Virus record (IMG/VR): IMGVR_UViG_3300045988_016629
Span: 1-40,797 of that record
Length of the DNA: 40,797 nucleotides
Direction: 5' to 3' (one strand)
Source of the DNA: a virus
Part shown: piece after piece, positions 1 through 40,797 of the stretch
Layout: every line of letters begins with the position of its first letter
Position numbering within the stretch: position 1 is the first letter of the stretch
Made by a program: the position numbers and the translations under genes
The notes under the pieces: model-generated
Seen by the model: the letters and a program-made list of their open reading frames with translations, nothing else
The model's database searches: none
What the model was told of the DNA's origin: nothing

Positions 1-55
1 TTTCTATAAAATATTTACTGGATTTGTTGTCAAGGTCTGTCAGCTTGACGTTTTG
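1..55. repeat. Terminal overlap copy 1 (identical to 40743-40797)
   Basis: tttctataaaatatttactggatttgttgtcaaggtctgtcagcttgacgttttg occurs at both ends. A 55-nt exact repeat is typical of a k-mer overlap in a circular assembly. Confidence 0.9.
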
Positions 56-88
56 TCGAAAAGCAACACCTAGTAATGACAGACTAAC

Positions 89-119
89 GACTGACAAGGG
101 AGTCGAACCCCTGACAGCC
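89..119 (-). ncRNA. tRNA-like acceptor/T-arm minihelix B (no D or anticodon arm)
   Basis: Minus strand reads GGCUGUCAGGGG-UUCGACU-CCCUUGUCAGUC. The 12-position stem has 9 Watson-Crick pairs, 2 G-U pairs and 1 U-U mismatch. The 7-nt loop fits the tRNA T-loop consensus GG-UUCGANU-CC. The G-U pairs become A-C mismatches on the plus strand. Confidence 0.45.
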
Positions 120-189
120 AACAAGAATAAAGAATTTGAATTATAGCGACAGTTACGCTGTTATCACCTCCAAACTTAATGTAATTAAT

Positions 190-220
190 GACTTATAGCG
201 GATTCGAACCGCTACAAGCC
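190..220 (-). ncRNA. tRNA-like acceptor/T-arm minihelix A (overlaps the stop codon of the 235-aa gene)
   Basis: Minus strand reads GGCUUGUAGCGG-UUCGAAU-CCGCUAUAAGUC. The 12-bp stem has 10 Watson-Crick and 2 G-U pairs and a canonical T-loop. It is homologous to element B, with three compensatory pair changes. Confidence 0.45.
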
Positions 221-919
221 CATATAAATCGCTTTATATAACGCACGTTTAACACTTTCCTTTTCAAGACCTAGATCACATTTGGTGCGATATTCTAAAT
301 AGATACGATCAACTTCGCTATCTAGGCTTTCAGGCCATTCGTACTTATTAAATACGTGCTTAGCTATCTTTCCGAATAATTCTCTTGAAAGAATTCCTTC
401 TAGTTGGACTACTTTTCGAGGTGTTAAAACGCCAATTTCTGTATATATTGTATTGATGGCTGTGCAAATTGTTTTAGCTTGTTGATTTGAACAGCCTTTT
501 ACTTCCATGATGTAGTTAGCAAAGCAGTTAGGATGTGCTGCTCTTAACTCTTGGATTTCATTTCGATATTGAAGGAAAAGTTCCTCGGTAAGTCCTGCGT
601 TAGTTTTATCACTATCTGTCTTACATGACCCACGTGGAGCAGAATAGTGCTCTGATAGATACTCTTGTAAGTCGTTAACAAGACCTTCCGTAAGGTACTC
701 GCTCATATCATCCAACGTTGAGAAGGACAGTTTAGAACGCTCTTTAATCACATTGTCAAACCTTTGACAATATTTTCTAGCTTTCGCTCTATCGCAAACT
801 TTCGTTTCCATTATATGTTTAGTGAGTTTTCTAGGGTATTTCTCTTTCAATGCGTTAAATTCAACCACAAGCCTTTGATGTAACTCTTTAGTCAGTCCTG
901 CATACTCAAAACGCTTCAT
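212..919 (-). CDS. Hypothetical phage protein with an internal tandem duplication (two ~100-aa repeats)
   Basis: 235-aa ORF. AGLTKELHQRLVVEFNALKEKYPRKLTKHIMETKVCDRAKARKYC aligns with AGLTEELFLQYRNEIQELRAAHPNCFANYIMEVKGCSNQQAKTIC. Confidence 0.7.
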   Translation of the reverse strand: MKRFEYAGLTKELHQRLVVEFNALKEKYPRKLTKHIMETKVCDRAKARKYCQRFDNVIKERSKLSFSTLDDMSEYLTEGLVNDLQEYLSEHYSAPRGSCKTDSDKTNAGLTEELFLQYRNEIQELRAAHPNCFANYIMEVKGCSNQQAKTICTAINTIYTEIGVLTPRKVVQLEGILSRELFGKIAKHVFNKYEWPESLDSEVDRIYLEYRTKCDLGLEKESVKRALYKAIYMGL

Positions 920-932
920 TGCCCTATTCCTT

Positions 933-1460
933 TCAACCTTTGGAATCCATATCTGTGAACACGATTTGTTTGGGTAAAATTTTATTGCAAACGTAAACGC
1001 TTTGAAAATTAGGATTATCTCTAACTGTCATACTTTCATCAAAGAATTTCATGCGTCCTTTTGGAATTAGCAACTCAAAATTATTGTTTCTAAACAATTC
1101 GAATCTTGTTTTACTGTCAAATAATCCGTTGCTATTCATGATTAATGCAAAAGGTAAATCTAGTTCGTACATTTTCCGAAAAATTGCGTCACGCTTACTG
1201 AAGGGAGGGTTACTTACAACACACTCAACTCCTTTAGGAGCTTTTTCATATTCAAAGAAATCTTGTCCTGTTTCGATATGTCCAAAAGTCACTTCGTATC
1301 CATTATCTTTTAACAACTTCACAAATTCACTATACTCTTTATCAAACGGACACCAGATATGCTTATATTGCTTGATGTATGGAATAATAATCTCAACCGC
1401 ATAATCTGGGGTATAGTATTCATCGCCTTTGCTTGTTCTTATTTGTTTACTAAAATACAT
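933..1460 (-). CDS. Orphan DNA methyltransferase (probable N6-adenine, NPPF motif IV)
   Basis: 175 aa with a SNPPFS catalytic motif, EYYTP near the N-terminus and a WCPFD putative AdoMet pocket. No restriction partner gene is nearby. Confidence 0.75.
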   Translation of the reverse strand: MYFSKQIRTSKGDEYYTPDYAVEIIIPYIKQYKHIWCPFDKEYSEFVKLLKDNGYEVTFGHIETGQDFFEYEKAPKGVECVVSNPPFSKRDAIFRKMYELDLPFALIMNSNGLFDSKTRFELFRNNNFELLIPKGRMKFFDESMTVRDNPNFQSVYVCNKILPKQIVFTDMDSKG

Positions 1461-1766
1461 CTAATTCCCCCTCCTTTTCAAATAGCTTGGAACATCATCT
1501 CCGACCTGCACACTATCGTATTGTTCCTTACTGACAAGGAATTTACCATAAGAACCGCAATCGATTGTGTAGAGCTTCCCTACCATAGATTTTCCAGTAA
1601 CCTTGCCATGTAATTCCACGAAATTGTCAGCCTTATGCACCACAATAGCTTCCACAGGTCTATTTGTCACTCTTATGATGGTAGTCACATTGATTACTAT
1701 TGAAATTAGTAGTAGAGCAGTTAAAAACCTTAGCTGGTTATCTCGTTTTGACAAAGTTGTCATCAA
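1461..1766 (-). CDS. Small membrane-anchored phage protein
   Basis: 101 aa with an N-terminal hydrophobic helix (LRFLTALLLISIVINVTTII). Tightly packed with its neighbours. Confidence 0.6.
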   Translation of the reverse strand: MMTTLSKRDNQLRFLTALLLISIVINVTTIIRVTNRPVEAIVVHKADNFVELHGKVTGKSMVGKLYTIDCGSYGKFLVSKEQYDSVQVGDDVPSYLKRRGN

Positions 1767-2250
1767 TCATTACTCCTTGCCTGTCCTTAATGTTGTTATA
1801 AGCGATTTTAAGGCACTCCTCAACGTCGTAACCGAGTTGTAGGCATAATACCACTAGGGTAACAATAGAATCGCCTATAGCGTCTTTTAGAGCCATTTCT
1901 GGGTCATCAAAATCGTTTGGTTTTAGAAATACATCTCTAATCTCTCCAACTTCTTCAGTGACTTTCATCCATTCGATTTTAGGATTTCCTTTATCCAGTC
2001 CGTGACTGATAGCCCACTCGTTAATCTTTGCGATTAGATCGGTGATACTGTCATTTTCAGTTGTATCAAGACCTAACAGATAACCAACGCTAACACCGAA
2101 AAAGTCTGCTAGTTTTTTGGCTTCCCTTCTACTGATTTTACTGGTTCCATGTTCCCATTTAAGAACAGTCAGTTTTGACACTCCTATTTTTTCAGCCAAC
2201 TCGACTCTTGTAATTTTCCGTGATTCTCTTAACAGATAAAGTCTATTCAC
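1738..2250 (-). CDS. XRE-type HTH domain fused to a MazG-like all-alpha NTP pyrophosphohydrolase domain
   Basis: N-terminus ITRVELAEKIGVSKLTVLKWEHG is an XRE HTH. C-terminus KVTEEVGEIRD ... KDAIGDSIVTLVVLCLQLGYDVEECL matches the MazG EExxE/DxxGD metal-binding helices. Confidence 0.65.
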   Translation of the reverse strand: MNRLYLLRESRKITRVELAEKIGVSKLTVLKWEHGTSKISRREAKKLADFFGVSVGYLLGLDTTENDSITDLIAKINEWAISHGLDKGNPKIEWMKVTEEVGEIRDVFLKPNDFDDPEMALKDAIGDSIVTLVVLCLQLGYDVEECLKIAYNNIKDRQGVMIDDNFVKTR

Positions 2251-2796
2251 TTATTCCACCTCTTTAACCTCTACTCCCTCACAGTCAAATACCCATCCAA
2301 AACCAGCTTCTTCTAGTTCTTTGCGAGTGTGGCTCGTATGGCACATTTTACTTTCTTTCTCACACCACAAATACCAATTTTCACGTGTCCAGTTGCAACA
2401 TAAATGTTTATTAATATTTAACCCTTTAAAAGTAACCTTGTATCTAGGATCTTTCTCTACCTCATATCCAAACTGGTGCATATTGATGAGTGTTTTGATA
2501 GCTCCATTCTCATAAGCCTGAGACATCCAAGCTTTGAATTCGTCCTTCATAAAACCATCAAAAATAGATAGCCAATCTTTAAAATCTTTTACTTCGTCTC
2601 TGTTATTAAAATCTACAACATCATGGATACATTGAAATAGGTATTCTTCAAAGCTATCTTTATGTTCCTCATACCAATCAGCCACATATTGTGGCACTAC
2701 AGGTTTAGGAATAATTTCACCATATAATTCCTCAGCGTGTTCTATTGATATGTATCCTTCTCTTGCAATCTTCTTAACTGCTTCATCTTTTGTCAT
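2251..2796 (-). CDS. Streptococcal phage early protein (DUF1642-like)
   Basis: 181 aa. C-terminus KVTFKGL...WYLW...HTRKELEEAGFGWVF resembles the DUF1642 family as I recall it. Confidence 0.55.
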   Translation of the reverse strand: MTKDEAVKKIAREGYISIEHAEELYGEIIPKPVVPQYVADWYEEHKDSFEEYLFQCIHDVVDFNNRDEVKDFKDWLSIFDGFMKDEFKAWMSQAYENGAIKTLINMHQFGYEVEKDPRYKVTFKGLNINKHLCCNWTRENWYLWCEKESKMCHTSHTRKELEEAGFGWVFDCEGVEVKEVE

Positions 2797-2807
2797 TTAA
2801 TTTCTCC

Positions 2808-3200
2808 TTAATCGATATTTTTAAGTTTGACCGGAACCCACATTTTAGGGTTGTAATTTATTTCATATTTGTATTTTGAAACATTCGGTACTTCAACATC
2901 TTCTACTACATAAGAGACATTATCTGACAAACCGATAATATGTTTTTGATATTTATTCTTACCATTTTCTACAACAATTTCGAGTTGTTTATCATCAGTA
3001 TCAGCATTGATAGACATCCTACCGCTCATTTGGAACATTATGTCATTTGTAATGGCATCAATAACTGTTACTTTCCTAAAAACATTGAAGTTATCAGACT
3101 CTAGCGATAAATTCCCAGATACTCTATCTGCCTCTGAACAACCAGTTAAAAACAATAGTCCACATGCAGCAATAATTGTCATTTTACTTAATTTATTCAT
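2808..3200 (-). CDS. Phage-encoded lipoprotein
   Basis: Signal peptide plus lipobox MTIIAACGLLFLTG-C. The mature ~110-aa part is predicted to be beta-rich. Confidence 0.75.
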   Translation of the reverse strand: MNKLSKMTIIAACGLLFLTGCSEADRVSGNLSLESDNFNVFRKVTVIDAITNDIMFQMSGRMSINADTDDKQLEIVVENGKNKYQKHIIGLSDNVSYVVEDVEVPNVSKYKYEINYNPKMWVPVKLKNID

Positions 3201-3386
3201 CTATTCATCCTCTTTATAAATCACCAACGCTGATGTTCTGATAATATATTCTTTGCTCGATACGGTTTGATATTTAATATCAACGATTTCAATATCTGGG
3301 TTTTCTTTCAAAAAGTCATTAATTAAATCATCAATTTTTTCATCATAGCAGATACTTGTCCAAAATTCTCGTGTTCTAATTGCCAT
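3201..3386 (-). CDS. Hypothetical small protein (61 aa)
   Basis: ORF abuts its neighbours. Its start codon sits directly after the upstream stop. Confidence 0.5.
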   Translation of the reverse strand: MAIRTREFWTSICYDEKIDDLINDFLKENPDIEIVDIKYQTVSSKEYIIRTSALVIYKEDE

Positions 3387-3542
3387 TTATTTCACCTCAA
3401 CCATTTCTACTTTATATAATCTTGAATTTCTATATTTAACACCTCGTAGATGATGCAATCTGTTGATAGCTTCATCCTTATTCTCATAAATTTCTACATC
3501 GTCTTCCATATTGTCGTAATAAACAATAACTTTATATCTCAT
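3387..3542 (-). CDS. Hypothetical small protein (51 aa, below the ORF-track cutoff)
   Basis: Hand translation gives MRYKVIVYYDNMEDDVEIYENKDEAINRLHHLRGVKYRNSRLYKVEMVEVK. ATGA overlap with the upstream ORF, and its stop abuts the next ATG. Confidence 0.45.
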   Translation of the reverse strand: MRYKVIVYYDNMEDDVEIYENKDEAINRLHHLRGVKYRNSRLYKVEMVEVK

Positions 3543-3664
3543 ATCTTAACTAACCTTCTTCCATCTTTTTCACTTGTTCTTTTTGCGTATGATGGTGTTC
3601 CATAGCAAGTAACGGAACGCACTGAAATTCCTAACTGCTTAGCAATCTCGCTTTTCGTTCCCAT
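3539..3664 (-). CDS. Hypothetical 41-aa HTH-like peptide (below the ORF-track cutoff)
   Basis: Hand translation gives MGTKSEIAKQLGISVRSVTCYGTPSYAKRTSEKDGRRLVKI. ATGA coupling to the next ORF. Confidence 0.4.
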   Translation of the reverse strand: MGTKSEIAKQLGISVRSVTCYGTPSYAKRTSEKDGRRLVKI

Positions 3665-3669
3665 GGCAA

Positions 3670-3939
3670 TTATGTCTTCACCTTTATAGAGTGCGTATTC
3701 TTTTTCTTGCATAGATCTACCATCTCTTTCAATAATCTATCGTCTGGTAACTGCTCTAGTGTCAGTATCCTGTTGAGTTTATTTGTGCTGATTCCTAACT
3801 TAGTGCTGATAAATTCCATGTCTTCGTGGTTATCCCAGAACCACTTCGAAAACTCTTGTGTCTCCTCTAGCACACTTGTATGGTCATAGTGTCCCGGTGC
3901 ATATATACCAACCAGTTTGTCTTTAACTTTGCTTTTCAT
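3670..3939 (-). CDS. Hypothetical protein (89 aa), possible HTH
   Basis: Contains ISTKLGISTNKLNRILT, which looks like an HTH. The ORF overlaps the VRR-NUC gene end. Confidence 0.5.
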   Translation of the reverse strand: MKSKVKDKLVGIYAPGHYDHTSVLEETQEFSKWFWDNHEDMEFISTKLGISTNKLNRILTLEQLPDDRLLKEMVDLCKKKNTHSIKVKT

Positions 3940-4243
3940 TTACTATATCCATAGCTTCCTTAACGCTTCTTGCCACTCCTACGAGTGCTCCTCGTTTTTT
4001 CATGGCATTCATAAACTTCTTTTGATCTTCTCTCAATCGACCTTTTTCATTTTTAACTTCGATAAAAAATATCTGTCCATCTGGTCTAAATCCAAACAGG
4101 TCACAAAAACCTTTTGGTGCTCCAGTATCAAACCAACGTCCATCAGCCATTCTGACTTTACCAACATTAATTCTGAATACCATATAGCCAGCTTTTGATA
4201 GTCCTACTCGAATTTGATTTTGAATTAGTGATTCTGTAGCCAT
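3923..4243 (-). CDS. VRR-NUC domain nuclease (PD-(D/E)XK)
   Basis: 106 aa. GFCDLFGFRPDGQIFFIEVKNEKGRLREDQKKF matches the D...E-x-K core of VRR-NUC. Confidence 0.8.
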   Translation of the reverse strand: MATESLIQNQIRVGLSKAGYMVFRINVGKVRMADGRWFDTGAPKGFCDLFGFRPDGQIFFIEVKNEKGRLREDQKKFMNAMKKRGALVGVARSVKEAMDIVNEKQS

Positions 4244-4656
4244 TCTTTATAAATGCTCACAATCTGTTTATCAGTATAAGCCATACTTGCTTGTTGGAAT
4301 AAGCAGTTACGCAACGTATCTACATAAACTTCATCACCCTTTGTCACCCAATTATCAAAAGGGTCATCGATAAATAATTTTGTTTCTTTATCGAGATGTT
4401 TGTCAAAGAATTCCTTCAACCATTGTTTCTTTTCTGGAGTTGCCTCTTTGTTATCTTCATATTTGATAAACGCAACAACTTTAATGCCATAATCTTCATC
4501 GATCCAATAGTCTTCTCCAACCTTTTCAAAATGTACCGGAATAGCGTTGCATTGCACATCTATAACTGTTGCCGCTTCAGAAAAATCTTTGATGTAATTA
4601 CTAATATTTTCATTAGGTTCGTGTTCTTGATTAATCTCTAAGTATTGAATTTCCAT
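4225..4656 (-). CDS. Acidic hypothetical protein (143 aa) downstream of the origin
   Basis: ORF with a good RBS. Its size and position match orf143 of Sfi21-like phages as I recall them. Confidence 0.6.
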   Translation of the reverse strand: MEIQYLEINQEHEPNENISNYIKDFSEAATVIDVQCNAIPVHFEKVGEDYWIDEDYGIKVVAFIKYEDNKEATPEKKQWLKEFFDKHLDKETKLFIDDPFDNWVTKGDEVYVDTLRNCLFQQASMAYTDKQIVSIYKEWLQNH

Positions 4657-4909
4657 TTTTTTCTCCTTTTGTTACTCGATTACAGTAACAGTTACTTTTA
4701 CTCGTAACCACCGCAAACCCCTTATATATCAAGGTTTCTGGCCACTTTAGTTACTTAGTTACACGTTTTTTTAAGTCTCTCTCTATATATATTTATTTAT
4801 TTATTTATTTATTTATAAATATATTTAAAAGTAGTAACTAAGTAACTAAAGCAACCGAAACCCTTTATTTTCAATGGGTTTTACGGTTACTTGTTGCAAT
4901 AACCTGCGG
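4657..4909. other. Probable phage origin of replication (iterons, AT-rich microsatellite, 18-bp inverted repeat)
   Basis: Noncoding region between the primase and orf143. A perfect 18-bp inverted repeat (4745-4762 / 4834-4851) has TTAGTTAC twice in each arm. It flanks (CT)4(TA)4(ATTT)6 at 4779-4814. There are many extra GTTAC/GTAAC motifs and palindromes (about 4686-4698 and about 4909-4923). Confidence 0.7.
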
Positions 4910-6430
4910 TTACTGAGTAACCATAACCACTACTGCTGCTTTCTTCGCCTCGTTTTCGTCCCAATTAAAATTGAAATCATGCCAATAAACTGGCTTATCT
5001 TTAGTTGGGTTAAAAAAATCAAGAGGTTTTTGTCTATCTTTTATCCAACCAACTGGTAAATTCTGTGCCAACTCTTTTTCAAAGTTAGATTTTTTAGGGA
5101 TAGTATGATTACCCTCGTGACACCATGAGCGGTATACATCCCACAAGAATCTAACTGGAATACGAGTGGAAACGACATCTGACAAATATTCATTAAGGAA
5201 TTTATAAACTGTGTTATTTTCTTCCTTGAATTCTTGCATACGTTCTTGTGTCGCTTTTGGTTCACTGAATTTATCGAAATCTAAATTAATAGCTTTCCAG
5301 AGCACATACTCTAAAACTTCTTTACGATTGATGTAATCATCTTTGATTGCCCAATTATCATCGTTGATGCCAAATGTTTTCTTGAATGGGATAATCACGA
5401 TACGTCGATATGTCCCGTTTGATTTGTTTTTAAACACTGGCATAGCGTTGGTAGACTGGATAACTGTTTTCTTAAATTGTGCTAAGTAGGGGTTTTCTCC
5501 TTTTTTCTCAATCGAAACAGGTTCACCAGTAACAACTGAGTTAAAATTAGAAGATTCATCTACGTATATACCAGCTTGGACATCATCCCCGATGATAACT
5601 GTCTTACCTTCGATAATGGCAAGACCGAAACGCTCTGAAAATTGGTTAAGTTTCAAGGGAGCTACGTTTTTTAATCCAACAAGATTGCTAATTAACTGTT
5701 GAAACGTACCTTTACCGTCATTACCGTTACCGACCAACCAAATTGATTTTCGATAAGAGTGGTTACCATTCAGCGATGCTGCAATGACTTGCCATAGTAA
5801 TTCGACAAGCTCACTATCACCACTCATTAAATCAAGCAACCAACTATCAACATCCCATCCATTTATTGTTGGTTTAGGGGCGTTCTCAACTAATTCTGTT
5901 TCAATTGTACTGAAGTTAATAAACTTATAGTCAAACGATAACAGTTTCTTCTTTCGCTTATCATAGATGCCATTCTTAACGAGTATAAAGCGTCTTACGT
6001 CTCTATACTCTGGTTCAAAGTCCATATACATGTTATTATATTCATATTCCCTGCTCATGTTTGATAGCAAGAATAGAACATTGCGGCATTTTGTTTCATT
6101 GAATGTGGGTTCTAAGACATAGATAAGCTGGTAGGCATATCTGTAATCTTTTTGGTAGTATCCACGCTCTGGATCATATATAGCTACTTTCCCATTTTCG
6201 AGGGTAATAACATGAGTGTATTTATTTAAACCTTTAGCTACTGCTAATTCTGGCAATGCCTTTGGTTCTTTTTTATCTGGATTTTCTTCCTTGAATTTTT
6301 CAAACCAGTCGTTTCGGTAGGCTTTAAGCTTATTCTTAATTCCCTCTCTGCTGCTCGGTTTACCTGGTGAGAGACTAGAGCTTGCAAATTGTTCTCTGTA
6401 ATAATCGAAATCAATCGTTGTCAAGTCCAA
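4910..6430 (-). CDS. Primase-helicase, P4/D5-type NTPase (phage/plasmid primase C-terminal domain)
   Basis: 506 aa with Walker A WLVGNGNDGKGTF, followed by a D5_N/primase-C-like region. Confidence 0.85.
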   Translation of the reverse strand: MDLTTIDFDYYREQFASSSLSPGKPSSREGIKNKLKAYRNDWFEKFKEENPDKKEPKALPELAVAKGLNKYTHVITLENGKVAIYDPERGYYQKDYRYAYQLIYVLEPTFNETKCRNVLFLLSNMSREYEYNNMYMDFEPEYRDVRRFILVKNGIYDKRKKKLLSFDYKFINFSTIETELVENAPKPTINGWDVDSWLLDLMSGDSELVELLWQVIAASLNGNHSYRKSIWLVGNGNDGKGTFQQLISNLVGLKNVAPLKLNQFSERFGLAIIEGKTVIIGDDVQAGIYVDESSNFNSVVTGEPVSIEKKGENPYLAQFKKTVIQSTNAMPVFKNKSNGTYRRIVIIPFKKTFGINDDNWAIKDDYINRKEVLEYVLWKAINLDFDKFSEPKATQERMQEFKEENNTVYKFLNEYLSDVVSTRIPVRFLWDVYRSWCHEGNHTIPKKSNFEKELAQNLPVGWIKDRQKPLDFFNPTKDKPVYWHDFNFNWDENEAKKAAVVVMVTQ

Positions 6431-7226
6431 TCCTCCTTATCTCTTTGTCTAACATGCTCTTAAATGTCCTTTCAAATTCCTTATCGCCCAAAGGCTCTTG
6501 GGTGTTGTTGTTTGCCATCTTTGCAAGATGATAAGTGATTTCTGGGTCAACGCCTCTAAGGAGTAGCCCACCGACAAACTCGGCAAGTGCGTTGTTTCGA
6601 CCTCCTTTGTCTCCAAAACCTAGTAAGATGCTCTCGAATAACTTTGTGGTTTTTGTACTTCTAACACAGTCACTAGCAAACGATGAGACTTCATAGCTTA
6701 ATGGTTCTGGTTTCATTTTCTGCAATACTTTTATCAACGCAAGAGGTGCTTCTGTTATGCTTCCATCTTTTGGCGAATGCACTGTATCCCATTCATAGTA
6801 TCCTTTGGAATTATTGGACGGTGGCACTAATATATAGTTATTAACGTGTGCCTTGATATCTACTCCCTCAATCATCCCAATATTTTGCGATATAGGATGG
6901 TTGGGGTCTTTTTTTAAGTAGATATGTCTCCCACCGCTGGGGGTTATAGCTTGCAATGTTGGGGGTATAAGTCTTGCATGTTCCCAATTCCTTAAATTAG
7001 TTAAACCGTCAACATCGCCATGCATGTCCACGTCAATGACAAAGAATGTATCTGTTTTAAGTGCAATGTTAGCATCTGGATTATCTCGCCACACCCTCCG
7101 AATGTCGTTTTCAGTCATTGGTGGTTTGTCAGCGAAAGAAATAAGAGGGGTTTTGCCATTCTTTGAGATAGGGATAACAGAATAGCCCATGCGTTGATAG
7201 TTGATTGCGTAATCAACCATCTCCAT
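6411..7226 (-). CDS. Bifunctional DNA primase/polymerase (Prim-Pol, AEP family)
   Basis: 271 aa. YSVIPISKNGKTPL, FVIDVDMHGD and GGRHIY are AEP catalytic motifs. Confidence 0.8.
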   Translation of the reverse strand: MEMVDYAINYQRMGYSVIPISKNGKTPLISFADKPPMTENDIRRVWRDNPDANIALKTDTFFVIDVDMHGDVDGLTNLRNWEHARLIPPTLQAITPSGGRHIYLKKDPNHPISQNIGMIEGVDIKAHVNNYILVPPSNNSKGYYEWDTVHSPKDGSITEAPLALIKVLQKMKPEPLSYEVSSFASDCVRSTKTTKLFESILLGFGDKGGRNNALAEFVGGLLLRGVDPEITYHLAKMANNNTQEPLGDKEFERTFKSMLDKEIRRIGLDND

Positions 7227-7228
7227 AA

Positions 7229-7684
7229 TTAGAATGGAAGGTCAATTTCTGAAATCTCAGTATTAACTTCTGGAAGTGGGATATCGGTAACTTCCAAACG
7301 TTTAACGTTTAGATTTTCGTAGGTTTTACCTTGCCACTCAGATTTTTCGTTTTTAACGGTAACTTTAAGAGCTTTTCCTTCCAACTGGTTGAGATAATCT
7401 TCCAAGCTACTAAATTTAGTACCATCAGGAATTCCTGAGGCTTTAGCAAGGTTCATGATAGAAGCTACTGGATATTTTCCGTCTTCTTTTTTAGCAAAGA
7501 TACGATAGAAAATAATGTTATTTTGGAATTCTTGTTGGAAGTCCTTGCGAATACGGAAACGGATGTCAAGGTAGTCAGCTCCTCCTTGAGTAGCATCTTG
7601 TTTTGCTAAATCAATAGTAACTTCGTAAGTACCGTCTTTGATAGATCCGAATTCTTTTGCTTGTGAGTAATCAATTGTAAACAT
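7229..7684 (-). CDS. DUF669-family protein (putative ssDNA-binding/replication accessory)
   Basis: 151 aa. N-terminus is MFTIDYSQAKEFGSIKDGTYEVTI. It holds the conserved position between helicase and Prim-Pol. Confidence 0.65.
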   Translation of the reverse strand: MFTIDYSQAKEFGSIKDGTYEVTIDLAKQDATQGGADYLDIRFRIRKDFQQEFQNNIIFYRIFAKKEDGKYPVASIMNLAKASGIPDGTKFSSLEDYLNQLEGKALKVTVKNEKSEWQGKTYENLNVKRLEVTDIPLPEVNTEISEIDLPF

Positions 7685-7690
7685 AGTTTT

Positions 7691-9022
7691 TTATCTCCAT
7701 ATATTTTTTTCTTTTTGTTGGTAATAAACCCAACCGGGCTTATATCCGTGTTGTTTAGCGAACTCTTTGAGTTCTTCTACTGTTTGGCATTGGTCACTAG
7801 TAACGAAAGTTTCAACTTTACTAGCAACCTCTTGCCGTCTTTCTTCGAGTTCTATTTCTCGAATTATTTCAACTTCTTCTTTTGTCGGTTTGTTTTCGTG
7901 ACCACACATCGGACAGATACGTTCAGCACTCCAAAAAGTTGCGTAACATTCATCACAAGTCCGAGTTGTTGGTTCACCGAGTTTAAGTTTTTTCTTGGTT
8001 TTATTAACACCTTTTAGTGACCATTCACGGTCGGCGTTTGGAAGTCCATGCCTATCTACATTTCCAACGTGGTCGATGATAATAGCTGTTTTGCCCTCTC
8101 TTGGGTTTAAAGCCCTCATGGCAAACTGTAAATAGAGTGATAACGATTGAGTAGGTCTTAACATGATGCAAACATCAACGTTTGGAAGGTCAATTCCTTC
8201 AGTGAATAGCTCACAATTAACCATTATTGTAAGTTTTCCGTCTCTAAAGGCTTGCATTGCCCTATCTCGCACCTCTGGTGGCGTTTTACCACTGATTGCG
8301 ATAGAAGTATAGCCTTGCTCGTTAAACGTGTTAGAAACGCTCTCAGAAGCTTCTACGCTATGTGTATATACTATAGCTTGTTTGCCTTTGGCTAACTTCT
8401 CATAGTGTCTTATAACGTCACCGTAAATCACACGTTTCATTGTGTCGTCTACAGATTTCTTAGTAAACTCTCCACCACGTTTTTTTAAGTTTGTGGTGTC
8501 AATTAAAGAAGGGGCGTAATATTTAAACGGTGCGATGTTTCCGTTGTCTTGTAGCCATTTTACTGGCTTACCAAGAACGATGTCGTCTGCGATATCATCA
8601 AACCCACTGCCATCTAATCGGGCAGGTGTACCAGTAAACATGAGAACAATGCTGTTAGAATAGTATTCGATAATTTTGAGATAGGTTTTAGCTTTAACGT
8701 GGTGAGCTTCGTCAATTAATATAATCGAAGGCTCTTGTATCCTATCTAGGTTTCGTGCTATCTTAGTAACACTATCAATGGTTACTAAGTTCATGTCAAC
8801 GCCGTTACGCTTAAAGGTATTAACTACTTGTTCATTGATTTCTTTTCGATGACTAAAGAACAGAATAGTGTTACCTTTATCTGTCGCACCTTTGGCAATG
8901 TGAGCCATCACCACGGTTTTACCGCTTCTAGGTGGTGACTGCACCATGATACGCTTATTACCTCTTAAGATTGATTGCTTGATATCATTAACAAGGTCAC
9001 TCTGGTAATTCCTTAGTTCCAT
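7691..9022 (-). CDS. DEAD/DEAH-box (SF2) helicase with C-terminal zinc ribbon
   Basis: Walker A SPPRSGKT, DEAH (LIDEAHHV), and CDECYATFWSAERICPMCGH. Confidence 0.85.
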   Translation of the reverse strand: MELRNYQSDLVNDIKQSILRGNKRIMVQSPPRSGKTVVMAHIAKGATDKGNTILFFSHRKEINEQVVNTFKRNGVDMNLVTIDSVTKIARNLDRIQEPSIILIDEAHHVKAKTYLKIIEYYSNSIVLMFTGTPARLDGSGFDDIADDIVLGKPVKWLQDNGNIAPFKYYAPSLIDTTNLKKRGGEFTKKSVDDTMKRVIYGDVIRHYEKLAKGKQAIVYTHSVEASESVSNTFNEQGYTSIAISGKTPPEVRDRAMQAFRDGKLTIMVNCELFTEGIDLPNVDVCIMLRPTQSLSLYLQFAMRALNPREGKTAIIIDHVGNVDRHGLPNADREWSLKGVNKTKKKLKLGEPTTRTCDECYATFWSAERICPMCGHENKPTKEEVEIIREIELEERRQEVASKVETFVTSDQCQTVEELKEFAKQHGYKPGWVYYQQKEKNIWR

Positions 9023-9698
9023 CTAAATCACCAAATTTAAAGAGGTCTTCAATCTTGCAAGCTGTTCGATTATCGAGGCGATTCTTAGCGTAAGTACCTT
9101 CGCTGCCTTCCAAAATAAGTCCACGTGCACCTGTTTTAGCATTAACCACAATACGTCCAACGACATCGGTAAGCCCTAATAGTTGGTTGAGTACACTAGC
9201 CCTAATCTGTGGTACATACTGAGTTAAAATCTGACCAGTTTCTAAATTGAGTTCGTGGGTGTCTTCCCAAGCTGTCACATAAATATTGATAGGCTTGCTG
9301 TAGATAACAGTCAATACTCTTAAGAAGTAATTTGTCCATTGAGAGTAATGTTGAAGCTCATTACTGATACCGTTCTTTGACTTGCGACCTTGCTCAATAA
9401 ACCAATCTGATTGAAAACTTGAAATGTTATCGATAACAAGGTTTTCATAGTTTTTGATTAAGTTATCTGCTTGGGTTAGAAACTCTGTGATAAATTCAGT
9501 TGGATGCTCACGGTCAAAATCTATGATATCCACGTTCTCAGTGCCAGCTAGCACTTTTGAAGAATTATCTAACGACAACACCAAAGTTTTTCCAGGCATG
9601 TTTTTTATCAGGGACGTTTTCCCTAATCCAGCCTTACCATAAATCAGTATTCGCCAATTCTTGGTTCGCTGGATATCTTTTGCTCTGATAATTCTCAT
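8997..9698 (-). CDS. AAA_24/RecA-like ATPase
   Basis: 233 aa with P-loop IYGKAGLGKTS and Walker B-like LVIDNISS. Confidence 0.8.
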   Translation of the reverse strand: MRIIRAKDIQRTKNWRILIYGKAGLGKTSLIKNMPGKTLVLSLDNSSKVLAGTENVDIIDFDREHPTEFITEFLTQADNLIKNYENLVIDNISSFQSDWFIEQGRKSKNGISNELQHYSQWTNYFLRVLTVIYSKPINIYVTAWEDTHELNLETGQILTQYVPQIRASVLNQLLGLTDVVGRIVVNAKTGARGLILEGSEGTYAKNRLDNRTACKIEDLFKFGDLDGTKELPE

Positions 9699-10168
9699 CT
9701 TATGTTAAGGTTTCTCCTTTCTTCAAGAGTAGCTCCCTCAATATGCTTTCCAGATTTAAGTAACTCTTTGAGTGTTTTCTTGTCTGGCTTATAAGTCGCT
9801 ATTTGATATTCCTTTGGAAGTTTCTCTTCGTTAACAACTACCGCTTTAGATTTATGAAAACCAATCTTAAATAGAGTGGTATCAACTCTGGTTTGACCAG
9901 TTTCAGTCATACTAATCGCAAGCGCTGCTTTTAGTTTGTCAATTTTTGATTGATCAGACTTATTTAATCCGTCTAAACGTTTCTTTTCGTTTTTTCGAGC
10001 TTCAATGTCTGCCTCAAGCGACTTAATGACTTTGACATATCCTTCTACCTTATTTTCATAATCACTAGTCCAGTCAATCGCTTCGAGTGTGTCGAGTTTC
10101 GTTTCATCGTCAATTTCCATGTTATAAATCTCTAGAAACTGACCTGTTAACTCATATAAAGTTGCCAT
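9695..10168 (-). CDS. Siphovirus Gp157 family protein
   Basis: Exactly 157 aa, coiled-coil, and the first gene of the replication module as in Sfi-type phages. Confidence 0.75.
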   Translation of the reverse strand: MATLYELTGQFLEIYNMEIDDETKLDTLEAIDWTSDYENKVEGYVKVIKSLEADIEARKNEKKRLDGLNKSDQSKIDKLKAALAISMTETGQTRVDTTLFKIGFHKSKAVVVNEEKLPKEYQIATYKPDKKTLKELLKSGKHIEGATLEERRNLNIR

Positions 10169-10283
10169 ATTTAATTCCTAACCTCCCTAATTGTTGTAAT
10201 TTTAAATGTTTTCATGGTATACTCCTTTTTAAGATGTTTTATTAAGCATAGGCCATTACCTGTGCTTTTTTTAGTGTTTTAAA

Positions 10284-10424
10284 TCATCCCACTAATTGAT
10301 CTAATGGCAATCCGTGGTCAGCGTTGAATCGCTCAGCTTTAGTTGTGTAAGATTCCCATTTTGGAATTTCATATACTTCTTCATTTTGCTTTTTGTTTGA
10401 AAAAATCCAGTTAAAAATTTTCAT
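10284..10424 (-). CDS. Hypothetical 46-aa protein (below the ORF-track cutoff)
   Basis: Hand translation gives MKIFNWIFSNKKQNEEVYEIPKWESYTTKAERFNADHGLPLDQLVG. RBS AGAGGAGAAACAAA precedes the ATG. Confidence 0.45.
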   Translation of the reverse strand: MKIFNWIFSNKKQNEEVYEIPKWESYTTKAERFNADHGLPLDQLVG

Positions 10425-10441
10425 TTTGTTTCTCCTCTTTA

Positions 10442-10705
10442 TTAAAATACATGGACACCGCGATCTTTCAATTTATCGCTTAAACGATTTTGAGCGTCGC
10501 CATCATATCCACAGATATAGAAACCAAGTCCCAAGTTCTCATTACTATATCTTTTTTTAACAATTTCGTTTTTGTAGATGTCTACAAATGCTTTGAGTTC
10601 TTCCAAGTCTTCACTGCATGGATAAAACAACCAGTCGTCGTCGACCACGACGTGCCAGTTATTACCCAGAACTGTCTGTATTTGTTTGTATTCGATATTT
10701 GACAT
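10442..10705 (-). CDS. Hypothetical protein (87 aa)
   Basis: ORF with RBS AGAGAAAGGAA, on the same strand as its neighbours. Confidence 0.55.
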   Translation of the reverse strand: MSNIEYKQIQTVLGNNWHVVVDDDWLFYPCSEDLEELKAFVDIYKNEIVKKRYSNENLGLGFYICGYDGDAQNRLSDKLKDRGVHVF

Positions 10706-10764
10706 TTTAATTCCTTTCTCTTATCCTAACCTCACTAGCTCCTTGGTGCGGTTATAGTGTTTAG

Positions 10765-11058
10765 TTATGCTATCTCTTGCCAATTGTTATTGAACCAATC
10801 TCTGACGGCATCCCGTGGATATCTAACTTGACTCCCACGACCTTTATCAATCTTTGGAAAACAGTCTAAATTGGTTATCCGAAGGAATTCGGTATAGTTA
10901 CCGATTCCTAACATTGCTTGGCACTGTTTAGCAGTTAAAATCAGTGGAAGTGTTTGATCTATGTCAAACGCTTTTGTTTTGTCTGCTATGACAGTTGTCA
11001 GCAGATTATCGAATCGGTCAGCCAATGGTTTGAATGGGTCAGTCATAGTCTTTTTCAA
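10765..11058 (-). CDS. Excisionase-like / MerR-type (HTH_17) DNA-binding protein
   Basis: LTAKQCQAMLGIGNYTEFLRI ... VRYPRDAVRDWF is the pattern of small Xis/AlpA-type HTH proteins. Confidence 0.55.
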   Translation of the reverse strand: MKKTMTDPFKPLADRFDNLLTTVIADKTKAFDIDQTLPLILTAKQCQAMLGIGNYTEFLRITNLDCFPKIDKGRGSQVRYPRDAVRDWFNNNWQEIA

Positions 11059-11066
11059 CCCCTATT

Positions 11067-11795
11067 CTAAAACGTTAAGCGTTCTTGATTGAGAAATTTA
11101 TTGATAAAATACTGCTGACCTTTGCCAGTAACTTTAGTGGTTGTGTTGGTCGTGGTATGTCCGTCAGCGTGGTTAATATTTGTCTTTTTCAACTCAAACA
11201 GACCTAACTGCATACTTTTTTGTGTTGGTTGATTCCATGAGTCACCACGTCTGCTAATTAGGTATCCATTTGAGCGTAGCCACTGAAATAGCTTGTTTTG
11301 ACCAATATTAATACCATTCTGTTTCAAGATTTTAGCTAGTTCGCCGATTAGACAAGATGACTTGCTAGCACTGACAGCGTCAGCAAACAGCACTTTAGGT
11401 CGGTCAGCTTCAATCTGAGCTTCTAGCTTATTGATTTTCTTGTCAGCCATAAGCAATGCTCTCGCCATTATTTTCTCTGGACTGTTGAAGTCTTTCTCAA
11501 CTTTGATGAAGTATTCTCTAACCTCATGTCCTTTATTTGTTTTTGACATCATAGCTAGATGTTCTGCCATGCGGATTGTAACAGCGTAATCTTGTAATTC
11601 TTTTGTTCCTCCATATTGATTTTGCTGTGTAGTTGTAACTACGGAGCTGAAATCTTCATTTTCTTTGAACATTTTGAAGTTTTGTTCAACCCATTGACTA
11701 AAGCGAGTTTTGACTTCTAATGTTTTATGCAGTTGTCTTGCGCTAACGATAGGTTCATTATTTTTGTCTAACGTTACATTAATAAGTTCATTCAT
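11067..11795 (-). CDS. Phage antirepressor (ORF6N/AntA N-terminal domain plus KilAC C-terminal domain)
   Basis: The long ORF (to 11930, 287 aa) overlaps cro. The ATG at 11793-11795 is preceded by AAAGGA at proper spacing. The KilAC-like block is ADAVSASKSSCLIGELAKILKQNGINIGQNKLFQWLRSNGYL. Confidence 0.8.
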   Translation of the reverse strand: MNELINVTLDKNNEPIVSARQLHKTLEVKTRFSQWVEQNFKMFKENEDFSSVVTTTQQNQYGGTKELQDYAVTIRMAEHLAMMSKTNKGHEVREYFIKVEKDFNSPEKIMARALLMADKKINKLEAQIEADRPKVLFADAVSASKSSCLIGELAKILKQNGINIGQNKLFQWLRSNGYLISRRGDSWNQPTQKSMQLGLFELKKTNINHADGHTTTNTTTKVTGKGQQYFINKFLNQERLTF

Positions 11796-11814
11796 CGTCA
11801 TTTCCTTTCTTAAT

Positions 11815-12042
11815 TCATTGTTGCATTTCGGGAACGGTTTGCTTAAAAAAAATTCCGATTTCATCCCTACCGTATCCCAGTAAGTCAGCAAGTGTGATAA
11901 GTTCGTCAGCGGTAAATGAGATTTTTCCATTCTCTCTCTTGTTGTACTGATTACGAGCCAATCCCATTAGCTCAGCCATTTTCGCTTGAGTATAACCTTT
12001 TGCTACCCGCTCGGCTTTCACACGAAGCAAATCAACTTTCAT
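11815..12042 (-). CDS. Cro-like XRE HTH regulator (75 aa)
   Basis: KGYTQAKMAELMGLARNQYNKRENG is an HTH. It is the first gene of the leftward early operon, divergent from the repressor. Confidence 0.8.
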   Translation of the reverse strand: MKVDLLRVKAERVAKGYTQAKMAELMGLARNQYNKRENGKISFTADELITLADLLGYGRDEIGIFFKQTVPEMQQ

Positions 12043-12093
12043 AGATTACCTCCGTTTATTTAGTTTTTATTGCTTGTTCCTTAGAACAATTAT

Positions 12094-12122
12094 AGTATAT
12101 CTAACACGTTCCCATTTGTCAA
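12094..12122 (-). promoter_or_regulatory. Leftward early (cro-side) promoter
   Basis: Minus strand reads TTGACA (12117-12122), a 17-bp spacer, then TATACT (12094-12099). The spacer contains the operator-like AATGGGAAC. Confidence 0.7.
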
Positions 12123-12149
12123 CACTAAAATAAAAAAAATATGAAAAAA

Positions 12150-12186
12150 GTTTATTTTTGGGAACATATTGTTTATTTTTGGGAAC
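12150..12186. promoter_or_regulatory. Operator repeats of the genetic switch
   Basis: GTTTATTTTTGGGAAC is repeated perfectly at 12150-12165 and 12171-12186 (21-bp phase). An inverted TGGGAAC core lies at 12108-12114. The palindrome TTGTTC-CTTA-GAACAA lies at 12074-12089. Confidence 0.6.
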
Positions 12187-12197
12187 TGTTGTATAAT
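12170..12197 (+). promoter_or_regulatory. Rightward (repressor maintenance) promoter
   Basis: TTGTTT (12170-12175), a 16-bp spacer, then TATAAT (12192-12197), overlapped by operator copy 2. Confidence 0.55.
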
Positions 12198-12228
12198 GTT
12201 TATACTATTAAATAAAGGAAAAAAATGT

Positions 12229-12579
12229 ATGAGAAACAACGATGAAATTATTTCACTAATAAAAAGCTATTTAGACAACAGTTCCATGTCAATGTCAGAA
12301 TTAGCAAATAAAGCTGGGATTTCAAAATCGACTTTATCAAGATATCTTTCAGGTAGTCGGGTGTTCCCGCTGAATAAAGCTGATGATTTCGCTCGCGCTT
12401 TAGGTTTAACAACAGAACAATTCTTGAATGTGAAACCTAGCCCGAAAGATATCTCTTCAACCGACATTGACGACATCATAGAAAATGCCATGATGTTCGA
12501 CGGAAAACCACTGACTGATGATGATAAGCGTGCTATCCGTGGTATTATTGCAGGTTACATGAATAGCAAGGAAAAGTGA
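12229..12579 (+). CDS. CI-like XRE HTH repressor
   Basis: HTH MSMSELANKAGISKSTLSRYLSG. I place the start at 12229 (AAAGGA RBS) because the upstream in-frame ATGs (12169, 12196) overlap the -10 element. Confidence 0.8.
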   Translation: MRNNDEIISLIKSYLDNSSMSMSELANKAGISKSTLSRYLSGSRVFPLNKADDFARALGLTTEQFLNVKPSPKDISSTDIDDIIENAMMFDGKPLTDDDKRAIRGIIAGYMNSKEK

Positions 12580-12585
12580 GAATTT

Positions 12586-12954
12586 ATGAATGAGAGTGAA
12601 TTGCTTGAACAGTTCGGCGTTTCTCTTTGTGAATTTAGCTCTAGCCAGTGGACTCGAGATGGGTTTCTAGACCCTGTTAATCGTGTGGTTTACATCAATA
12701 GGGATTTACCAACTGAAAGACGTTTAAAGGTGCTACTGCACGAATTAGGTCACTTAGAACACGACCCTAAACAATATGAGCGTCTGCGAGAGAAATACGA
12801 GGCTCAAGCAAATAGGAATATGATCCATGAACTGCTTAAAAACGAAAACCTAGATAATTTTAACTACGTCCATTTTATGGAAAAATATAACCTCACCACT
12901 ATTTGTGATGAGACTTTTGTGAAAAACGAATACTTAAAGTTAATAGAAACTTGA
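12586..12954 (+). CDS. ImmA/IrrE-type zinc metalloprotease (HEXXH)
   Basis: LLHELGHLEH motif, located immediately downstream of the repressor as in ImmR/ImmA pairs. Confidence 0.75.
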   Translation: MNESELLEQFGVSLCEFSSSQWTRDGFLDPVNRVVYINRDLPTERRLKVLLHELGHLEHDPKQYERLREKYEAQANRNMIHELLKNENLDNFNYVHFMEKYNLTTICDETFVKNEYLKLIET

Positions 12955-13037
12955 ATAAACAATTCGTAGATATTTACAAAATTTAAAACTACGTGCAAAA
13001 CTGAATCACGTTAAAAGCTGATGGAAGGATTCATATT

Positions 13038-13649
13038 ATGAAAGACGAAAAAAAAGTCTTAGGTATTTTAGCGATTGTTTTTGGTGGAATTTCCCTAACT
13101 ATTTCTTGGGTTCCTATTTTAAACAATGTTTCATTCTATATTGCTGTTATCTCACTGATTTTGGGTGTAATCGCGTTGATTGTTAACCGTAAAAACAAAA
13201 AAGTGCTTGCTATTGTCGGAACTTGTTTATCTGTTGCTTCAATCATCATTGTACTTGTGACTCAATCAATGTATAGTAGCGCTATAGATAATGCTAGCAA
13301 AGCAATCGATAAAGCTAGTTCGTCAATTGATGCTGAGTATAGCAAGTCATCTTCCGAAGAAGCTAGTAAAGAATCGGAAGCTGATGCAAAATTCAAGTGG
13401 ACTGACGCTTATTTTGATAGCATTGTAGACGGTACTACTACTTATGACGAGATTGTAGCAACTGTCGGTGAACCAAATAAAACTGAAACAGATACCGATT
13501 ATGATATTGATACTGATTCGAAAGTCCCATCTATGGATTGTGATTGGGATTTAGAAGATGGTTCATACTATGCTAGTGTTTCAATTCACTTTGTTCAAAA
13601 AAACGGAACTTATGTAGTTGATAGCAAAACTGGTTCTGGTCTTAAATAA
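13038..13649 (+). CDS. Integral membrane protein, candidate superinfection-exclusion factor
   Basis: 203 aa with three N-terminal TM helices, a Ser-rich linker and an extracellular C-terminal domain. It sits between repressor and integrase. I recall orf203 of Sfi21 being linked to superinfection immunity. Confidence 0.65.
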   Translation: MKDEKKVLGILAIVFGGISLTISWVPILNNVSFYIAVISLILGVIALIVNRKNKKVLAIVGTCLSVASIIIVLVTQSMYSSAIDNASKAIDKASSSIDAEYSKSSSEEASKESEADAKFKWTDAYFDSIVDGTTTYDEIVATVGEPNKTETDTDYDIDTDSKVPSMDCDWDLEDGSYYASVSIHFVQKNGTYVVDSKTGSGLK

Positions 13650-13655
13650 CAAAAA

Positions 13656-13703
13656 GCCCCACACTCTCAAATTTTGACAATCATGAGTGCAGGGGTTCTT
13701 TTA
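13656..13703 (+). terminator. Possible rho-independent terminator after the membrane-protein gene
   Basis: GCCCCACACTC ... GAGTGCAGGGG stem (4+5 bp with an interior mismatch and an 18-nt loop), followed by TTCTTTTATT. Confidence 0.4.
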
Positions 13704-13751
13704 TTAGAATTTTGGTTATTGTGTAAATCTATATTTTTGGGGGAGTAAACA

Positions 13752-14831
13752 ATGGCATCATACCGTAAACGCTCAAACGGATGGGAATATCGTATAAATT
13801 ATTACGATTCTACTGGTAAACGCAAACCGAAAACTAAGGGTGGTTTCAGGACTAAATCAGAAGCTATCAAGGCTGCTGCTGAGATGGAACTTAAGCTACA
13901 AGATAACGTCAATGTCGATGAAGATATTACTCTATACGATTATTTTAAACAGTGGTGCGAGGTTTATAAGAAGCCAACTGTTTCAAAAATAACTTATAAG
14001 GCATATATCAACAGTCAGCGCAAGATAGAGTTATTTTTCGGCGATAAGAAGCTAAAATCTATTACTGCCACTGAGTACCAACGTGTGCTGAATAGTTACG
14101 CTAAAACTCATGCTCAAGATACTGTCGAGCGTTTTAATGTGCATGTCAAGGCGTGCATTGAAATGGCTGTGCATGAAGGATATATCAAGCGTAACTTTTG
14201 CAAGTTTGCTAAAATAAACGCAAAGAACAAAGGGCGTGATATTGAAACGAAATTCCTAGAGGTCGAAGAATACGAGCGATTGATCTACGAGACAAGCAAG
14301 CATCCAGAGTATGCGTCTTATGCAGCACTCTATATCATCGCCAAAACTGGTATCCGTTTTGCTGAGTGCCTGGGCTTAACAGTGGATGATATCAAACGAG
14401 ATACTGGCATGCTATCAGTTAATAAAACATGGGACTACAAGAACAATACTGGATTTATGCCCACAAAAACAAAAAGCAGTATCCGAGAGATACCGCTTGA
14501 TGATGAATTTATAAATTTTATTGACCAACTGCCACCAACCGATGATGGTAGAATACTACCCTCACTATCCAACAATGCAGTTAATAAGACATTGCGTAAA
14601 ATCGTTGGTCGTGAAGTACGTGTCCACTCATTAAGGCACACTTACGCTAGCTATTTAATTGCCCACGATATTGACTTGATTTCTGTATCGCAAGTTTTAG
14701 GGCATGAAAATCTGAACATCACACTTGAAGTTTACGCTCATCAATTGCAAGAGCAAAAATCACGCAACGACGAAAAGATAAAACAAATGTGGACAGAATG
14801 TGGACGAAACGCTTTAAAACCGCATGGTTAA
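13752..14831 (+). CDS. int: Tyrosine site-specific integrase
   Basis: 359 aa with an N-terminal SAM-like/arm-binding region. The C-terminus HSLRHTYASYLI ... LGHENLNITLEVYAH gives the R..HxxR..Y catalytic pattern. Confidence 0.9.
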   Translation: MASYRKRSNGWEYRINYYDSTGKRKPKTKGGFRTKSEAIKAAAEMELKLQDNVNVDEDITLYDYFKQWCEVYKKPTVSKITYKAYINSQRKIELFFGDKKLKSITATEYQRVLNSYAKTHAQDTVERFNVHVKACIEMAVHEGYIKRNFCKFAKINAKNKGRDIETKFLEVEEYERLIYETSKHPEYASYAALYIIAKTGIRFAECLGLTVDDIKRDTGMLSVNKTWDYKNNTGFMPTKTKSSIREIPLDDEFINFIDQLPPTDDGRILPSLSNNAVNKTLRKIVGREVRVHSLRHTYASYLIAHDIDLISVSQVLGHENLNITLEVYAHQLQEQKSRNDEKIKQMWTECGRNALKPHG

Positions 14832-15020
14832 AGGCTTTAAAATGTCCCCTGCCAACGAAAATATATAAAATTTGAGAATAAATGAAGCTGTAAAGACTTA
14901 ATTTTACTAAGTTTTTATAGTTTTTATTTTTATTTATTTTCGTAGATTTTTGAAAAAGGTGGACAGAATTGTGGTCACCGACATACTAATAGACGGACAA
15001 GAAACCGATCATTTGAACGG
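14787..15020. other. Probable attP region (core not identifiable from this window alone)
   Basis: Noncoding stretch between convergent int and the acr operon. ATGTGGAC occurs twice at 14787-14805. GTGGACAGAAT is repeated at 14789-14799 and 14959-14969. The segment between is AT-rich. Confidence 0.4.
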
Positions 15021-15443
15021 TTAAAAGATTTCGTTGTCCTGTTTCATTTCAGACAAGGCAGAAGCTGTTAGGGTCTTCTCTGCGAGATCTCCTTCTTCAA
15101 TCTCTTCGGAAGTGTAGTAATAGTCAATGATTGGGCATTTCTCTAAAATCTCGTTGTATGCTCCTCTGACAACGTAGATATACTCATCCGTTAGTCCTTC
15201 TGCAATATCTTCTTCCAACTCTTCTATCAAGTCGGAATAATCATAAGAGAATGTATATTTGCCCGAATCTATCCATTTCTGGACTTTTATGATTGTTTCG
15301 AGCTTCAGATTCTCTATTTTTCGCTCACCGTTTCTTACCCTAGTAATTGCTGAACGACTAATTCCTATTTCTCTTTCTAAATAATTAGCTGGTATAGCAT
15401 TGTTCATTAAAACTGTTTCAACTCGTGCAACATTTATTATCAT
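15021..15443 (-). CDS. HTH regulator, Aca-like (N-terminal HTH plus acidic C-terminal domain)
   Basis: IPANYLEREIGISRSAITRVRNGER is an HTH. It is the last gene of the acr operon, starting 1 nt after the AcrIIA5 stop. The C-terminal half is strongly acidic. Confidence 0.65.
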   Translation of the reverse strand: MIINVARVETVLMNNAIPANYLEREIGISRSAITRVRNGERKIENLKLETIIKVQKWIDSGKYTFSYDYSDLIEELEEDIAEGLTDEYIYVVRGAYNEILEKCPIIDYYYTSEEIEEGDLAEKTLTASALSEMKQDNEIF

Positions 15444-15444
15444 T

Positions 15445-15867
15445 TTAGATTACATCCTTCTTTGTCTTATAGCCTTTATAGTAGCATTTGATATCACGTT
15501 CCAATTTAGTAGCATTAATGAATCTGTACTTATCTAAATCAAGAGTATCAATCTTCTCAATGATTTTATCAAGTTTGTTCTCGATGATATCAACGAAGTT
15601 CAATTTACTTGCTTTGACATTAACAATTAAACGACCATTTTCTAGGTCATGATATTTGTTGTCTGCTGAATGATTTGATAAGCGAATTTCGTATTTTCCG
15701 AAATCTTTGTACGCACTATCTTTCATGCTAGATAGATACCATCCGTCAAGATTTTCGAAAGCTTTCTCTAATCTATCCATTTCTTGTGCGTATTCTCTAC
15801 GTTGCTTATTACTTCTGTTAAAACTGCGCTTTCTATATGAGTTATATCTACTTTTTCCGTATGCCAT
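15445..15867 (-). CDS. acrIIA5: Anti-CRISPR AcrIIA5-like protein (140 aa)
   Basis: 140 aa. The basic, disordered-looking N-terminus MAYGKSRYNSYRKRSFNRSNKQRREYAQ followed by an alpha/beta body matches my recollection of AcrIIA5 from S. thermophilus phage D4276. The locus (after lysin, followed by an HTH gene) also fits. Not verified by search. Confidence 0.65.
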   Translation of the reverse strand: MAYGKSRYNSYRKRSFNRSNKQRREYAQEMDRLEKAFENLDGWYLSSMKDSAYKDFGKYEIRLSNHSADNKYHDLENGRLIVNVKASKLNFVDIIENKLDKIIEKIDTLDLDKYRFINATKLERDIKCYYKGYKTKKDVI

Positions 15868-15889
15868 TTTTACTTCCTTCTTTCTTTTT

Positions 15890-16114
15890 TCACTTCATAC
15901 ATTTTGTCCCTTTTTTACGACCTGATCTATAAGCTGATAGAGTTACTTTCCCAGAAATGTTAATCCAGCAATCATAGTCTTCGTTGTATTCGTAAGGGTA
16001 GCAAGCTATTTCAGAATTGTTATTGTCTTTAGTTATTCCACGGACAACTTTCCCGCTCTCTACGTACACTTTTTCGTCATAAACTATGTGCCAACCATCT
16101 TTAATTTGTGTCAT
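15890..16114 (-). CDS. Uncharacterised small protein (74 aa) in the acr operon
   Basis: I prefer the start at 16112-16114 (MTQIKDGWHIVYDEK) because it has the same 26-nt RBS block as acrIIA5. The longer 88-aa ORF overlaps the upstream gene. Confidence 0.6.
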   Translation of the reverse strand: MTQIKDGWHIVYDEKVYVESGKVVRGITKDNNNSEIACYPYEYNEDYDCWINISGKVTLSAYRSGRKKGTKCMK

Positions 16115-16140
16115 TTTTACTTCCTTCTTTCTTTTTTTAA

Positions 16141-16473
16141 TTAAGCTACTTCCCAAACTTTTTCAGAAATGTAGTAAGTACCAATGCTATCACCATCAGC
16201 GATTACTTCGATACCGTAGTAAGCACCAACTTTGTGCATTACTTCGTTGAATTTCACTTCTTTAGCGAAATTCAACACTTGCACCATTGAATGTTTTCCA
16301 GCTTTACGCATTTTAGCTTCTACAGCTTGGAATTTAGCTACGCTAGTGTTTCCTTCTTTAGCATCAGCCCAAGCAATTTTCATAGCTTCAGAGATGTATT
16401 CGATAGCTTTACCACCGAATTTCTTAACTGCTTCTTTAGCGATTTTCCATGCGTTTGTCATAATTTTTTTCAT
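16141..16473 (-). CDS. Uncharacterised protein (110 aa), first gene of the acr operon
   Basis: MKKIMTNAWKIAKEAVKKFGGKAIEYISEAMKIAWADAK. RBS AGAGAGAGGT lies 7 nt before the ATG, directly downstream of a consensus promoter. Confidence 0.65.
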   Translation of the reverse strand: MKKIMTNAWKIAKEAVKKFGGKAIEYISEAMKIAWADAKEGNTSVAKFQAVEAKMRKAGKHSMVQVLNFAKEVKFNEVMHKVGAYYGIEVIADGDSIGTYYISEKVWEVA

Positions 16474-16505
16474 TTTGTTTACCTCTCTCTTTATCTTATG
16501 TATAC

Positions 16506-16535
16506 ATTATATCTTACTTGTTGACATACGTCAAC
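16506..16535 (-). promoter_or_regulatory. acr-operon promoter with overlapping 16-bp palindromic operator
   Basis: Minus strand reads TTGACG (16529-16534), a 17-bp spacer, then TATAAT (16506-11). The perfect palindrome GTTGAC-ATAC-GTCAAC at 16520-16535 covers the -35 element. Confidence 0.65.
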
Positions 16536-16564
16536 GTTTTTGATAAAGAAATTTATATTTTTTT

Positions 16565-16641
16565 GCAAAAAAAGAAAACCCTGACTAATTCAAGTCAGGG
16601 CGAGAGAGAGTTTATCGAAGACTCATCTTTTAACTGTGTCC
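16565..16641 (-). ncRNA. Candidate short transcript 3 (weak promoter TTGCTT-17-TACTAT at 16648-16676, ends at a strong terminator)
   Basis: Terminator CCCUGAC-UUGAAUUA-GUCAGGG (16579-16600) followed by UUUUCUUUUUUU. The body contains CUCUCUCUC (16601-16610), complementary to the SD region of the 110-aa gene. Confidence 0.3.
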
Positions 16642-16678
16642 ATTAATATAGTAGCATTTCTATCAAAATAAAGCAAAC

Positions 16679-16732
16679 AAAAAAACCTCCCTCAGAACGT
16701 ATCTGCGCTTATTCGTGAGAGGCCATTGATAT
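16679..16732 (-). ncRNA. Candidate short transcript 2 (extended -10 promoter, hairpin, U7)
   Basis: TGTTATAAT at 16739-16747 (minus strand), a GC-rich hairpin within 16686-16724, and a U7 tract at 16679-16685. Confidence 0.3.
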
Positions 16733-16749
16733 ATGTATATTATAACACA

Positions 16750-16796
16750 AAAAAATAAAAACGCACCAGACCCCGTAGAGTTACTGGCACTTTCCT
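16750..16796 (-). ncRNA. Candidate short transcript 1 (extended -10 promoter, hairpin, U-tract)
   Basis: TGTTATAAT at 16803-16811 (minus strand). The hairpin GUGCCAG...CUGGUGC (16763-16790) has G-U pairs only on the minus strand. It is followed by GUUUUUAUUUUUU. Confidence 0.3.
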
Positions 16797-16812
16797 AGAT
16801 ATATTATAACAC

Positions 16813-16840
16813 AAAAAAAGCCCCAGCAAAATGCTGAGGC
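16813..16840 (-). terminator. Rho-independent terminator of the lysis/late operon
   Basis: Minus strand reads GCCUCAGCA-UUU-UGCUGGGGC (one mismatch), followed by U7. Confidence 0.7.
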
Positions 16841-16922
16841 TTCGACCACTACTGCCATGATATCCCTATTGCAGTCTTAGGGGAGGTGATATACTCCTTT
16901 TTATTTTTTTAGTTTTCGTGGT

Positions 16923-17768
16923 CTATTGGTAATAGTTTACCAAGTCGTCCTTATTCCAACAAGATAGCCATACTGGACCGAATTGTCCAAACTCGAACAG
17001 TCGCCAATAATATCCGCCGTAGTATCCACCGTTGCCAGTGTCTACAATGTTGGTTTCATCACTAGAGAATGAAAAGTACATTCCAGCTTTAAAATCTTGG
17101 TCTGCTCCATCTGGAAGGTCGTTTCCATCTTTATCAACCCAGTTAACCATTGTAACCGGGATTCCGTTTTCCAAATAATCAAACCCAATTGGGCTTAAAT
17201 AATCACATTTAATCTGCCAAATGCCGTTAACGTATTTGACTTCATTGGCTTCATAGTAAGCCTTTTGTTGTGGAGTTACTGCTGTATTCGCTTGGTTTTT
17301 GGTTTGTGGTGCTGATTCAGAATAGCGCCAAACCTCGATATATGCAGGCTTATTAGCTTCATAGTAATCATTCCACGGATACGTATTGATAGCTTGCCCT
17401 GCTGCTCCTTGAGTTGAGTAGTCACAAGAAATAAAGTTTACGCTATCCATCATTACACCAACGTGTCCACCAGCTCCCCCAGAGCTAGCCATGTCTGCGC
17501 CCCACGACATCAATACGATATCACCAGTTTCAGCATTCCAGTCTTCATTACGACTTATACGATAGAAGCCATTTTTAGCAAGTTGTTGACCAAGTGTGAC
17601 AGTAGATGGTAGCCCTTGGATAGGAATGCCTGCCTCTTTTAAGGCTTGTGACATAGAACCAGAGCAGTCGGCTGTTCCGTCTGATCCATTACGTGAGCCA
17701 TACATCGAGTAGGTAAGCAGATTGCGATGATTGACAAACCAATTAACAAGAGATTGTGGGACATTCAT
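16923..17768 (-). CDS. Endolysin (Amidase_5/CHAP-like N-terminal hydrolase plus C-terminal cell-wall-binding domain)
   Basis: The sequence is typical of S. thermophilus phage lysins (GSDGTADCSGSMSQALKEAGI, HVGVMM). I prefer the start at 17766-17768 (AAGGAGGT 8 nt upstream). The long ORF reaches 17789. The ORF is uninterrupted, so there is no intron. Confidence 0.85.
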   Translation of the reverse strand: MNVPQSLVNWFVNHRNLLTYSMYGSRNGSDGTADCSGSMSQALKEAGIPIQGLPSTVTLGQQLAKNGFYRISRNEDWNAETGDIVLMSWGADMASSGGAGGHVGVMMDSVNFISCDYSTQGAAGQAINTYPWNDYYEANKPAYIEVWRYSESAPQTKNQANTAVTPQQKAYYEANEVKYVNGIWQIKCDYLSPIGFDYLENGIPVTMVNWVDKDGNDLPDGADQDFKAGMYFSFSSDETNIVDTGNGGYYGGYYWRLFEFGQFGPVWLSCWNKDDLVNYYQ

Positions 17769-17769
17769 T

Positions 17770-18012
17770 TTAGTATACCTCCTTGTCATCTAGTGGTTGA
17801 ATATAACTCAATGCTCGTTCACTGTCAGCAATCCCCTTAGTTGTTGGATCGGTAATAATTCCAAGAATAACCAAGATTCCGACAAGGGTATTAATACCCT
17901 CTTGGATGTTGTTTGGGACATGAAGCCCAAACTGTTGCAACATAAGGAACACTGCTGAAATGAGAGCTACTAGAGTAGCTTTGTTTTGTAAACGCAATTT
18001 AAAATTAATCAT
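17770..18012 (-). CDS. Holin (small, two TM helices)
   Basis: MINFKLRLQNKATLVALISAVFLMLQQF ... LVGILVILGIIT. RBS GAGGAAG precedes the ATG at 18010-18012. The long ORF starts at 18033. Confidence 0.75.
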   Translation of the reverse strand: MINFKLRLQNKATLVALISAVFLMLQQFGLHVPNNIQEGINTLVGILVILGIITDPTTKGIADSERALSYIQPLDDKEVY

Positions 18013-18430
18013 TTTCTTCTTCCTCTTCTTCATCTAATAGGATGAATTTTTCTTTATCGATGTTTAATCGAATATACCTGTCTATGTAAGGGAATTTAAC
18101 TCCCAAAGATGACAGGTTAGCCAATATACTTGAACCGTATGCAGCCATCATGGCATATATGAAAGTGTCTATCACGCTTCCTAAGTGCATGAAAATCGCA
18201 AACGGATAAAAAATTATAACAAAAAGCGCTGTAGCTAAATGACTAACAAGCCCTTTTCTAAATTTAAAGCTTGAAAGCTCGTGAAAAGCCCACGCCCTTG
18301 AAACGCCTAAAACAATATCGCTTCCAATCATTTCAATCAGTAAGCATACCGAGAGATGCTCGTCAATGCCATGCTCGTAGAAAACTCGAACGATGTTTAA
18401 AACTTCATATAAGCCATCTGGTTTCTGCAT
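18005..18430 (-). CDS. Holin (class with multiple TM helices, acidic C-terminus)
   Basis: 141 aa with several hydrophobic helices and a C-terminal EEEEEEND tail, located immediately upstream of the second holin and the lysin. Confidence 0.7.
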   Translation of the reverse strand: MQKPDGLYEVLNIVRVFYEHGIDEHLSVCLLIEMIGSDIVLGVSRAWAFHELSSFKFRKGLVSHLATALFVIIFYPFAIFMHLGSVIDTFIYAMMAAYGSSILANLSSLGVKFPYIDRYIRLNIDKEKFILLDEEEEEEND

Positions 18431-18444
18431 TGCACGCTCCTTAA

Positions 18445-18591
18445 CTACTCTTGTGTAAGTTTTGCCAAGAGTTCGTCGTCATTAACCATAGCGGCGATTA
18501 GTTCTTTTACTTTTGGTTTTAATACTTTTGGGACTCGTTTAAATGTGTAGTTATCATTAACAATATTGATGGCGAATAGTTTAGCAAACAT
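18445..18591 (-). CDS. Hypothetical 48-aa protein (below the ORF-track cutoff)
   Basis: Hand translation gives MFAKLFAINIVNDNYTFKRVPKVLKPKVKELIAAMVNDDELLAKLTQE. It fills the gap between the tail genes and the holins. Confidence 0.45.
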   Translation of the reverse strand: MFAKLFAINIVNDNYTFKRVPKVLKPKVKELIAAMVNDDELLAKLTQE

Positions 18592-18597
18592 ATCTTT

Positions 18598-18951
18598 TTA
18601 TCCTTTCTCTTTATCATCAGTCAAGTCGTCATCAGTCAACACTTTTTTCTCGTAAAGTTTATCAACGATATCCATCAACGTTACTTGTGCTGCTTTTGAT
18701 AAATCTTGATGTTTCTTAATTTGTTCTTCAATTTTGTTAAATTTCTCGTTTTCAGCACGTTGAGGGAAGTTTTCTTGGTAAATCACCTCTAGTGCTTCTT
18801 TTAACAAATCAGTGTTTGATAAGTCGATTTTTTCGACTGGCAAAAATACGGGAACGTAAGCTCCTTCGCTATTTTTCAAAACTACTTTTGTAGCATATGC
18901 CGCTCCGCTTGCATCGTATTCTTTAGATTTTGAATCATATTCAAATTTCAT
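18598..18951 (-). CDS. Hypothetical structural-module protein (117 aa)
   Basis: ORF with an RBS, in the conserved position after the tail-tip genes. Confidence 0.55.
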   Translation of the reverse strand: MKFEYDSKSKEYDASGAAYATKVVLKNSEGAYVPVFLPVEKIDLSNTDLLKEALEVIYQENFPQRAENEKFNKIEEQIKKHQDLSKAAQVTLMDIVDKLYEKKVLTDDDLTDDKEKG

Positions 18952-18968
18952 AATTTTTTCCTTTCTTT

Positions 18969-20981
18969 TTATAACATAATTGTTAGTTGACCTAGATATG
19001 CTACATCTTTTCTTGATTGCAAAACAACAAAATTGTTATCACCTTCATTGACCTGTACCTGAGATTGGTTATCGGCAAAAATAGTCCAACCTGTGATTGT
19101 AAACATATAACTTTGTGGTGCTTTAAAAACTTCTTGAGGCACACTAGCCAAGACAAAATCTCTACCCGTGCCTCTAAAATTATATTTAACGGTCAACACA
19201 TCTCCGACTCGTTTATAGAAACTACCTTCAACGCCTGCATATTGCCATCCAGTATTGATGAGATTTGTATTATCATTCCTAGCAAACTCTTTCCAAGGCT
19301 CCCAATCATCAATGATTCTTGACCATCGGTGATGCCTGAAAAACAACCGACCATCATTGCTCCAAAAAGTCTGAATAGCTTCTTTATTTCCGTCAGTGTT
19401 CTTACCATTACAACTGTAATGGAATAAGTACCCCAAATTCCCAACAGGATTTCCAGGTGCGGCTGTAAAAAGATAGTATTGACCAGGTTCGTCAAGTTTG
19501 TTTGCATCACTAAGCCACTTCGGTGATCCGTTATTGGTAGTTAGCTGATATTGTTGAATCTGGCTATCATTAGCATAAATATCACCATCGACGTCAAGCG
19601 CTCCACGTTCCCGATATTTACCAATCCCAACGCCTTGTCGGTCATAGGTCATAATAACTTCATCGGTTGGAACAGTAACTTGGAATGAAGCGCTTGTAAA
19701 CTCATCTTCTAATTTACCTGTAACTATATAAGATGTATCAGCTGGATAACTATTGCCAAGGGGAGCATCAGATGCGTTAAATTCAGAAACCTGTGACCAA
19801 CTTCCACCGGCTTGTCCATTATCTGGAACTTCGTTATCAGAATTGATTTTTCGTGTAGTAAAAGTTAGCTTCATTGTGTTTTTCTGCACGCCGTTAACCG
19901 TCAATGGTGCAATTTTAGCGAACCTCTTAATAACTAGTACATCTAACTTCTTATCACTTCTCTTCACCTCAAATTTAAGTGCTGGGCTGAAATAGAATAG
20001 AAACGTTATTTTCGTCTCTATCCAATCAGACCAGATTCCACGAGAGTCTTGAACTCTACCTCTCAAAGTCATTTGAGTATCTTGGTTAACAGAAACCTCA
20101 CGGAACACCCCGCCATTAGTTGAAACAGAGTTGTTAGCACCAACGATTTCAGCGTAGTAACCAACTATGGTAGCTCCGCTCTTGGCTTTTGCTCCATTGA
20201 AAACAATTTTCACAAGCGACATGATGGATACAAAATATTTCTGTTCTGGGATCATCCTTTGAGATGTAGCATTGGCATCTGTCAAAGTGAATCCCGTGAA
20301 TGATGGTTTTAGGTTGTTTGTGATAACACTTGCTGTCAGTGTTGTTGACTGCGTTTGAATGAAATTTCCATTAATATAAGTATCTACATATATAGTACCC
20401 CGTCCACTTGTTGAATTTGGTATATCGTTAGCGAAATTTTCTGGTATTGTCCATTTATACAACGTTCCAACATTGTCGGCAATTTTACCTTGTTTGTTTC
20501 CCCAAGCGTAGCGTAGTGTATGTGTAGCATCACCTATTTTTCTATCAATAGAAATGTCTACTTGATTACCAATAAATCCATCAGACACTCTCACCGAACT
20601 ACCCCTTGGAATAGTTGTCAGCGTTATTTGTTGATTCCCAATGTCTAGATTTCCGGGACTCCAACCACCAGAACCATTAAAGTGAGCATTTACTCCAAAT
20701 GAGCAAGAACCATCATCTGAGTGATTAATAGTAACTGTTTGATCTATTAATTGGACTGTTTGATACCAACTTAGAACGCTAGGTGAACCAGACCAATTCA
20801 ATCGTTGACCGTTAAATTCGACATAAGCACTACATTGATATTGAGCAAACGTAGTTGTCGTATTTAAAAATGCTAATCGTAACCTAACTTGACTTGTATT
20901 GTTTTGGATATCTTGACCAACCTGGTCGACCCAAAGACGGATACGATATCCACGGTCGTTATTTGACCAAAATTCCGCCAT
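18969..20981 (-). CDS. Tail-tip/baseplate structural protein (670 aa), putative receptor-binding accessory
   Basis: Large beta-rich protein directly after the antireceptor. Its size matches orf670 of Sfi21-like phages as I recall them. Confidence 0.65.
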   Translation of the reverse strand: MAEFWSNNDRGYRIRLWVDQVGQDIQNNTSQVRLRLAFLNTTTTFAQYQCSAYVEFNGQRLNWSGSPSVLSWYQTVQLIDQTVTINHSDDGSCSFGVNAHFNGSGGWSPGNLDIGNQQITLTTIPRGSSVRVSDGFIGNQVDISIDRKIGDATHTLRYAWGNKQGKIADNVGTLYKWTIPENFANDIPNSTSGRGTIYVDTYINGNFIQTQSTTLTASVITNNLKPSFTGFTLTDANATSQRMIPEQKYFVSIMSLVKIVFNGAKAKSGATIVGYYAEIVGANNSVSTNGGVFREVSVNQDTQMTLRGRVQDSRGIWSDWIETKITFLFYFSPALKFEVKRSDKKLDVLVIKRFAKIAPLTVNGVQKNTMKLTFTTRKINSDNEVPDNGQAGGSWSQVSEFNASDAPLGNSYPADTSYIVTGKLEDEFTSASFQVTVPTDEVIMTYDRQGVGIGKYRERGALDVDGDIYANDSQIQQYQLTTNNGSPKWLSDANKLDEPGQYYLFTAAPGNPVGNLGYLFHYSCNGKNTDGNKEAIQTFWSNDGRLFFRHHRWSRIIDDWEPWKEFARNDNTNLINTGWQYAGVEGSFYKRVGDVLTVKYNFRGTGRDFVLASVPQEVFKAPQSYMFTITGWTIFADNQSQVQVNEGDNNFVVLQSRKDVAYLGQLTIML

Positions 20982-20983
20982 GA

Positions 20984-23900
20984 TTAACTACCTCCTACAT
21001 AACGAATGACATTTCTGTCAGGGTTAATAATATCTTGTTCTTCACGATAACGTCCAATTTGAATAGTTTTCGAGAAAATACCATTCTCGATGTGAATGAC
21101 ACCTTGTGAGATATACATTACCTCATGTCCAGCTGAGAACATTGAGATACGACCGTTTGGACTAAACAGCATAGAGCTAGAATTATCAGTTTTACCAACA
21201 ACAAGACCCTCGTTTGATGCAGTCATGTAGCTATCGATGAAATTCCAACGTTCTGACATATCATTTAAGTCGTTTTCTAGTTTGGTTACACGAGCACTTG
21301 CATCAGCTAAATCTTTTTCAGCTTGTGCACGATTGGCATTGTTTGCGTTAACGAAATCTTGATAGGCTTGCTTCCATTGGTCAAGTGTATCAAGTGAGGC
21401 TTTAGCAGCAAGTTCAGCTTTAACAATAGAATTCATTTCATTCAGCTTGTTGAGTTGTGCTTGCGTAAGGACATCATCGGCTTTGGAATCAATCTCTTCT
21501 TGTATGTCCTCGATGGCTGGTGTCCATGGAGTAGGTATATTACCTTCTTCTAGCTTGATATTCTTGATTATTAACCAATTACCGTTTGTTGTTGGCATAC
21601 CTGCCAAGTAGACAACTTGATTTAAATCACCTGATAACGTTTCTTTACTTGTCAGAACACATGATACTTTAGTCCATTGATTTGCCAAAGCTTTATTCAT
21701 AAGGACAGTATCAGTCAATTCAGCTTGGTAGTTGCCTCTTATTAGCGTTGCTGAAAAACTTACATCAACACTTGGTTTTACATCAAACGAAAGAGTGTAC
21801 TGTGTGTTTGGTCGTATGAGTTTACGCAACAAACCTTGATATTGAATGTAGTTCCCACCAGTATTTGCTGTTTTTGTACCTTTGGTTAATTTAACAGCAC
21901 GAATACCATCGATATTGACTTCTTCAACGCTCTTGTCACCATTCGACATCGTCCAATCCCAATTAGTAATACCTTGATTGGTTTTTACAAGTAAGTTCCG
22001 ACCGCCAACCGAAATACTTCCAGCAGTATCATTCCATGTATAATCTGCTGGATTTGTGCTGTCTTCTTTGAAGAAGTTGGTAAGTACACCTATATATCGT
22101 TTACTTCCAGTCTGAGTAAGACTAAAACCATCTCGTCCATCAGCACTGTCTGCATAAGCAAAGTGTACGTAAGGAGTCCGTCCGTCTGCTCCAGCTTTTC
22201 CAGGAATGCCATCACGACCATCACTACCTTTCCACTTCGTCCAACGATAGTCTTGAGGGTTATTACTATCAACTTCATTGAAATCTTGGTACATTCCAAT
22301 GTATGGTTTATTGACATCTGTTTGACTAAAACCACTACCAGAAACAGTGTCGGCATAAGCAATATGGGTGTAATGTGTTTTACCGTCAGCTCCCTTAGGA
22401 CCGGGTATTCCTTGGTCTCCTCTTGGACCTTGTGGACCTCGTTCACCTTGTGGTCCTTGTGCTCCATCGTTACCTCGAATGAGACTCCAAGTATAGTCGG
22501 ACGGATTAGGACTATCTACTTCCATATAGTTTGTGTATTGACCGATATAGCTTGGATAATCAGAAGTTTTGACTTCATTTGTTGAAGGCATCCAAGGAGT
22601 GGCTACTGAACCTTCTTCCCATTTATGACCGGCAGTCCATAAAGCTGAATCCTTAGCATTACCTCCCATATAATAATTAGCATATACAATGTCTCCTTTT
22701 TTCAAAGATACAGAGAAACTATCTCTAAACCAGTCGAAATTATTTCCTAAGACCCATCTAGGCATGAGGTAACTAGCGTCTCTACCATTTATAGCTAAAT
22801 ATGAACATACATTCGCATTGTCTCCTGAACTTTTAACGTATGCTGAGAAAGTATATATTCCATCTTTAGGGATAGTAAATTCTTTATATAAACTCCACCA
22901 TTGATATATTCGTTTTTGAACAATTAGACCTTTATAAGTTCCGTCAGATCCACCTTCTAATGCTCCAACCCAATTACCACTAAAATCTCTTGTACCATCC
23001 AGCAAATTCAAATTAGGATAAATTGTAGTGAATCTATCCTTACCATCTGCACTGTAAGACCATGCTGTATGGAAATATGGCGTTTGTCCGTCAGCACCTT
23101 TAGGACCAGGTACGCCTTGAGTACCGTCAGCACCCTTTACGAGCGTCCAGTTATATTTTGATGGGTCTACGCTGTCAGATTCTTCAAAATCAACGTATAT
23201 ACCGATGTATTCACGATTTGAGTCAGATGTTGAAAAATCTTTCTTACCGTCAGCACTATTTGCATAAGCTATGTGGGTGTACTGTGTTCTTCCGTCAGCT
23301 CCCTTAGGACCGATGTCTCCTTTTTCGCCATGTTTCCCGTCTGATACATTAAAAAAAGTAACTTCTTCTGAAGCTACTTCTTTATCATCAACCCAAGCAG
23401 CAACCGTCAATGTTGTTGGTTCTGTAATATCCGACGCTACCATATCGTAAGTCATACCAGAATATTTAATAGTACCGTCGATCACAAATCGATAGGTTGC
23501 ATCAACAATTTTATCGCCTTGTTTCAAAACTGGCTTAACAGTAGAACGACCAACACCATTTTTAAACGCTGTACCGTTCGTTGTCCTTATCTCAACATGA
23601 TATGGCAGTGACTTAGAAACAATCTCATCGATACGTTGTTGTAATTCGCTAGACGGTTTATTATCCAACTTTCTGAAATTAGTAAAAACGACCGAATTAT
23701 TTTGTGGCATATCGAAGCTGATAACCATTTCAGAAACTCGAGCTTCAAGTGCTAGACCATCTATAAAATTATTATTAATAATCTTAACCGTATCACCTAG
23801 ATTGATGTCATTGTAGTTTTCCAAGAAACTAGATTGAACACTTACGGTATATGTCATTAGAGGATAAGCATATTGCTTAATAGTACGCAAGGCATAAGCC

Positions 23901-24814
23901 TTGAGGGAATTGATGTCTGCATACTCTGTTTGAAAGTCCTTGCGTGTCCATCTATCTATTTCATTAGCACCACCCATTGCAGATGGATATTTATCTGCTG
24001 ATAAAGGTGCGTAAACCATTGGACTGTCTTTAAATGAGTAGAACTCTACTTGTCCTAACTCATTCTTTTCCTCAAACACAACGCTTCCTAGTGTTAGTCC
24101 GTCTTTTCCAACGAAATACCCAGCGTTAAATAGTTGAGTCTTATCACTAGATATTTGAACACCTTTCAATCCAGTTTGATAGTAAAGAGTTACATCTCCT
24201 CGAACCTTTCCAATACCGTGATGGTTTTCGTCAGGACGTTGGTAGATGTCAATGACAAACTTTTTCAAAGTGCCATCTCGGTTTAAATCGGTACGAAAAA
24301 CAAACTCAGCATCAAACTGGTTCATCAAGCTATGAAGCTGTTCTAGTTTAGTGCCATTTTGTGATTCAAACGTGATAGTTCTTGTTCTATCAGGAATCTC
24401 ATTGAAACCAATTTCAAGACCAGCAAAACCAAGTAAATCAAGGTTTTGAAGATACCACTCAATGGTTTTAGGGCCATCAACACTGGCTAACGGACGAGAG
24501 ATTTCTGCTGCTAGTTCCAAGTTAGTATTATTACAAGTCACTTGAAAATTAAAATCATTTTCAACGAGTTGAGAAACATAAAAAACGTGGTAGGAATTGT
24601 CGTAGTAAAATGACACGTACATCTGGTCATTGATATATTTGATATCATCGTGTAACTTACCATTTACGATTTTAGGAATTGTGAAATCAAATGTACTTGT
24701 TGAGTATTCAAGGTAAGGGTGCCATTGACTATTCGAATAAGGTAACATTCCGGGGATTTCATTATTCAATGCACACACTTTGCGCATGCTTCTGTCATGA
24801 ATCCAAATCTGCAT
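20984..24814 (-). CDS. Tail-associated lysin / host-specificity antireceptor with collagen-like repeats (1276 aa)
   Basis: Start ATG at 24812-24814 overlaps the Dit stop (TAATG). The N-terminus is Tal-like. Four G-X-Y runs (for example [33 protein letters not shown]) separate repeated YTHIAYA..DG modules. Confidence 0.85.
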
Positions 24815-26370
24815 TAAACAAAACGCTCCTTCCAACTAATTTCAATTGTTGGGTCATTTTTTATCCAACTATTAGTATAGATATCGATTTCTGTTTCACC
24901 AGTTCCAATGCTAAATGGCTCAGATAAGTATGTTAACTCATCATTAGCTGGCAAGTTATCGATGAGGGTTTTGCCTTTTGACATATCTACTTCAAGGATA
25001 GAACCCATGTGAAAACGATTAGGGATGTCTTCCTCTTTGGTAACGTGGTCTTTTCGATAAATAAAATCATCCAAATACATATGTGTTACAAGAGGAGCAT
25101 TCCCAACCTTTCCAAAGATAACATGGATTTTATCTGATTTTTTACCCTTTATTTCAGGAATAGAATATCTAGGATAAGAACCCCACCAATAGAACTGGAC
25201 GACATCATCAAACCGCATTATATCTGACCAACCCCTTGGTTCATTAAATGGGTTATGTTGCTCGATATGTGTACCTTGAAAATACTTCCTATCGATAATA
25301 CGATAACCTCCCCTACCATTACTGCCTAAAAAGTTATATTCACATCGCAAACCATTGTAACGCTTAAATGTTTCGACACCATACAAGAATGTGCCACTTG
25401 CGTCTGTGACACAAATTTTAAAATAACCCATTTGACTTGCAGAACCAAGCCAAAAAATTTGTCTCCACCAAAAATATTCGTACAAAGCACCTTTTTCACC
25501 ATTAGAGTCTCTTGGGATGTCAAATGTAACTGATGCTGTCTGACCACTCTGTAATGCAATGTGAGGACGACCCCAAGCATTGTCAATGTAAAGAGTTCCG
25601 TTTGGTCTGTTATCGTTTATATCGTTTGATATACCAACGTTTTTCAACCCTTGAGCTAATCCATTAGGGATTCTGTGCTCTCCGTTTGATGAAGCATAAT
25701 CAAATAGTACCTCTGATTTCTTGACCGTTTGTGTATCCCATTCTTTTGGATTACCAATCTCGTAGCTTTCAATAGCACTTTTTACAATACCGACCCATCC
25801 ATTATCAGAATTAAATTTCAATTTAATATCTGGGTAAGTTTCAGCTGTACCAAAATTCTTTAGCGTAGCTTTGTAGTGACCTGTAGATATTTTCTTAATA
25901 CTTCCGTACTTCGTTTCACCATCACTACTTACTAGAGCTTGTGCCTTATTTTCGCAAGAGCTTTTTGGAACATCAAATGTAACCGTTATCCTTGCTGTAA
26001 TTGGTGCGGTGTTCTTATCTACAGTTAAGGACACTTGACCAGATGGAATAGCTTCCCAAACTTTGTTGGGTTCGTCACCAAAAATCAATGTTTTCGGTTT
26101 ATCTACGTTGAGATATCCACCCATATTTTCAGCTATGCTATTAAAGTAATCATAACTACCAACAAGAGTAAACGTTACTTGAATCTGCTTAACCGATAAG
26201 GTATTATACAGAAATTGCTGACCATAGCGTTTTTGTCCTTTATCTTGATAGTTGTTATTAAAGTTGGATGCTATGTTTCTCACAACATCAACTGGAACGG
26301 CAAGACCTTGTTCATCATTAAATAATTCGGTTAGGTCTTTATCGTCAAAAATAACTGACATTCCTATCAA
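24814..26370 (-). CDS. Distal tail protein (evolved Dit with inserted carbohydrate-binding-like domain)
   Basis: 518 aa, between TMP and Tal. The ATGA overlap with the TMP gene end is typical. Confidence 0.7.
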   Translation of the reverse strand: MIGMSVIFDDKDLTELFNDEQGLAVPVDVVRNIASNFNNNYQDKGQKRYGQQFLYNTLSVKQIQVTFTLVGSYDYFNSIAENMGGYLNVDKPKTLIFGDEPNKVWEAIPSGQVSLTVDKNTAPITARITVTFDVPKSSCENKAQALVSSDGETKYGSIKKISTGHYKATLKNFGTAETYPDIKLKFNSDNGWVGIVKSAIESYEIGNPKEWDTQTVKKSEVLFDYASSNGEHRIPNGLAQGLKNVGISNDINDNRPNGTLYIDNAWGRPHIALQSGQTASVTFDIPRDSNGEKGALYEYFWWRQIFWLGSASQMGYFKICVTDASGTFLYGVETFKRYNGLRCEYNFLGSNGRGGYRIIDRKYFQGTHIEQHNPFNEPRGWSDIMRFDDVVQFYWWGSYPRYSIPEIKGKKSDKIHVIFGKVGNAPLVTHMYLDDFIYRKDHVTKEEDIPNRFHMGSILEVDMSKGKTLIDNLPANDELTYLSEPFSIGTGETEIDIYTNSWIKNDPTIEISWKERFV

Positions 26371-29300
26371 ATTATGCTACCTCCTAACAACGCTTGTCTG
26401 CGCTCATAATCGTTCGTTGCTTTCGTCATAAACGGTGCTAAACCGTTTGATACGCTTGTACCATCGATGATGTTTTTAATCTCGATTGGCTTAGATTCAT
26501 TCGTTACTAACTGACTCAACAAACCAATCATAACATCTAGCTTGTCTTCTAATATAGAAACACGCTGATGGTTTGATGTGTTATCGATGTTTCCTTGTTG
26601 TGTATCGCCAGCAAAATGTGCTACTGCTTCAGTAAGCAATTGCCATGCTCTGCCTCTTTTAGCAATATCCGTAGGAATAACGTATTCTGGCATATCACCC
26701 TCAGCCAATTCATAAACACCGTTCTTGCGGACTAAACCACCATTAGCATAGCCGTGAGTTGCAACATAGTTAAATGCCGAATCTGATGTTCCATAACGAT
26801 GCTTGATGTAGTTGATTGCAGCAAGCAAATTATCATATCCGTTGCGGATATTATTGTGACCTGGGTGCTTGTATGCATTAAATGTACGACCAATAGTTTG
26901 CATCAATCCAATTGATGGGTCGCCCATTCTTGCATTAATATCCCAGTTATTTTGTGCGTTAGGGTTACCTCCAGATTCCTTCTGTATAGTCGCTAAAATC
27001 TTAGACACACGGAAATCGGTTGGCTCTATACCGTTAGCTTTCAACGCTTTAATTACAGAGTTACGCCAACGAGCAGCTCCTGCTCCTTGTGGGTGATCTT
27101 CACCCCCACTTGCTGGGTTGAGCAATGGACCAAGAGTTTTCTTAATCCAATCGAACATACCCCCAACTTGGCGTTTAATCAAAGTTTGAAGTGGATTGTT
27201 GCGGTCTTTTAGAGGTTTTCCATCATCTCCACTGCTTCCAAAATCTCGAATACCAAAATCAAGGAATGTAGCAGCATTTCTGATGTGACGTCCTGTGTAT
27301 TGATGATACTTACCATCACCAAGGAAGTTGTATTCTTCACCATCATAGGTATTACCGTGTACAGCAGTTACAAAGTCAACGTGGTTACTTGAAACTGGAC
27401 CACCATTATAGACAGCCACAGTTCCCGGTTTTGGTCTACTCAAATGTGGCACTCTAGCACGAATCCATTGGTTACCATCCCCTAGATGACTAAACAAACT
27501 CTGATTAACACCTAGATTTGCTAAACGACTAGCTACGAACGATACACATTCACGGAAGTAGTAACCCCAAGGGTCTGCTCCAGCGTCTTTCGCTTTATCT
27601 TTAAAACGGTAGTCATCACCTTTAGCACCAATTGCCACAGTACCTTCGTCCATTGAGGTATTAGCCATTGACCATAGCTCTTTCCACCAGTTTTTTGCTT
27701 CTTGGACTGGTTTCTTATATAGTGCATTACCAAGATGGCTAAACATACCGTCTAACTTATCAGAGTTAGGACTGAATTTCTTAGAGAGTGTTCCTACTGG
27801 GTCTTTAATTGCGTCTCCGATAAACTCAATCATTTTCCTGAATTTATCGACACCATCCTTCATGGCATCCCAAACTGAACCAGCTACATTAGTAGTTGTA
27901 TTCCATATCTTAGACCAGAAACCAGTGCCTTTAGCATAAGCTCCTTGCTTAATACCCATAATCATAGCTAATTCACTAGCGTTAATTACTTCAGACCCTG
28001 CTGGCAATAGATATTCAACGTTTCGACCTTTTGGCAAGAATGTTTTACCATTAGGCAAGATAACCATTTCTTGGTTGTTTGTTTCTGGGCTGTCATTACC
28101 ATCGTTTAGTGTGGCAAGTGTAGGCTCGGTAATTGGATTTCTAAATGAGTTAAAAATACCTGTACCATTAGCAAACTTAACTTCAGGAATTTTAGAAATA
28201 GCATTTTTGCTACCACCAAAATCGGAAATCAGTTTATTGATACCATCGATACCGTCGTTTGGTAATTTGATAACTGCATTAATACCATCCTGAGCAAGTT
28301 TCTTCATTCCATTCCACATGTCGCCAAAACCTTTTGAAATTCCATCCCAAGTATTTTTGAAGAAATCTCCAATGGATTTGAGCGTGTCAGTAATCACTTT
28401 GGTAATGTTAACTCCGAACTTGTCTTGTGTTAAAGCTCCTATTTCATCCCACTTTTTCGATAGGAATGTTTTAGAGTTTTCCCAACCGTCTGACCAATTC
28501 TTAGCGATATCTTTGTGGTGATTGTTGATATCTTTGCCAAGGACATTCATGGCTTCCGTAGAATTTTTATGGATCCCTCCCCACGTTTTAGATGCGAATT
28601 CCTTTATACCATCCCACTTTTTGCCCCAGTCCTTACCAATGTCGCTCATGTGTTTTGCAAAGCCTTTAGCCATAGTTTTTACATGACCAACGGTGTTATC
28701 GACAAATTTCTTGAATTTCTTATTGTGTTTGTAAATTAAGGAGAAAGCCCCAGCAACAGGATTTGCAATAAATAAAAGGACTTGTTTCCAGTCCTTTTTA
28801 AAGAAATCAATTATCTTACCAAAGATTTCTTTGGTAACTTTGAAGATTTTATCAAAGGCTTTTTTAGCAGCATTGAACATGCCGTCTACAAAGGCTTTGA
28901 ATTTCTTATTGTGTTTGTAAAGCATCACTAAAGCAGTGATAGCCATAGTAACCCCAGTCACTATCAAACCAATTGGATTAGAAGCCATGGCTAGGTTCAT
29001 TAACTTTTGAGCAATCGTCATACCTTCTGTAGCTTTTTTCCACGCTCTAATACCTTTGACGACATTTGTAATCCCGCTAGCAATTTTAGAGCTTACAAAA
29101 TAAGCAACAAACATAGCACCGACTTCTTTAATAGCTGTTTTATGCTGCGCAATACTTCCTAAAGCCGTTGATAGAGATGTAACTGGCCCTTTAGCCTTCT
29201 TACCGTTACCAGTCATTAGGTTAAAAGCACCAGCGACACCTTTAATCATGTCGATGGCAACTTCCCAAATACCAGCACCAAAATCATTACCGATGCTCCA

Positions 29301-31049
29301 CGTTGCCTTAAGGCTATCTTTAACTTCTTTAAAGAAAGCTACAATTTTAGGGACGTTGTTAGCAATACTCTTACTCAGATTATCGACAAACTTATTAAGA
29401 CCGTCCATTAAGCCATTAAGTTTATCTGTACCATCACCAAGGTTAAACACTTTAGAAAAGGCATCCATGATAGTGCTTAAACCTTTAGAAACATGTTCCC
29501 CTAATTCTTTAAATTTAGTTTCAGTATTAGGGTCAGCAACCCAATTCCCAATCTGTTGTAAGAATGGGTTTTTCATTTTATCAATCGGATCACGGAAAGC
29601 AGCAACTACCGCTGGCATACGAGATTTGATAGTTCTTTCAAGACCACCGATTGTAGTTGAGAAGTTAGCTGTAGCATCTTTATACTTGTCTTGCAACTCA
29701 AACAAGGCTTTTTGAGCCATTTCAGCAGTAATCTTGCCATCATGTTGCAATTCAGCATATTTATCTTGGGTCATGTCAGCAATCCCAAGCTCTTGTGCAG
29801 CTACCTCTTTAAGTTGATTCTTCATTTCTGGGAAGACATTGATGATTGACATCATGTCTTGCCCTTGGACTTTACCATTGGCAATCATTTGAGCCCATTG
29901 AGTAGAGAAATTCTCAACAGCTGCATCAGTCTGACCAAACGCATCTTGCAATGTCAAGATAGCTTGCGTTTGTTGTTTGGTTAACTCGGTATTATGAGTA
30001 ACGGCATAGAATTTTTGGTTCATGCTGTCAACCATTTCAGTCGAGTTAGCCGCTGCCTGCGCCATCTGGTTGGTCATATCAACCATCTTCTTACCTTCTT
30101 CAGCATTACCCGTCAAAGTAAGCCAAGTGGCATTCATTGTTTGTTGGTATTTGACGTACTCTCCACCTGAGCTGATTAGTTCATCAAACTTTCCTTTGAT
30201 AGATCCCAAAGTACCTAGGAAAGTGTTGCTGACTAAATTAGCGGCAAACGTAGCACCAAATAGACCTTTTAGCCGTGATGTTTTTGTTTCAGTCTTATCA
30301 ATTTCATTCCCTAAATGTTCAAAACTATTTTTTAAACGACCAACAATCGTTCTTGAATGTTGAATTTGTTTAATCTCATTATTTAATTTTTCAGCAGTAT
30401 TGCGAGCACGAGCCATGCTTGTCGCTGTCTCGTCTAAGCGTTGCTTTTGTTTGCGGTATTCATCGCTAGTTTTCCCTGATTGTTTAGCAATACGCTCAAG
30501 CATTTCTTTTTGTTTTTCATACTGCTTGTTTAAATTAGCAATTGCTCCCTTGTATTGCTTGAGCTGTTCTTGTCTCGCTTCATCTTCCTTGCCCTCAGCC
30601 TTTAAACGCTTGATGTAGGTATCAGAAGCCTCGTTTTGGGCCTTATATTCCTTTTGAAGATCTGCTAAACCAGACTTATGATAATCAAGGCTTTGCTTGG
30701 CTTTTTTCTGTTGGCTTTCCAACGATGCCAAGCGTGTAGTAGCTTGGTCAATCTGTTGCTGGTATTTAAGGAATTGTTCAGCAGTTTCAGCAGTAGTCCC
30801 TTTGAGCTGAGACTGTTCTTGTTTCAGTTTCTCAATTTTTTGTTGTTGATTTTGGATAGAATTACCCAAACCGTCATATTTGGCTTGTGCAGCACCTAAG
30901 TAGTCCCCAGCACTACGCATCTGACTTTCTTGAGCCTTCCAAGCGTTAGTAGAACTATTGACTAACTGAGTTAAACGTTTAATCGAGTTAGCCGCTTGTA
31001 GCGTGTCTAAGGCGATTTCAGTAGACATGGTAGCTTGTACTTTTGCCAT
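26367..31049 (-). CDS. Tape measure protein with C-terminal CHAP-like peptidase and lytic transglycosylase domains
   Basis: 1560 aa with an N-terminal coiled coil and central TM helices. CHAP-like block GADPWGYYFRECVSFVASRL ... SNHVDFV (about 27330-27600). SLT block ATIQKESGGNPNAQNNWD ... GLMQT (about 26760-27010). Confidence 0.9.
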   Translation of the reverse strand: MAKVQATMSTEIALDTLQAANSIKRLTQLVNSSTNAWKAQESQMRSAGDYLGAAQAKYDGLGNSIQNQQQKIEKLKQEQSQLKGTTAETAEQFLKYQQQIDQATTRLASLESQQKKAKQSLDYHKSGLADLQKEYKAQNEASDTYIKRLKAEGKEDEARQEQLKQYKGAIANLNKQYEKQKEMLERIAKQSGKTSDEYRKQKQRLDETATSMARARNTAEKLNNEIKQIQHSRTIVGRLKNSFEHLGNEIDKTETKTSRLKGLFGATFAANLVSNTFLGTLGSIKGKFDELISSGGEYVKYQQTMNATWLTLTGNAEEGKKMVDMTNQMAQAAANSTEMVDSMNQKFYAVTHNTELTKQQTQAILTLQDAFGQTDAAVENFSTQWAQMIANGKVQGQDMMSIINVFPEMKNQLKEVAAQELGIADMTQDKYAELQHDGKITAEMAQKALFELQDKYKDATANFSTTIGGLERTIKSRMPAVVAAFRDPIDKMKNPFLQQIGNWVADPNTETKFKELGEHVSKGLSTIMDAFSKVFNLGDGTDKLNGLMDGLNKFVDNLSKSIANNVPKIVAFFKEVKDSLKATWSIGNDFGAGIWEVAIDMIKGVAGAFNLMTGNGKKAKGPVTSLSTALGSIAQHKTAIKEVGAMFVAYFVSSKIASGITNVVKGIRAWKKATEGMTIAQKLMNLAMASNPIGLIVTGVTMAITALVMLYKHNKKFKAFVDGMFNAAKKAFDKIFKVTKEIFGKIIDFFKKDWKQVLLFIANPVAGAFSLIYKHNKKFKKFVDNTVGHVKTMAKGFAKHMSDIGKDWGKKWDGIKEFASKTWGGIHKNSTEAMNVLGKDINNHHKDIAKNWSDGWENSKTFLSKKWDEIGALTQDKFGVNITKVITDTLKSIGDFFKNTWDGISKGFGDMWNGMKKLAQDGINAVIKLPNDGIDGINKLISDFGGSKNAISKIPEVKFANGTGIFNSFRNPITEPTLATLNDGNDSPETNNQEMVILPNGKTFLPKGRNVEYLLPAGSEVINASELAMIMGIKQGAYAKGTGFWSKIWNTTTNVAGSVWDAMKDGVDKFRKMIEFIGDAIKDPVGTLSKKFSPNSDKLDGMFSHLGNALYKKPVQEAKNWWKELWSMANTSMDEGTVAIGAKGDDYRFKDKAKDAGADPWGYYFRECVSFVASRLANLGVNQSLFSHLGDGNQWIRARVPHLSRPKPGTVAVYNGGPVSSNHVDFVTAVHGNTYDGEEYNFLGDGKYHQYTGRHIRNAATFLDFGIRDFGSSGDDGKPLKDRNNPLQTLIKRQVGGMFDWIKKTLGPLLNPASGGEDHPQGAGAARWRNSVIKALKANGIEPTDFRVSKILATIQKESGGNPNAQNNWDINARMGDPSIGLMQTIGRTFNAYKHPGHNNIRNGYDNLLAAINYIKHRYGTSDSAFNYVATHGYANGGLVRKNGVYELAEGDMPEYVIPTDIAKRGRAWQLLTEAVAHFAGDTQQGNIDNTSNHQRVSILEDKLDVMIGLLSQLVTNESKPIEIKNIIDGTSVSNGLAPFMTKATNDYERRQALLGGSII

Positions 31050-31076
31050 ATATTATTTCCTCCTTTCTTTTAAAAA

Positions 31077-31280
31077 TTAGAGTAATGTGGTTGGGTCAAC
31101 AACTCTATCTTCTTCCTCTTTAGCATTTAAAATTTTCATTAGCTCATAATAGTCAGTGTCATAATATTGATCTAGCGTCCACCCAAAATCTTGAATTGAT
31201 TTTTTAGCAACAATTTTTAAATCTTCGATGCGATTTTCTAAATCGAAAATCTGTTCACCTTTTGACTTTATTCTTTTGGG
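31077..31280 (-). CDS. gpT-like extension reached by a -1 programmed frameshift (gpGT fusion)
   Basis: Slippery heptamer C CCA AAA (plus-strand ttttggg, 31274-31280) lies 2 codons before the gpG stop. The -1 frame stays open for about 66 codons to the TAA at 31077-31079, just before the TMP RBS. Confidence 0.75.
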   Translation of the reverse strand, partial: PKRIKSKGEQIFDLENRIEDLKIVAKKSIQDFGWTLDQYYDTDYYELMKILNAKEEEDRVVDPTTLL

Positions 31281-31621
31281 TCAACTTCACCAGTGGAATT
31301 TTCAAGTTGTTCATCTGTTAATCCGTACATATAACCAACCAATTTTTCGGCAATCTCTTGTGTACGTTGGTTGTCCAAATCAAGCAATTTGTCATAAGCT
31401 TCATCGTCCAAATTGAGAATGGCACGGATGAAACCAAGCATTTCTTTGAGAATTGTGAAACTAGCTTGTGCTTGCTCTTGTGTGTCGCTTCCCTCAATAG
31501 TATCGCTGATTTTAAGTACAGCAAGTTGATATTCATGCATACGTAAAACATTTCGGTTACTTGTAAATACTTCAAATGATTTTTTACTGATTTCTGGGAT
31601 TTTAATAGTTCTAATTTCCAT
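31268..31621 (-). CDS. Tail assembly chaperone (gpG-like, zero-frame product)
   Basis: 117 aa, acidic, located between the major tail protein and TMP. Confidence 0.8.
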   Translation of the reverse strand: MEIRTIKIPEISKKSFEVFTSNRNVLRMHEYQLAVLKISDTIEGSDTQEQAQASFTILKEMLGFIRAILNLDDEAYDKLLDLDNQRTQEIAEKLVGYMYGLTDEQLENSTGEVDPKE

Positions 31622-31640
31622 TTATTTTTTTCTCCTTCTT

Positions 31641-31676
31641 AAAAAAAATAGAGGCCAGGCCATAAGCCTGACCTCT
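31641..31676 (-). terminator. Attenuating terminator after the major tail protein gene
   Basis: Minus strand reads AGAGGUCAGGC-UUAUG-GCCUGGCCUCU (11 bp, one G-U that is a C-A mismatch on the plus strand), followed by AUUUUUUUU. Confidence 0.7.
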
Positions 31677-31682
31677 AGCTAA

Positions 31683-32291
31683 TTATTTAACATTTCCAGC
31701 GAGTACGTAACCACCAAATACTTCTTTGTACATATTTACTTTATCAAATGCAGAGTCACCAGTATAGTATTTCTTGAATGGCTCATTGTTAAATGCAATT
31801 GCAGACAAAGCATTATATGTAACGTGGTCATCTTGACGAGTTTGAGCAGTATCAGTATCTGTAGCAACGTTTTGAGTTGGTTCTTGCATAATACCATTAG
31901 CAAATCCAAAGAATACTGAGTTCTTGCGGTCAAGAGTTTCAGATTCAATCAATACCGCTACATGTGGTTTGTCATCCTGTTTGACGTATCCACCTTTCCC
32001 ATCGCCTTTATATCCAAGAATTTTTTGTTTAATTACAAAGTCAAGGTTATTGAAGTCGAATGCAACTGTTGGTGAACCGGGAGCAATGATAACACCTTGT
32101 ACTGAGTTGTTTCCGGGAATTTTAGTCGCTTGACCTTCCAAGTTTGATATGTTTGCTGTACGTGTACCAAGCATTTTAGAATCAATTGCGATTACGCCGT
32201 CTGTTGATAGTCCGCTATCGCCTTTAATGAGTTGTTGAGTATCTGGGTCAACCAGAGCAAGTTTAACCATTTTTAAACCTACGATTGCCAT
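31683..32291 (-). CDS. Major tail protein (202 aa)
   Basis: Position, size, strong RBS and downstream terminator all fit. It matches orf202 of Sfi21-like phages as I recall them. Confidence 0.8.
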   Translation of the reverse strand: MAIVGLKMVKLALVDPDTQQLIKGDSGLSTDGVIAIDSKMLGTRTANISNLEGQATKIPGNNSVQGVIIAPGSPTVAFDFNNLDFVIKQKILGYKGDGKGGYVKQDDKPHVAVLIESETLDRKNSVFFGFANGIMQEPTQNVATDTDTAQTRQDDHVTYNALSAIAFNNEPFKKYYTGDSAFDKVNMYKEVFGGYVLAGNVK

Positions 32292-32311
32292 ATATTAATT
32301 TTCTCCTTTTT

Positions 32312-32683
32312 TTAAATTAATTTATCAAGAGCAACAAAAAAGACCGCCGTGAGTTGTAAAGTATCGGGGTCTATGCTATGTTCTCTCATATCTATTATTG
32401 AATAGTGTTCAGATGTTAGGAATTTTAGCAATTCCGTTTCAAAGGCTTCAATATCAAAATCAATATCAGCCTTGTAGAAAATCTGTATCTCTACTCTTTC
32501 TGTTTTGCCGAAAAAGGTATTATTACCACTCAAATCAATGGATGGATTGCTTTCAGTGAGCAGCACGATTGTCTTATCGGTATTTTCTTCGAGTTCTCTA
32601 GGCAAGTTGTTTGCATATACTTCGTTTATTTCACCAAATCCTTTGCCATCAATCAACTCTTTTAGTTTTACGGTTGCTAACAC
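32312..32683 (-). CDS. Tail-completion/terminator-position protein (123 aa)
   Basis: Synteny with HK97-type head-tail joining cassettes. Confidence 0.55.
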   Translation of the reverse strand: MLATVKLKELIDGKGFGEINEVYANNLPRELEENTDKTIVLLTESNPSIDLSGNNTFFGKTERVEIQIFYKADIDFDIEAFETELLKFLTSEHYSIIDMREHSIDPDTLQLTAVFFVALDKLI

Positions 32684-32687
32684 TTAA

Positions 32688-33050
32688 TCACATCCCTCCT
32701 TTTCTTCTAATGAGTTTTTCGTATTCCTCTTTTTCTACCAATAACACTTTCTTTTGAACAGTGCTATCGTTTTGGACATTGGTAACGAAATGATCAGCAC
32801 GATATTTTTTTGTGCCATCATTCAAACGTCTAGCATTCTGGGCGTGGTAGTTATTTTTCCAGCCTACTGTCGACACACCATTTTTTCTTCCATCGGCATT
32901 CGTGGATTGGATAGCTAAACCGTCTGCCATGTGTCCAAACTTCGGATTTTTCTTTCTTGAATAGTGTTTTTCACGAGTTACTTCTTCTAACTCTTTTTTA
33001 AAAACCTTTGCGCCAGCATTTGTGATTTTAACTTGTTCCGCTGGCGTCAA
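32688..33050 (-). CDS. HK97 gp10-like head-tail adaptor; annotated TTG start is doubtful (see findings)
   Basis: The ORF track starts at a TTG with no RBS. The frame stays open upstream to 33116 and encodes a plausible N-terminus (GLDEALDEWLKTVASIGN) with no start codon. Confidence 0.6.
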   Translation of the reverse strand: MTPAEQVKITNAGAKVFKKELEEVTREKHYSRKKNPKFGHMADGLAIQSTNADGRKNGVSTVGWKNNYHAQNARRLNDGTKKYRADHFVTNVQNDSTVQKKVLLVEKEEYEKLIRRKGGM

Positions 33051-33116
33051 ATTGCCAATGCTAGCTACTGTTTTAAGCCATTCATCTAGCGCTTCGTCAA
33101 GTCCTACCGTAAGCCA

Positions 33117-33467
33117 TCACCCGACTTTCTTTCTCTTTCTCAAAGTTAGGAAGTCGTAGCGATTAATCCCAAAGTTTTCGTTTGAGCTAGCACGAATAAT
33201 ATCATATTGAGTTCCATTTAAAACGACAACTTGACCTTCAATCACTTTTGAGTTATGACGAATAACAATAACCCTTGTATCATCTTCGCCATTCTGTTGA
33301 GCTAGGTACTCTTGATTGAGTGTGCGTATGTGTGGTTTGTAATGCAATGTAAACTGTTTAACAAATTTTGGTACGCTCACACCAGTGAATTTATTGGGTG
33401 TACTTTGATATGTGCCAAAATCAGCTTTATATCTGAAATCAGAGGGTAAATATTTAACTTTACGCAT
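33117..33467 (-). CDS. Head-closure protein (116 aa)
   Basis: Synteny and size. It overlaps the preceding connector gene by 8 nt. Confidence 0.6.
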   Translation of the reverse strand: MRKVKYLPSDFRYKADFGTYQSTPNKFTGVSVPKFVKQFTLHYKPHIRTLNQEYLAQQNGEDDTRVIVIRHNSKVIEGQVVVLNGTQYDIIRASSNENFGINRYDFLTLRKRKKVG

Positions 33468-33780
33468 TATTCACTCCTCCATCACTATACGTTGCATACA
33501 ATCCTCTTAATTGTCCAATTATGCTATTCAAAGTAAGATTGATAGGATAAGTTAGCGTTTCGTTTAAAGCAACTCTATAAGTAAAATATGTACTTGTTAG
33601 AGCTATTACTGCTGTATCAAATAGATATTTTACATTTTCAAGTTCATAGAATTTTGGGTCACTACCTACAGCATTGATAATATACTGTTGAGCTGATTCA
33701 ATATAAGCTGGAATGAGTGCAGTGTCGTCTGTCTCATCCAGATTGAGGGTCTGCATGATAATTTCCTTTGATACACTCAT
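33460..33780 (-). CDS. Head-tail connector (gp6-like, 106 aa)
   Basis: Synteny immediately after the capsid gene. N-terminus LNLDETDDTALIPAYIESAQQYI is typical of gp6-like adaptors. Confidence 0.65.
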   Translation of the reverse strand: MSVSKEIIMQTLNLDETDDTALIPAYIESAQQYIINAVGSDPKFYELENVKYLFDTAVIALTSTYFTYRVALNETLTYPINLTLNSIIGQLRGLYATYSDGGVNNA

Positions 33781-33792
33781 AGCTTACCTCCA

Positions 33793-34986
33793 TTAAGCTC
33801 CAGCAGTTGAAAGATTTGCTTTTTGATCAGCAATTGCTTTGAATGACGCTGGCACAAACGCTTCTGTGTCAGTTGATACAACATCAAAGCGGTCAATAAC
33901 ACGTACTTTAGTAGTATCTGTTTCAAATGCTCCACCACCAATATTAGTAGATAGAAGTAACAAGTGTTGACGGTCAAACAATGTTACTGCTTGTTTCAAG
34001 TCGCCAAAGTAAAGCGGCATTGCTCCACCAGTACCATTAGGAAGGAAACGGTCAGAAATTTCTTTAACTACAAAACCATCGATTGAGTAACCTGTTGGTG
34101 ATTTTACATCACGTTCCATCAAATAGTCACCCATTGCATTCTTAACTTTCTTAAGTGCAGTAAATCCAGAAGTATTAGTCAAGAACAATGAAGTTTGTTT
34201 AATAGCTGGGTCAACTTTAGCTTGAAGGTCGATGATATCATCCCATTTAGCCAATGTTGGTTTATTTGGAAGTGTACCGATAGCCTCCAAGATAGCTTTG
34301 TTACGAGTTACAACAACTTTTTTAGCAATCCAACCAGACAACCATGCAAGGATGTTTTCAGCAGAATCAGCAAGCAAGCTGTTAGTTACTGTTGAGATAC
34401 CAGCATAGCGTTTGATAGCATATCGGATAAGAGAAAGTTTTGGATCATCGTTTTGACCAATTTGTCCGCCTTCGTCATCGAGTTTAGCAAGACCAGTAAT
34501 ATCAGCCCATTTTTCATAAACACGTGAACCAGTAAGTGTAGTTACGTTTTCAACATTAACATATTCTTGCAATGAATCAAATTGACGGACCAATGTATTA
34601 ATAGCTGTTCGAATATCTTGAGGGATAGTCAAGCCAGCATCTGAGCCAGAACCGTCTGTTTTAGAATCAAGCAAGTTTTGGTAGCGTCCACGAACAAGAT
34701 TTTTAAAATCTTTAACAAAGTTAGCTTTAACTTCTTCTTCATTCTTAGTCAAAGGTTTTTTCTCTTCTTCAGACATATTTGCTACTTCGTTAGCACGAGC
34801 TTCAGTATATTGTTCTTTGAACAAGTCACGTTTCATTTTAGCAGTGTCACGTTCATTCTTGATTGCTTGCAATTCTTCAGCACTTACTGAATCGTCAAGC
34901 ATAGCTACATTAAGTTTTTCATTCAAGTTTTCGACCTTATCACCTTGTGCAATCCATAGGTCATGCAATTCATTTGATGTTTTCAT
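33793..34986 (-). CDS. Major capsid protein, HK97 fold (397 aa, N-terminal delta domain)
   Basis: Follows the ClpP-type protease. It has a coiled-coil N-terminal ~100 aa followed by a capsid body. Confidence 0.9.
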   Translation of the reverse strand: MKTSNELHDLWIAQGDKVENLNEKLNVAMLDDSVSAEELQAIKNERDTAKMKRDLFKEQYTEARANEVANMSEEEKKPLTKNEEEVKANFVKDFKNLVRGRYQNLLDSKTDGSGSDAGLTIPQDIRTAINTLVRQFDSLQEYVNVENVTTLTGSRVYEKWADITGLAKLDDEGGQIGQNDDPKLSLIRYAIKRYAGISTVTNSLLADSAENILAWLSGWIAKKVVVTRNKAILEAIGTLPNKPTLAKWDDIIDLQAKVDPAIKQTSLFLTNTSGFTALKKVKNAMGDYLMERDVKSPTGYSIDGFVVKEISDRFLPNGTGGAMPLYFGDLKQAVTLFDRQHLLLLSTNIGGGAFETDTTKVRVIDRFDVVSTDTEAFVPASFKAIADQKANLSTAGA

Positions 34987-35000
34987 TTATCATCTTCCTT

Positions 35001-35666
35001 TCATTTTTCAAGTAAAATTTTCAATTTTTGCTCACGCAAAGCATTAGTTTTAGGTGTAGCAATCATATTCTTAAACTTATTGATTGCTGTTTTGCTTGGC
35101 ATTTGATGAACGGAATTAGTAACCATGATTTCTTCGTCATTACCAAAGAACATGATTTCATCCGCAAATCCTTTATCAACGGCAGTTTTAGCATTAAGCC
35201 ATGTCTCTTTAGCCATGAGGTCAAGTAATTCTGTCTGTTTAAGACCTGTTTTCATTTCATAAGCTAATGCAATAGACTCATCAATGCTATTCAATACTAC
35301 TGATTGATGTTCCATGTCATCGCTATTGCCAACTAAACCGCTAGACGCTTTATGAATCATCATATGGGCTGTTGGACTGATACGTACTGTGTCAGCAGCC
35401 ATTGAAATGACACTTGCAGCACTAGCAGCAAGACCTTGTACATTGGCAACAATACGCTTGCCACACGACTTAAGCATTGTGTAGATTTCGCTTGCTGCAA
35501 AAACATCGCCACCGTTAGAAGCAATGTTAAGTGTGATTTCTTCGCCTTCATCGTTAGCGATAGCATCTTGTACCATTTTAGGATAGGTACTGGTCATTCC
35601 GTAGAAATCATAGAAGTCCTTATCATCATTGCTTACTATATAGCCTTTGATATCAATATTGCTCAT
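35001..35666 (-). CDS. ClpP-family head maturation protease (221 aa)
   Basis: NIASNGGDVFAASEIY ... AASAASVISMAAD ... MMIHKAS (Ser/His). I place the start at 35664-35666 behind AAGGAGGTG. The long ORF starts at 35675. Confidence 0.85.
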   Translation of the reverse strand: MSNIDIKGYIVSNDDKDFYDFYGMTSTYPKMVQDAIANDEGEEITLNIASNGGDVFAASEIYTMLKSCGKRIVANVQGLAASAASVISMAADTVRISPTAHMMIHKASSGLVGNSDDMEHQSVVLNSIDESIALAYEMKTGLKQTELLDLMAKETWLNAKTAVDKGFADEIMFFGNDEEIMVTNSVHQMPSKTAINKFKNMIATPKTNALREQKLKILLEK

Positions 35667-36807
35667 TTGTCTCACCTCCTTTCAATGTGGAGTCGGTTTC
35701 ACCCTCTGGCAAATCTTTAGGTAGAATTTCAGCTTGTTGCAAAACATACAAACCTTGATTCTGTGCTAGTGTGCCAGTCTTAACCATGCTATTGATTAAA
35801 CCGATATAATTAGAGCCAGTTGGATCAACCGCTGGTAAAATATCAGCATCCACTTCGCATGAAAGTTTTTTAGACAACTCACTAACAAACGGTCTTAAAA
35901 AACGTGATACTGCTTTAAAGTAGATGTTGTAAATCATTTCAAGAGAAGATTGTTGGTCACCTTCTCCACCAACAACACTTTCTGGGATACCGTAGACTTT
36001 AGCAAATTGTCCAGTAGTCCAATCAGCTTGACTAAGTAGCTGAGCCACATTTGATTTGATTTCAAGAGGGGTGAAGTCCTCTAAATCATCAAGAACCAAT
36101 GGACCGCCTTGCATTTGTTTCATAGCTTGCCGTGAACGTGATTGCTTAGTTTTGAAGTCTAGTAAACCACCGCCTTTTATTTTCAAAATACCATTTGCGT
36201 TTAGGGCATTTTTAAGCGCATTAAGCGTCAACTTATCGCTGGCTTTCTGGATGTTTAGCTCTCTACCAAGAGCCATCAAAGGACTTACACTTGTCAAACC
36301 ACCATCCACGGATAGCAATCTAAAGTGTAATATGTCGCCTTGCGGAACGTGTTGTTTTGGTGGAATGCGTGGGTCGTCAAAAGTGATGTTGTAGTAAAGT
36401 CCGTTTTGATTATCCAATCGATTAAACGAAACTTGTGATGGTCTTAAATACTCCCACTTCATATCACGCCCGTTTTCATTTCGCCATCTGTAGGCAAAGG
36501 CTTCACCACCCAATAGCATTTGAGCAAAGATAGACTGATAGAAATTAAATCGGTTAGCGTTATTTGACGGATTATCCACGATACCCTGTAGCTGTTTTCG
36601 ACTAGTCGTTATCTTAGCAGTAGCTAGGTCATTAGATAGCTGACTAATAATAGAGAATAAATCAGAGTTTTTAAGAGCAGTTTCTGCTGATACCCATTCA
36701 CTACCATTCAAGGCGTCTAAAAACTCTGGATCAGTGATATCAAAAAAACTATCTTGGTTACTAGGTGGACTCTCTGTTGCGAGATTAGTTATATTAAATA
36801 TTGGCAT
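35653..36807 (-). CDS. Portal protein (HK97 family, 384 aa)
   Basis: Position between terminase and protease, and size. Confidence 0.85.
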   Translation of the reverse strand: MPIFNITNLATESPPSNQDSFFDITDPEFLDALNGSEWVSAETALKNSDLFSIISQLSNDLATAKITTSRKQLQGIVDNPSNNANRFNFYQSIFAQMLLGGEAFAYRWRNENGRDMKWEYLRPSQVSFNRLDNQNGLYYNITFDDPRIPPKQHVPQGDILHFRLLSVDGGLTSVSPLMALGRELNIQKASDKLTLNALKNALNANGILKIKGGGLLDFKTKQSRSRQAMKQMQGGPLVLDDLEDFTPLEIKSNVAQLLSQADWTTGQFAKVYGIPESVVGGEGDQQSSLEMIYNIYFKAVSRFLRPFVSELSKKLSCEVDADILPAVDPTGSNYIGLINSMVKTGTLAQNQGLYVLQQAEILPKDLPEGETDSTLKGGETNEQY

Positions 36808-36824
36808 TTTTTATCACCTCCTTT

Positions 36825-37004
36825 CTAGCCATTTTTTGAGGCTAGTTCACTAACTAGCCCTGCTAATACGAATGTGATAGTCATGCTAATACCAAACCAC
36901 ACGTAACCAATATTGTAAGTTGTTAAATTAATCGAAATTGCAGCTAAAATGAACATTAAAATGTCAAAAATAGCCCAAATTGTCTTAAAAAACTTTAAAA
37001 TCAT
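36825..37004 (-). CDS. Small membrane protein (59 aa, below the ORF-track cutoff)
   Basis: Hand translation gives MILKFFKTIWAIFDILMFILAAISINLTTYNIGYVWFGISMTITFVLAGLVSELASKNG, with two TM helices. It fills the terL-portal gap exactly. Confidence 0.55.
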   Translation of the reverse strand: MILKFFKTIWAIFDILMFILAAISINLTTYNIGYVWFGISMTITFVLAGLVSELASKNG

Positions 37005-37007
37005 ATA

Positions 37008-38879
37008 TTAATACTCCTCTAGCAAGCCACTTTCAGGGTTTTTAAGCCACTCTAATACAGCTTCTTGACTCATGTGCTCTACTTTCCATGTCGGATTGTT
37101 GGTAATAGCATAGTCCTCAAACGCATACATGCCATCGTAAAAAGCATCAATAAGAGCATCCACCACGTCAATCTTGTAGGTGGATTTCATTTTGTCTACT
37201 TGGATACCAATGTTGTCCTCTTTAATAACTGCATTTATTAAGGCTTTCCGCATGATTTCATCATCACGACGTGTGATATTGCCCTCAATAAATAGTGTTT
37301 GAAGGAATTTTGTAGGATCTTTTAGCTCACTTGTCCGTTGTCTGATTGGCATGAGTGGAAAACTTGTATTAGATTCCAATGCTTTGATAATTTTATTAAC
37401 CATCATGGCATCATAACCAAAAAAGACAACGTCAAGTGAGTTGTCTTCAACATAATCTATAAACCAGCGATACACTTCTTCTGGGTTGATAAGTCCTTGT
37501 GGGTGGCTTGTAATTGTACAAAATCCCTTGGTTTCTAAATCTCGGTAGTTGATACCGTCCTGTTCAATTTTGGCTTCTATTGACCCTGCCTGTTGCCACG
37601 GGATGAAACTGTGTTGTTCAATATGCCATTTTTGGCTACCGTCTTCACCAACGTAGGGATATACGAAACCAAGAGCTGTGTTATCGCTAAACATCGAAGC
37701 ATCTAGTCCGACATATACACGCTTACCTTTTATGTCAAAGTCATCAATGACTGCATTTTCTATGTCTTTTAGGTCAAGAAAGCTATTACTATCAGCAAGT
37801 AGCCAGCAGTTCATATTCTTGACTTGGAAGTCGGAAAGGTTTCCACTTAAAAGGTCGCTATCCCTTTTATCCATCAACCCTTTCATGAGATTATCACGCT
37901 CTTGTTCTAAATCTAAAAGCGGATTACTTTTCATCCATGTTTCTGGTTGAAATACCTCTTCAAGGTTATCCTGTGACCACACTAAACAAAGATATGTATC
38001 AGCTTCCCTATTGTCATCATCTTCCATCGCTTGTTGCATAATCATTTGGTCTTCCCTAAATGGAACAGACGGATTTGGGTAAGCTGTAGAAATTTGGATG
38101 AATTGTCTGTTTGGGACTTTTACCTGTCCAGAAACGATTTTAGATACGGCATTCCTTGTTTCTATTTCTCCGATTTCGTCAAAAATAGCGGTTGTAAAGT
38201 GAAAACTATCATATTGCCCACTTTCAGCAGATATTGCCCTTAAAATGTTGTTGTTAGCCTTCATGATGACTTGGTCGCTATGCAGACCTAACTCAGTTTC
38301 ATTAGCTAAACTCTTGAAAGGCTCTTTTTGGATTATCTGCTTCATCATTGATTTGATGTACCCAAGCAACTTGTTTGTTTGCTTGAAGTTGATAGATGTT
38401 ACCAGATAATCTTGGTTTGATAATCCGAAACTTTCAATAAAGTATGAATACGCCGTAAGAATAGCCATCAAATACGTTTTACCTTGACCACGACCAACCG
38501 AAACAATAGCACGACTAAAGCGTTTACCACCGTTAGCATTTCTCCATCCGAAAAGCATACAAAGAATGAATTTCTGCCACGGCATCAGTTGTGTAGGTTC
38601 TCCAGTGTCTACGTTTGGGCATATTCTAGCAAAACGCAATAGCTTGTCCGCTTCTGCCGTATCATAGGTATAAGGAAAGTCGTCGTTACCTTGTCTTTGT
38701 AAGTCTCTTAAATGGCGGAAACAGGCTAGTTTAATCATGTAACCAGTGACTATTCGACCCTCTAAAGCATCAAAGCAATATTTTGTACCATCATCTTGGT
38801 ATTTTTGAGCAACATCTGAAAAATCAAATTCTTTATATGCTGCATCTATATCATGAGTTTTTATCAGATTTGTTTTCAC
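37008..38879 (-). CDS. terL: Terminase large subunit (623 aa)
   Basis: Walker A-like VSVGRGQGKTY, a Walker B/ATPase coupling region FTTAIFDEIGE, and a C-terminal nuclease domain. Follows terS. Confidence 0.9.
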   Translation of the reverse strand: MKTNLIKTHDIDAAYKEFDFSDVAQKYQDDGTKYCFDALEGRIVTGYMIKLACFRHLRDLQRQGNDDFPYTYDTAEADKLLRFARICPNVDTGEPTQLMPWQKFILCMLFGWRNANGGKRFSRAIVSVGRGQGKTYLMAILTAYSYFIESFGLSNQDYLVTSINFKQTNKLLGYIKSMMKQIIQKEPFKSLANETELGLHSDQVIMKANNNILRAISAESGQYDSFHFTTAIFDEIGEIETRNAVSKIVSGQVKVPNRQFIQISTAYPNPSVPFREDQMIMQQAMEDDDNREADTYLCLVWSQDNLEEVFQPETWMKSNPLLDLEQERDNLMKGLMDKRDSDLLSGNLSDFQVKNMNCWLLADSNSFLDLKDIENAVIDDFDIKGKRVYVGLDASMFSDNTALGFVYPYVGEDGSQKWHIEQHSFIPWQQAGSIEAKIEQDGINYRDLETKGFCTITSHPQGLINPEEVYRWFIDYVEDNSLDVVFFGYDAMMVNKIIKALESNTSFPLMPIRQRTSELKDPTKFLQTLFIEGNITRRDDEIMRKALINAVIKEDNIGIQVDKMKSTYKIDVVDALIDAFYDGMYAFEDYAITNNPTWKVEHMSQEAVLEWLKNPESGLLEEY

Positions 38880-38900
38880 TGTTGCTCCTTTCCAATTTTA

Positions 38901-39359
38901 TTAACCCAAAAATTCTTTCATCATATCTCCTAGAGACTTATTATCATTTTGATTCCCAGCTATTTCAGCTAATTCTGCTCTTCCTTTAGGTGTCAAACCT
39001 AACTGAATACCTATCTTGTTAAGCGTTTCTGTGGCATCTTTCATAGTTGCTACCGCTGGATTTTTTTTAAAGCCCATTGATTGCTCACCAAGGATTTCAC
39101 CGCTACCTTGCGCTTGGACAATCTTCATTATTTCAGTTTGAATGCCATTTTCTTTGATGTCTTCATAGGCTGTCTTGTATAGTTCATAGTTAGTACAGTA
39201 TGTTTCAACTAGGAATGTATCAATTCGTTCCACCTTTTCAGTAGCTTCTAAAAACGGAACGATTTTGCGCCATGTTTCTCTAGCTACATTACCTAAATAG
39301 TTCGGAGGGTCGCTTGGTAACCGCCCCGAATTCTGCTTGAAGTATGGATTCTTAACCAC
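38901..39359 (-). CDS. terS: Terminase small subunit (P27 family, 152 aa)
   Basis: The size, the position between HNH/cos and terL, and the P27-type sequence character all fit. Confidence 0.8.
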   Translation of the reverse strand: MVKNPYFKQNSGRLPSDPPNYLGNVARETWRKIVPFLEATEKVERIDTFLVETYCTNYELYKTAYEDIKENGIQTEIMKIVQAQGSGEILGEQSMGFKKNPAVATMKDATETLNKIGIQLGLTPKGRAELAEIAGNQNDNKSLGDMMKEFLG

Positions 39360-39548
39360 TCATCATTACTCCTCTCCGTTTGGTATAGACACCCTTTAAA
39401 AATCCTCAAAAGTTGCGTGCGACAAGAGAAGACACCTTGTGGCGGCTCCCCTATTTTAGATTATAGGGGCGGGGGTAGTTTTAAAATTTGGCACGGGGAA
39501 AAATACTACAAACGTTCTAAAGGCTTGCTATGGTCTTTTTAGAGGTGT
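39360..39548. other. Candidate cos region
   Basis: Noncoding region between HNH and terS. It holds a locally GC-rich block ggcggctcccctattttagattataggggcgggggtag (about 39441-39478) with the inverted repeat CCCCTAT/ATAGGGG, plus flanking bent/A-tract sequence. Confidence 0.5.
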
Positions 39549-40076
39549 TTAACGACGTCTCTCTTTTTTGTGGGCTATTAAACCTGCCCATGATGAAACG
39601 GAAAGTCGTAGATCGGTATTCTGTTTAATTCTATTTTGACCAGTCCCGTATATTTCTTGCTCTAGTGTACGCTTGGTATTATCACAGCTTCGACACGTTG
39701 CTACTACGTTATTTATATCGGTCTTAATCTCAGGCGCTATTTCTACGGGTGTAACGTGGTCGCCAATGCGAGCATCAGGTGTGACTGTACCCAAAGCCAA
39801 ACAGTATTGACACAGATAGCTATCACGTTCTAAAGCTATCTTACGAATAGACGACCATGTCTTAGAACGATAGAATGCATACCTTTCCTTGCTTTCATCA
39901 TCTCTATTTCTTACTCGCTTATTGTATCTAGTTCGTGAGTATCTTTGTCTATCTTCTATGTATGCTGCTTCCATGCTATGATGTGTAGAGCAAAAGTGCA
40001 ATGGTCTCTCTACTAATACACGGCATCCATCTGCCTTACAACGTCTTACCATTGGCATTGGCATACCTTCTTTCAT
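39549..40076 (-). CDS. HNH endonuclease (packaging-associated)
   Basis: CQYCLALG...GDHVTPVE...NNVVATCRSCDNTK gives the HNH and zinc ligands. It is adjacent to cos/terS as in HK97-like cos phages. Confidence 0.85.
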   Translation of the reverse strand: MKEGMPMPMVRRCKADGCRVLVERPLHFCSTHHSMEAAYIEDRQRYSRTRYNKRVRNRDDESKERYAFYRSKTWSSIRKIALERDSYLCQYCLALGTVTPDARIGDHVTPVEIAPEIKTDINNVVATCRSCDNTKRTLEQEIYGTGQNRIKQNTDLRLSVSSWAGLIAHKKERRR

Positions 40077-40110
40077 ATAAAACTAAAAGAAGAACACTTC
40101 TGTGTCCTTC
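40077..40110 (-). terminator. Hairpin plus U-tract in the leader of the late operon (immediately upstream of the HNH gene)
   Basis: Minus strand reads GAAGGACAC-AGAA-GUGUUCUUC (9 bp including one G-U), followed by UUUUAGUUUUAU and then the HNH ATG. Confidence 0.55.
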
Positions 40111-40179
40111 TGATTTGATAATACTATATTACCATGACTGAATTATAGTGACGTATTAATTGGTATATATCACTATGAA

Positions 40180-40578
40180 TTAGTCCAGATATTTCTCAGC
40201 TCGTCTTAATTTAACATAGTATGTAGCCTTACTAATACCAAAGCGCTCGCAAATTTGCCAGATACCTATCTGATCGATGTATACCATTTGAAGTAAAGAC
40301 CTAGCATCTACATCCTCAACGTTTGCTATCTTTCTACGAAACTCTTGCTTCTGTTTGATAGCTTCTGCTGTGAAGCGTTCTAATTCTTCACGAGCCGTCA
40401 TTAATTCCACATAGATATCATCTTTGCTTTTACGTTTACCACCTTTAACCATGTCATTATGCATAGCACAAGACGTCACTTTAAGCGCTTGTGATTCCAA
40501 TCTTTTGATTTGTTCTATCTGACTGTCAATATATCTATCAAGTGCCTTGATTTTTTGAAGCCGTTCAACCGTTCTCAT
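40180..40578 (-). CDS. Late-gene transcriptional activator (sigma-70 region-4-like HTH; RinA/ArpU/DUF1492-type)
   Basis: 132 aa. The C-terminus ARSLLQMVYIDQIGIWQICERFGISKATYYVKLRRAEKYL is a region-4-type HTH. It sits directly upstream of the packaging genes. Confidence 0.7.
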   Translation of the reverse strand: MRTVERLQKIKALDRYIDSQIEQIKRLESQALKVTSCAMHNDMVKGGKRKSKDDIYVELMTAREELERFTAEAIKQKQEFRRKIANVEDVDARSLLQMVYIDQIGIWQICERFGISKATYYVKLRRAEKYLD

Positions 40579-40742
40579 AAATTGTCTTTCCTTTTTTATG
40601 GTATAATAATATTATCCGATTTTAAAACAGTTCCACGACTTCCGTCTGGGGCTTTTTTTGTATGCCACCTCCTATAGTTTAAATTCCAGTCTTGCTACCA
40701 GCAATACAAGACTAGACCAAAAAGTATGTATTGGTTTCCTCG

Positions 40743-40797
40743 TTTCTATAAAATATTTACTGGATTTGTTGTCAAGGTCTGTCAGCTTGACGTTTTG
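40743..40797. repeat. Terminal overlap copy 2 (identical to 1-55)
   Basis: Exact 55-nt match to the window start. Confidence 0.9.

What the first reader, a model, noticed from the sequence alone, without database searches (positions are those of the whole stretch)
89..220. Two homologous tRNA acceptor/T-arm minihelix mimics with compensatory substitutions, in a phage that has no tRNA genes
On the minus strand, which is the transcribed strand here, 220->190 reads GGCUUGUAGCGG UUCGAAU CCGCUAUAAGUC and 119->89 reads GGCUGUCAGGGG UUCGACU CCCUUGUCAGUC.

- Structure: each is a 12-bp helix, the length of a stacked acceptor stem (7) plus T stem (5). The 7-nt loop and closing GG/CC match the tRNA T-loop consensus (G53 U54 U55 C56 R57 A58, C61). 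There is no D arm or anticodon arm, and the 5' acceptor strand abuts the T stem directly.
- Covariation: three stem positions differ between the copies by compensatory double changes (C-G vs G-C, U-A vs C-G, U-A vs G-C).
- Conservation: the termini (GGCU...AGUC) and a G2-U71 wobble are the same in both.
- Strand specificity: every G-U pair becomes an A-C mismatch on the plus strand, so the structure exists only in minus-strand RNA.
- Flanks: both copies are followed by N-UUA...AUUAC...AGGUG, which suggests a diverged ~100-nt tandem unit. Neither has a U-tract, so they are not intrinsic terminators.

Possible roles (inference): RNase P/RNase Z/CCA-enzyme processing signals at the 3' end of the early transcript, or decoys for tRNA-acceptor-targeting defence toxins (for example AbiEii/MenT-type nucleotidyltransferases or acceptor-stem nucleases). 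I know of no description of such elements in dairy streptococcal phages.
Basis: partly seen in the sequence, partly recalled or inferred. Interest (0 to 1): 0.8.

Follow-up and report, generated by a model that had tools for sequence, protein, structure and literature searches.

The report
Miniaturised tRNA genes in dairy phages
Two short hairpins in this Streptococcus thermophilus phage are stripped-down tRNA genes, keeping only the acceptor stem and T-arm; they are conserved by compensatory mutation across many dairy-bacteria phages and probably serve as cutting marks for the host's tRNA-trimming enzymes, which has not been tested.

Summary
On the transcribed (minus) strand, 220->190 and 119->89 fold into acceptor/T-arm "minihelices" with a canonical T-loop. 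Copy 1 has 12 bp.

- **Conservation:** all 27 distinct homologous intergenic regions from S. thermophilus phages carry one to three copies. In 19 distinct variants, 92% of cells pair, 8 of 12 pairs show double changes, and there are 43 G.U against 0 A.C. This indicates a sense-strand RNA structure.
- **Invariant features:** the T-loop, G2, C3-G70 and "UU" after a purine discriminator.
- **Origin:** related minihelices occur in S. salivarius-type phages, Lactococcus P335 phages and an unrelated myophage. In P335 phages the same slot holds either a true tRNA-Lys(UUU) (CAP, TP901-1) or only the minihelix, with the same trailer and terminator. The elements are therefore internally deleted tRNA genes.
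- **Best explanation (inferred):** they are RNase Z/RNase P/CCA-enzyme substrates that punctuate phage polycistronic RNA. Streptococcal tRNA genes are all CCA-less and RNase Z-dependent.
- **Not excluded:** a decoy role, a larger regulatory RNA, or decaying remnants.
- **Prior description:** no Rfam family matches and no published description was found.

The parts
190..220 (-). Minihelix copy 1: 12-bp acceptor/T-stem stack with the T-loop UUCGAAU. The 5' arm encodes the last two codons (GGC UUG) and the TAG stop of the DUF1340 gene.
   Evidence: -18.9 kcal/mol, z = -5.6; 59.6 bits; covariation.
186..189 (-). Discriminator-like A189 followed by U188 U187 A186, which takes the place of CCA. The predicted RNase Z cut is between 189 and 188.
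   Evidence: U74 U75 are invariant and A76 nearly so in A1. Trailers are GTTA/ATTA/GTTG in 19 of 19 variants. The cut site is inferred.
212..919 (-). DUF1340 gene (235 aa, function unknown), the last gene before the elements. Its stop codon lies inside copy 1.
   Evidence: PF07067, E = 5.6e-133; phrog_1814, unknown function.
140..171 (-). Spacer between the copies. It holds an orphan Shine-Dalgarno-like GGAGGUGAU (171->163, 18 nt after the predicted cut) and a promoter-like GTGATA-16-TATAAT (167->140).
   Evidence: The -10 box is kept in only some relatives. No function is shown.
89..119 (-). Minihelix copy 2: 11 of 12 bp (U.U at pair 6) with the T-loop UUCGACU. Its acceptor GGCUGUC/GUCAGUC resembles that of the phage tRNA-Lys (GGCUGCA/CAGUC).
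   Evidence: -17.3 kcal/mol, z = -4.4; 58.6 bits.
85..88 (-). Discriminator-like G88 followed by U87 U86 A85. The predicted RNase Z cut is between 88 and 87.
   Evidence: The cut site is inferred.
77..84 (-). Trailer box GUCUGUCA, complementary to the loop of the hairpin at 29-49.
   Evidence: three sequence classes keep an 8-9-nt Watson-Crick complement at the same offset; the pairing appears in the minimum-free-energy fold.
29..49 (-). Hairpin GUCAAG-CUGACAGAC-CUUGAC. Its stem covaries among phages and its loop (42->35, UGACAGAC) is complementary to 84->77.
   Evidence: four pairs with changes on both sides. The TP-J34 record annotates the equivalent 65-nt stem-loop.
40579..40742 (-). The rest of the same intergenic region; the window is a circle cut here, and 1-55 repeats 40743-40797. 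It is a conserved structured leader that includes the hairpin AGUCUUG/CAAGACU and a GGAGGUGG...UAUACC pairing.
   Evidence: (55-bp overlap).
40180..40578 (-). Gene for a DUF1492 (LtrB-family) late-transcription activator, the first gene downstream of the elements.
   Evidence: PF07374, E = 1.9e-41; 100% identical to the Sfi21 protein; LtrB family, PMC3753634.

Best explanation
The two hairpins are miniaturised tRNA genes. They derive from a phage tRNA gene (probably the tRNA-Lys(UUU) lineage seen in related phages) that lost its D arm, anticodon arm and variable loop by internal deletion. What remains is the 7+5-bp acceptor/T-stem stack, a canonical T-loop, a purine 'discriminator' and a UU(A) trailer.

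They are transcribed as part of the phage's polycistronic RNA, between the DUF1340 gene and the LtrB late-activator gene. I propose that the host tRNA-maturation enzymes treat them as pre-tRNA:
- RNase Z cuts after the discriminator (after A189 and G88).
- RNase P may cut at the 5' side.
- The CCA-adding enzyme may tail the product.

The elements would thereby punctuate the transcript. The upstream mRNA would end in a stable tRNA-like helix. The downstream RNA (the leader of the late-activator gene) would start 2-4 nt before a conserved trailer/loop pairing that could protect its new 5' end. A roughly 32-35-nt minihelix RNA would be a by-product.

**Shown:** the structure, its conservation, its strand specificity and its tRNA-gene ancestry.
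**Inferred:** the cleavage, the CCA addition and the effect on mRNA stability and timing.
For: 1. **RNA-level selection.** In 19 distinct variants, 92.1% of cells pair against 76% in shuffles (0 of 500 shuffles reach the observed value). Eight of 12 pairs change on both sides, and slid-register controls pair only 39-59%. The census is 167 Watson-Crick, 43 G.U and 0 A.C, so the sense strand pairs at 92% and the antisense at 73%. Minus-strand folds are about twice as stable as plus-strand folds.
2. **Prevalence.** All 27 distinct homologous regions carry at least one copy.
3. **What is kept matches what tRNA enzymes read.** The kept features are a 12-bp stack, the T-loop G53 U54 U55 C56 G57 A58 .. 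U60 C61, G2 and C3-G70. B. subtilis RNase Z contacts only the acceptor stem and T-arm (PMC7479834).
4. **Trailer.** U74 U75 follow the discriminator in 19 of 19 variants. C74 C75 inhibit RNase Z. All Streptococcaceae tRNA genes are CCA-less and are cut by RNase Z right after the discriminator, leaving a 5' U on the trailer (PMC8549757).
5. **Same slot as true tRNA genes.** In Lactococcus P335 phages the alt-terS gap holds one of three things: tRNA-Lys (CAP; Rfam 55.3 bits), tRNA-Lys plus two degenerate tRNA-like units (TP901-1), or only a minihelix (ul36-like L078, L145). All have the same A|UUAU... trailer and terminator. The 5' acceptor strand GGCUGCA and the 3' end CAGUC are the same in the tRNA-Lys and the X1 minihelices; the tRNA's 3' strand lacks one residue.
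6. **Independent contexts, always on the coding strand.** One is a myophage in which the order is terminator, minihelix, 17-18 nt, Shine-Dalgarno sequence and ATG, between the tail-tube gene and the next gene.
7. **Control.** The same sequence pattern in cellular genomes gives 0 of 120 hits with at most one mismatch. The viral contigs give 36 of 107. Hits inside real tRNAs have at least three mismatches.
8. **Co-transcription.** No sigma-70 promoter or strong terminator lies on the sense strand of the single-copy form, so the late-activator gene is probably co-transcribed.
Against: - No transcript ends, cleavage or CCA addition were observed; no experiment or RNA-seq data were available.
- RNase P cleavage at copy 1 (and at the X2 relatives) would remove the DUF1340 stop codon and create a non-stop mRNA. 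Either RNase P does not act there, or this is a cost or a form of regulation.
- Many variants carry one to three internal U.U or U.C mismatches in the acceptor-like half.
- The elements are dispensable in part. Some phages have a 16-nt deletion that destroys copy 1 (L006, L009, L038). S. salivarius-type phages L042-45 have none upstream of the late-activator gene.
- Archaeal RNase Z needs a mature 5' end. Activity of bacterial short-form RNase Z on natural minihelices embedded in mRNA is not documented in what I could read.
- The trailer pairing with a downstream loop could hinder RNase Z rather than serve it.
Confidence: 0.5

Rival explanations
1. The released minihelix RNA is itself the functional product. 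It would be a decoy or sponge for tRNA-directed host factors, for example acceptor-end-modifying abortive-infection toxins (AbiEii/MenT-type nucleotidyltransferases), acceptor-stem nucleases, or RNase Z, the CCA enzyme or EF-Tu.
For: - It has the same structural mimicry as the best explanation.
- The neighbouring or ancestral full-length genes are tRNA-Lys(UUU). From my own knowledge, this is the isoacceptor most often targeted by anticodon nucleases, so this slot looks like an anti-defence slot.
- In some phages a TATAAT box upstream and a hairpin plus U-run downstream make copy 2 look like a small stand-alone gene.
Against: - A minihelix lacks the anticodon arm that the known tRNA-Lys nucleases recognise.
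- The promoter-like box is missing in many relatives and in all single-copy phages.
- The element also sits between tail genes of a myophage, directly upstream of a ribosome-binding site. That placement suits mRNA processing better than sRNA production.
- The neighbouring proteins give no defence-related hits.
Confidence: 0.15
2. The elements are decaying remnants of tRNA genes. They persist only as generic stable hairpins (3'-end protection or weak terminators) and need no recognition by tRNA enzymes.
For: - Ancestry from tRNA genes by deletion is clear.
- Copies are lost, fused and duplicated freely.
- Some relatives lack them.
- Internal mismatches are common.
Against: - A generic hairpin does not need an invariant seven-base T-loop with G53-C61, nor invariant U74 U75, while its stem sequence turns over.
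- Helix length stays at 12 bp in at least six sequence families.
- The minihelix itself has no U-tract.
Confidence: 0.15
3. The minihelix is one domain of a larger cis-acting structured leader RNA that controls expression of the late activator, for example through attenuation, antitermination or mRNA-stability switching. In that case the T-loop would serve as a structural motif, not as tRNA mimicry.
For: - Trailer nt 77-84 pair with the loop of a downstream covarying hairpin in three sequence classes: GUCUGUCA/UGACAGAC, ACCAGUCA/UGACUGGU and UAAACCAGA/UCUGGUUUA. The null probability of an 8-nt or longer complement is 0.044 per class.
- This pairing is mutually exclusive with the small hairpin plus U-run.
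- Further conserved hairpins fill the roughly 300 nt up to the late-activator start codon.
Against: - Lactococcal and myophage minihelices lack this pseudoknot and the late-activator context.
- Copy 1 of this window lacks it as well.
- T-loops used as purely structural modules are not normally attached to a 12-bp stack with a discriminator and a UUA trailer inherited from a tRNA gene.
Confidence: 0.13
4. The elements act at the DNA level. Candidates are conserved micro-homology 'linkers' for modular recombination at the early/late boundary, a protein-binding inverted repeat, or a single-stranded-DNA hairpin (sso-like).
For: - Hybrids evidently arose by recombination between copies within or next to the shared GGTTCGA core.
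- The region is a module boundary where DUF1492-type and ArpU-type regulators are swapped.
Against: - The 43 G.U against 0 A.C census and the weaker antisense fold argue against a duplex or cruciform constraint.
- Compensatory stem changes are not required for recombination linkers.
- Orientation always matches transcription.
- An attP-type origin is unlikely, because the 3' halves differ among phages of the same host.
Confidence: 0.07

Closest known systems
Synthetic tRNA acceptor/T-psi-C minihelices used as minimal substrates of RNase P, tRNase Z and the CCA-adding enzyme (my own knowledge: McClain, Guerrier-Takada & Altman 1987; Shi, Weiner & Maizels 1998; Nashimoto 1999)
   Same: Both have a 12-bp coaxial acceptor plus T stem, a seven-base T-loop, an unpaired discriminator, and no D or anticodon arm.
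   Different: The synthetic ones are laboratory constructs that usually end in CCA. The elements here are natural, conserved genomic elements embedded in phage mRNA, with a UUA trailer.
True phage tRNA-Lys(UUU) genes in the same genomic slot (Lactococcus phages CAP and TP901-1; S. salivarius-type phages L042-45)
   Same: The position is the same (around the late-activator gene, upstream of terS). The 5' acceptor strand GGCUGCA and the 3' end CAGUC match, with G2.U71 and C3-G70. The A|UUA trailer and the following terminator hairpin are the same.
   Different: The true genes have full cloverleaves (55-71 bits against the Rfam tRNA model). The window's elements score 16.8 bits and cannot decode.
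mascRNA and MEN-beta tRNA-like elements (Rfam RF01684), mitochondrial tRNA punctuation, and MHV68 tRNA-miRNA units (my own knowledge)
   Same: In each case a tRNA-like fold inside a longer transcript recruits RNase P and/or RNase Z to define RNA ends. CCA is added to the released small RNA.
   Different: These are eukaryotic or organellar, and most keep a cloverleaf. The match to RF01684 is sub-threshold only (20.4 against 42.5 bits, for L145). Processing is unproven here.
Precursor of the C4 antisense RNA of phages P1 and P7, and other non-tRNA RNase P substrates of phages (my own knowledge: Hartmann et al. 1995)
   Same: A phage RNA mimics the acceptor/T-arm region so that a host tRNA enzyme matures it.
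   Different: C4 is a regulatory antisense RNA of enterobacterial phages with no canonical T-loop. There is no sequence or context relation.
tRNA-like domain of tmRNA
   Same: Both have an acceptor stem plus T-arm without an anticodon arm.
   Different: tmRNA has a G3.U70 alanine identity, an encoded or added CCA, pseudoknots and a tag reading frame. Here the wobble is G2.U71, there is no reading frame, and ARAGORN finds no tmRNA.
attP cores carrying the 3' end of a host tRNA gene
   Same: Both contain a T-arm plus a 3' acceptor strand in a phage genome.
   Different: attP copies must match one host tRNA exactly, lack the 5' acceptor strand, and sit beside the integrase gene. These elements vary by compensatory change among phages of one host, carry both strands, and are also present in virulent phages.

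Membership tests
tRNA gene (Rfam RF00005 / ARAGORN) | Cloverleaf with D arm and anticodon arm; score at or above the gathering threshold of 29 bits | tested here: not met
   ARAGORN finds 0 genes in the window. The Rfam tRNA model gives 16.8 bits with both internal arms deleted, and nothing reaches gathering.
tRNA gene (Rfam RF00005 / ARAGORN) | Seven-bp acceptor stem stacked on a five-bp T stem, with the T-loop consensus GUUCRANYC | tested here: met
   G53, U54, U55, G57, A58, U60 and C61 are invariant. C56 is kept in 18 of 19 variants.
Acceptor/T-arm minihelix substrate of RNase P, RNase Z and the CCA enzyme (functional class) | 12-bp coaxial helix, T-loop, unpaired residue 73, and a 3' trailer without C74 C75 | tested here: met
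   (trailers RUUA or RUUG). Helix length is conserved in at least six sequence families.
Acceptor/T-arm minihelix substrate of RNase P, RNase Z and the CCA enzyme (functional class) | Actual cleavage at -1/+1 and after N73; CCA addition | not testable with these tools
   This needs RACE or small-RNA-seq, or in vitro assays.
tmRNA | tRNA-like domain with G3.U70, plus a tag reading frame and pseudoknots | tested here: not met
   ARAGORN tmRNA search is negative. In Rfam, only an 11.7-bit T-arm fragment hit appears in a relative. The wobble is at 2.71, not 3.70.
Intrinsic (Rho-independent) terminator | GC-rich hairpin immediately followed by a U-tract | tested here: not met
   No U-tract follows either helix. 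The scan calls no terminator at these sites. A separate weak hairpin plus U-run follows copy 2 in relatives.
mascRNA/menRNA tRNA-like processing element (RF01684) | Match to the family model at or above 42.5 bits | tested here: not met
   Nothing is found in the window. The lactococcal relative L145 gives 20.4 bits, E = 3.3. The resemblance is functional analogy only.
attP tRNA-gene fragment | Exact identity to the 3' end of one host tRNA gene; located next to the integrase gene | tested here: inconclusive
   No host genome was available for direct comparison; the single genome scan was saturated by unrelated tRNAs. Against membership: the elements vary among phages of the same host and are present in virulent phages.

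The most novel reading that the evidence does not exclude
After RNase Z/P processing and CCA addition, the phage releases abundant 32-35-nt minihelix RNAs. These would act as decoys or sponges for host factors that read the tRNA acceptor end, such as abortive-infection nucleotidyltransferases of the AbiEii/MenT type, acceptor-stem nucleases, or the tRNA-maturation enzymes themselves. This would make them an RNA-only anti-defence or host-takeover device derived from a tRNA gene.

A variant reading is that the minihelix plus the trailer/loop pseudoknot forms an exonuclease-resistant 5' cap for the late-activator mRNA.
Probability: 0.15. Interest if true: 0.85.

Novelty: new variant of a known kind. 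Interest (0 to 1): 0.62.

Why it matters
These phages (Sfi21, O1205, TP-J34, TP901-1, ul36 and their relatives) are the reference models of dairy phage biology. Even so, this conserved RNA element at the early/late boundary appears never to have been interpreted.

If the host tRNA-processing machinery cuts phage mRNA at these marks:
- It would be a bacterial-virus counterpart of mitochondrial tRNA punctuation and of MALAT1/mascRNA processing.
- It could account for the multiple 5' ends that have been suspected to arise from processing of S. thermophilus phage late transcripts.
- It would link phage gene timing to RNase Z, an enzyme that streptococci degrade under oxidative stress.
- It would offer a compact natural processing module for polycistronic constructs in lactic acid bacteria.

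It also documents how phage tRNA genes decay: not to nothing, but to the minimal piece that tRNA enzymes still recognise.

Tried and rejected
**Alternative folds and known families**
- *Alternative tRNA-like fold:* the Rfam alignment pairs GAUUUAU (230->224) with the 3' strand. I rejected it because variants GAUUUCA, GAUUGCU and the hybrids break that pairing while the direct 12-bp helix is kept.
- *Known RNA families:* Rfam was searched over the whole window at gathering threshold, over both ends at E-value threshold, and over eight related loci. Only true tRNAs in relatives were found.
- *AcrIIIA1 protein-RNA anti-CRISPR*: it uses host tRNA fragments and is not related.

**Local signals**
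- *Stand-alone small RNA gene for copy 2:* the promoter-like GTGATA-16-TATAAT is not conserved.
- *STAB-SD idea:* an orphan GGAGGUGAU lies 18 nt after the predicted cut, and the myophage has the same spacing to its real ribosome-binding site. I kept this only as an observation.
- *ARAGORN 'tRNA-Ala' over an X1 minihelix in L125:* a poor, spurious cloverleaf.

**DUF1340 as an RNA-related protein**
- Pfam, PHROGs, PADLOC, a PDB sequence search, and AlphaFold (pLDDT 79) with Foldseek gave nothing.

**Database scans**
- *Host of the myophage loci L079/L126:* megablast found no match. tblastn found only distant Firmicute myophages.
It was useful only as a negative control.
- *Metagenome scan with the flank motif:* eight of 22 loci (six distinct regions) were unrelated chance hits.

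**Literature**
No description of these elements was found.
- The Sfi19/Sfi21 transcription papers and Pellegrini et al. 2003 are not held.
Full report
**1. What the window is**

The window is a complete, circularly closed phage genome. Bases 1-55 repeat at 40743-40797.
- Its DUF1492 protein is 100% identical to that of Streptococcus phage Sfi21.
- The first kilobase matches 197 S. thermophilus phage records, best O1205 at 94%.
- Genes near the finding all lie on the minus strand. In transcription order they are: DUF1340 (919->212), a ~375-nt non-coding region that runs through the window's cut point (211->1, then 40742->40579), DUF1492 (40578->40180), HNH, terS and terL.
- DUF1492 is the LtrB family of late-transcription activators (PMC3753634).

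**2. The observation**

- Copy 1 (220->190) is a perfect 12-bp helix with two G.U pairs.
- Copy 2 (119->89) has 11 of 12 pairs, with a U.U mismatch at pair 6 that was overlooked.
- Minus-strand energies are -18.9 and -17.3 kcal/mol (z = -5.6 and -4.4). The plus strand gives -10.1 and -7.8 kcal/mol.
- ARAGORN finds no tRNA or tmRNA. Rfam finds nothing at gathering thresholds. The tRNA model gives 16.8 bits for copy 1 with both inner arms deleted.
- Copy 1 overlaps the last two codons and the TAG stop of DUF1340.

**3. Conservation and covariation**

I fetched orthologous regions without reference to the hairpins, in three ways: through the DUF1340 protein, through a conserved downstream motif, and through DUF1492 homologues.
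- After removing chance hits, 27 distinct homologous regions remain. Sixteen have one minihelix, ten have two and one has three.
- Some phages have a 16-nt deletion that destroys copy 1. Others have a single hybrid copy that keeps the DUF1340 stop as TGA.
- On 19 distinct variants, 92.1% of cells form standard pairs, against 76% in shuffles (0 of 500 shuffles reach the observed value). Eight of 12 pairs change on both sides. Sliding the 3' arm by 1-3 columns drops pairing to 39-59%.
- The pair census is 167 Watson-Crick, 43 G.U, 0 A.C and 18 other, mostly U.U. The structure is therefore selected on the transcribed strand only.
- Invariant positions are G2, C3-G70, G52 G53, U54 U55, G57 A58, U60, C61 C62, and U74 U75 after a purine at 73.
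- A covariance model of the family finds only the two sites in the window (59.6 and 58.6 bits; next best 10.5). It also finds at least one site in every S. thermophilus-type locus.

**4. A wider family**

I scanned IMG/VR for the invariant skeleton GC-N7-GGTTCGANTCC-N7-G-NN-RTTA and then asked whether the arms pair.
- Of 107 hits, 36 have at most one mismatch over 12 bp.
- Hits inside ARAGORN-predicted tRNAs have at least three mismatches in 32 of 33 cases.
- The same pattern in cellular genomes gave 0 of 120 hits with at most one mismatch.

New sequence families appeared:
- **X1:** GGCUGCAGGUGG/CCAUUUGCAGUC, upstream of DUF1492 in phages that lack DUF1340.
- **X2:** AGCUAGUGAGGG/CCCU(UA/CG)CUAGCU, in S. 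salivarius-type phages. It again overlaps the DUF1340 stop codon, but in a different register.
- **X3:** AGC(UU/AA)GU(U/C)AGGG/CCCUGACUUGCU, in Lactococcus P335 phages.
- **A myophage pair (L079/L126):** the element sits between the tail-tube gene and the next gene. The order is terminator hairpin, minihelix, 17-18 nt, then Shine-Dalgarno sequence and ATG.

In every context the T-loop-sense strand is the coding strand.

**5. Origin**

In Lactococcus P335 phages, the gap between alt (the late activator) and terS holds different occupants:
- Phage CAP has an annotated tRNA-Lys(UUU) (Rfam 55.3 bits).
- TP901-1 has the same tRNA-Lys (unannotated in AF304433) plus two degenerate tRNA-like units.
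- ul36-like genomes have only the X3 minihelix.

All share the left flank ...gaatttgcttcata, the trailer A|UUAU(A/U)UUUUAUUAC and a 9-bp terminator hairpin just before the terS ribosome-binding site.
- TP901-1 unit 2 reads AGCAAGU-[53 nt]-UUAGGGUUCGACUCCCUGACUUGCU-A. L145 reads AGCAAGU-CAGGGUUCGACUCCCUGACUUGCU-A, which amounts to the same unit with its interior deleted.
- The 5' acceptor strand GGCUGCA of the tRNA-Lys is identical to that of the X1 minihelix (GGCUGCA/UGCAGUC), and its 3' strand, one residue shorter, ends in the same CAGUC. It is close to the window's copy 2 (GGCUGUC/GUCAGUC), including G2.U71 and C3-G70.
- S. salivarius-type phages that lack the minihelix carry a bona fide tRNA-Lys(UUU) (71.3 bits) just downstream of DUF1492, also followed by A|UUAC, a hairpin and a U-run.

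I conclude that the elements are internally deleted tRNA genes. The step from shared acceptor sequence to common descent is an inference.

**6. Mechanism**

What selection keeps is the part of a tRNA that the end-processing enzymes read.
- B. subtilis RNase Z contacts only the acceptor stem and T-arm (PMC7479834).
- C74 C75 are anti-determinants for RNase Z.
- All tRNA genes of Streptococcus and Lactococcus are CCA-less. RNase Z cuts them directly after the discriminator; in the worked example this leaves a trailer beginning with U (PMC8549757).
- Uracils downstream of the discriminator activate B. subtilis RNase Z (Pellegrini et al. 2012, Structure 20:1769). The paper's existence is confirmed through a citation; its content is from my own knowledge.
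- From my own knowledge, minihelices are classical minimal substrates of RNase P and the CCA-adding enzyme.

The most economical reading is that the host machinery processes these elements as pre-tRNAs, and so cuts the phage polycistronic RNA at fixed points. In the single-copy phages there is no sigma-70-like promoter or strong terminator on the sense strand between DUF1340 and the late-activator gene. The late-activator mRNA may therefore be generated by this processing.

**7. The trailer/loop pairing**

A further regularity fits this reading. Trailer nucleotides 77-84 are complementary to the loop of a downstream hairpin in three different sequence classes:
- GUCUGUCA/UGACAGAC in the window (84-77 with 42-35);
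- ACCAGUCA/UGACUGGU in X2;
- UAAACCAGA/UCUGGUUUA in X1.

The null probability of an 8-nt or longer complement is 0.044 per class. In the window's class the stem of that hairpin covaries.

After an RNase Z cut, the new 5' end would lie 2-4 nt from this pairing. From my own knowledge, this geometry protects Gram-positive mRNAs from 5'-end-dependent decay (Sharp & Bechhofer 2005). All of this paragraph's functional reading is inference.

**8. Caveats**
- An RNase P cut at copy 1 would delete the DUF1340 stop codon.
- Many variants have internal U.U or U.C mismatches.
- Copies are lost in some lineages.
- No transcript data were available.

**9. Rivals**

The rivals are a decoy or sponge small RNA, a functionless remnant kept as a generic hairpin, a domain of a larger regulatory leader, and a DNA-level element. 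They are weighed in their own sections. The G.U/A.C asymmetry and the invariant T-loop and trailer argue most strongly against the DNA-level and generic-hairpin readings.

**10. Prior knowledge**
- The TP-J34 GenBank record annotates bare 'stem_loop' features that coincide with the T-arm of copy 2 and with the long trailer hairpin, without interpretation.
- Ten full-text searches found no description of tRNA-like or minihelix elements in these phages. The library lacks most subscription papers, so the absence is not proof.

**11. Verdict**

This is a real, conserved, strand-specific RNA element of tRNA-gene origin, and a natural acceptor/T-arm minihelix.
- It is best classed as a new variant of a known kind (tRNA-like processing elements).
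- Its function is inferred, not shown.
- Interest is 0.62.

Noticed in passing
window 1-55 and 40743-40797: The window is a circularised complete genome with a 55-bp terminal duplication, so the finding's intergenic region continues at the far end of the window. The DUF1492 protein is 100% identical to that of phage Sfi21.
   Followed up: yes
window 77-84 with 35-42 (minus strand); hairpin 29-49: The trailer box GUCUGUCA, right after copy 2, is complementary to the loop UGACAGAC of a downstream hairpin whose stem covaries. Two other phage groups keep the same arrangement with different sequences (ACCAGUCA/UGACUGGU and UAAACCAGA/UCUGGUUUA). This is a probable pseudoknot of unknown role, and it is mutually exclusive with a small hairpin plus U-run.
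   Followed up: partly
window 163-171 (minus) and about 40660-40668 (minus): There are two strong Shine-Dalgarno-like sequences (GGAGGUGAU and GGAGGUGG) with no start codon behind them. The first lies 18 nt after the predicted RNase Z cut of copy 1. In myophage loci L079/L126 the real ribosome-binding site lies 17-18 nt after the minihelix. The second is predicted to pair with UAUACC just upstream of the late-activator gene's ribosome-binding site.
   Followed up: partly
L155 (TP901-1, AF304433) 1447-1521, 1601-1688 and about 1755-1815: TP901-1 carries an unannotated tRNA-Lys(UUU) (Rfam 55.3 bits) and two degenerate tRNA-like units between alt and terS. By sequence this would place them in the leader of the late operon. 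They are followed by a 9-bp terminator-like hairpin directly upstream of the terS ribosome-binding site.
   Followed up: partly
L042-L045, 3679-3750: S. salivarius-type phages from human metagenomes have a bona fide tRNA-Lys(UUU) (71.3 bits) between DUF1492 and HNH. The called HNH start codon overlaps it, so that gene start is probably mis-called.
   Followed up: partly
L079 (minus strand, about 9451-9492) and L126 (about 5767-5808): An unrelated myophage of unknown host has a minihelix between the tail-tube gene and the next gene, after a terminator hairpin. The two versions differ by many compensatory changes.
   Followed up: partly
L071 and L085, about 160 nt upstream of the X1 minihelix: The non-coding stretch upstream of the X1 minihelix contains further hairpins that covary between the two loci (for example GAGUGC..GCACUC and CUUCGAG..CUCGAAG against CUAAGG..CCUUAG). 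The minihelix may be part of a larger structured RNA there.
   Followed up: no
window 212-919 (minus): DUF1340 is an all-helical protein made of two similar halves. AlphaFold gives pLDDT 79, Foldseek finds no PDB match (best E = 3.6), and there is no defence-system hit. Its function remains unknown.
   Followed up: yes
L046 (Streptococcus sp. chromosome), 1-3420: Here a DUF1492 gene sits next to a D5_N/DUF5906 primase and a HicB-like gene, outside a full prophage. This looks like a phage satellite that carries its own late activator. No minihelix is present.
   Followed up: no
window 433-501 (minus): There is a sub-threshold Rfam hit to the histone 3' stem-loop (21.7 bits against a cut-off of 34, E = 0.0035) inside the DUF1340 coding region. 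I consider it chance.
   Followed up: no

Follow-up and report, generated by a model that had tools for sequence, protein, structure and literature searches.

The AcrIIA5–Aca12 operon of Streptococcus thermophilus phage Sfi21, a described anti-CRISPR locus whose regulator carries a paratox-like acidic tail

All 12 of the 12 known temperate S. thermophilus phages carry acrIIA5 or acrIIA6 (Hynes et al. 2018, PMC6060171), and the variable region of these phages is reported as the source of inhibitors for all four S. thermophilus CRISPR systems. The reference AcrIIA5 comes from phage D4276 (Hynes et al. 2017; NMR structure PDB 6LKF), where the 140-aa protein is encoded downstream of the lysin gene; homologues are described in the literature as acting on a broad spectrum of type II systems, and a basic disordered N-terminal segment is reported as essential for Cas9 inhibition (An et al. 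2020). The regulator Aca12 was described as the last gene of acr operons with a palindrome over the promoter (Song et al. 2022), and Feussner et al. 2026 (PMC13551039) report by EMSA that an Aca12 homologue binds the predicted inverted repeat in its own promoter.

Two further groups of proteins are relevant to the regulator. AcrIIA1 and AcrIIA13-15 consist of an N-terminal HTH autorepressor followed by a distinct C-terminal domain. This C-terminal domain reportedly differs among the members of AcrIIA13-15.

The second is paratox (Prx; PDB 6CKA and 7N10; Pfam PF24313), a streptococcal prophage protein that blocks DNA-binding domains, namely that of ComR. It is encoded by a stand-alone gene of about 60 aa with a toxin gene adjacent and a SigX (CIN-box) promoter, and in S. 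pyogenes prophages the gene lies next to the attachment site, at the end of the prophage (PMC6224593). Alanine substitutions of Prx E6 or D32 abolish binding of ComR (PMC8383118).

The DNA analysed here, referred to as the window, is the whole of a 40,797-nt viral record (IMGVR_UViG_3300045988_016629) and is 100% identical to X95646, the record of the lysogeny module of the temperate S. thermophilus phage Sfi21. The region between the integrase and lysin genes is very probably the acr–aca operon of this dairy-streptococcus phage, in which one promoter drives a Gp111-family gene, orf74a, acrIIA5 and aca12, with predicted autorepression through palindrome binding. As such it is an already known locus: published work covers the presence of acrIIA5 in the temperate phages of S. 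thermophilus, the Aca12 regulator, and assays on the genes next to them. One detail is unreported: the acidic tail of Aca12 resembles paratox. The features on which the analysis rests are the following (positions in the window).

14832–15020, no strand: non-coding region between the integrase gene and aca12, presumed attP (next to the integrase gene; the record calls the region lysogeny module)
15021–15260, minus strand: acidic paratox-like C-terminal domain of aca12, residues 62–140 plus stop codon (profile, profile-profile and fold matches)
15264–15443, minus strand: N-terminal XRE-type HTH domain of aca12, residues 1–60 (AF2 model, Foldseek and family membership)
15445–15867, minus strand: acrIIA5 (orf140a), Cas9 inhibitor by homology, 140 aa (PDB 6LKF, E 1.5e-85, residues 1–140 aligned to 1–140)
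15865–15887, minus strand: RBS cassette, copy 1, before acrIIA5 (23-nt exact duplicate AAAGAAAGAAGGAAGTAAAAATG)
15890–16114, minus strand: orf74a, small protein, 74 aa from ATG (97% identical to 'orf14' of phage O1205)
16112–16134, minus strand: RBS cassette, copy 2, before orf74a (23-nt exact duplicate AAAGAAAGAAGGAAGTAAAAATG)
16141–16473, minus strand: orf110, Gp111-family protein of 110 aa, opening the operon (Pfam PF07410 with 99.6 bits, cut-off 27.1)
16506–16534, minus strand: operon promoter (-35 TTGACG, 17-nt spacer, -10 TATAAT; 11 of 12 consensus positions)
16520–16535, no strand: perfect palindrome GTTGAC-N4-GTCAAC, predicted Aca12 operator, overlapping the -35 box
16541–16922, minus strand: structured intergenic region from the lysin gene to the acr promoter (terminator-like hairpins; folding z-score -3.46)

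As read from the sequence, the four genes are co-directional on the minus strand from 16473 to 15021, separated by gaps of 26, 22 and 1 nt, and lie in the variable region 3' of the lysin gene, as in related phages. A first-pass annotation of the same DNA had proposed a four-gene minus-strand operon; all four open reading frames were recovered at exactly the coordinates it gave, with a single promoter in front. Its view that the two upstream genes share this promoter holds as well: the one strong promoter, near-consensus and of housekeeping type, precedes the first gene, and no second comparable promoter was found within the four-gene cluster. The same promoter architecture is also seen 5' of aca12 operons in related loci. 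The RBS cassette said to be common to acrIIA5 and one neighbour is likewise real, the same 23 nt standing before acrIIA5 and orf74a with a chance expectation of 0, and the duplication suggests that modules may be exchanged at conserved translation-initiation sequences.

Upstream, the terminator that had been placed ahead of the operon corresponds to the terminator-like hairpins on the stretch from the lysin gene to the promoter. In this intergenic region no Rfam family scored as high as its gathering threshold. An RNA anti-CRISPR was also considered there and rejected, as the region had no similarity to the four S. thermophilus CRISPR repeats and the scores lay below the shuffled 95th percentile. 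On the other side the operon adjoins the integrase gene (13752–14831, plus strand), 3' of which a tRNA-3'-end-like GTCCCCTGCCA occurs at about 14845–14855. A 26-nt probe of the putative attP site had no exact match in the genome collection, and no tRNA genes were found within the 40.8-kb window.

By homology, the product of orf140a is AcrIIA5, the identity proposed for the third gene in the earlier annotation, and the comparison with PDB entry 6LKF bears this out over the full length. Between the Sfi21 and D4276 proteins 134 of 140 residues are identical (95.7%); the six substitutions are all at or after residue 84, leaving residues 1–83 unchanged. The basic N-terminus noted beforehand is thus identical to that of the reference, with nine K+R against one D+E in residues 1–25. 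Searches of Pfam, PHROGs and NCBIfam with AcrIIA5, orf110 and orf74a returned only the Gp111 family and unannotated PHROGs.

The last gene, orf140b (15021–15443, minus strand, 140 aa), follows acrIIA5 after the 1-nt gap. Aligned with the reference Aca12 (WP_033585136.1, taken from Song et al. 2022, Table S1), it shows 64% identity and 81% positives with 0 gaps over 140 aa; on this alignment it belongs over its full length to the published Aca12 family. The AF2 model (pLDDT 87.8) has four helices in residues 5–59, and for this part the best Foldseek matches were Aca11 and the N-terminal domain of AcrIIA15 in its complex with palindromic DNA (TM-score on target 0.75–0.79). The Pfam HTH_3 score, 17.4 bits, stays under the cut-off of 23, so it is the structure model and the family membership that support the HTH call. 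In total 971 Aca12 homologues were found, nearly all of exactly 140 aa, and aca12 stood last in each of the 73 operons that were reconstructed, among which the acr cargos were AcrIIA31 (17), AcrIIA5 (9), AcrIIA6 (9), AcrIIA30 (6), AcrIIA26 (6) and AcrIIA25 (3). The earlier reading of the last gene as an HTH protein in the position of an Aca therefore agrees with its membership of a family in which a homologue binds the inverted repeat of its own promoter.

GTTGAC-N4-GTCAAC occurs as a single exact copy in the window, and a search for further operator copies in the phage gave none at 0 mismatches and two at 2 mismatches, which is the chance level. Across related aca12 loci the palindrome is coupled to the promoter. 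In 53 of 70 related loci its core TTGAC-N4-GTCAA (up to 1 mismatch) lies no more than 2 kb upstream of aca12, with a density of 66 matches in 129 kb upstream of aca12 against 12 in 260 kb elsewhere; in some related phages a different palindrome stands at the corresponding promoter. Judging from the shared architecture, the Sfi21 palindrome would be a match to the validated Aca12 motif.

By analogy with the characterised homologues, the promoter would fire strongly once the phage DNA enters the cell. AcrIIA5 would be produced next, and Cas9 would be inhibited; Aca12, the last product, would accumulate until its XRE-type HTH binds GTTGAC-N4-GTCAAC over the -35 box and turns the operon down. Cas9 inhibition and inverted-repeat binding by the Sfi21 alleles, as well as this temporal order, are predicted from the homologues.

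Behind the HTH, the first-pass annotation had described a strongly acidic domain of about 80 aa, which the composition confirms: residues 61–140 contain 22 D+E against 5 K+R, with a pI of 4.05 and a net charge of -17. This C-terminal domain is an autonomous, separable and conserved module. Stand-alone homologues of 74–97 aa exist, and HTH-only versions of Aca12 (64 aa) exist in virulent phages. In other phages stand-alone copies lie directly downstream of Aca-like HTH genes; these contexts came from viral contigs, a scan of reference genomes having found none.

With a profile of the domain, the top sequence in an hmmsearch of the PDB was Paratox/Prx (E 0.0039, Prx residues 4–62 covered), and hhalign against a 27-sequence paratox alignment gave 91.4% probability (E 9e-7). 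Foldseek with the AF2 model of orf140b returned 7n10_A and 6cka_A (probability 1.00, TM-score on target 0.73 and 0.63), a match which, judged from secondary structure, would fall on the C-terminal domain. The Sfi21 domain itself had no Pfam match, Paratox PF24313 included, and 2 of 19 members of the C-terminal-domain family matched Pfam Paratox (best E-value 0.0019). Aca12 E75 and D107 align with Prx E6 and D32; D107 is invariant, the position of E75 holds an acidic residue in 50 of 50 Aca12 sequences and in 17 of 19 members of the wider family, and E78 aligns with Prx E9 at a position that is variable in the wider family. Sequence profiles and model together indicate that the domain is related to paratox. 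Beyond HTH matches and paratox, the PDB sequence and fold searches with Aca12 returned nothing, and the C-terminal domain had no similarity to a known Acr domain in them.

Three functions of this domain were weighed. It is possible, and we suggest it tentatively, that Aca12 is bifunctional, its HTH repressing the operon and its acidic paratox-like domain acting as a DNA-mimic-like Cas9 inhibitor ('AcrIIA36'). A 2026 paper states, at second hand, that Aca12 had been described as a domain of "AcrIIA36"; its preprint version has the words 'described as AcrIIA36'. A second activity is also consistent with the separability of the domain, as seen in the HTH-only 64-aa versions and the stand-alone C-terminal-domain proteins, with its strongly acidic and highly conserved character, and with the presence among the closest PDB HTH relatives of AcrIIA15, a proven Acr–Aca fusion. 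Set against this, the domain resembles no known Acr domain, and the interference assay of Song et al. 2022 did not include Aca12. Moreover, the protein keeps a constant length (nearly all 140 aa) and can be aligned end to end (50–100% identity) despite the differing Acrs, a pattern that a housekeeping role in the regulator would explain as well.

Such a role is the second reading, which we regard as somewhat unlikely: the domain would have no external target and would serve as a dimerisation or autoregulatory module, for example one that adjusts repression by binding its own HTH. The fixed length, and the fact that the domain aligns end to end together with the HTH although the Acr cargos are very different, are what would be expected of it. 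The stand-alone copies directly downstream of Aca-like HTH genes form a gene-fusion pattern, which suggests that the module is functionally tied to its HTH partner, and the known partner of paratox is itself an XRE-type HTH domain (PMC8383118). HTH-only versions of 64 aa, however, appear to be sufficient in virulent phages, Aca11 is only 63 aa long (Song et al. 2022) and paratox is monomeric in solution. The strongly conserved set of surface-exposed acidic residues also speaks more for a binding face than for a simple dimer interface.

Least expected of the three is an action like that of paratox itself, in which the domain would bind the DNA-binding domain of ComR or of another host XRE/Rgg-type regulator and so provide a lysogenic conversion that limits DNA uptake by the lysogen; we consider this improbable. 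It is favoured by the relationship to paratox, seen in sequence profile, profile-profile comparison and fold alike, and by the conservation of E75 and D107 as counterparts of the essential E6 and D32, but identity to paratox is only about 21%, the Sfi21 domain lacks any Pfam match, and the variable position is the one aligned with E9, the third Prx residue that is essential. The location of aca12 at the prophage end near the presumed attachment site is that of prx in S. pyogenes prophages (PMC6224593), and prx is listed solely in pyogenic, bovis and suis streptococci (PMC6224593), so that S. thermophilus would offer an unoccupied niche. In contrast to prx, the domain is part of a repressor protein whose gene has an early lytic-type promoter. 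A CIN-box promoter before aca12 was not found; the lone TACGAATA nearby lies inside orf74a and was rejected as evidence of a competence box, 1 occurrence against 1.5 expected per window being the chance level. In favour too, several virulent derivatives lack the C-terminal domain; against, the virulent phages 5093 and CHPC663 keep the full-length protein.

Aca12 may be a natural fusion of an acr-operon repressor with a paratox-type domain and, if the domain is active, an example of one small fold used for two phage tasks, a proposal made with due reserve. The same fold would then silence host competence as paratox in S. pyogenes prophages and work inside acr operons, there either as a Cas9 inhibitor in the sense of 'AcrIIA36' or, delivered along with the Acrs, as a blocker of competence or of a regulator. 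If true, anti-CRISPR loci would be linked to the control of DNA uptake, and a new family of stand-alone paratox-like genes would be placed beside Aca-type regulators, these relatives being candidates for the same function. Whatever the role of the domain, its likeness to paratox, the sole characterised relative, which covers the DNA-binding face of an XRE-type regulator, provides a structural hypothesis: an acidic face around E75 and D107 would cover a basic nucleic-acid-binding surface. Candidate partners would be Cas9, the DNA-binding domain of ComR and the HTH of the protein itself.

The first-pass annotation had further offered the two upstream genes as uncharacterised candidates for anti-defence proteins, a view which their published homologues do not sustain in this form. 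The 'orf1' of phage P7602, 83% identical to orf110, and 'orf14' of phage O1205, 97% identical to orf74a, occupy the same operon positions and gave no inhibition of SpyCas9, St1Cas9 or St3Cas9; they were assayed in E. coli against Cas9 proteins only, and the assay of orf1 was clouded by its toxicity in this host (Song et al. 2022). On this best available evidence, orf110 and orf74a are probably outside the inhibitors of these three Cas9 proteins, and remain candidates only for other defence systems. The AF2 model of orf110 was poor (pLDDT 63) and gave no Foldseek match with probability above 0.35, orf74a had no match in Pfam, PDB or NCBIfam, and orf74a is rare (4 phage records; 2 of 73 aca12 operons). 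That one or both act on other systems, e.g. S. thermophilus type III-A, type I-E or restriction-modification, is unlikely: they share the predicted Aca-controlled promoter with acrIIA5, in many phages the variable region opens with a Gp111-family gene followed downstream by AcrIIA5 or AcrIIA6, that region reportedly encodes inhibitors of all four S. thermophilus CRISPR systems and the orf1 result is weakened by toxicity, but the homologues inhibited none of the three Cas9s, orf74a is very rare, and, with no PDB chain matched by either protein, both are unlike the Acrs of solved structure.

Compared with the described systems, the Sfi21 AcrIIA5 has the same length as that of D4276, likewise lies downstream of the lysin gene and differs by six conservative substitutions. 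The gene that follows differs: it is aca12 in the temperate Sfi21, while in D4276 acrIIA5 is followed by an unrelated 123-aa protein, which was compared as a possible Aca12-like gene and found unrelated to Aca12, so AcrIIA5 appears not to require Aca12. The Sfi21 orf140b shares with the Aca12 of Song et al. 2022 both the last position in the acr operon and the palindrome over the promoter; the predicted Sfi21 operator is the GTTGAC-N4-GTCAAC variant, and more distant Aca12 loci have CTTGAC-N4-GT(C/A)AAG.

The layout of Aca12 is that of AcrIIA1 and AcrIIA13-15, and the AcrIIA15 HTH is the best PDB match for its N-terminal part in both sequence and fold. The AcrIIA1-like architecture once proposed for orf140b therefore stands as far as a separable acidic module after the HTH is concerned. 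It does not extend to the module itself, which is unrelated to the C-terminal domains of AcrIIA1 and AcrIIA15, has paratox as its nearest relative and, unlike the variable C-terminal domains of AcrIIA13-15, is conserved between loci. With paratox the domain shares the order helix, three strands, helix (in the model), an acidic character and a gene position beside the attachment site, attP being presumed in Sfi21. It differs in being about 20 residues longer at about 21% identity, and, unlike paratox, it is fused to an HTH repressor, with no toxin gene nearby and no CIN-box promoter.

The window was 100% identical to GenBank X95646 (phage Sfi21, lysogeny module) over the tested 2.3 kb, and this record names the four minus-strand ORFs orf110, orf74a, orf140a and orf140b. 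The first-pass annotation had placed all four ORFs exactly. Its common promoter was recovered as a single promoter ahead of the first gene, and its shared ribosome-binding cassette as a 23-nt exact duplicate ahead of orf74a and orf140a, where 0 are expected by chance. The features of the cluster are as follows:

16534-16506, minus strand: operon promoter (TTGACG, 17 nt, TATAAT; 11/12 consensus positions), preceding orf110
16141-16473, minus strand: orf110
16112-16134: translation-initiation cassette AAAGAAAGAAGGAAGTAAAAATG, 23 nt, before orf74a
15890-16114, minus strand: orf74a
15865-15887: second, identical copy of AAAGAAAGAAGGAAGTAAAAATG, before acrIIA5
15445-15867, minus strand: orf140a (acrIIA5)
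15021-15443, minus strand: orf140b (aca12)

Purine-rich cassettes similar to AAAGAAAGAAGGAAGTAAAAATG also stand ahead of orf110 and aca12 (repeat family D1). Intergenic gaps are 26, 22 and 1 nt, and the integrase gene lies 190 nt past the cluster on the opposite strand. The duplicated cassette may be a recombination joint for the swapping of gene modules.

Orf140a aligned over its full length with AcrIIA5 of phage D4276, whose structure is solved (PDB 6LKF, E 1.5e-85), bearing out the earlier AcrIIA5 assignment of the third gene. None of the six substitutions precedes residue 84, and the basic N-terminal segment, reportedly essential for inhibition, is identical. Homologues were found in 15 phage records, several of them annotated AcrIIA5. 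Since acrIIA5 has already been counted in 14 of 254 S. thermophilus phage genomes, and acrIIA5 (25%) or acrIIA6 (75%) in 12/12 known temperate phages of this species (Hynes et al. 2018, PMC6060171), its occurrence here is not new.

Orf140b, proposed earlier as an Aca-type last gene, was 64% identical without gaps over all 140 residues to Aca12 (WP_033585136.1, 140 aa; Song et al. 2022, PMC8934645, Supplementary Table S1), whose homologues accompany AcrIIA3, A5, A6, A30 and A31 (same table). The family comprises 971 proteins at E ≤ 0.001, nearly all exactly 140 aa. Upstream gene strings were reconstructed for 72 IMG/VR loci and the window, and aca12 was the last gene in 73/73 operons, behind variable cargos: AcrIIA31 (17), AcrIIA5 (9), AcrIIA6 (9, verified by comparison with PDB 6EYY), AcrIIA30 (6), AcrIIA26 (6) and AcrIIA25 (3). 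The core interpretation of an AcrIIA5-plus-Aca operon is right, yet already published for this very phage group.

Three unlabelled small-protein families (clusters C1, C2 and C5) were seen in 14, 13 and 9 of the 73 operons, respectively, with examples in the related phage loci L005 (3663, 113 aa; 3313, 91 aa) and L013 (3708, 93 aa) and relatives. Of these, the 113-aa family lacks a PDB relative and resembles the C-terminal part of a 214-aa HTH fusion in phage contig L080; it may be a published Acr outside the reference set used, e.g. AcrIIA3.

The two upstream genes had been called uncharacterised and put forward as anti-defence candidates. The label does not stand, homologues of both having been assayed by Song et al. 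(PMC8934645): "orf14" (phage O1205, NP_695133.1; 72/74 residues identical to orf74a) did not inhibit SpyCas9, St1Cas9 or St3Cas9, and "orf1" (phage P7602; 83% identical to orf110) likewise did not inhibit them, but its toxicity in E. coli led the authors to class it as undetermined. As prospective Cas9 inhibitors, orf110 and orf74a are therefore nothing new. Neither structure prediction nor a fold search gave a usable lead for orf110, which leaves guilt by association as the sole argument for an anti-defence role. Against Cas9 this argument has failed its test; the two proteins may act on type III-A, type I-E or other defences, and the variable region reportedly encodes inhibitors of each of the four S. 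thermophilus CRISPR systems (PMC13575424). Orf74a is rare, being present in 4 phage records and 2/73 aca12 operons. Orf110 is a member of Pfam Phage_Gp111; 71 phage records contain this family, which typically comes first in the post-lysin variable region, e.g. before AcrIIA6 in Sfi11. The N-terminal 40-50 residues of Gp111 (…AWKIAK…FGGK…Y…EA(M/L)K.AW…) reappear as the N-terminus of first operon genes that otherwise differ (window 16141-16473; contigs L077, 565-1035, and L080, 2474-2938) and also match the further PHROGs 29577 and 29806; the segment is a leader module common to these genes.

A perfect palindrome, GTTGAC-GTAT-GTCAAC, overlaps the −35 hexamer in Sfi21 and is the sole exact copy within the window. 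Of 70 loci, 53 had its core, TTGAC-N4-GTCAA (≤1 mismatch), in the 2 kb that precede aca12 (66 hits in 129 kb, vs 12 in 260 kb elsewhere), and 37 had it properly spaced from a −10 box. The variant follows Aca12 relatedness, closer relatives having GTTGAC…GTCAAC and more distant ones CTTGAC…GT(C/A)AAG. For acr-aca12 promoters, Feussner et al. (NAR 2026, PMC13551039) predicted an inverted repeat, and a purified Aca12 bound it in their EMSA; by analogy, we infer that the Sfi21 palindrome is the validated motif. An early burst from the strong operon promoter would then be followed by autorepression by Aca12, most simply through occlusion of the −35 box.

Six S. thermophilus phage loci (L008, L014, L040, L051, L055, L066) have a variable-region promoter without this core, ~1.0-1.7 kb upstream of aca12; ATCATATATGAT, another palindrome, stands between its −35 box and its −10 box and hints at a second type of regulator or operator. 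A further one, CGTATATT...AATATACG, occurs in loci L071-L073, where Aca12 is at 50% identity. A box AAGATAA(A/G)G just 3' of the −10 element is conserved in nearly all aca12-operon leaders (window 16474-16505; L004-L075). The hairpin GAGTTC-N5-GAACTC, possibly the RNA motif that Feussner et al. predict, is present in many non-Sfi21 leaders and absent from that of Sfi21. A competence-box candidate, TACGAATA (15987-15994, minus strand, inside orf74a, ~120 nt upstream of acrIIA5), was discarded because such sequences are no commoner in the window than chance would allow (3 found, 1.5 expected).

The lysin gene and the acr promoter are separated by an unusually structured spacer of ~380 nt (16541-16922, minus-strand sense; MFE -101.9 kcal/mol, z -3.46), which holds three to four terminator-like hairpins and an exact 20-nt direct repeat, TTTTTTTGTGTTATAATATA (16736-16755 and 16800-16819), in which a T-run is followed by an extended −10 box. 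It looks like tandem very small transcription units, matched no Rfam family, showed no similarity to S. thermophilus CRISPR repeats, and is conserved at ~88-92% in >200 S. thermophilus phages. On the integrase side of the cluster, right after the integrase stop codon, AAAATGTCCCCTGCCA (14840-14856, plus strand) resembles a tRNA 3' end including CCA, which makes it a candidate for the attP core; a search of the reference genome collection for exact copies of a 26-nt stretch of this site gave no match.

As had been noted, Orf140b carries a strongly acidic C-terminal domain of ~80 residues (22 D+E, 5 K+R, pI 4.05), behind 60 basic N-terminal residues (pI 9.8). Residues 62-140 alone were searched against 1.8 billion representative proteins and retrieved 28 relatives, mostly stand-alone proteins of 74-97 aa without HTH; the domain is a separable module. 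Presence and absence in related phage loci are listed here:

L111 2501-2695 (phage P4761) and L112 2801-2995 (phage CHPC640): HTH-only Aca12, 64 aa, 75-93% identical to residues 1-60
L077 1028-1668, L080 2953-4264 and L076 4001-4237: stand-alone paratox-like genes

The HTH-only form occurs in several virulent S. thermophilus phages, followed by a short ORF and a cro-like gene, consistent with a lysogeny-module deletion beginning inside aca12. In other phage contigs, the stand-alone genes (77-90 aa) directly follow genes for Aca-like HTH fusions, as two tandem paralogues in L080; that of L076 has a ParA-containing, plasmid-like context.

A profile of the domain and its relatives, compared with the PDB, gave Paratox/Prx as top sequence (E 0.0039, Prx residues 4-62 covered; entries 6CKA, 7N10, 7N1N, 8VSR). 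The Pfam Paratox model matched 2/19 family members, and profile-profile comparison with 27 paratox sequences gave 91.4% probability (E 9e-7); at profile level, the acidic domain is homologous to paratox. The AlphaFold model of Orf140b (pLDDT 87.8) has a four-helix HTH, then helix, three strands and helix. Foldseek matched the HTH part to AcrIIA15 and Aca11, and the model to Prx 7n10_A and 6cka_A (probability 1.00; TM-score on target 0.73 and 0.63); the output gives no aligned query residues, and the Prx matches were assigned to the C-terminal domain from matching secondary structure and the sequence evidence.

Three readings of its role were weighed. According to Feussner et al. 2026, who cite Johnson et al., CRISPR J 2025, Aca12 has been described as a domain of "AcrIIA36"; that the domain is itself a Cas9 inhibitor is possible, and we hold it tentatively. 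Its separability and conserved acidic face favour this, or else a paratox-like action. The fixed 140-aa length, and the end-to-end alignment of domain and HTH even beside widely differing Acr cargos, speak for a regulatory or oligomerisation module internal to the repressor, which we find rather doubtful, or for a broadly useful activity. Action on ComR or another regulator, by analogy with paratox, is unlikely.

The paratox-like nature of this domain is the one addition here and the sole basis of remaining interest; paratox is mentioned neither in Song 2022 nor in Feussner 2026, and may be mentioned by Johnson et al. The domain is named paratox-like, not a paratox, because the differences are substantial: identity is only ~21%, the Sfi21 domain alone has no Pfam match, it is fused to an HTH whereas paratox stands alone, and orf140b has neither an adjoining toxin gene nor a competence-box promoter. 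The acidic surface of paratox binds the DNA-binding face of the XRE-type domain of ComR, and binding is lost on replacement of E6, E9 and D32 with alanine (PMC8383118). These residues align with Orf140b E75, E78 and D107: an acidic residue occupies position 75 in 50/50 Aca12 sequences and in 17/19 members of the wider family, D107 does not vary in either set, and E78 is variable outside Aca12. The position of orf140b is likewise similar to that of prx, which is found next to the attachment site at the end of the prophage (PMC6224593).

What the first reader, a model, noticed from the sequence alone, without database searches (positions are those of the whole stretch)
16565..16845. Three tandem promoter-hairpin-U-tract mini transcription units (candidate phage sRNAs) between the lysin gene and the acr operon
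Four intrinsic terminators lie within about 280 noncoding bp on the minus strand.

- A perfect 20-bp direct repeat, tatattataacacaaaaaaa (16736-16755 and 16800-16819), reads on the minus strand as UUUUUUU-GTG-TTATAAT. It is the U-tract of one terminator fused to an extended -10 promoter (TGTTATAAT).
- The sequences between the repeats are unrelated hairpins (16763-16790 and 16686-16724), each ending in a U-tract. That predicts ~45-55-nt transcripts.
- The hairpin G-U pairs exist only on the minus strand.
- A third unit (TTGCTT-17-TACTAT at 16648-16676, terminator 16565-16600) would give a ~75-nt RNA. It contains CUCUCUCUC (16601-16610), complementary to AGAGAGAG in the SD region of the first acr-operon gene (16482-16491).

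Conservation of the 20-mer amid divergent flanks argues for function. Options include regulatory sRNAs, an anti-SD element controlling acr translation, RNA-based anti-defence, or a multi-terminator insulator that shields the acr operon from late read-through.
Basis: partly seen in the sequence, partly recalled or inferred. Interest (0 to 1): 0.65.

Follow-up and report, generated by a model that had tools for sequence, protein, structure and literature searches.

The report
Phage copies of Abi antitoxin RNAs
Between its lysin gene and its anti-CRISPR operon, Streptococcus thermophilus phage Sfi21 carries tiny stand-alone RNA genes; two are toxin-less copies of the RNA "antidotes" that normally sit in front of bacterial AbiD/F suicide-toxin genes, so the phage probably uses them to disarm that defence.

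Summary
The window is phage Sfi21. On its minus strand, 16566-16843 holds four hairpin-plus-U-tract terminators and an exact 20-nt repeat (U-tract fused to TGTGTTATAAT), found twice against 0.04 expected.

The new point is what the hairpins are.

- **Unit 1 (16763-16790):** this is the core hairpin of the leader RNA found upstream of one Abi_2/AbiD subfamily ("alpha"). It is 32/35 identical, and the hairpin is present in 41 of 43 alpha loci.
- **Unit 2 (16679-16732):** this is a full-length copy, 51/55 identical, of the three-helix leader RNA of a second Abi_2 subfamily ("beta"). A covariance model found that RNA just upstream of the abi gene in 41 of 41 beta loci fetched by protein alone. All three helices covary.
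- **Specificity:** each RNA type occurs only with its own Abi subfamily.
- **Orphan status:** Sfi21 has no Abi_2 gene.

Published work shows AbiF leader RNAs are antitoxins that neutralise the toxin in trans. AbiD is the commonest accessory defence of S. thermophilus.

Best reading (about 0.55): the two units are orphan antitoxin RNAs used as anti-Abi decoys in the phage's anti-defence region. Unit 3 remains unassigned. The proposed anti-SD pairing is no better than chance.

The parts
16923..17789 (-). Lysin gene (orf288). This is the last late gene and the upstream boundary of the noncoding array.
   Evidence: ORF list. Annotated in X95646. Used as the anchor to fetch 80 related loci.
16813..16843 (-). 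Terminator T1 of the late/lysis transcript: a 12-bp stem (16817-16843) plus a U7 tract.
   Evidence: Terminator scan. Folds at -18.5 kcal/mol with z -5.1. Conserved in nearly all relatives.
16800..16819 (-). 20-mer copy 1: the U7 tail of T1 fused to the extended -10 TGTTATAAT (16803-16811). Predicted promoter of unit 1 and a cassette junction.
   Evidence: Exact repeat. TGNTATAAT match. Homology breakpoints fall here in relatives.
16749..16796 (-). Unit 1, a predicted RNA of about 48 nt. It is an orphan copy of the core hairpin of the Abi-alpha leader RNA. The hairpin spans 16763-16790: a 7-bp outer stem with conserved G.U pairs, a UA bulge, an ACUC/GGGU inner stem and a UACG tetraloop. A U5-A-U7 tract follows.
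   Evidence: Fold. Model R2 hit at 16755-16795, E 3.8e-11. 32/35 identical to the RNA upstream of the Abi_2 genes in L339/L340, and the stem difference is compensatory. Covariation on A4.
16736..16755 (-). 20-mer copy 2: the U7 tail of unit 1 fused to the extended -10 TGTTATAAT (16739-16747). Predicted promoter of unit 2.
16679..16732 (-). Unit 2, a predicted RNA of about 54 nt. It is an orphan full-length copy of the Abi-beta leader RNA.
- P1: 16717-16722 pairs with 16686-16691.
- P2: 16714-16715 pairs with 16706-16707.
- P3 lies within the invariant block CAGAUACGUUCUGA (16692-16705).
- U7 tract: 16679-16685.
   Evidence: Model R1 hit at 16679-16740, E about 2e-10. 51/55 identical to the RNA upstream of the Abi_2 gene in L470. 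Covariation on A3 and A6.
16566..16676 (-). Unit 3, function unassigned.
- Weak promoter-like TTGCTT (16671-16676), 17-nt spacer, TACTAT (16648-16653).
- Predicted RNA of about 75 nt from about 16641.
- CUCUCUCUC tract at 16602-16610.
- Terminator stem at 16578-16601, followed by U4CU7.
   Evidence: Terminator scan and fold. Near-identical in many S. thermophilus phages, and found only in this position. No link to any gene elsewhere. Anti-SD pairing not above chance.
16506..16573 (-). Start of the acr/early transcription unit.
- Palindromic junction TTTTTTTGCAAAAAAA at 16558-16573.
- A/T-rich UP-like stretch.
- -35 TTGACG at 16529-16534, inside the palindrome GTTGACGTATGTCAAC (16520-16535).
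- -10 TATAAT at 16506-16511.
   Evidence: Best promoter match in the region, 11 of 12. The junction is conserved in relatives. The promoter architecture is as described for the S. thermophilus phage variable region in PMC13575424.
15021..16473 (-). Four-gene operon (orf110, orf88, orf140a, orf140b). It is the downstream boundary and defines the region as an anti-defence locus.
   Evidence: ORFs. orf140a matches AcrIIA5 (PDB 6LKF, E 1.5e-85). orf110 matches Phage_Gp111, and orf140b gives a weak HTH_3 hit.

Best explanation
The lysin-to-acr intergenic region of Sfi21 is an array of three self-contained mini-genes. In each, the U-tract of the previous terminator is fused to a promoter, followed by a short structured RNA that ends in its own intrinsic terminator.

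Units 1 and 2 are toxin-less ("orphan") copies of the leader RNAs that sit directly upstream of two different subfamilies of Abi_2 (AbiD/F, HEPN) abortive-infection toxin genes in streptococcal prophages, satellites and chromosomes.

In that family the leader RNA is the antitoxin: it binds the toxin and neutralises it, also when supplied in trans. The phage therefore most likely transcribes these RNAs during infection. It would then keep the host's, a prophage's or a satellite's AbiD/F toxin of the matching subfamily bound and inactive. That would make them RNA anti-Abi decoys sitting next to the protein anti-CRISPR genes.

The repeated 20-mer is the standard cassette joint (terminator tail plus extended -10). 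It also serves as the homology at which cassettes are swapped between phages.

**Shown here:** the homology and structure of the RNAs, their one-to-one association with the two Abi subfamilies, the absence of any abi gene in the phage, and the presence of promoter and terminator motifs.

**Inferred:** that the RNAs are transcribed, that they bind the toxin, and that this benefits the phage.

Unit 3 is a conserved promoter-like element, RNA and strong terminator of unknown role. It is probably the final insulator before the early/acr promoter.
For: **1. Unit 2 is the Abi-beta leader RNA.**
- Model R1 was built from 28 viral-contig copies. Of these, 26 are not Abi-linked, and none comes from the test set.
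- R1 found one hit on the sense strand, ending 15-110 nt upstream of the abi start, in 41 of 41 Abi-beta loci. These loci were fetched from GTDB genomes by protein similarity alone. They span 35-82% amino-acid identity and include Streptococcus, Veillonella, Tetragenococcus, Enterococcus, Staphylococcus, lactobacilli and Fusobacterium.
- On that alignment 98.6% of cells pair, 11 of 13 pairs show compensatory change, and all three helices covary. Slid controls give 50% or less.
- Sfi21 unit 2 is 51/55 identical, end to end, to the RNA upstream of the Abi_2 gene of L470.
- In S. agalactiae prophage Javan17 the same RNA lies between lysin and an annotated abortive-infection gene (Pfam Abi_2, 6e-42).

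**2. Unit 1 is the Abi-alpha leader hairpin.**
- 41 of 43 Abi-alpha loci (36-100% identity, fetched by protein) carry the same hairpin 30-90 nt upstream of the gene.
- 95% of cells pair and 6 of 11 pairs are compensatory.
- The window hit has E 3.8e-11, with 32/35 identity to L339/L340.

**3. The pairing is specific.** R2 gives 0 hits in 41 beta loci. R1 gives 0 hits in 44 alpha loci. The two proteins are only 26% identical. Both are Pfam Abi_2 and PADLOC AbiD.

**4. The copies are orphans.** There is no Abi_2 homologue in the 40.8-kb window, nor within 3 kb of lysin in 80 related loci.

**5. The copies are widespread and built alike.**
- Unit-2-type RNA occurs in 104 phage records, mostly virulent S. 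thermophilus phages, and in 19 of 80 lysin-anchored loci.
- Unit-1-type occurs in 10 records and 9 of 80 loci.
- Each copy sits behind a U-tract plus TGnTAnAAT junction that is confined to this region.
- In long-form relatives the alpha hairpin is internal, not a terminator.

**6. Published mechanism.**
- The AbiF leader RNA RCd22 neutralises its toxin in cis and in trans by direct binding (PMC12373285).

**7. Ecology.**
- AbiD is the most prevalent accessory defence of S. thermophilus: 28% of 263 strains, 15 homologue groups, narrow activity (PMC12322248). It gives only low to moderate protection (PMC11514479).
- The region downstream of lysin is the phages' anti-CRISPR-bearing variable region (PMC13575424). 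orf140a is AcrIIA5.
Against: - There are no expression data for these RNAs in Sfi21, and no binding or rescue data for these two Abi subfamilies.
- I did not find an Abi-alpha or Abi-beta gene in S. thermophilus itself.
  - There is none in the species' GTDB representative, none in S. thermophilus phage records and none on S. thermophilus plasmids.
  - The closest named relatives of the toxin cognate to unit 2 are from S. gordonii, S. uberis and S. suis.
  - Alpha-like genes are in S. vestibularis and S. salivarius satellites.
  - Which RNA classes the 15 S. thermophilus AbiD groups use is unknown.
- Short-form unit 1 keeps only the hairpin. It lacks the closing helix and the separate terminator of the native alpha RNA.
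- Unit 2 alone does not fold better than shuffles (z -0.9).
- The lysin-RNA-abi order in Javan17 allows a simple relic origin by loss of abi.
- Part of the covariation among phage copies could reflect separate captures rather than selection within phages. For example, the L022 copy is identical to the Abi-linked RNA of L320.
- Rfam's abiF model does not recognise either RNA.
Confidence: 0.55

Rival explanations
1. Relics plus insulator. An ancestor carried lysin-RNA-abi cassettes, as S. agalactiae prophages still do. The abi genes were lost. The leftover leaders persist only because their hairpin-plus-U-tract ends are useful as a stack of terminators that stops late read-through into the early/acr genes. 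On this view the RNAs have no trans function.
For: - Javan17 has lysin-RNA-abi in the same position.
- All four elements are credible intrinsic terminators.
- A derivative lacking P2 and P3 exists as a plain hairpin (L001 1963-2005).
- Units are freely lost or swapped among relatives.
Against: - T1 and the unit 3 terminator alone would insulate the early genes.
- Each unit keeps a near-consensus extended -10, which an insulator does not need.
- The invariant P3 block and P2, which termination does not require, are kept in about 100 mostly virulent phages.
- The alpha hairpin is also kept where it is not the terminator.
- Multiple different cassette types accumulate specifically here.
Confidence: 0.25
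2. Cassette-exchange scaffold. The conserved U-tract/-10 joints and the palindromic TTTTTTTGCAAAAAAA joint exist mainly as short homologies. They let moron-like cassettes, coding or noncoding, be shuffled between phages. The content of the Sfi21 cassettes is incidental.
For: - Homology between phages breaks exactly at these joints.
- The joints flank different contents, including an ORF-bearing cassette in TP-778L (orf49).
Against: - This explains the mosaicism but not why the contents are structured RNAs with covarying helices tied one-to-one to Abi subfamilies.
- It is compatible with the best explanation rather than an alternative to it.
Confidence: 0.1
3. Base-pairing regulatory sRNAs. The units pair with phage or host mRNAs. 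In particular, the CUCUCUCUC tract of unit 3 masks the SD of the first acr-operon gene.
For: - A 17-nt, 76% complementary inverted repeat exists between 16474-16490 and 16603-16619.
- The 5' leaders of the units are single-stranded and partly conserved.
Against: - The duplex energy is not above chance: -14.0 against -13.0 +/- 2.8. 59% of phage windows bind as well.
- The invariant 14-mer of unit 2 has no complement in the phage beyond chance: 7 matches at 3 or fewer mismatches on either strand (one being unit 2 itself) against 3.4 expected, and 9 of 100 shuffles reach 7.
- Type-b unit 3 lacks the CUCUCUC tract, yet precedes GAGAGAGG SDs in some phages.
Confidence: 0.05

Closest known systems
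AbiF/AbiD-family leader RNA antitoxins (for example RCd22-AbiF of C. difficile phage phi027; type III-like toxin-antitoxin; PMC12373285, PMC13064643)
   Same: - A short sigma-A-driven structured RNA ending in an intrinsic terminator.
- Units 1 and 2 are sequence and structure homologues of the RNAs found directly upstream of Abi_2 genes.
- In the published cases the RNA binds and neutralises the HEPN toxin, also in trans.
   Different: - In Sfi21 there is no toxin gene, so the RNAs stand alone.
- The two RNA shapes are not the Rfam abiF motif. RCd22 has two copies of a 33-35-nt motif. Here the shapes are one bulged UACG hairpin (alpha) and a three-helix junction with an invariant CAGAUACGYUCUGA (beta). 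RF03085 does not hit them.
- Antitoxin activity has not been tested for these two subfamilies.
Pseudo-ToxI of Pectobacterium phage PhiTE (Blower et al. 2012, from my own knowledge; listed as a reference in PMC13064643)
   Same: A phage carries a toxin-less look-alike of a type III antitoxin RNA, which lets it escape the cognate abortive-infection toxin. This is the same logic of RNA mimicry.
   Different: - ToxI is a tandem array of 36-nt pseudoknot repeats processed by ToxN. Here there are no tandem repeats and the toxin family is different (HEPN Abi_2).
- In PhiTE the effective copies arose as escape mutants. Here the RNAs are standing features of more than 100 phage genomes, each with its own promoter.
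- Escape has not been shown here.
RNA anti-CRISPRs (Racr, solitary repeat units; Camara-Wilpert et al. 2023, from my own knowledge)
   Same: - Small phage-encoded RNAs that mimic the RNA partner of a defence effector.
- They often sit next to acr genes.
- AbiF is regarded as the ancestor of Cas13, so the analogy is close.
   Different: There is no similarity to the four S. thermophilus CRISPR repeats, as I recall those sequences, above shuffled controls. The mimicked RNA is an Abi leader, not a CRISPR repeat.
Phage morons (promoter-gene-terminator cassettes inserted between functional modules)
   Same: - Autonomous transcription units bounded by a promoter and a terminator.
- They lie in a recombination-prone spot between the lysis and early/lysogeny modules.
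- They are present or absent among relatives.
   Different: The cargo is a 45-75-nt noncoding RNA rather than a protein gene.

Membership tests
Abi_2 (AbiD/F)-associated leader/antitoxin RNA, beta type | Sequence-and-structure match to the RNA found immediately upstream of Abi-beta genes: P1 enclosing P2 and P3, the invariant CAGAUACGYUCUGA block, and a U-tract. | tested here: met
   R1 hits window 16679-16740 (56 bits, E about 2e-10) and 41 of 41 protein-fetched beta loci. 51/55 identity to L470. Covariation in all helices.
Abi_2 (AbiD/F)-associated leader/antitoxin RNA, alpha type | Bulged hairpin of the form YGYYRR-NN-NCUC[UACG]GGGN'-YYRRYRC, preceded by AAG, as found upstream of Abi-alpha genes. 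| tested here: met
   R2 hits window 16755-16795 (50.6 bits, E 3.8e-11). The hairpin is present in 41 of 43 alpha loci. Covariation on A4. The native closing helix and second terminator hairpin are absent from the Sfi21 short form.
Abi_2 (AbiD/F) toxin-antitoxin system (complete) | An Abi_2/HEPN toxin gene directly downstream of the RNA, reached by read-through of its terminator. | tested here: not met
   tblastn of both Abi proteins against the window gave nothing below E 0.1. It gave no hit in 80 lysin-anchored relatives. The Sfi21 RNAs are orphans, so the locus is not a TA system.
Abi_2 (AbiD/F) leader/antitoxin RNA | The RNA is transcribed, and it binds and neutralises the toxin. | not testable with these tools
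   Only promoter-like (extended -10) and terminator-like motifs can be shown. The function is known for RCd22/AbiF from PMC12373285, not for these subfamilies.
Rfam abiF motif (RF03085) | Covariance-model score at or above the family's gathering threshold. | tested here: not met
   No Rfam family reaches threshold in the window, in 10 relatives or in 7 Abi-linked loci. abiF is not among hits with E up to 10 in L087 4050-4300 or window 16540-16870.
Intrinsic (Rho-independent) terminators | A G+C-rich hairpin immediately followed by a U-tract on the transcribed strand. | tested here: met
   Four such elements lie on the minus strand: 16817-16843, 16763-16790, 16686-16724 and 16578-16601, each followed by 5 to 7 or more U.
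Type III antitoxin of the ToxI/pseudo-ToxI kind | Tandem direct repeats of a unit of about 36 nt. | tested here: not met
   TRF finds no such array in 16400-17000. The only direct repeat is the 20-mer joint.
RNA anti-CRISPR (solitary CRISPR repeat) | Similarity to a CRISPR repeat of the host. | tested here: not met
   Local alignment to the four S. thermophilus repeats gives scores at or below shuffled means.
Anti-SD / base-pairing sRNA acting on the acr leader | Complementarity to the target beyond chance, and conserved with it. | tested here: not met
   (310 of 1000 shuffles as good; 59% of phage windows as good). No consistent co-occurrence in relatives.
PyrG leader (RF02371) | Score at or above the gathering threshold of 65 bits. 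| tested here: not met
   Unit 3 scores 30.4 bits with E 0.026. The similarity lies mostly in the terminator and the pyrimidine tract.

The most novel reading that the evidence does not exclude
The whole stretch between lysin and the early/acr promoter in S. thermophilus-group phages may be a modular "RNA anti-defence island". On this reading it is an array of promoter-RNA-terminator cassettes. Each cassette is a gene-less copy of the leader RNA of a different prophage, satellite or host operon. So far these are two AbiD/F subfamilies and an ImmA-like protease leader. Unit 3 and the U4, U5 and U8 types are still unassigned. Each RNA would titrate the protein that normally binds that leader. 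The cassettes would be shuffled between phages through the conserved U-tract/-10 joints. This would be the RNA counterpart of the adjacent protein anti-CRISPR locus.
Probability: 0.3. Interest if true: 0.9.

Novelty: new variant of a known kind. Interest (0 to 1): 0.8.

Why it matters
**An unfilled gap.** AbiD/F (Abi_2) proteins are among the most widespread abortive-infection systems. They are the commonest accessory defence of the dairy species S. thermophilus, and they are viewed as ancestors of Cas13. I found no phage counter-measure against them in the literature I searched. The authors of the 2025 S. thermophilus defensome study state that anti-defence factors other than Acrs remain unidentified in these phages.

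**What this would explain.** If the orphan RNAs neutralise AbiD/F toxins, that would explain the narrow and weak activity of AbiD against dairy phages. It would be a second natural case of antitoxin-RNA mimicry after pseudo-ToxI, and this one is standing and widespread rather than selected in the laboratory.

**Practical consequences.**
- Noncoding stretches next to acr genes would be worth mining for anti-defence RNAs.
- Starter-culture design would gain a concrete rule: match the Abi subtype to phages that lack the cognate RNA.

**Two new RNA motifs.** Two well-supported RNA motifs absent from Rfam are defined: the alpha and beta leaders of Abi_2 genes.

Tried and rejected
- **Rfam:** nothing at gathering thresholds in the window, 10 relatives or 7 Abi loci. 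Permissive scans gave only sub-threshold hits: PyrG leader for unit 3 at 30 against 65 bits, and terminator-driven hits.
- **tRNA/tmRNA:** none.
- **tracrRNA/CRISPR-repeat mimicry (Racr idea):** some eye-catching short matches from memory. Alignment to the four S. thermophilus repeats is at chance, so I dropped this.
- **Anticodon-loop mimic for unit 2's P3:** the loop has 5 nt and a pyrimidine where position 37 would be, so I dropped this on inspection.
- **Anti-SD pairing of unit 3:** at chance.
- **A target for unit 2's invariant 14-mer within the phage:** not above chance.
- **ToxI-like tandem repeats:** none.
- **A gene-linked context for unit 3:**
  - Type a: 16-mer scan.
  - Type b: 16-mer scan.
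  - Both are found only in the same phage position.
- **The cognate toxins in S. thermophilus:**
  - Not found in phage records.
  - Not found on plasmids.
  - Not found in the GTDB representative.
  - Not found among the 120 best homologues of the unit-2-cognate toxin.
- **S. thermophilus satellite Javan613:** it has a beta-type RNA, but the next gene is a 195-aa HELIH protein, not Abi_2.
- **The first MAFFT alignment of unit 2 (A1):** it was out of register for P1 and gave a weak RNAalifold result. Model-based realignment was needed.
Full report
**What the window is.** The 446 bases around the finding are 100% identical to the lysogeny-module record of the temperate S. thermophilus phage Sfi21 (X95646). 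Phage sense is the window's minus strand. In that sense the order is holin, lysin (16923-17789), a 449-nt noncoding stretch, a four-gene operon (15021-16473), then attP and the integrase. The third gene of the operon is AcrIIA5 (PDB 6LKF, E 1.5e-85).

**Checking the observation.**
- The 20-mer is an exact repeat at 16736-16755 and 16800-16819. It is unique in the genome even with three mismatches, where 0.04 matches are expected.
- On the minus strand the 20-mer is U7-G-TGTTATAAT, a terminator tail fused to an extended -10. TGNTATAAT occurs four times in the whole window, two of them here.
- Terminator-like sites are enriched: 8 against 1.9 expected in 4 kb.
- Folding the minus strand gives four hairpins, each followed by a U-tract.
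- Units 1 and 2 and the first terminator fold clearly better on the minus strand. Unit 1 gives -14.3 against -3.0 kcal/mol. Unit 3 is the exception.
- Rfam and ARAGORN find nothing.

**Relatives show a cassette array.**
- I fetched 80 loci by similarity to the lysin protein. BLAST of the Sfi21 intergenic region against them shows that homology starts and stops at the U-tract/-10 joints.
- Some phages go straight from the first terminator to unit 3. Some have one copy of the joint and only unit 2. Others carry different inserts, including an ORF-bearing one in TP-778L, whose depositors annotated terminators and -10/-35 signals here.
- The joint motif (five or more T, up to 4 nt, then TGnTAnAAT) occurs 41 times in the 30.7 kb downstream of lysin. 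It occurs 0 times in the 143.6 kb upstream and once on the other strand.
- The 20-mer is therefore a conserved cassette boundary.

**Unit 2 is a structured RNA family.**
- Copies in relatives keep an invariant CAGAUACGYUCUGA block, while the flanking stems change in a compensatory way.
- I built a covariance model (R1) with an outer helix P1 enclosing hairpins P2 and P3. On 36 distinct copies, 94.6% of cells pair and 7 of 13 pairs show double changes. Slid controls reach 47% at most.
- Caveat: many of these copies were fetched through the invariant motif, and the alignment is fitted to the model.

**The link to Abi toxins.**
- A scan for unit 1's 14-mer returned, besides phage copies, loci in which a 26/29-identical hairpin sits in a promoter-proximal RNA of about 85 nt. 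That RNA lies directly upstream of a 316-aa ORF. The ORF is Pfam Abi_2 (7e-38) and PADLOC AbiD (2e-53).
- Likewise, some unit-2 copies lie about 20 nt upstream of the SD of a 294-321-aa ORF that is also Abi_2/AbiD. The two proteins are 26% identical. I call them alpha and beta.

**Independent tests of the link.**
- *Alpha.* 43 loci fetched by the alpha protein (36-100% identity) show the same hairpin 30-90 nt upstream of the gene in 41 cases, with covarying stems and conserved G.U pairs.
- *Beta.* 41 loci fetched from GTDB genomes by protein patterns alone (35-82% identity, many genera) all have an R1 hit on the sense strand just upstream of the gene. 39 of them have E of 2.4e-5 or lower. On that alignment 98.6% of cells pair, 11 of 13 pairs are compensatory, and P3 also covaries. 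None of these loci was used to build R1.
- *Specificity.* The associations are exclusive: R2 hits no beta locus and R1 hits no alpha locus.
- *Subclasses.* Leader subclasses also track protein subgroups. Sfi21's unit 2 belongs to the "AUAUCAAUGG" subclass.
  - It is 51/55 identical, from first base to U-tract, to the RNA upstream of the Abi_2 gene in a Streptococcus MAG (L470).
  - It is very similar to the RNA between lysin and the annotated abortive-infection gene of S. agalactiae prophage Javan17.
- *Unit 1 identity.* Unit 1 is 32/35 identical to the alpha RNA of L339/L340, and the stem difference is a compensatory C-G to U-A change.

**Orphan status and spread.**
- Neither Abi protein has a homologue in the Sfi21 genome or within 3 kb of lysin in the 80 relatives.
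- Unit-2-type RNA is in 104 phage records, mostly virulent S. thermophilus phages such as Abc2, DT1-like and D1811, and in 19 of 80 lysin-anchored loci.
- Unit-1-type is in 10 records (Sfi21, Sfi19, Sfi11, Sfi18, CHPC919, O1205) and 9 of 80 loci.
- In some relatives the alpha hairpin sits inside a longer RNA of about 200 nt, closed by a covarying helix, where it is not the terminator.

**What is known about such RNAs.**
- In C. difficile the RNA upstream of abiF (RCd22) is made from its own sigma-A promoter and ends at a terminator that is occasionally read through into the toxin gene. It neutralises the toxin in cis and in trans by direct binding (PMC12373285).
- The Rfam abiF motif does not match the alpha or beta RNAs. 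These are distinct motifs for other branches of the family.
- AbiD is the most frequent accessory defence in S. thermophilus (28% of 263 strains, 15 homologue groups) but has narrow, low-to-moderate activity. The authors note that non-Acr anti-defence factors of these phages remain unidentified (PMC12322248, PMC11514479).
- My searches found no paper describing toxin-less AbiD/F RNAs in phages.

**Interpretation.**
- The most economical reading is that units 1 and 2 are orphan antitoxin RNAs. The phage would produce them to keep AbiD/F toxins of the matching subfamily inactive. This is the logic of pseudo-ToxI in phage PhiTE and of RNA anti-CRISPRs, both cited from my own knowledge.
- Alpha genes are frequent in streptococcal satellites and prophage lysogeny modules. 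Beta genes sit next to prophage lysis genes. The targets may therefore be resident mobile elements as much as the chromosome.
- The steps from "homologous RNA without toxin" to "decoy" are inferred.

**The main weaknesses.**
- There are no expression data.
- I could not find alpha or beta toxins in S. thermophilus itself. An alpha-like system with a diverged hairpin is on a S. salivarius K12 satellite.
- Unit 1 is a truncated form of the native RNA.
- A relic origin is easy to imagine.

I therefore give the decoy model 0.55 and the relic/insulator model 0.25.

**Unit 3.**
- It is nearly invariant in many S. thermophilus phages. A second type (b) has a homologous middle part and a covarying terminator.
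- Both types occur only as the last cassette before the palindromic TTTTTTTGCAAAAAAA joint and the early/acr promoter. Other cassette types can take that place.
- Its -35 is poor. Its plus strand folds better than its minus strand. Its similarity to the PyrG leader is sub-threshold. The proposed anti-SD pairing is at chance.
- I leave it as a conserved promoter-like element, RNA and strong terminator of unknown role.

**Verdict.** The specific identity, orphan AbiD/F leader RNAs of two subfamilies, is new and testable.

Noticed in passing
L042 4150; L052 4075; L134; L192; L496 10660; L519; L532; L507 (not in the window): Another noncoding cassette type lies downstream of lysin in relatives (about 150 nt, core GACUGAUUNNGUUCAGCGCC). 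In about 20 other viral contigs it recurs as the promoter-proximal, terminator-ended leader about 100 nt upstream of a 122-129-aa HELGH protein, which looks ImmA/IrrE-like by motif. So a third cassette type is also a gene-less copy of an operon leader.
   Followed up: partly
window 16520-16535 (minus strand): The perfect palindrome GTTGACGTATGTCAAC overlaps the -35 of the strong acr-operon promoter. It is a likely operator for the HTH protein orf140b (Aca-like). Relatives have different palindromes at the same place.
   Followed up: no
window 16567-16642, plus strand: The complement of unit 3 folds better than unit 3 itself: -23.4 kcal/mol with z -4.1, against -19.1 with z -2.1. The hairpin is GAGAGAGAGUUU...AGACUCAUCUUUU. 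An antisense element cannot be excluded.
   Followed up: no
window 16879-16900: The hairpin GGAGUAUAUCACCUCC lies right after the lysin stop codon. It is followed by a T-run only on the plus strand, so it looks like a terminator facing the opposite direction. It is conserved in relatives, and I used it as an anchor.
   Followed up: no
L447 2492-3216 (S. thermophilus SMQ-301 satellite Javan613): A beta-type RNA (R1 E 3e-7) sits in a S. thermophilus phage satellite. It is followed by a 195-aa HELIH protein with no Pfam or PADLOC match, not by an Abi_2 gene. An OB-fold (tRNA_anti-like) protein comes next.
   Followed up: partly
L001 1963-2005 and L014 4461-4503 (TP-778L type): This is a derivative of the unit-2 family. 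It keeps the leader and P1 but has lost P2 and P3, leaving a plain terminator hairpin. It lies in the same phage as a complete copy.
   Followed up: no
L267 12332-12399: A chimeric cassette: the 5' module of the 'U5' type (GGCUUUGAGAAUAGCCUUCAUAGGUAGAC) is fused directly to a unit-2-type RNA. This suggests that 5' modules and terminator modules recombine independently.
   Followed up: no
L490 495-590 (S. salivarius K12 satellite Javan537): An Abi-alpha-like gene (40% identity) is preceded by an RNA with the alpha architecture: a GGAGA...UCUCC closing helix, an internal hairpin with a UACG loop, and a terminator. Its hairpin sequence is diverged and model R2 does not detect it.
   Followed up: partly
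window 16567-16641: Sub-threshold Rfam hit of unit 3 to the PyrG leader (RF02371; 30.4 bits against a gathering score of 65, E 0.026). The similarity is driven by the pyrimidine tract and the terminator.
   Followed up: partly
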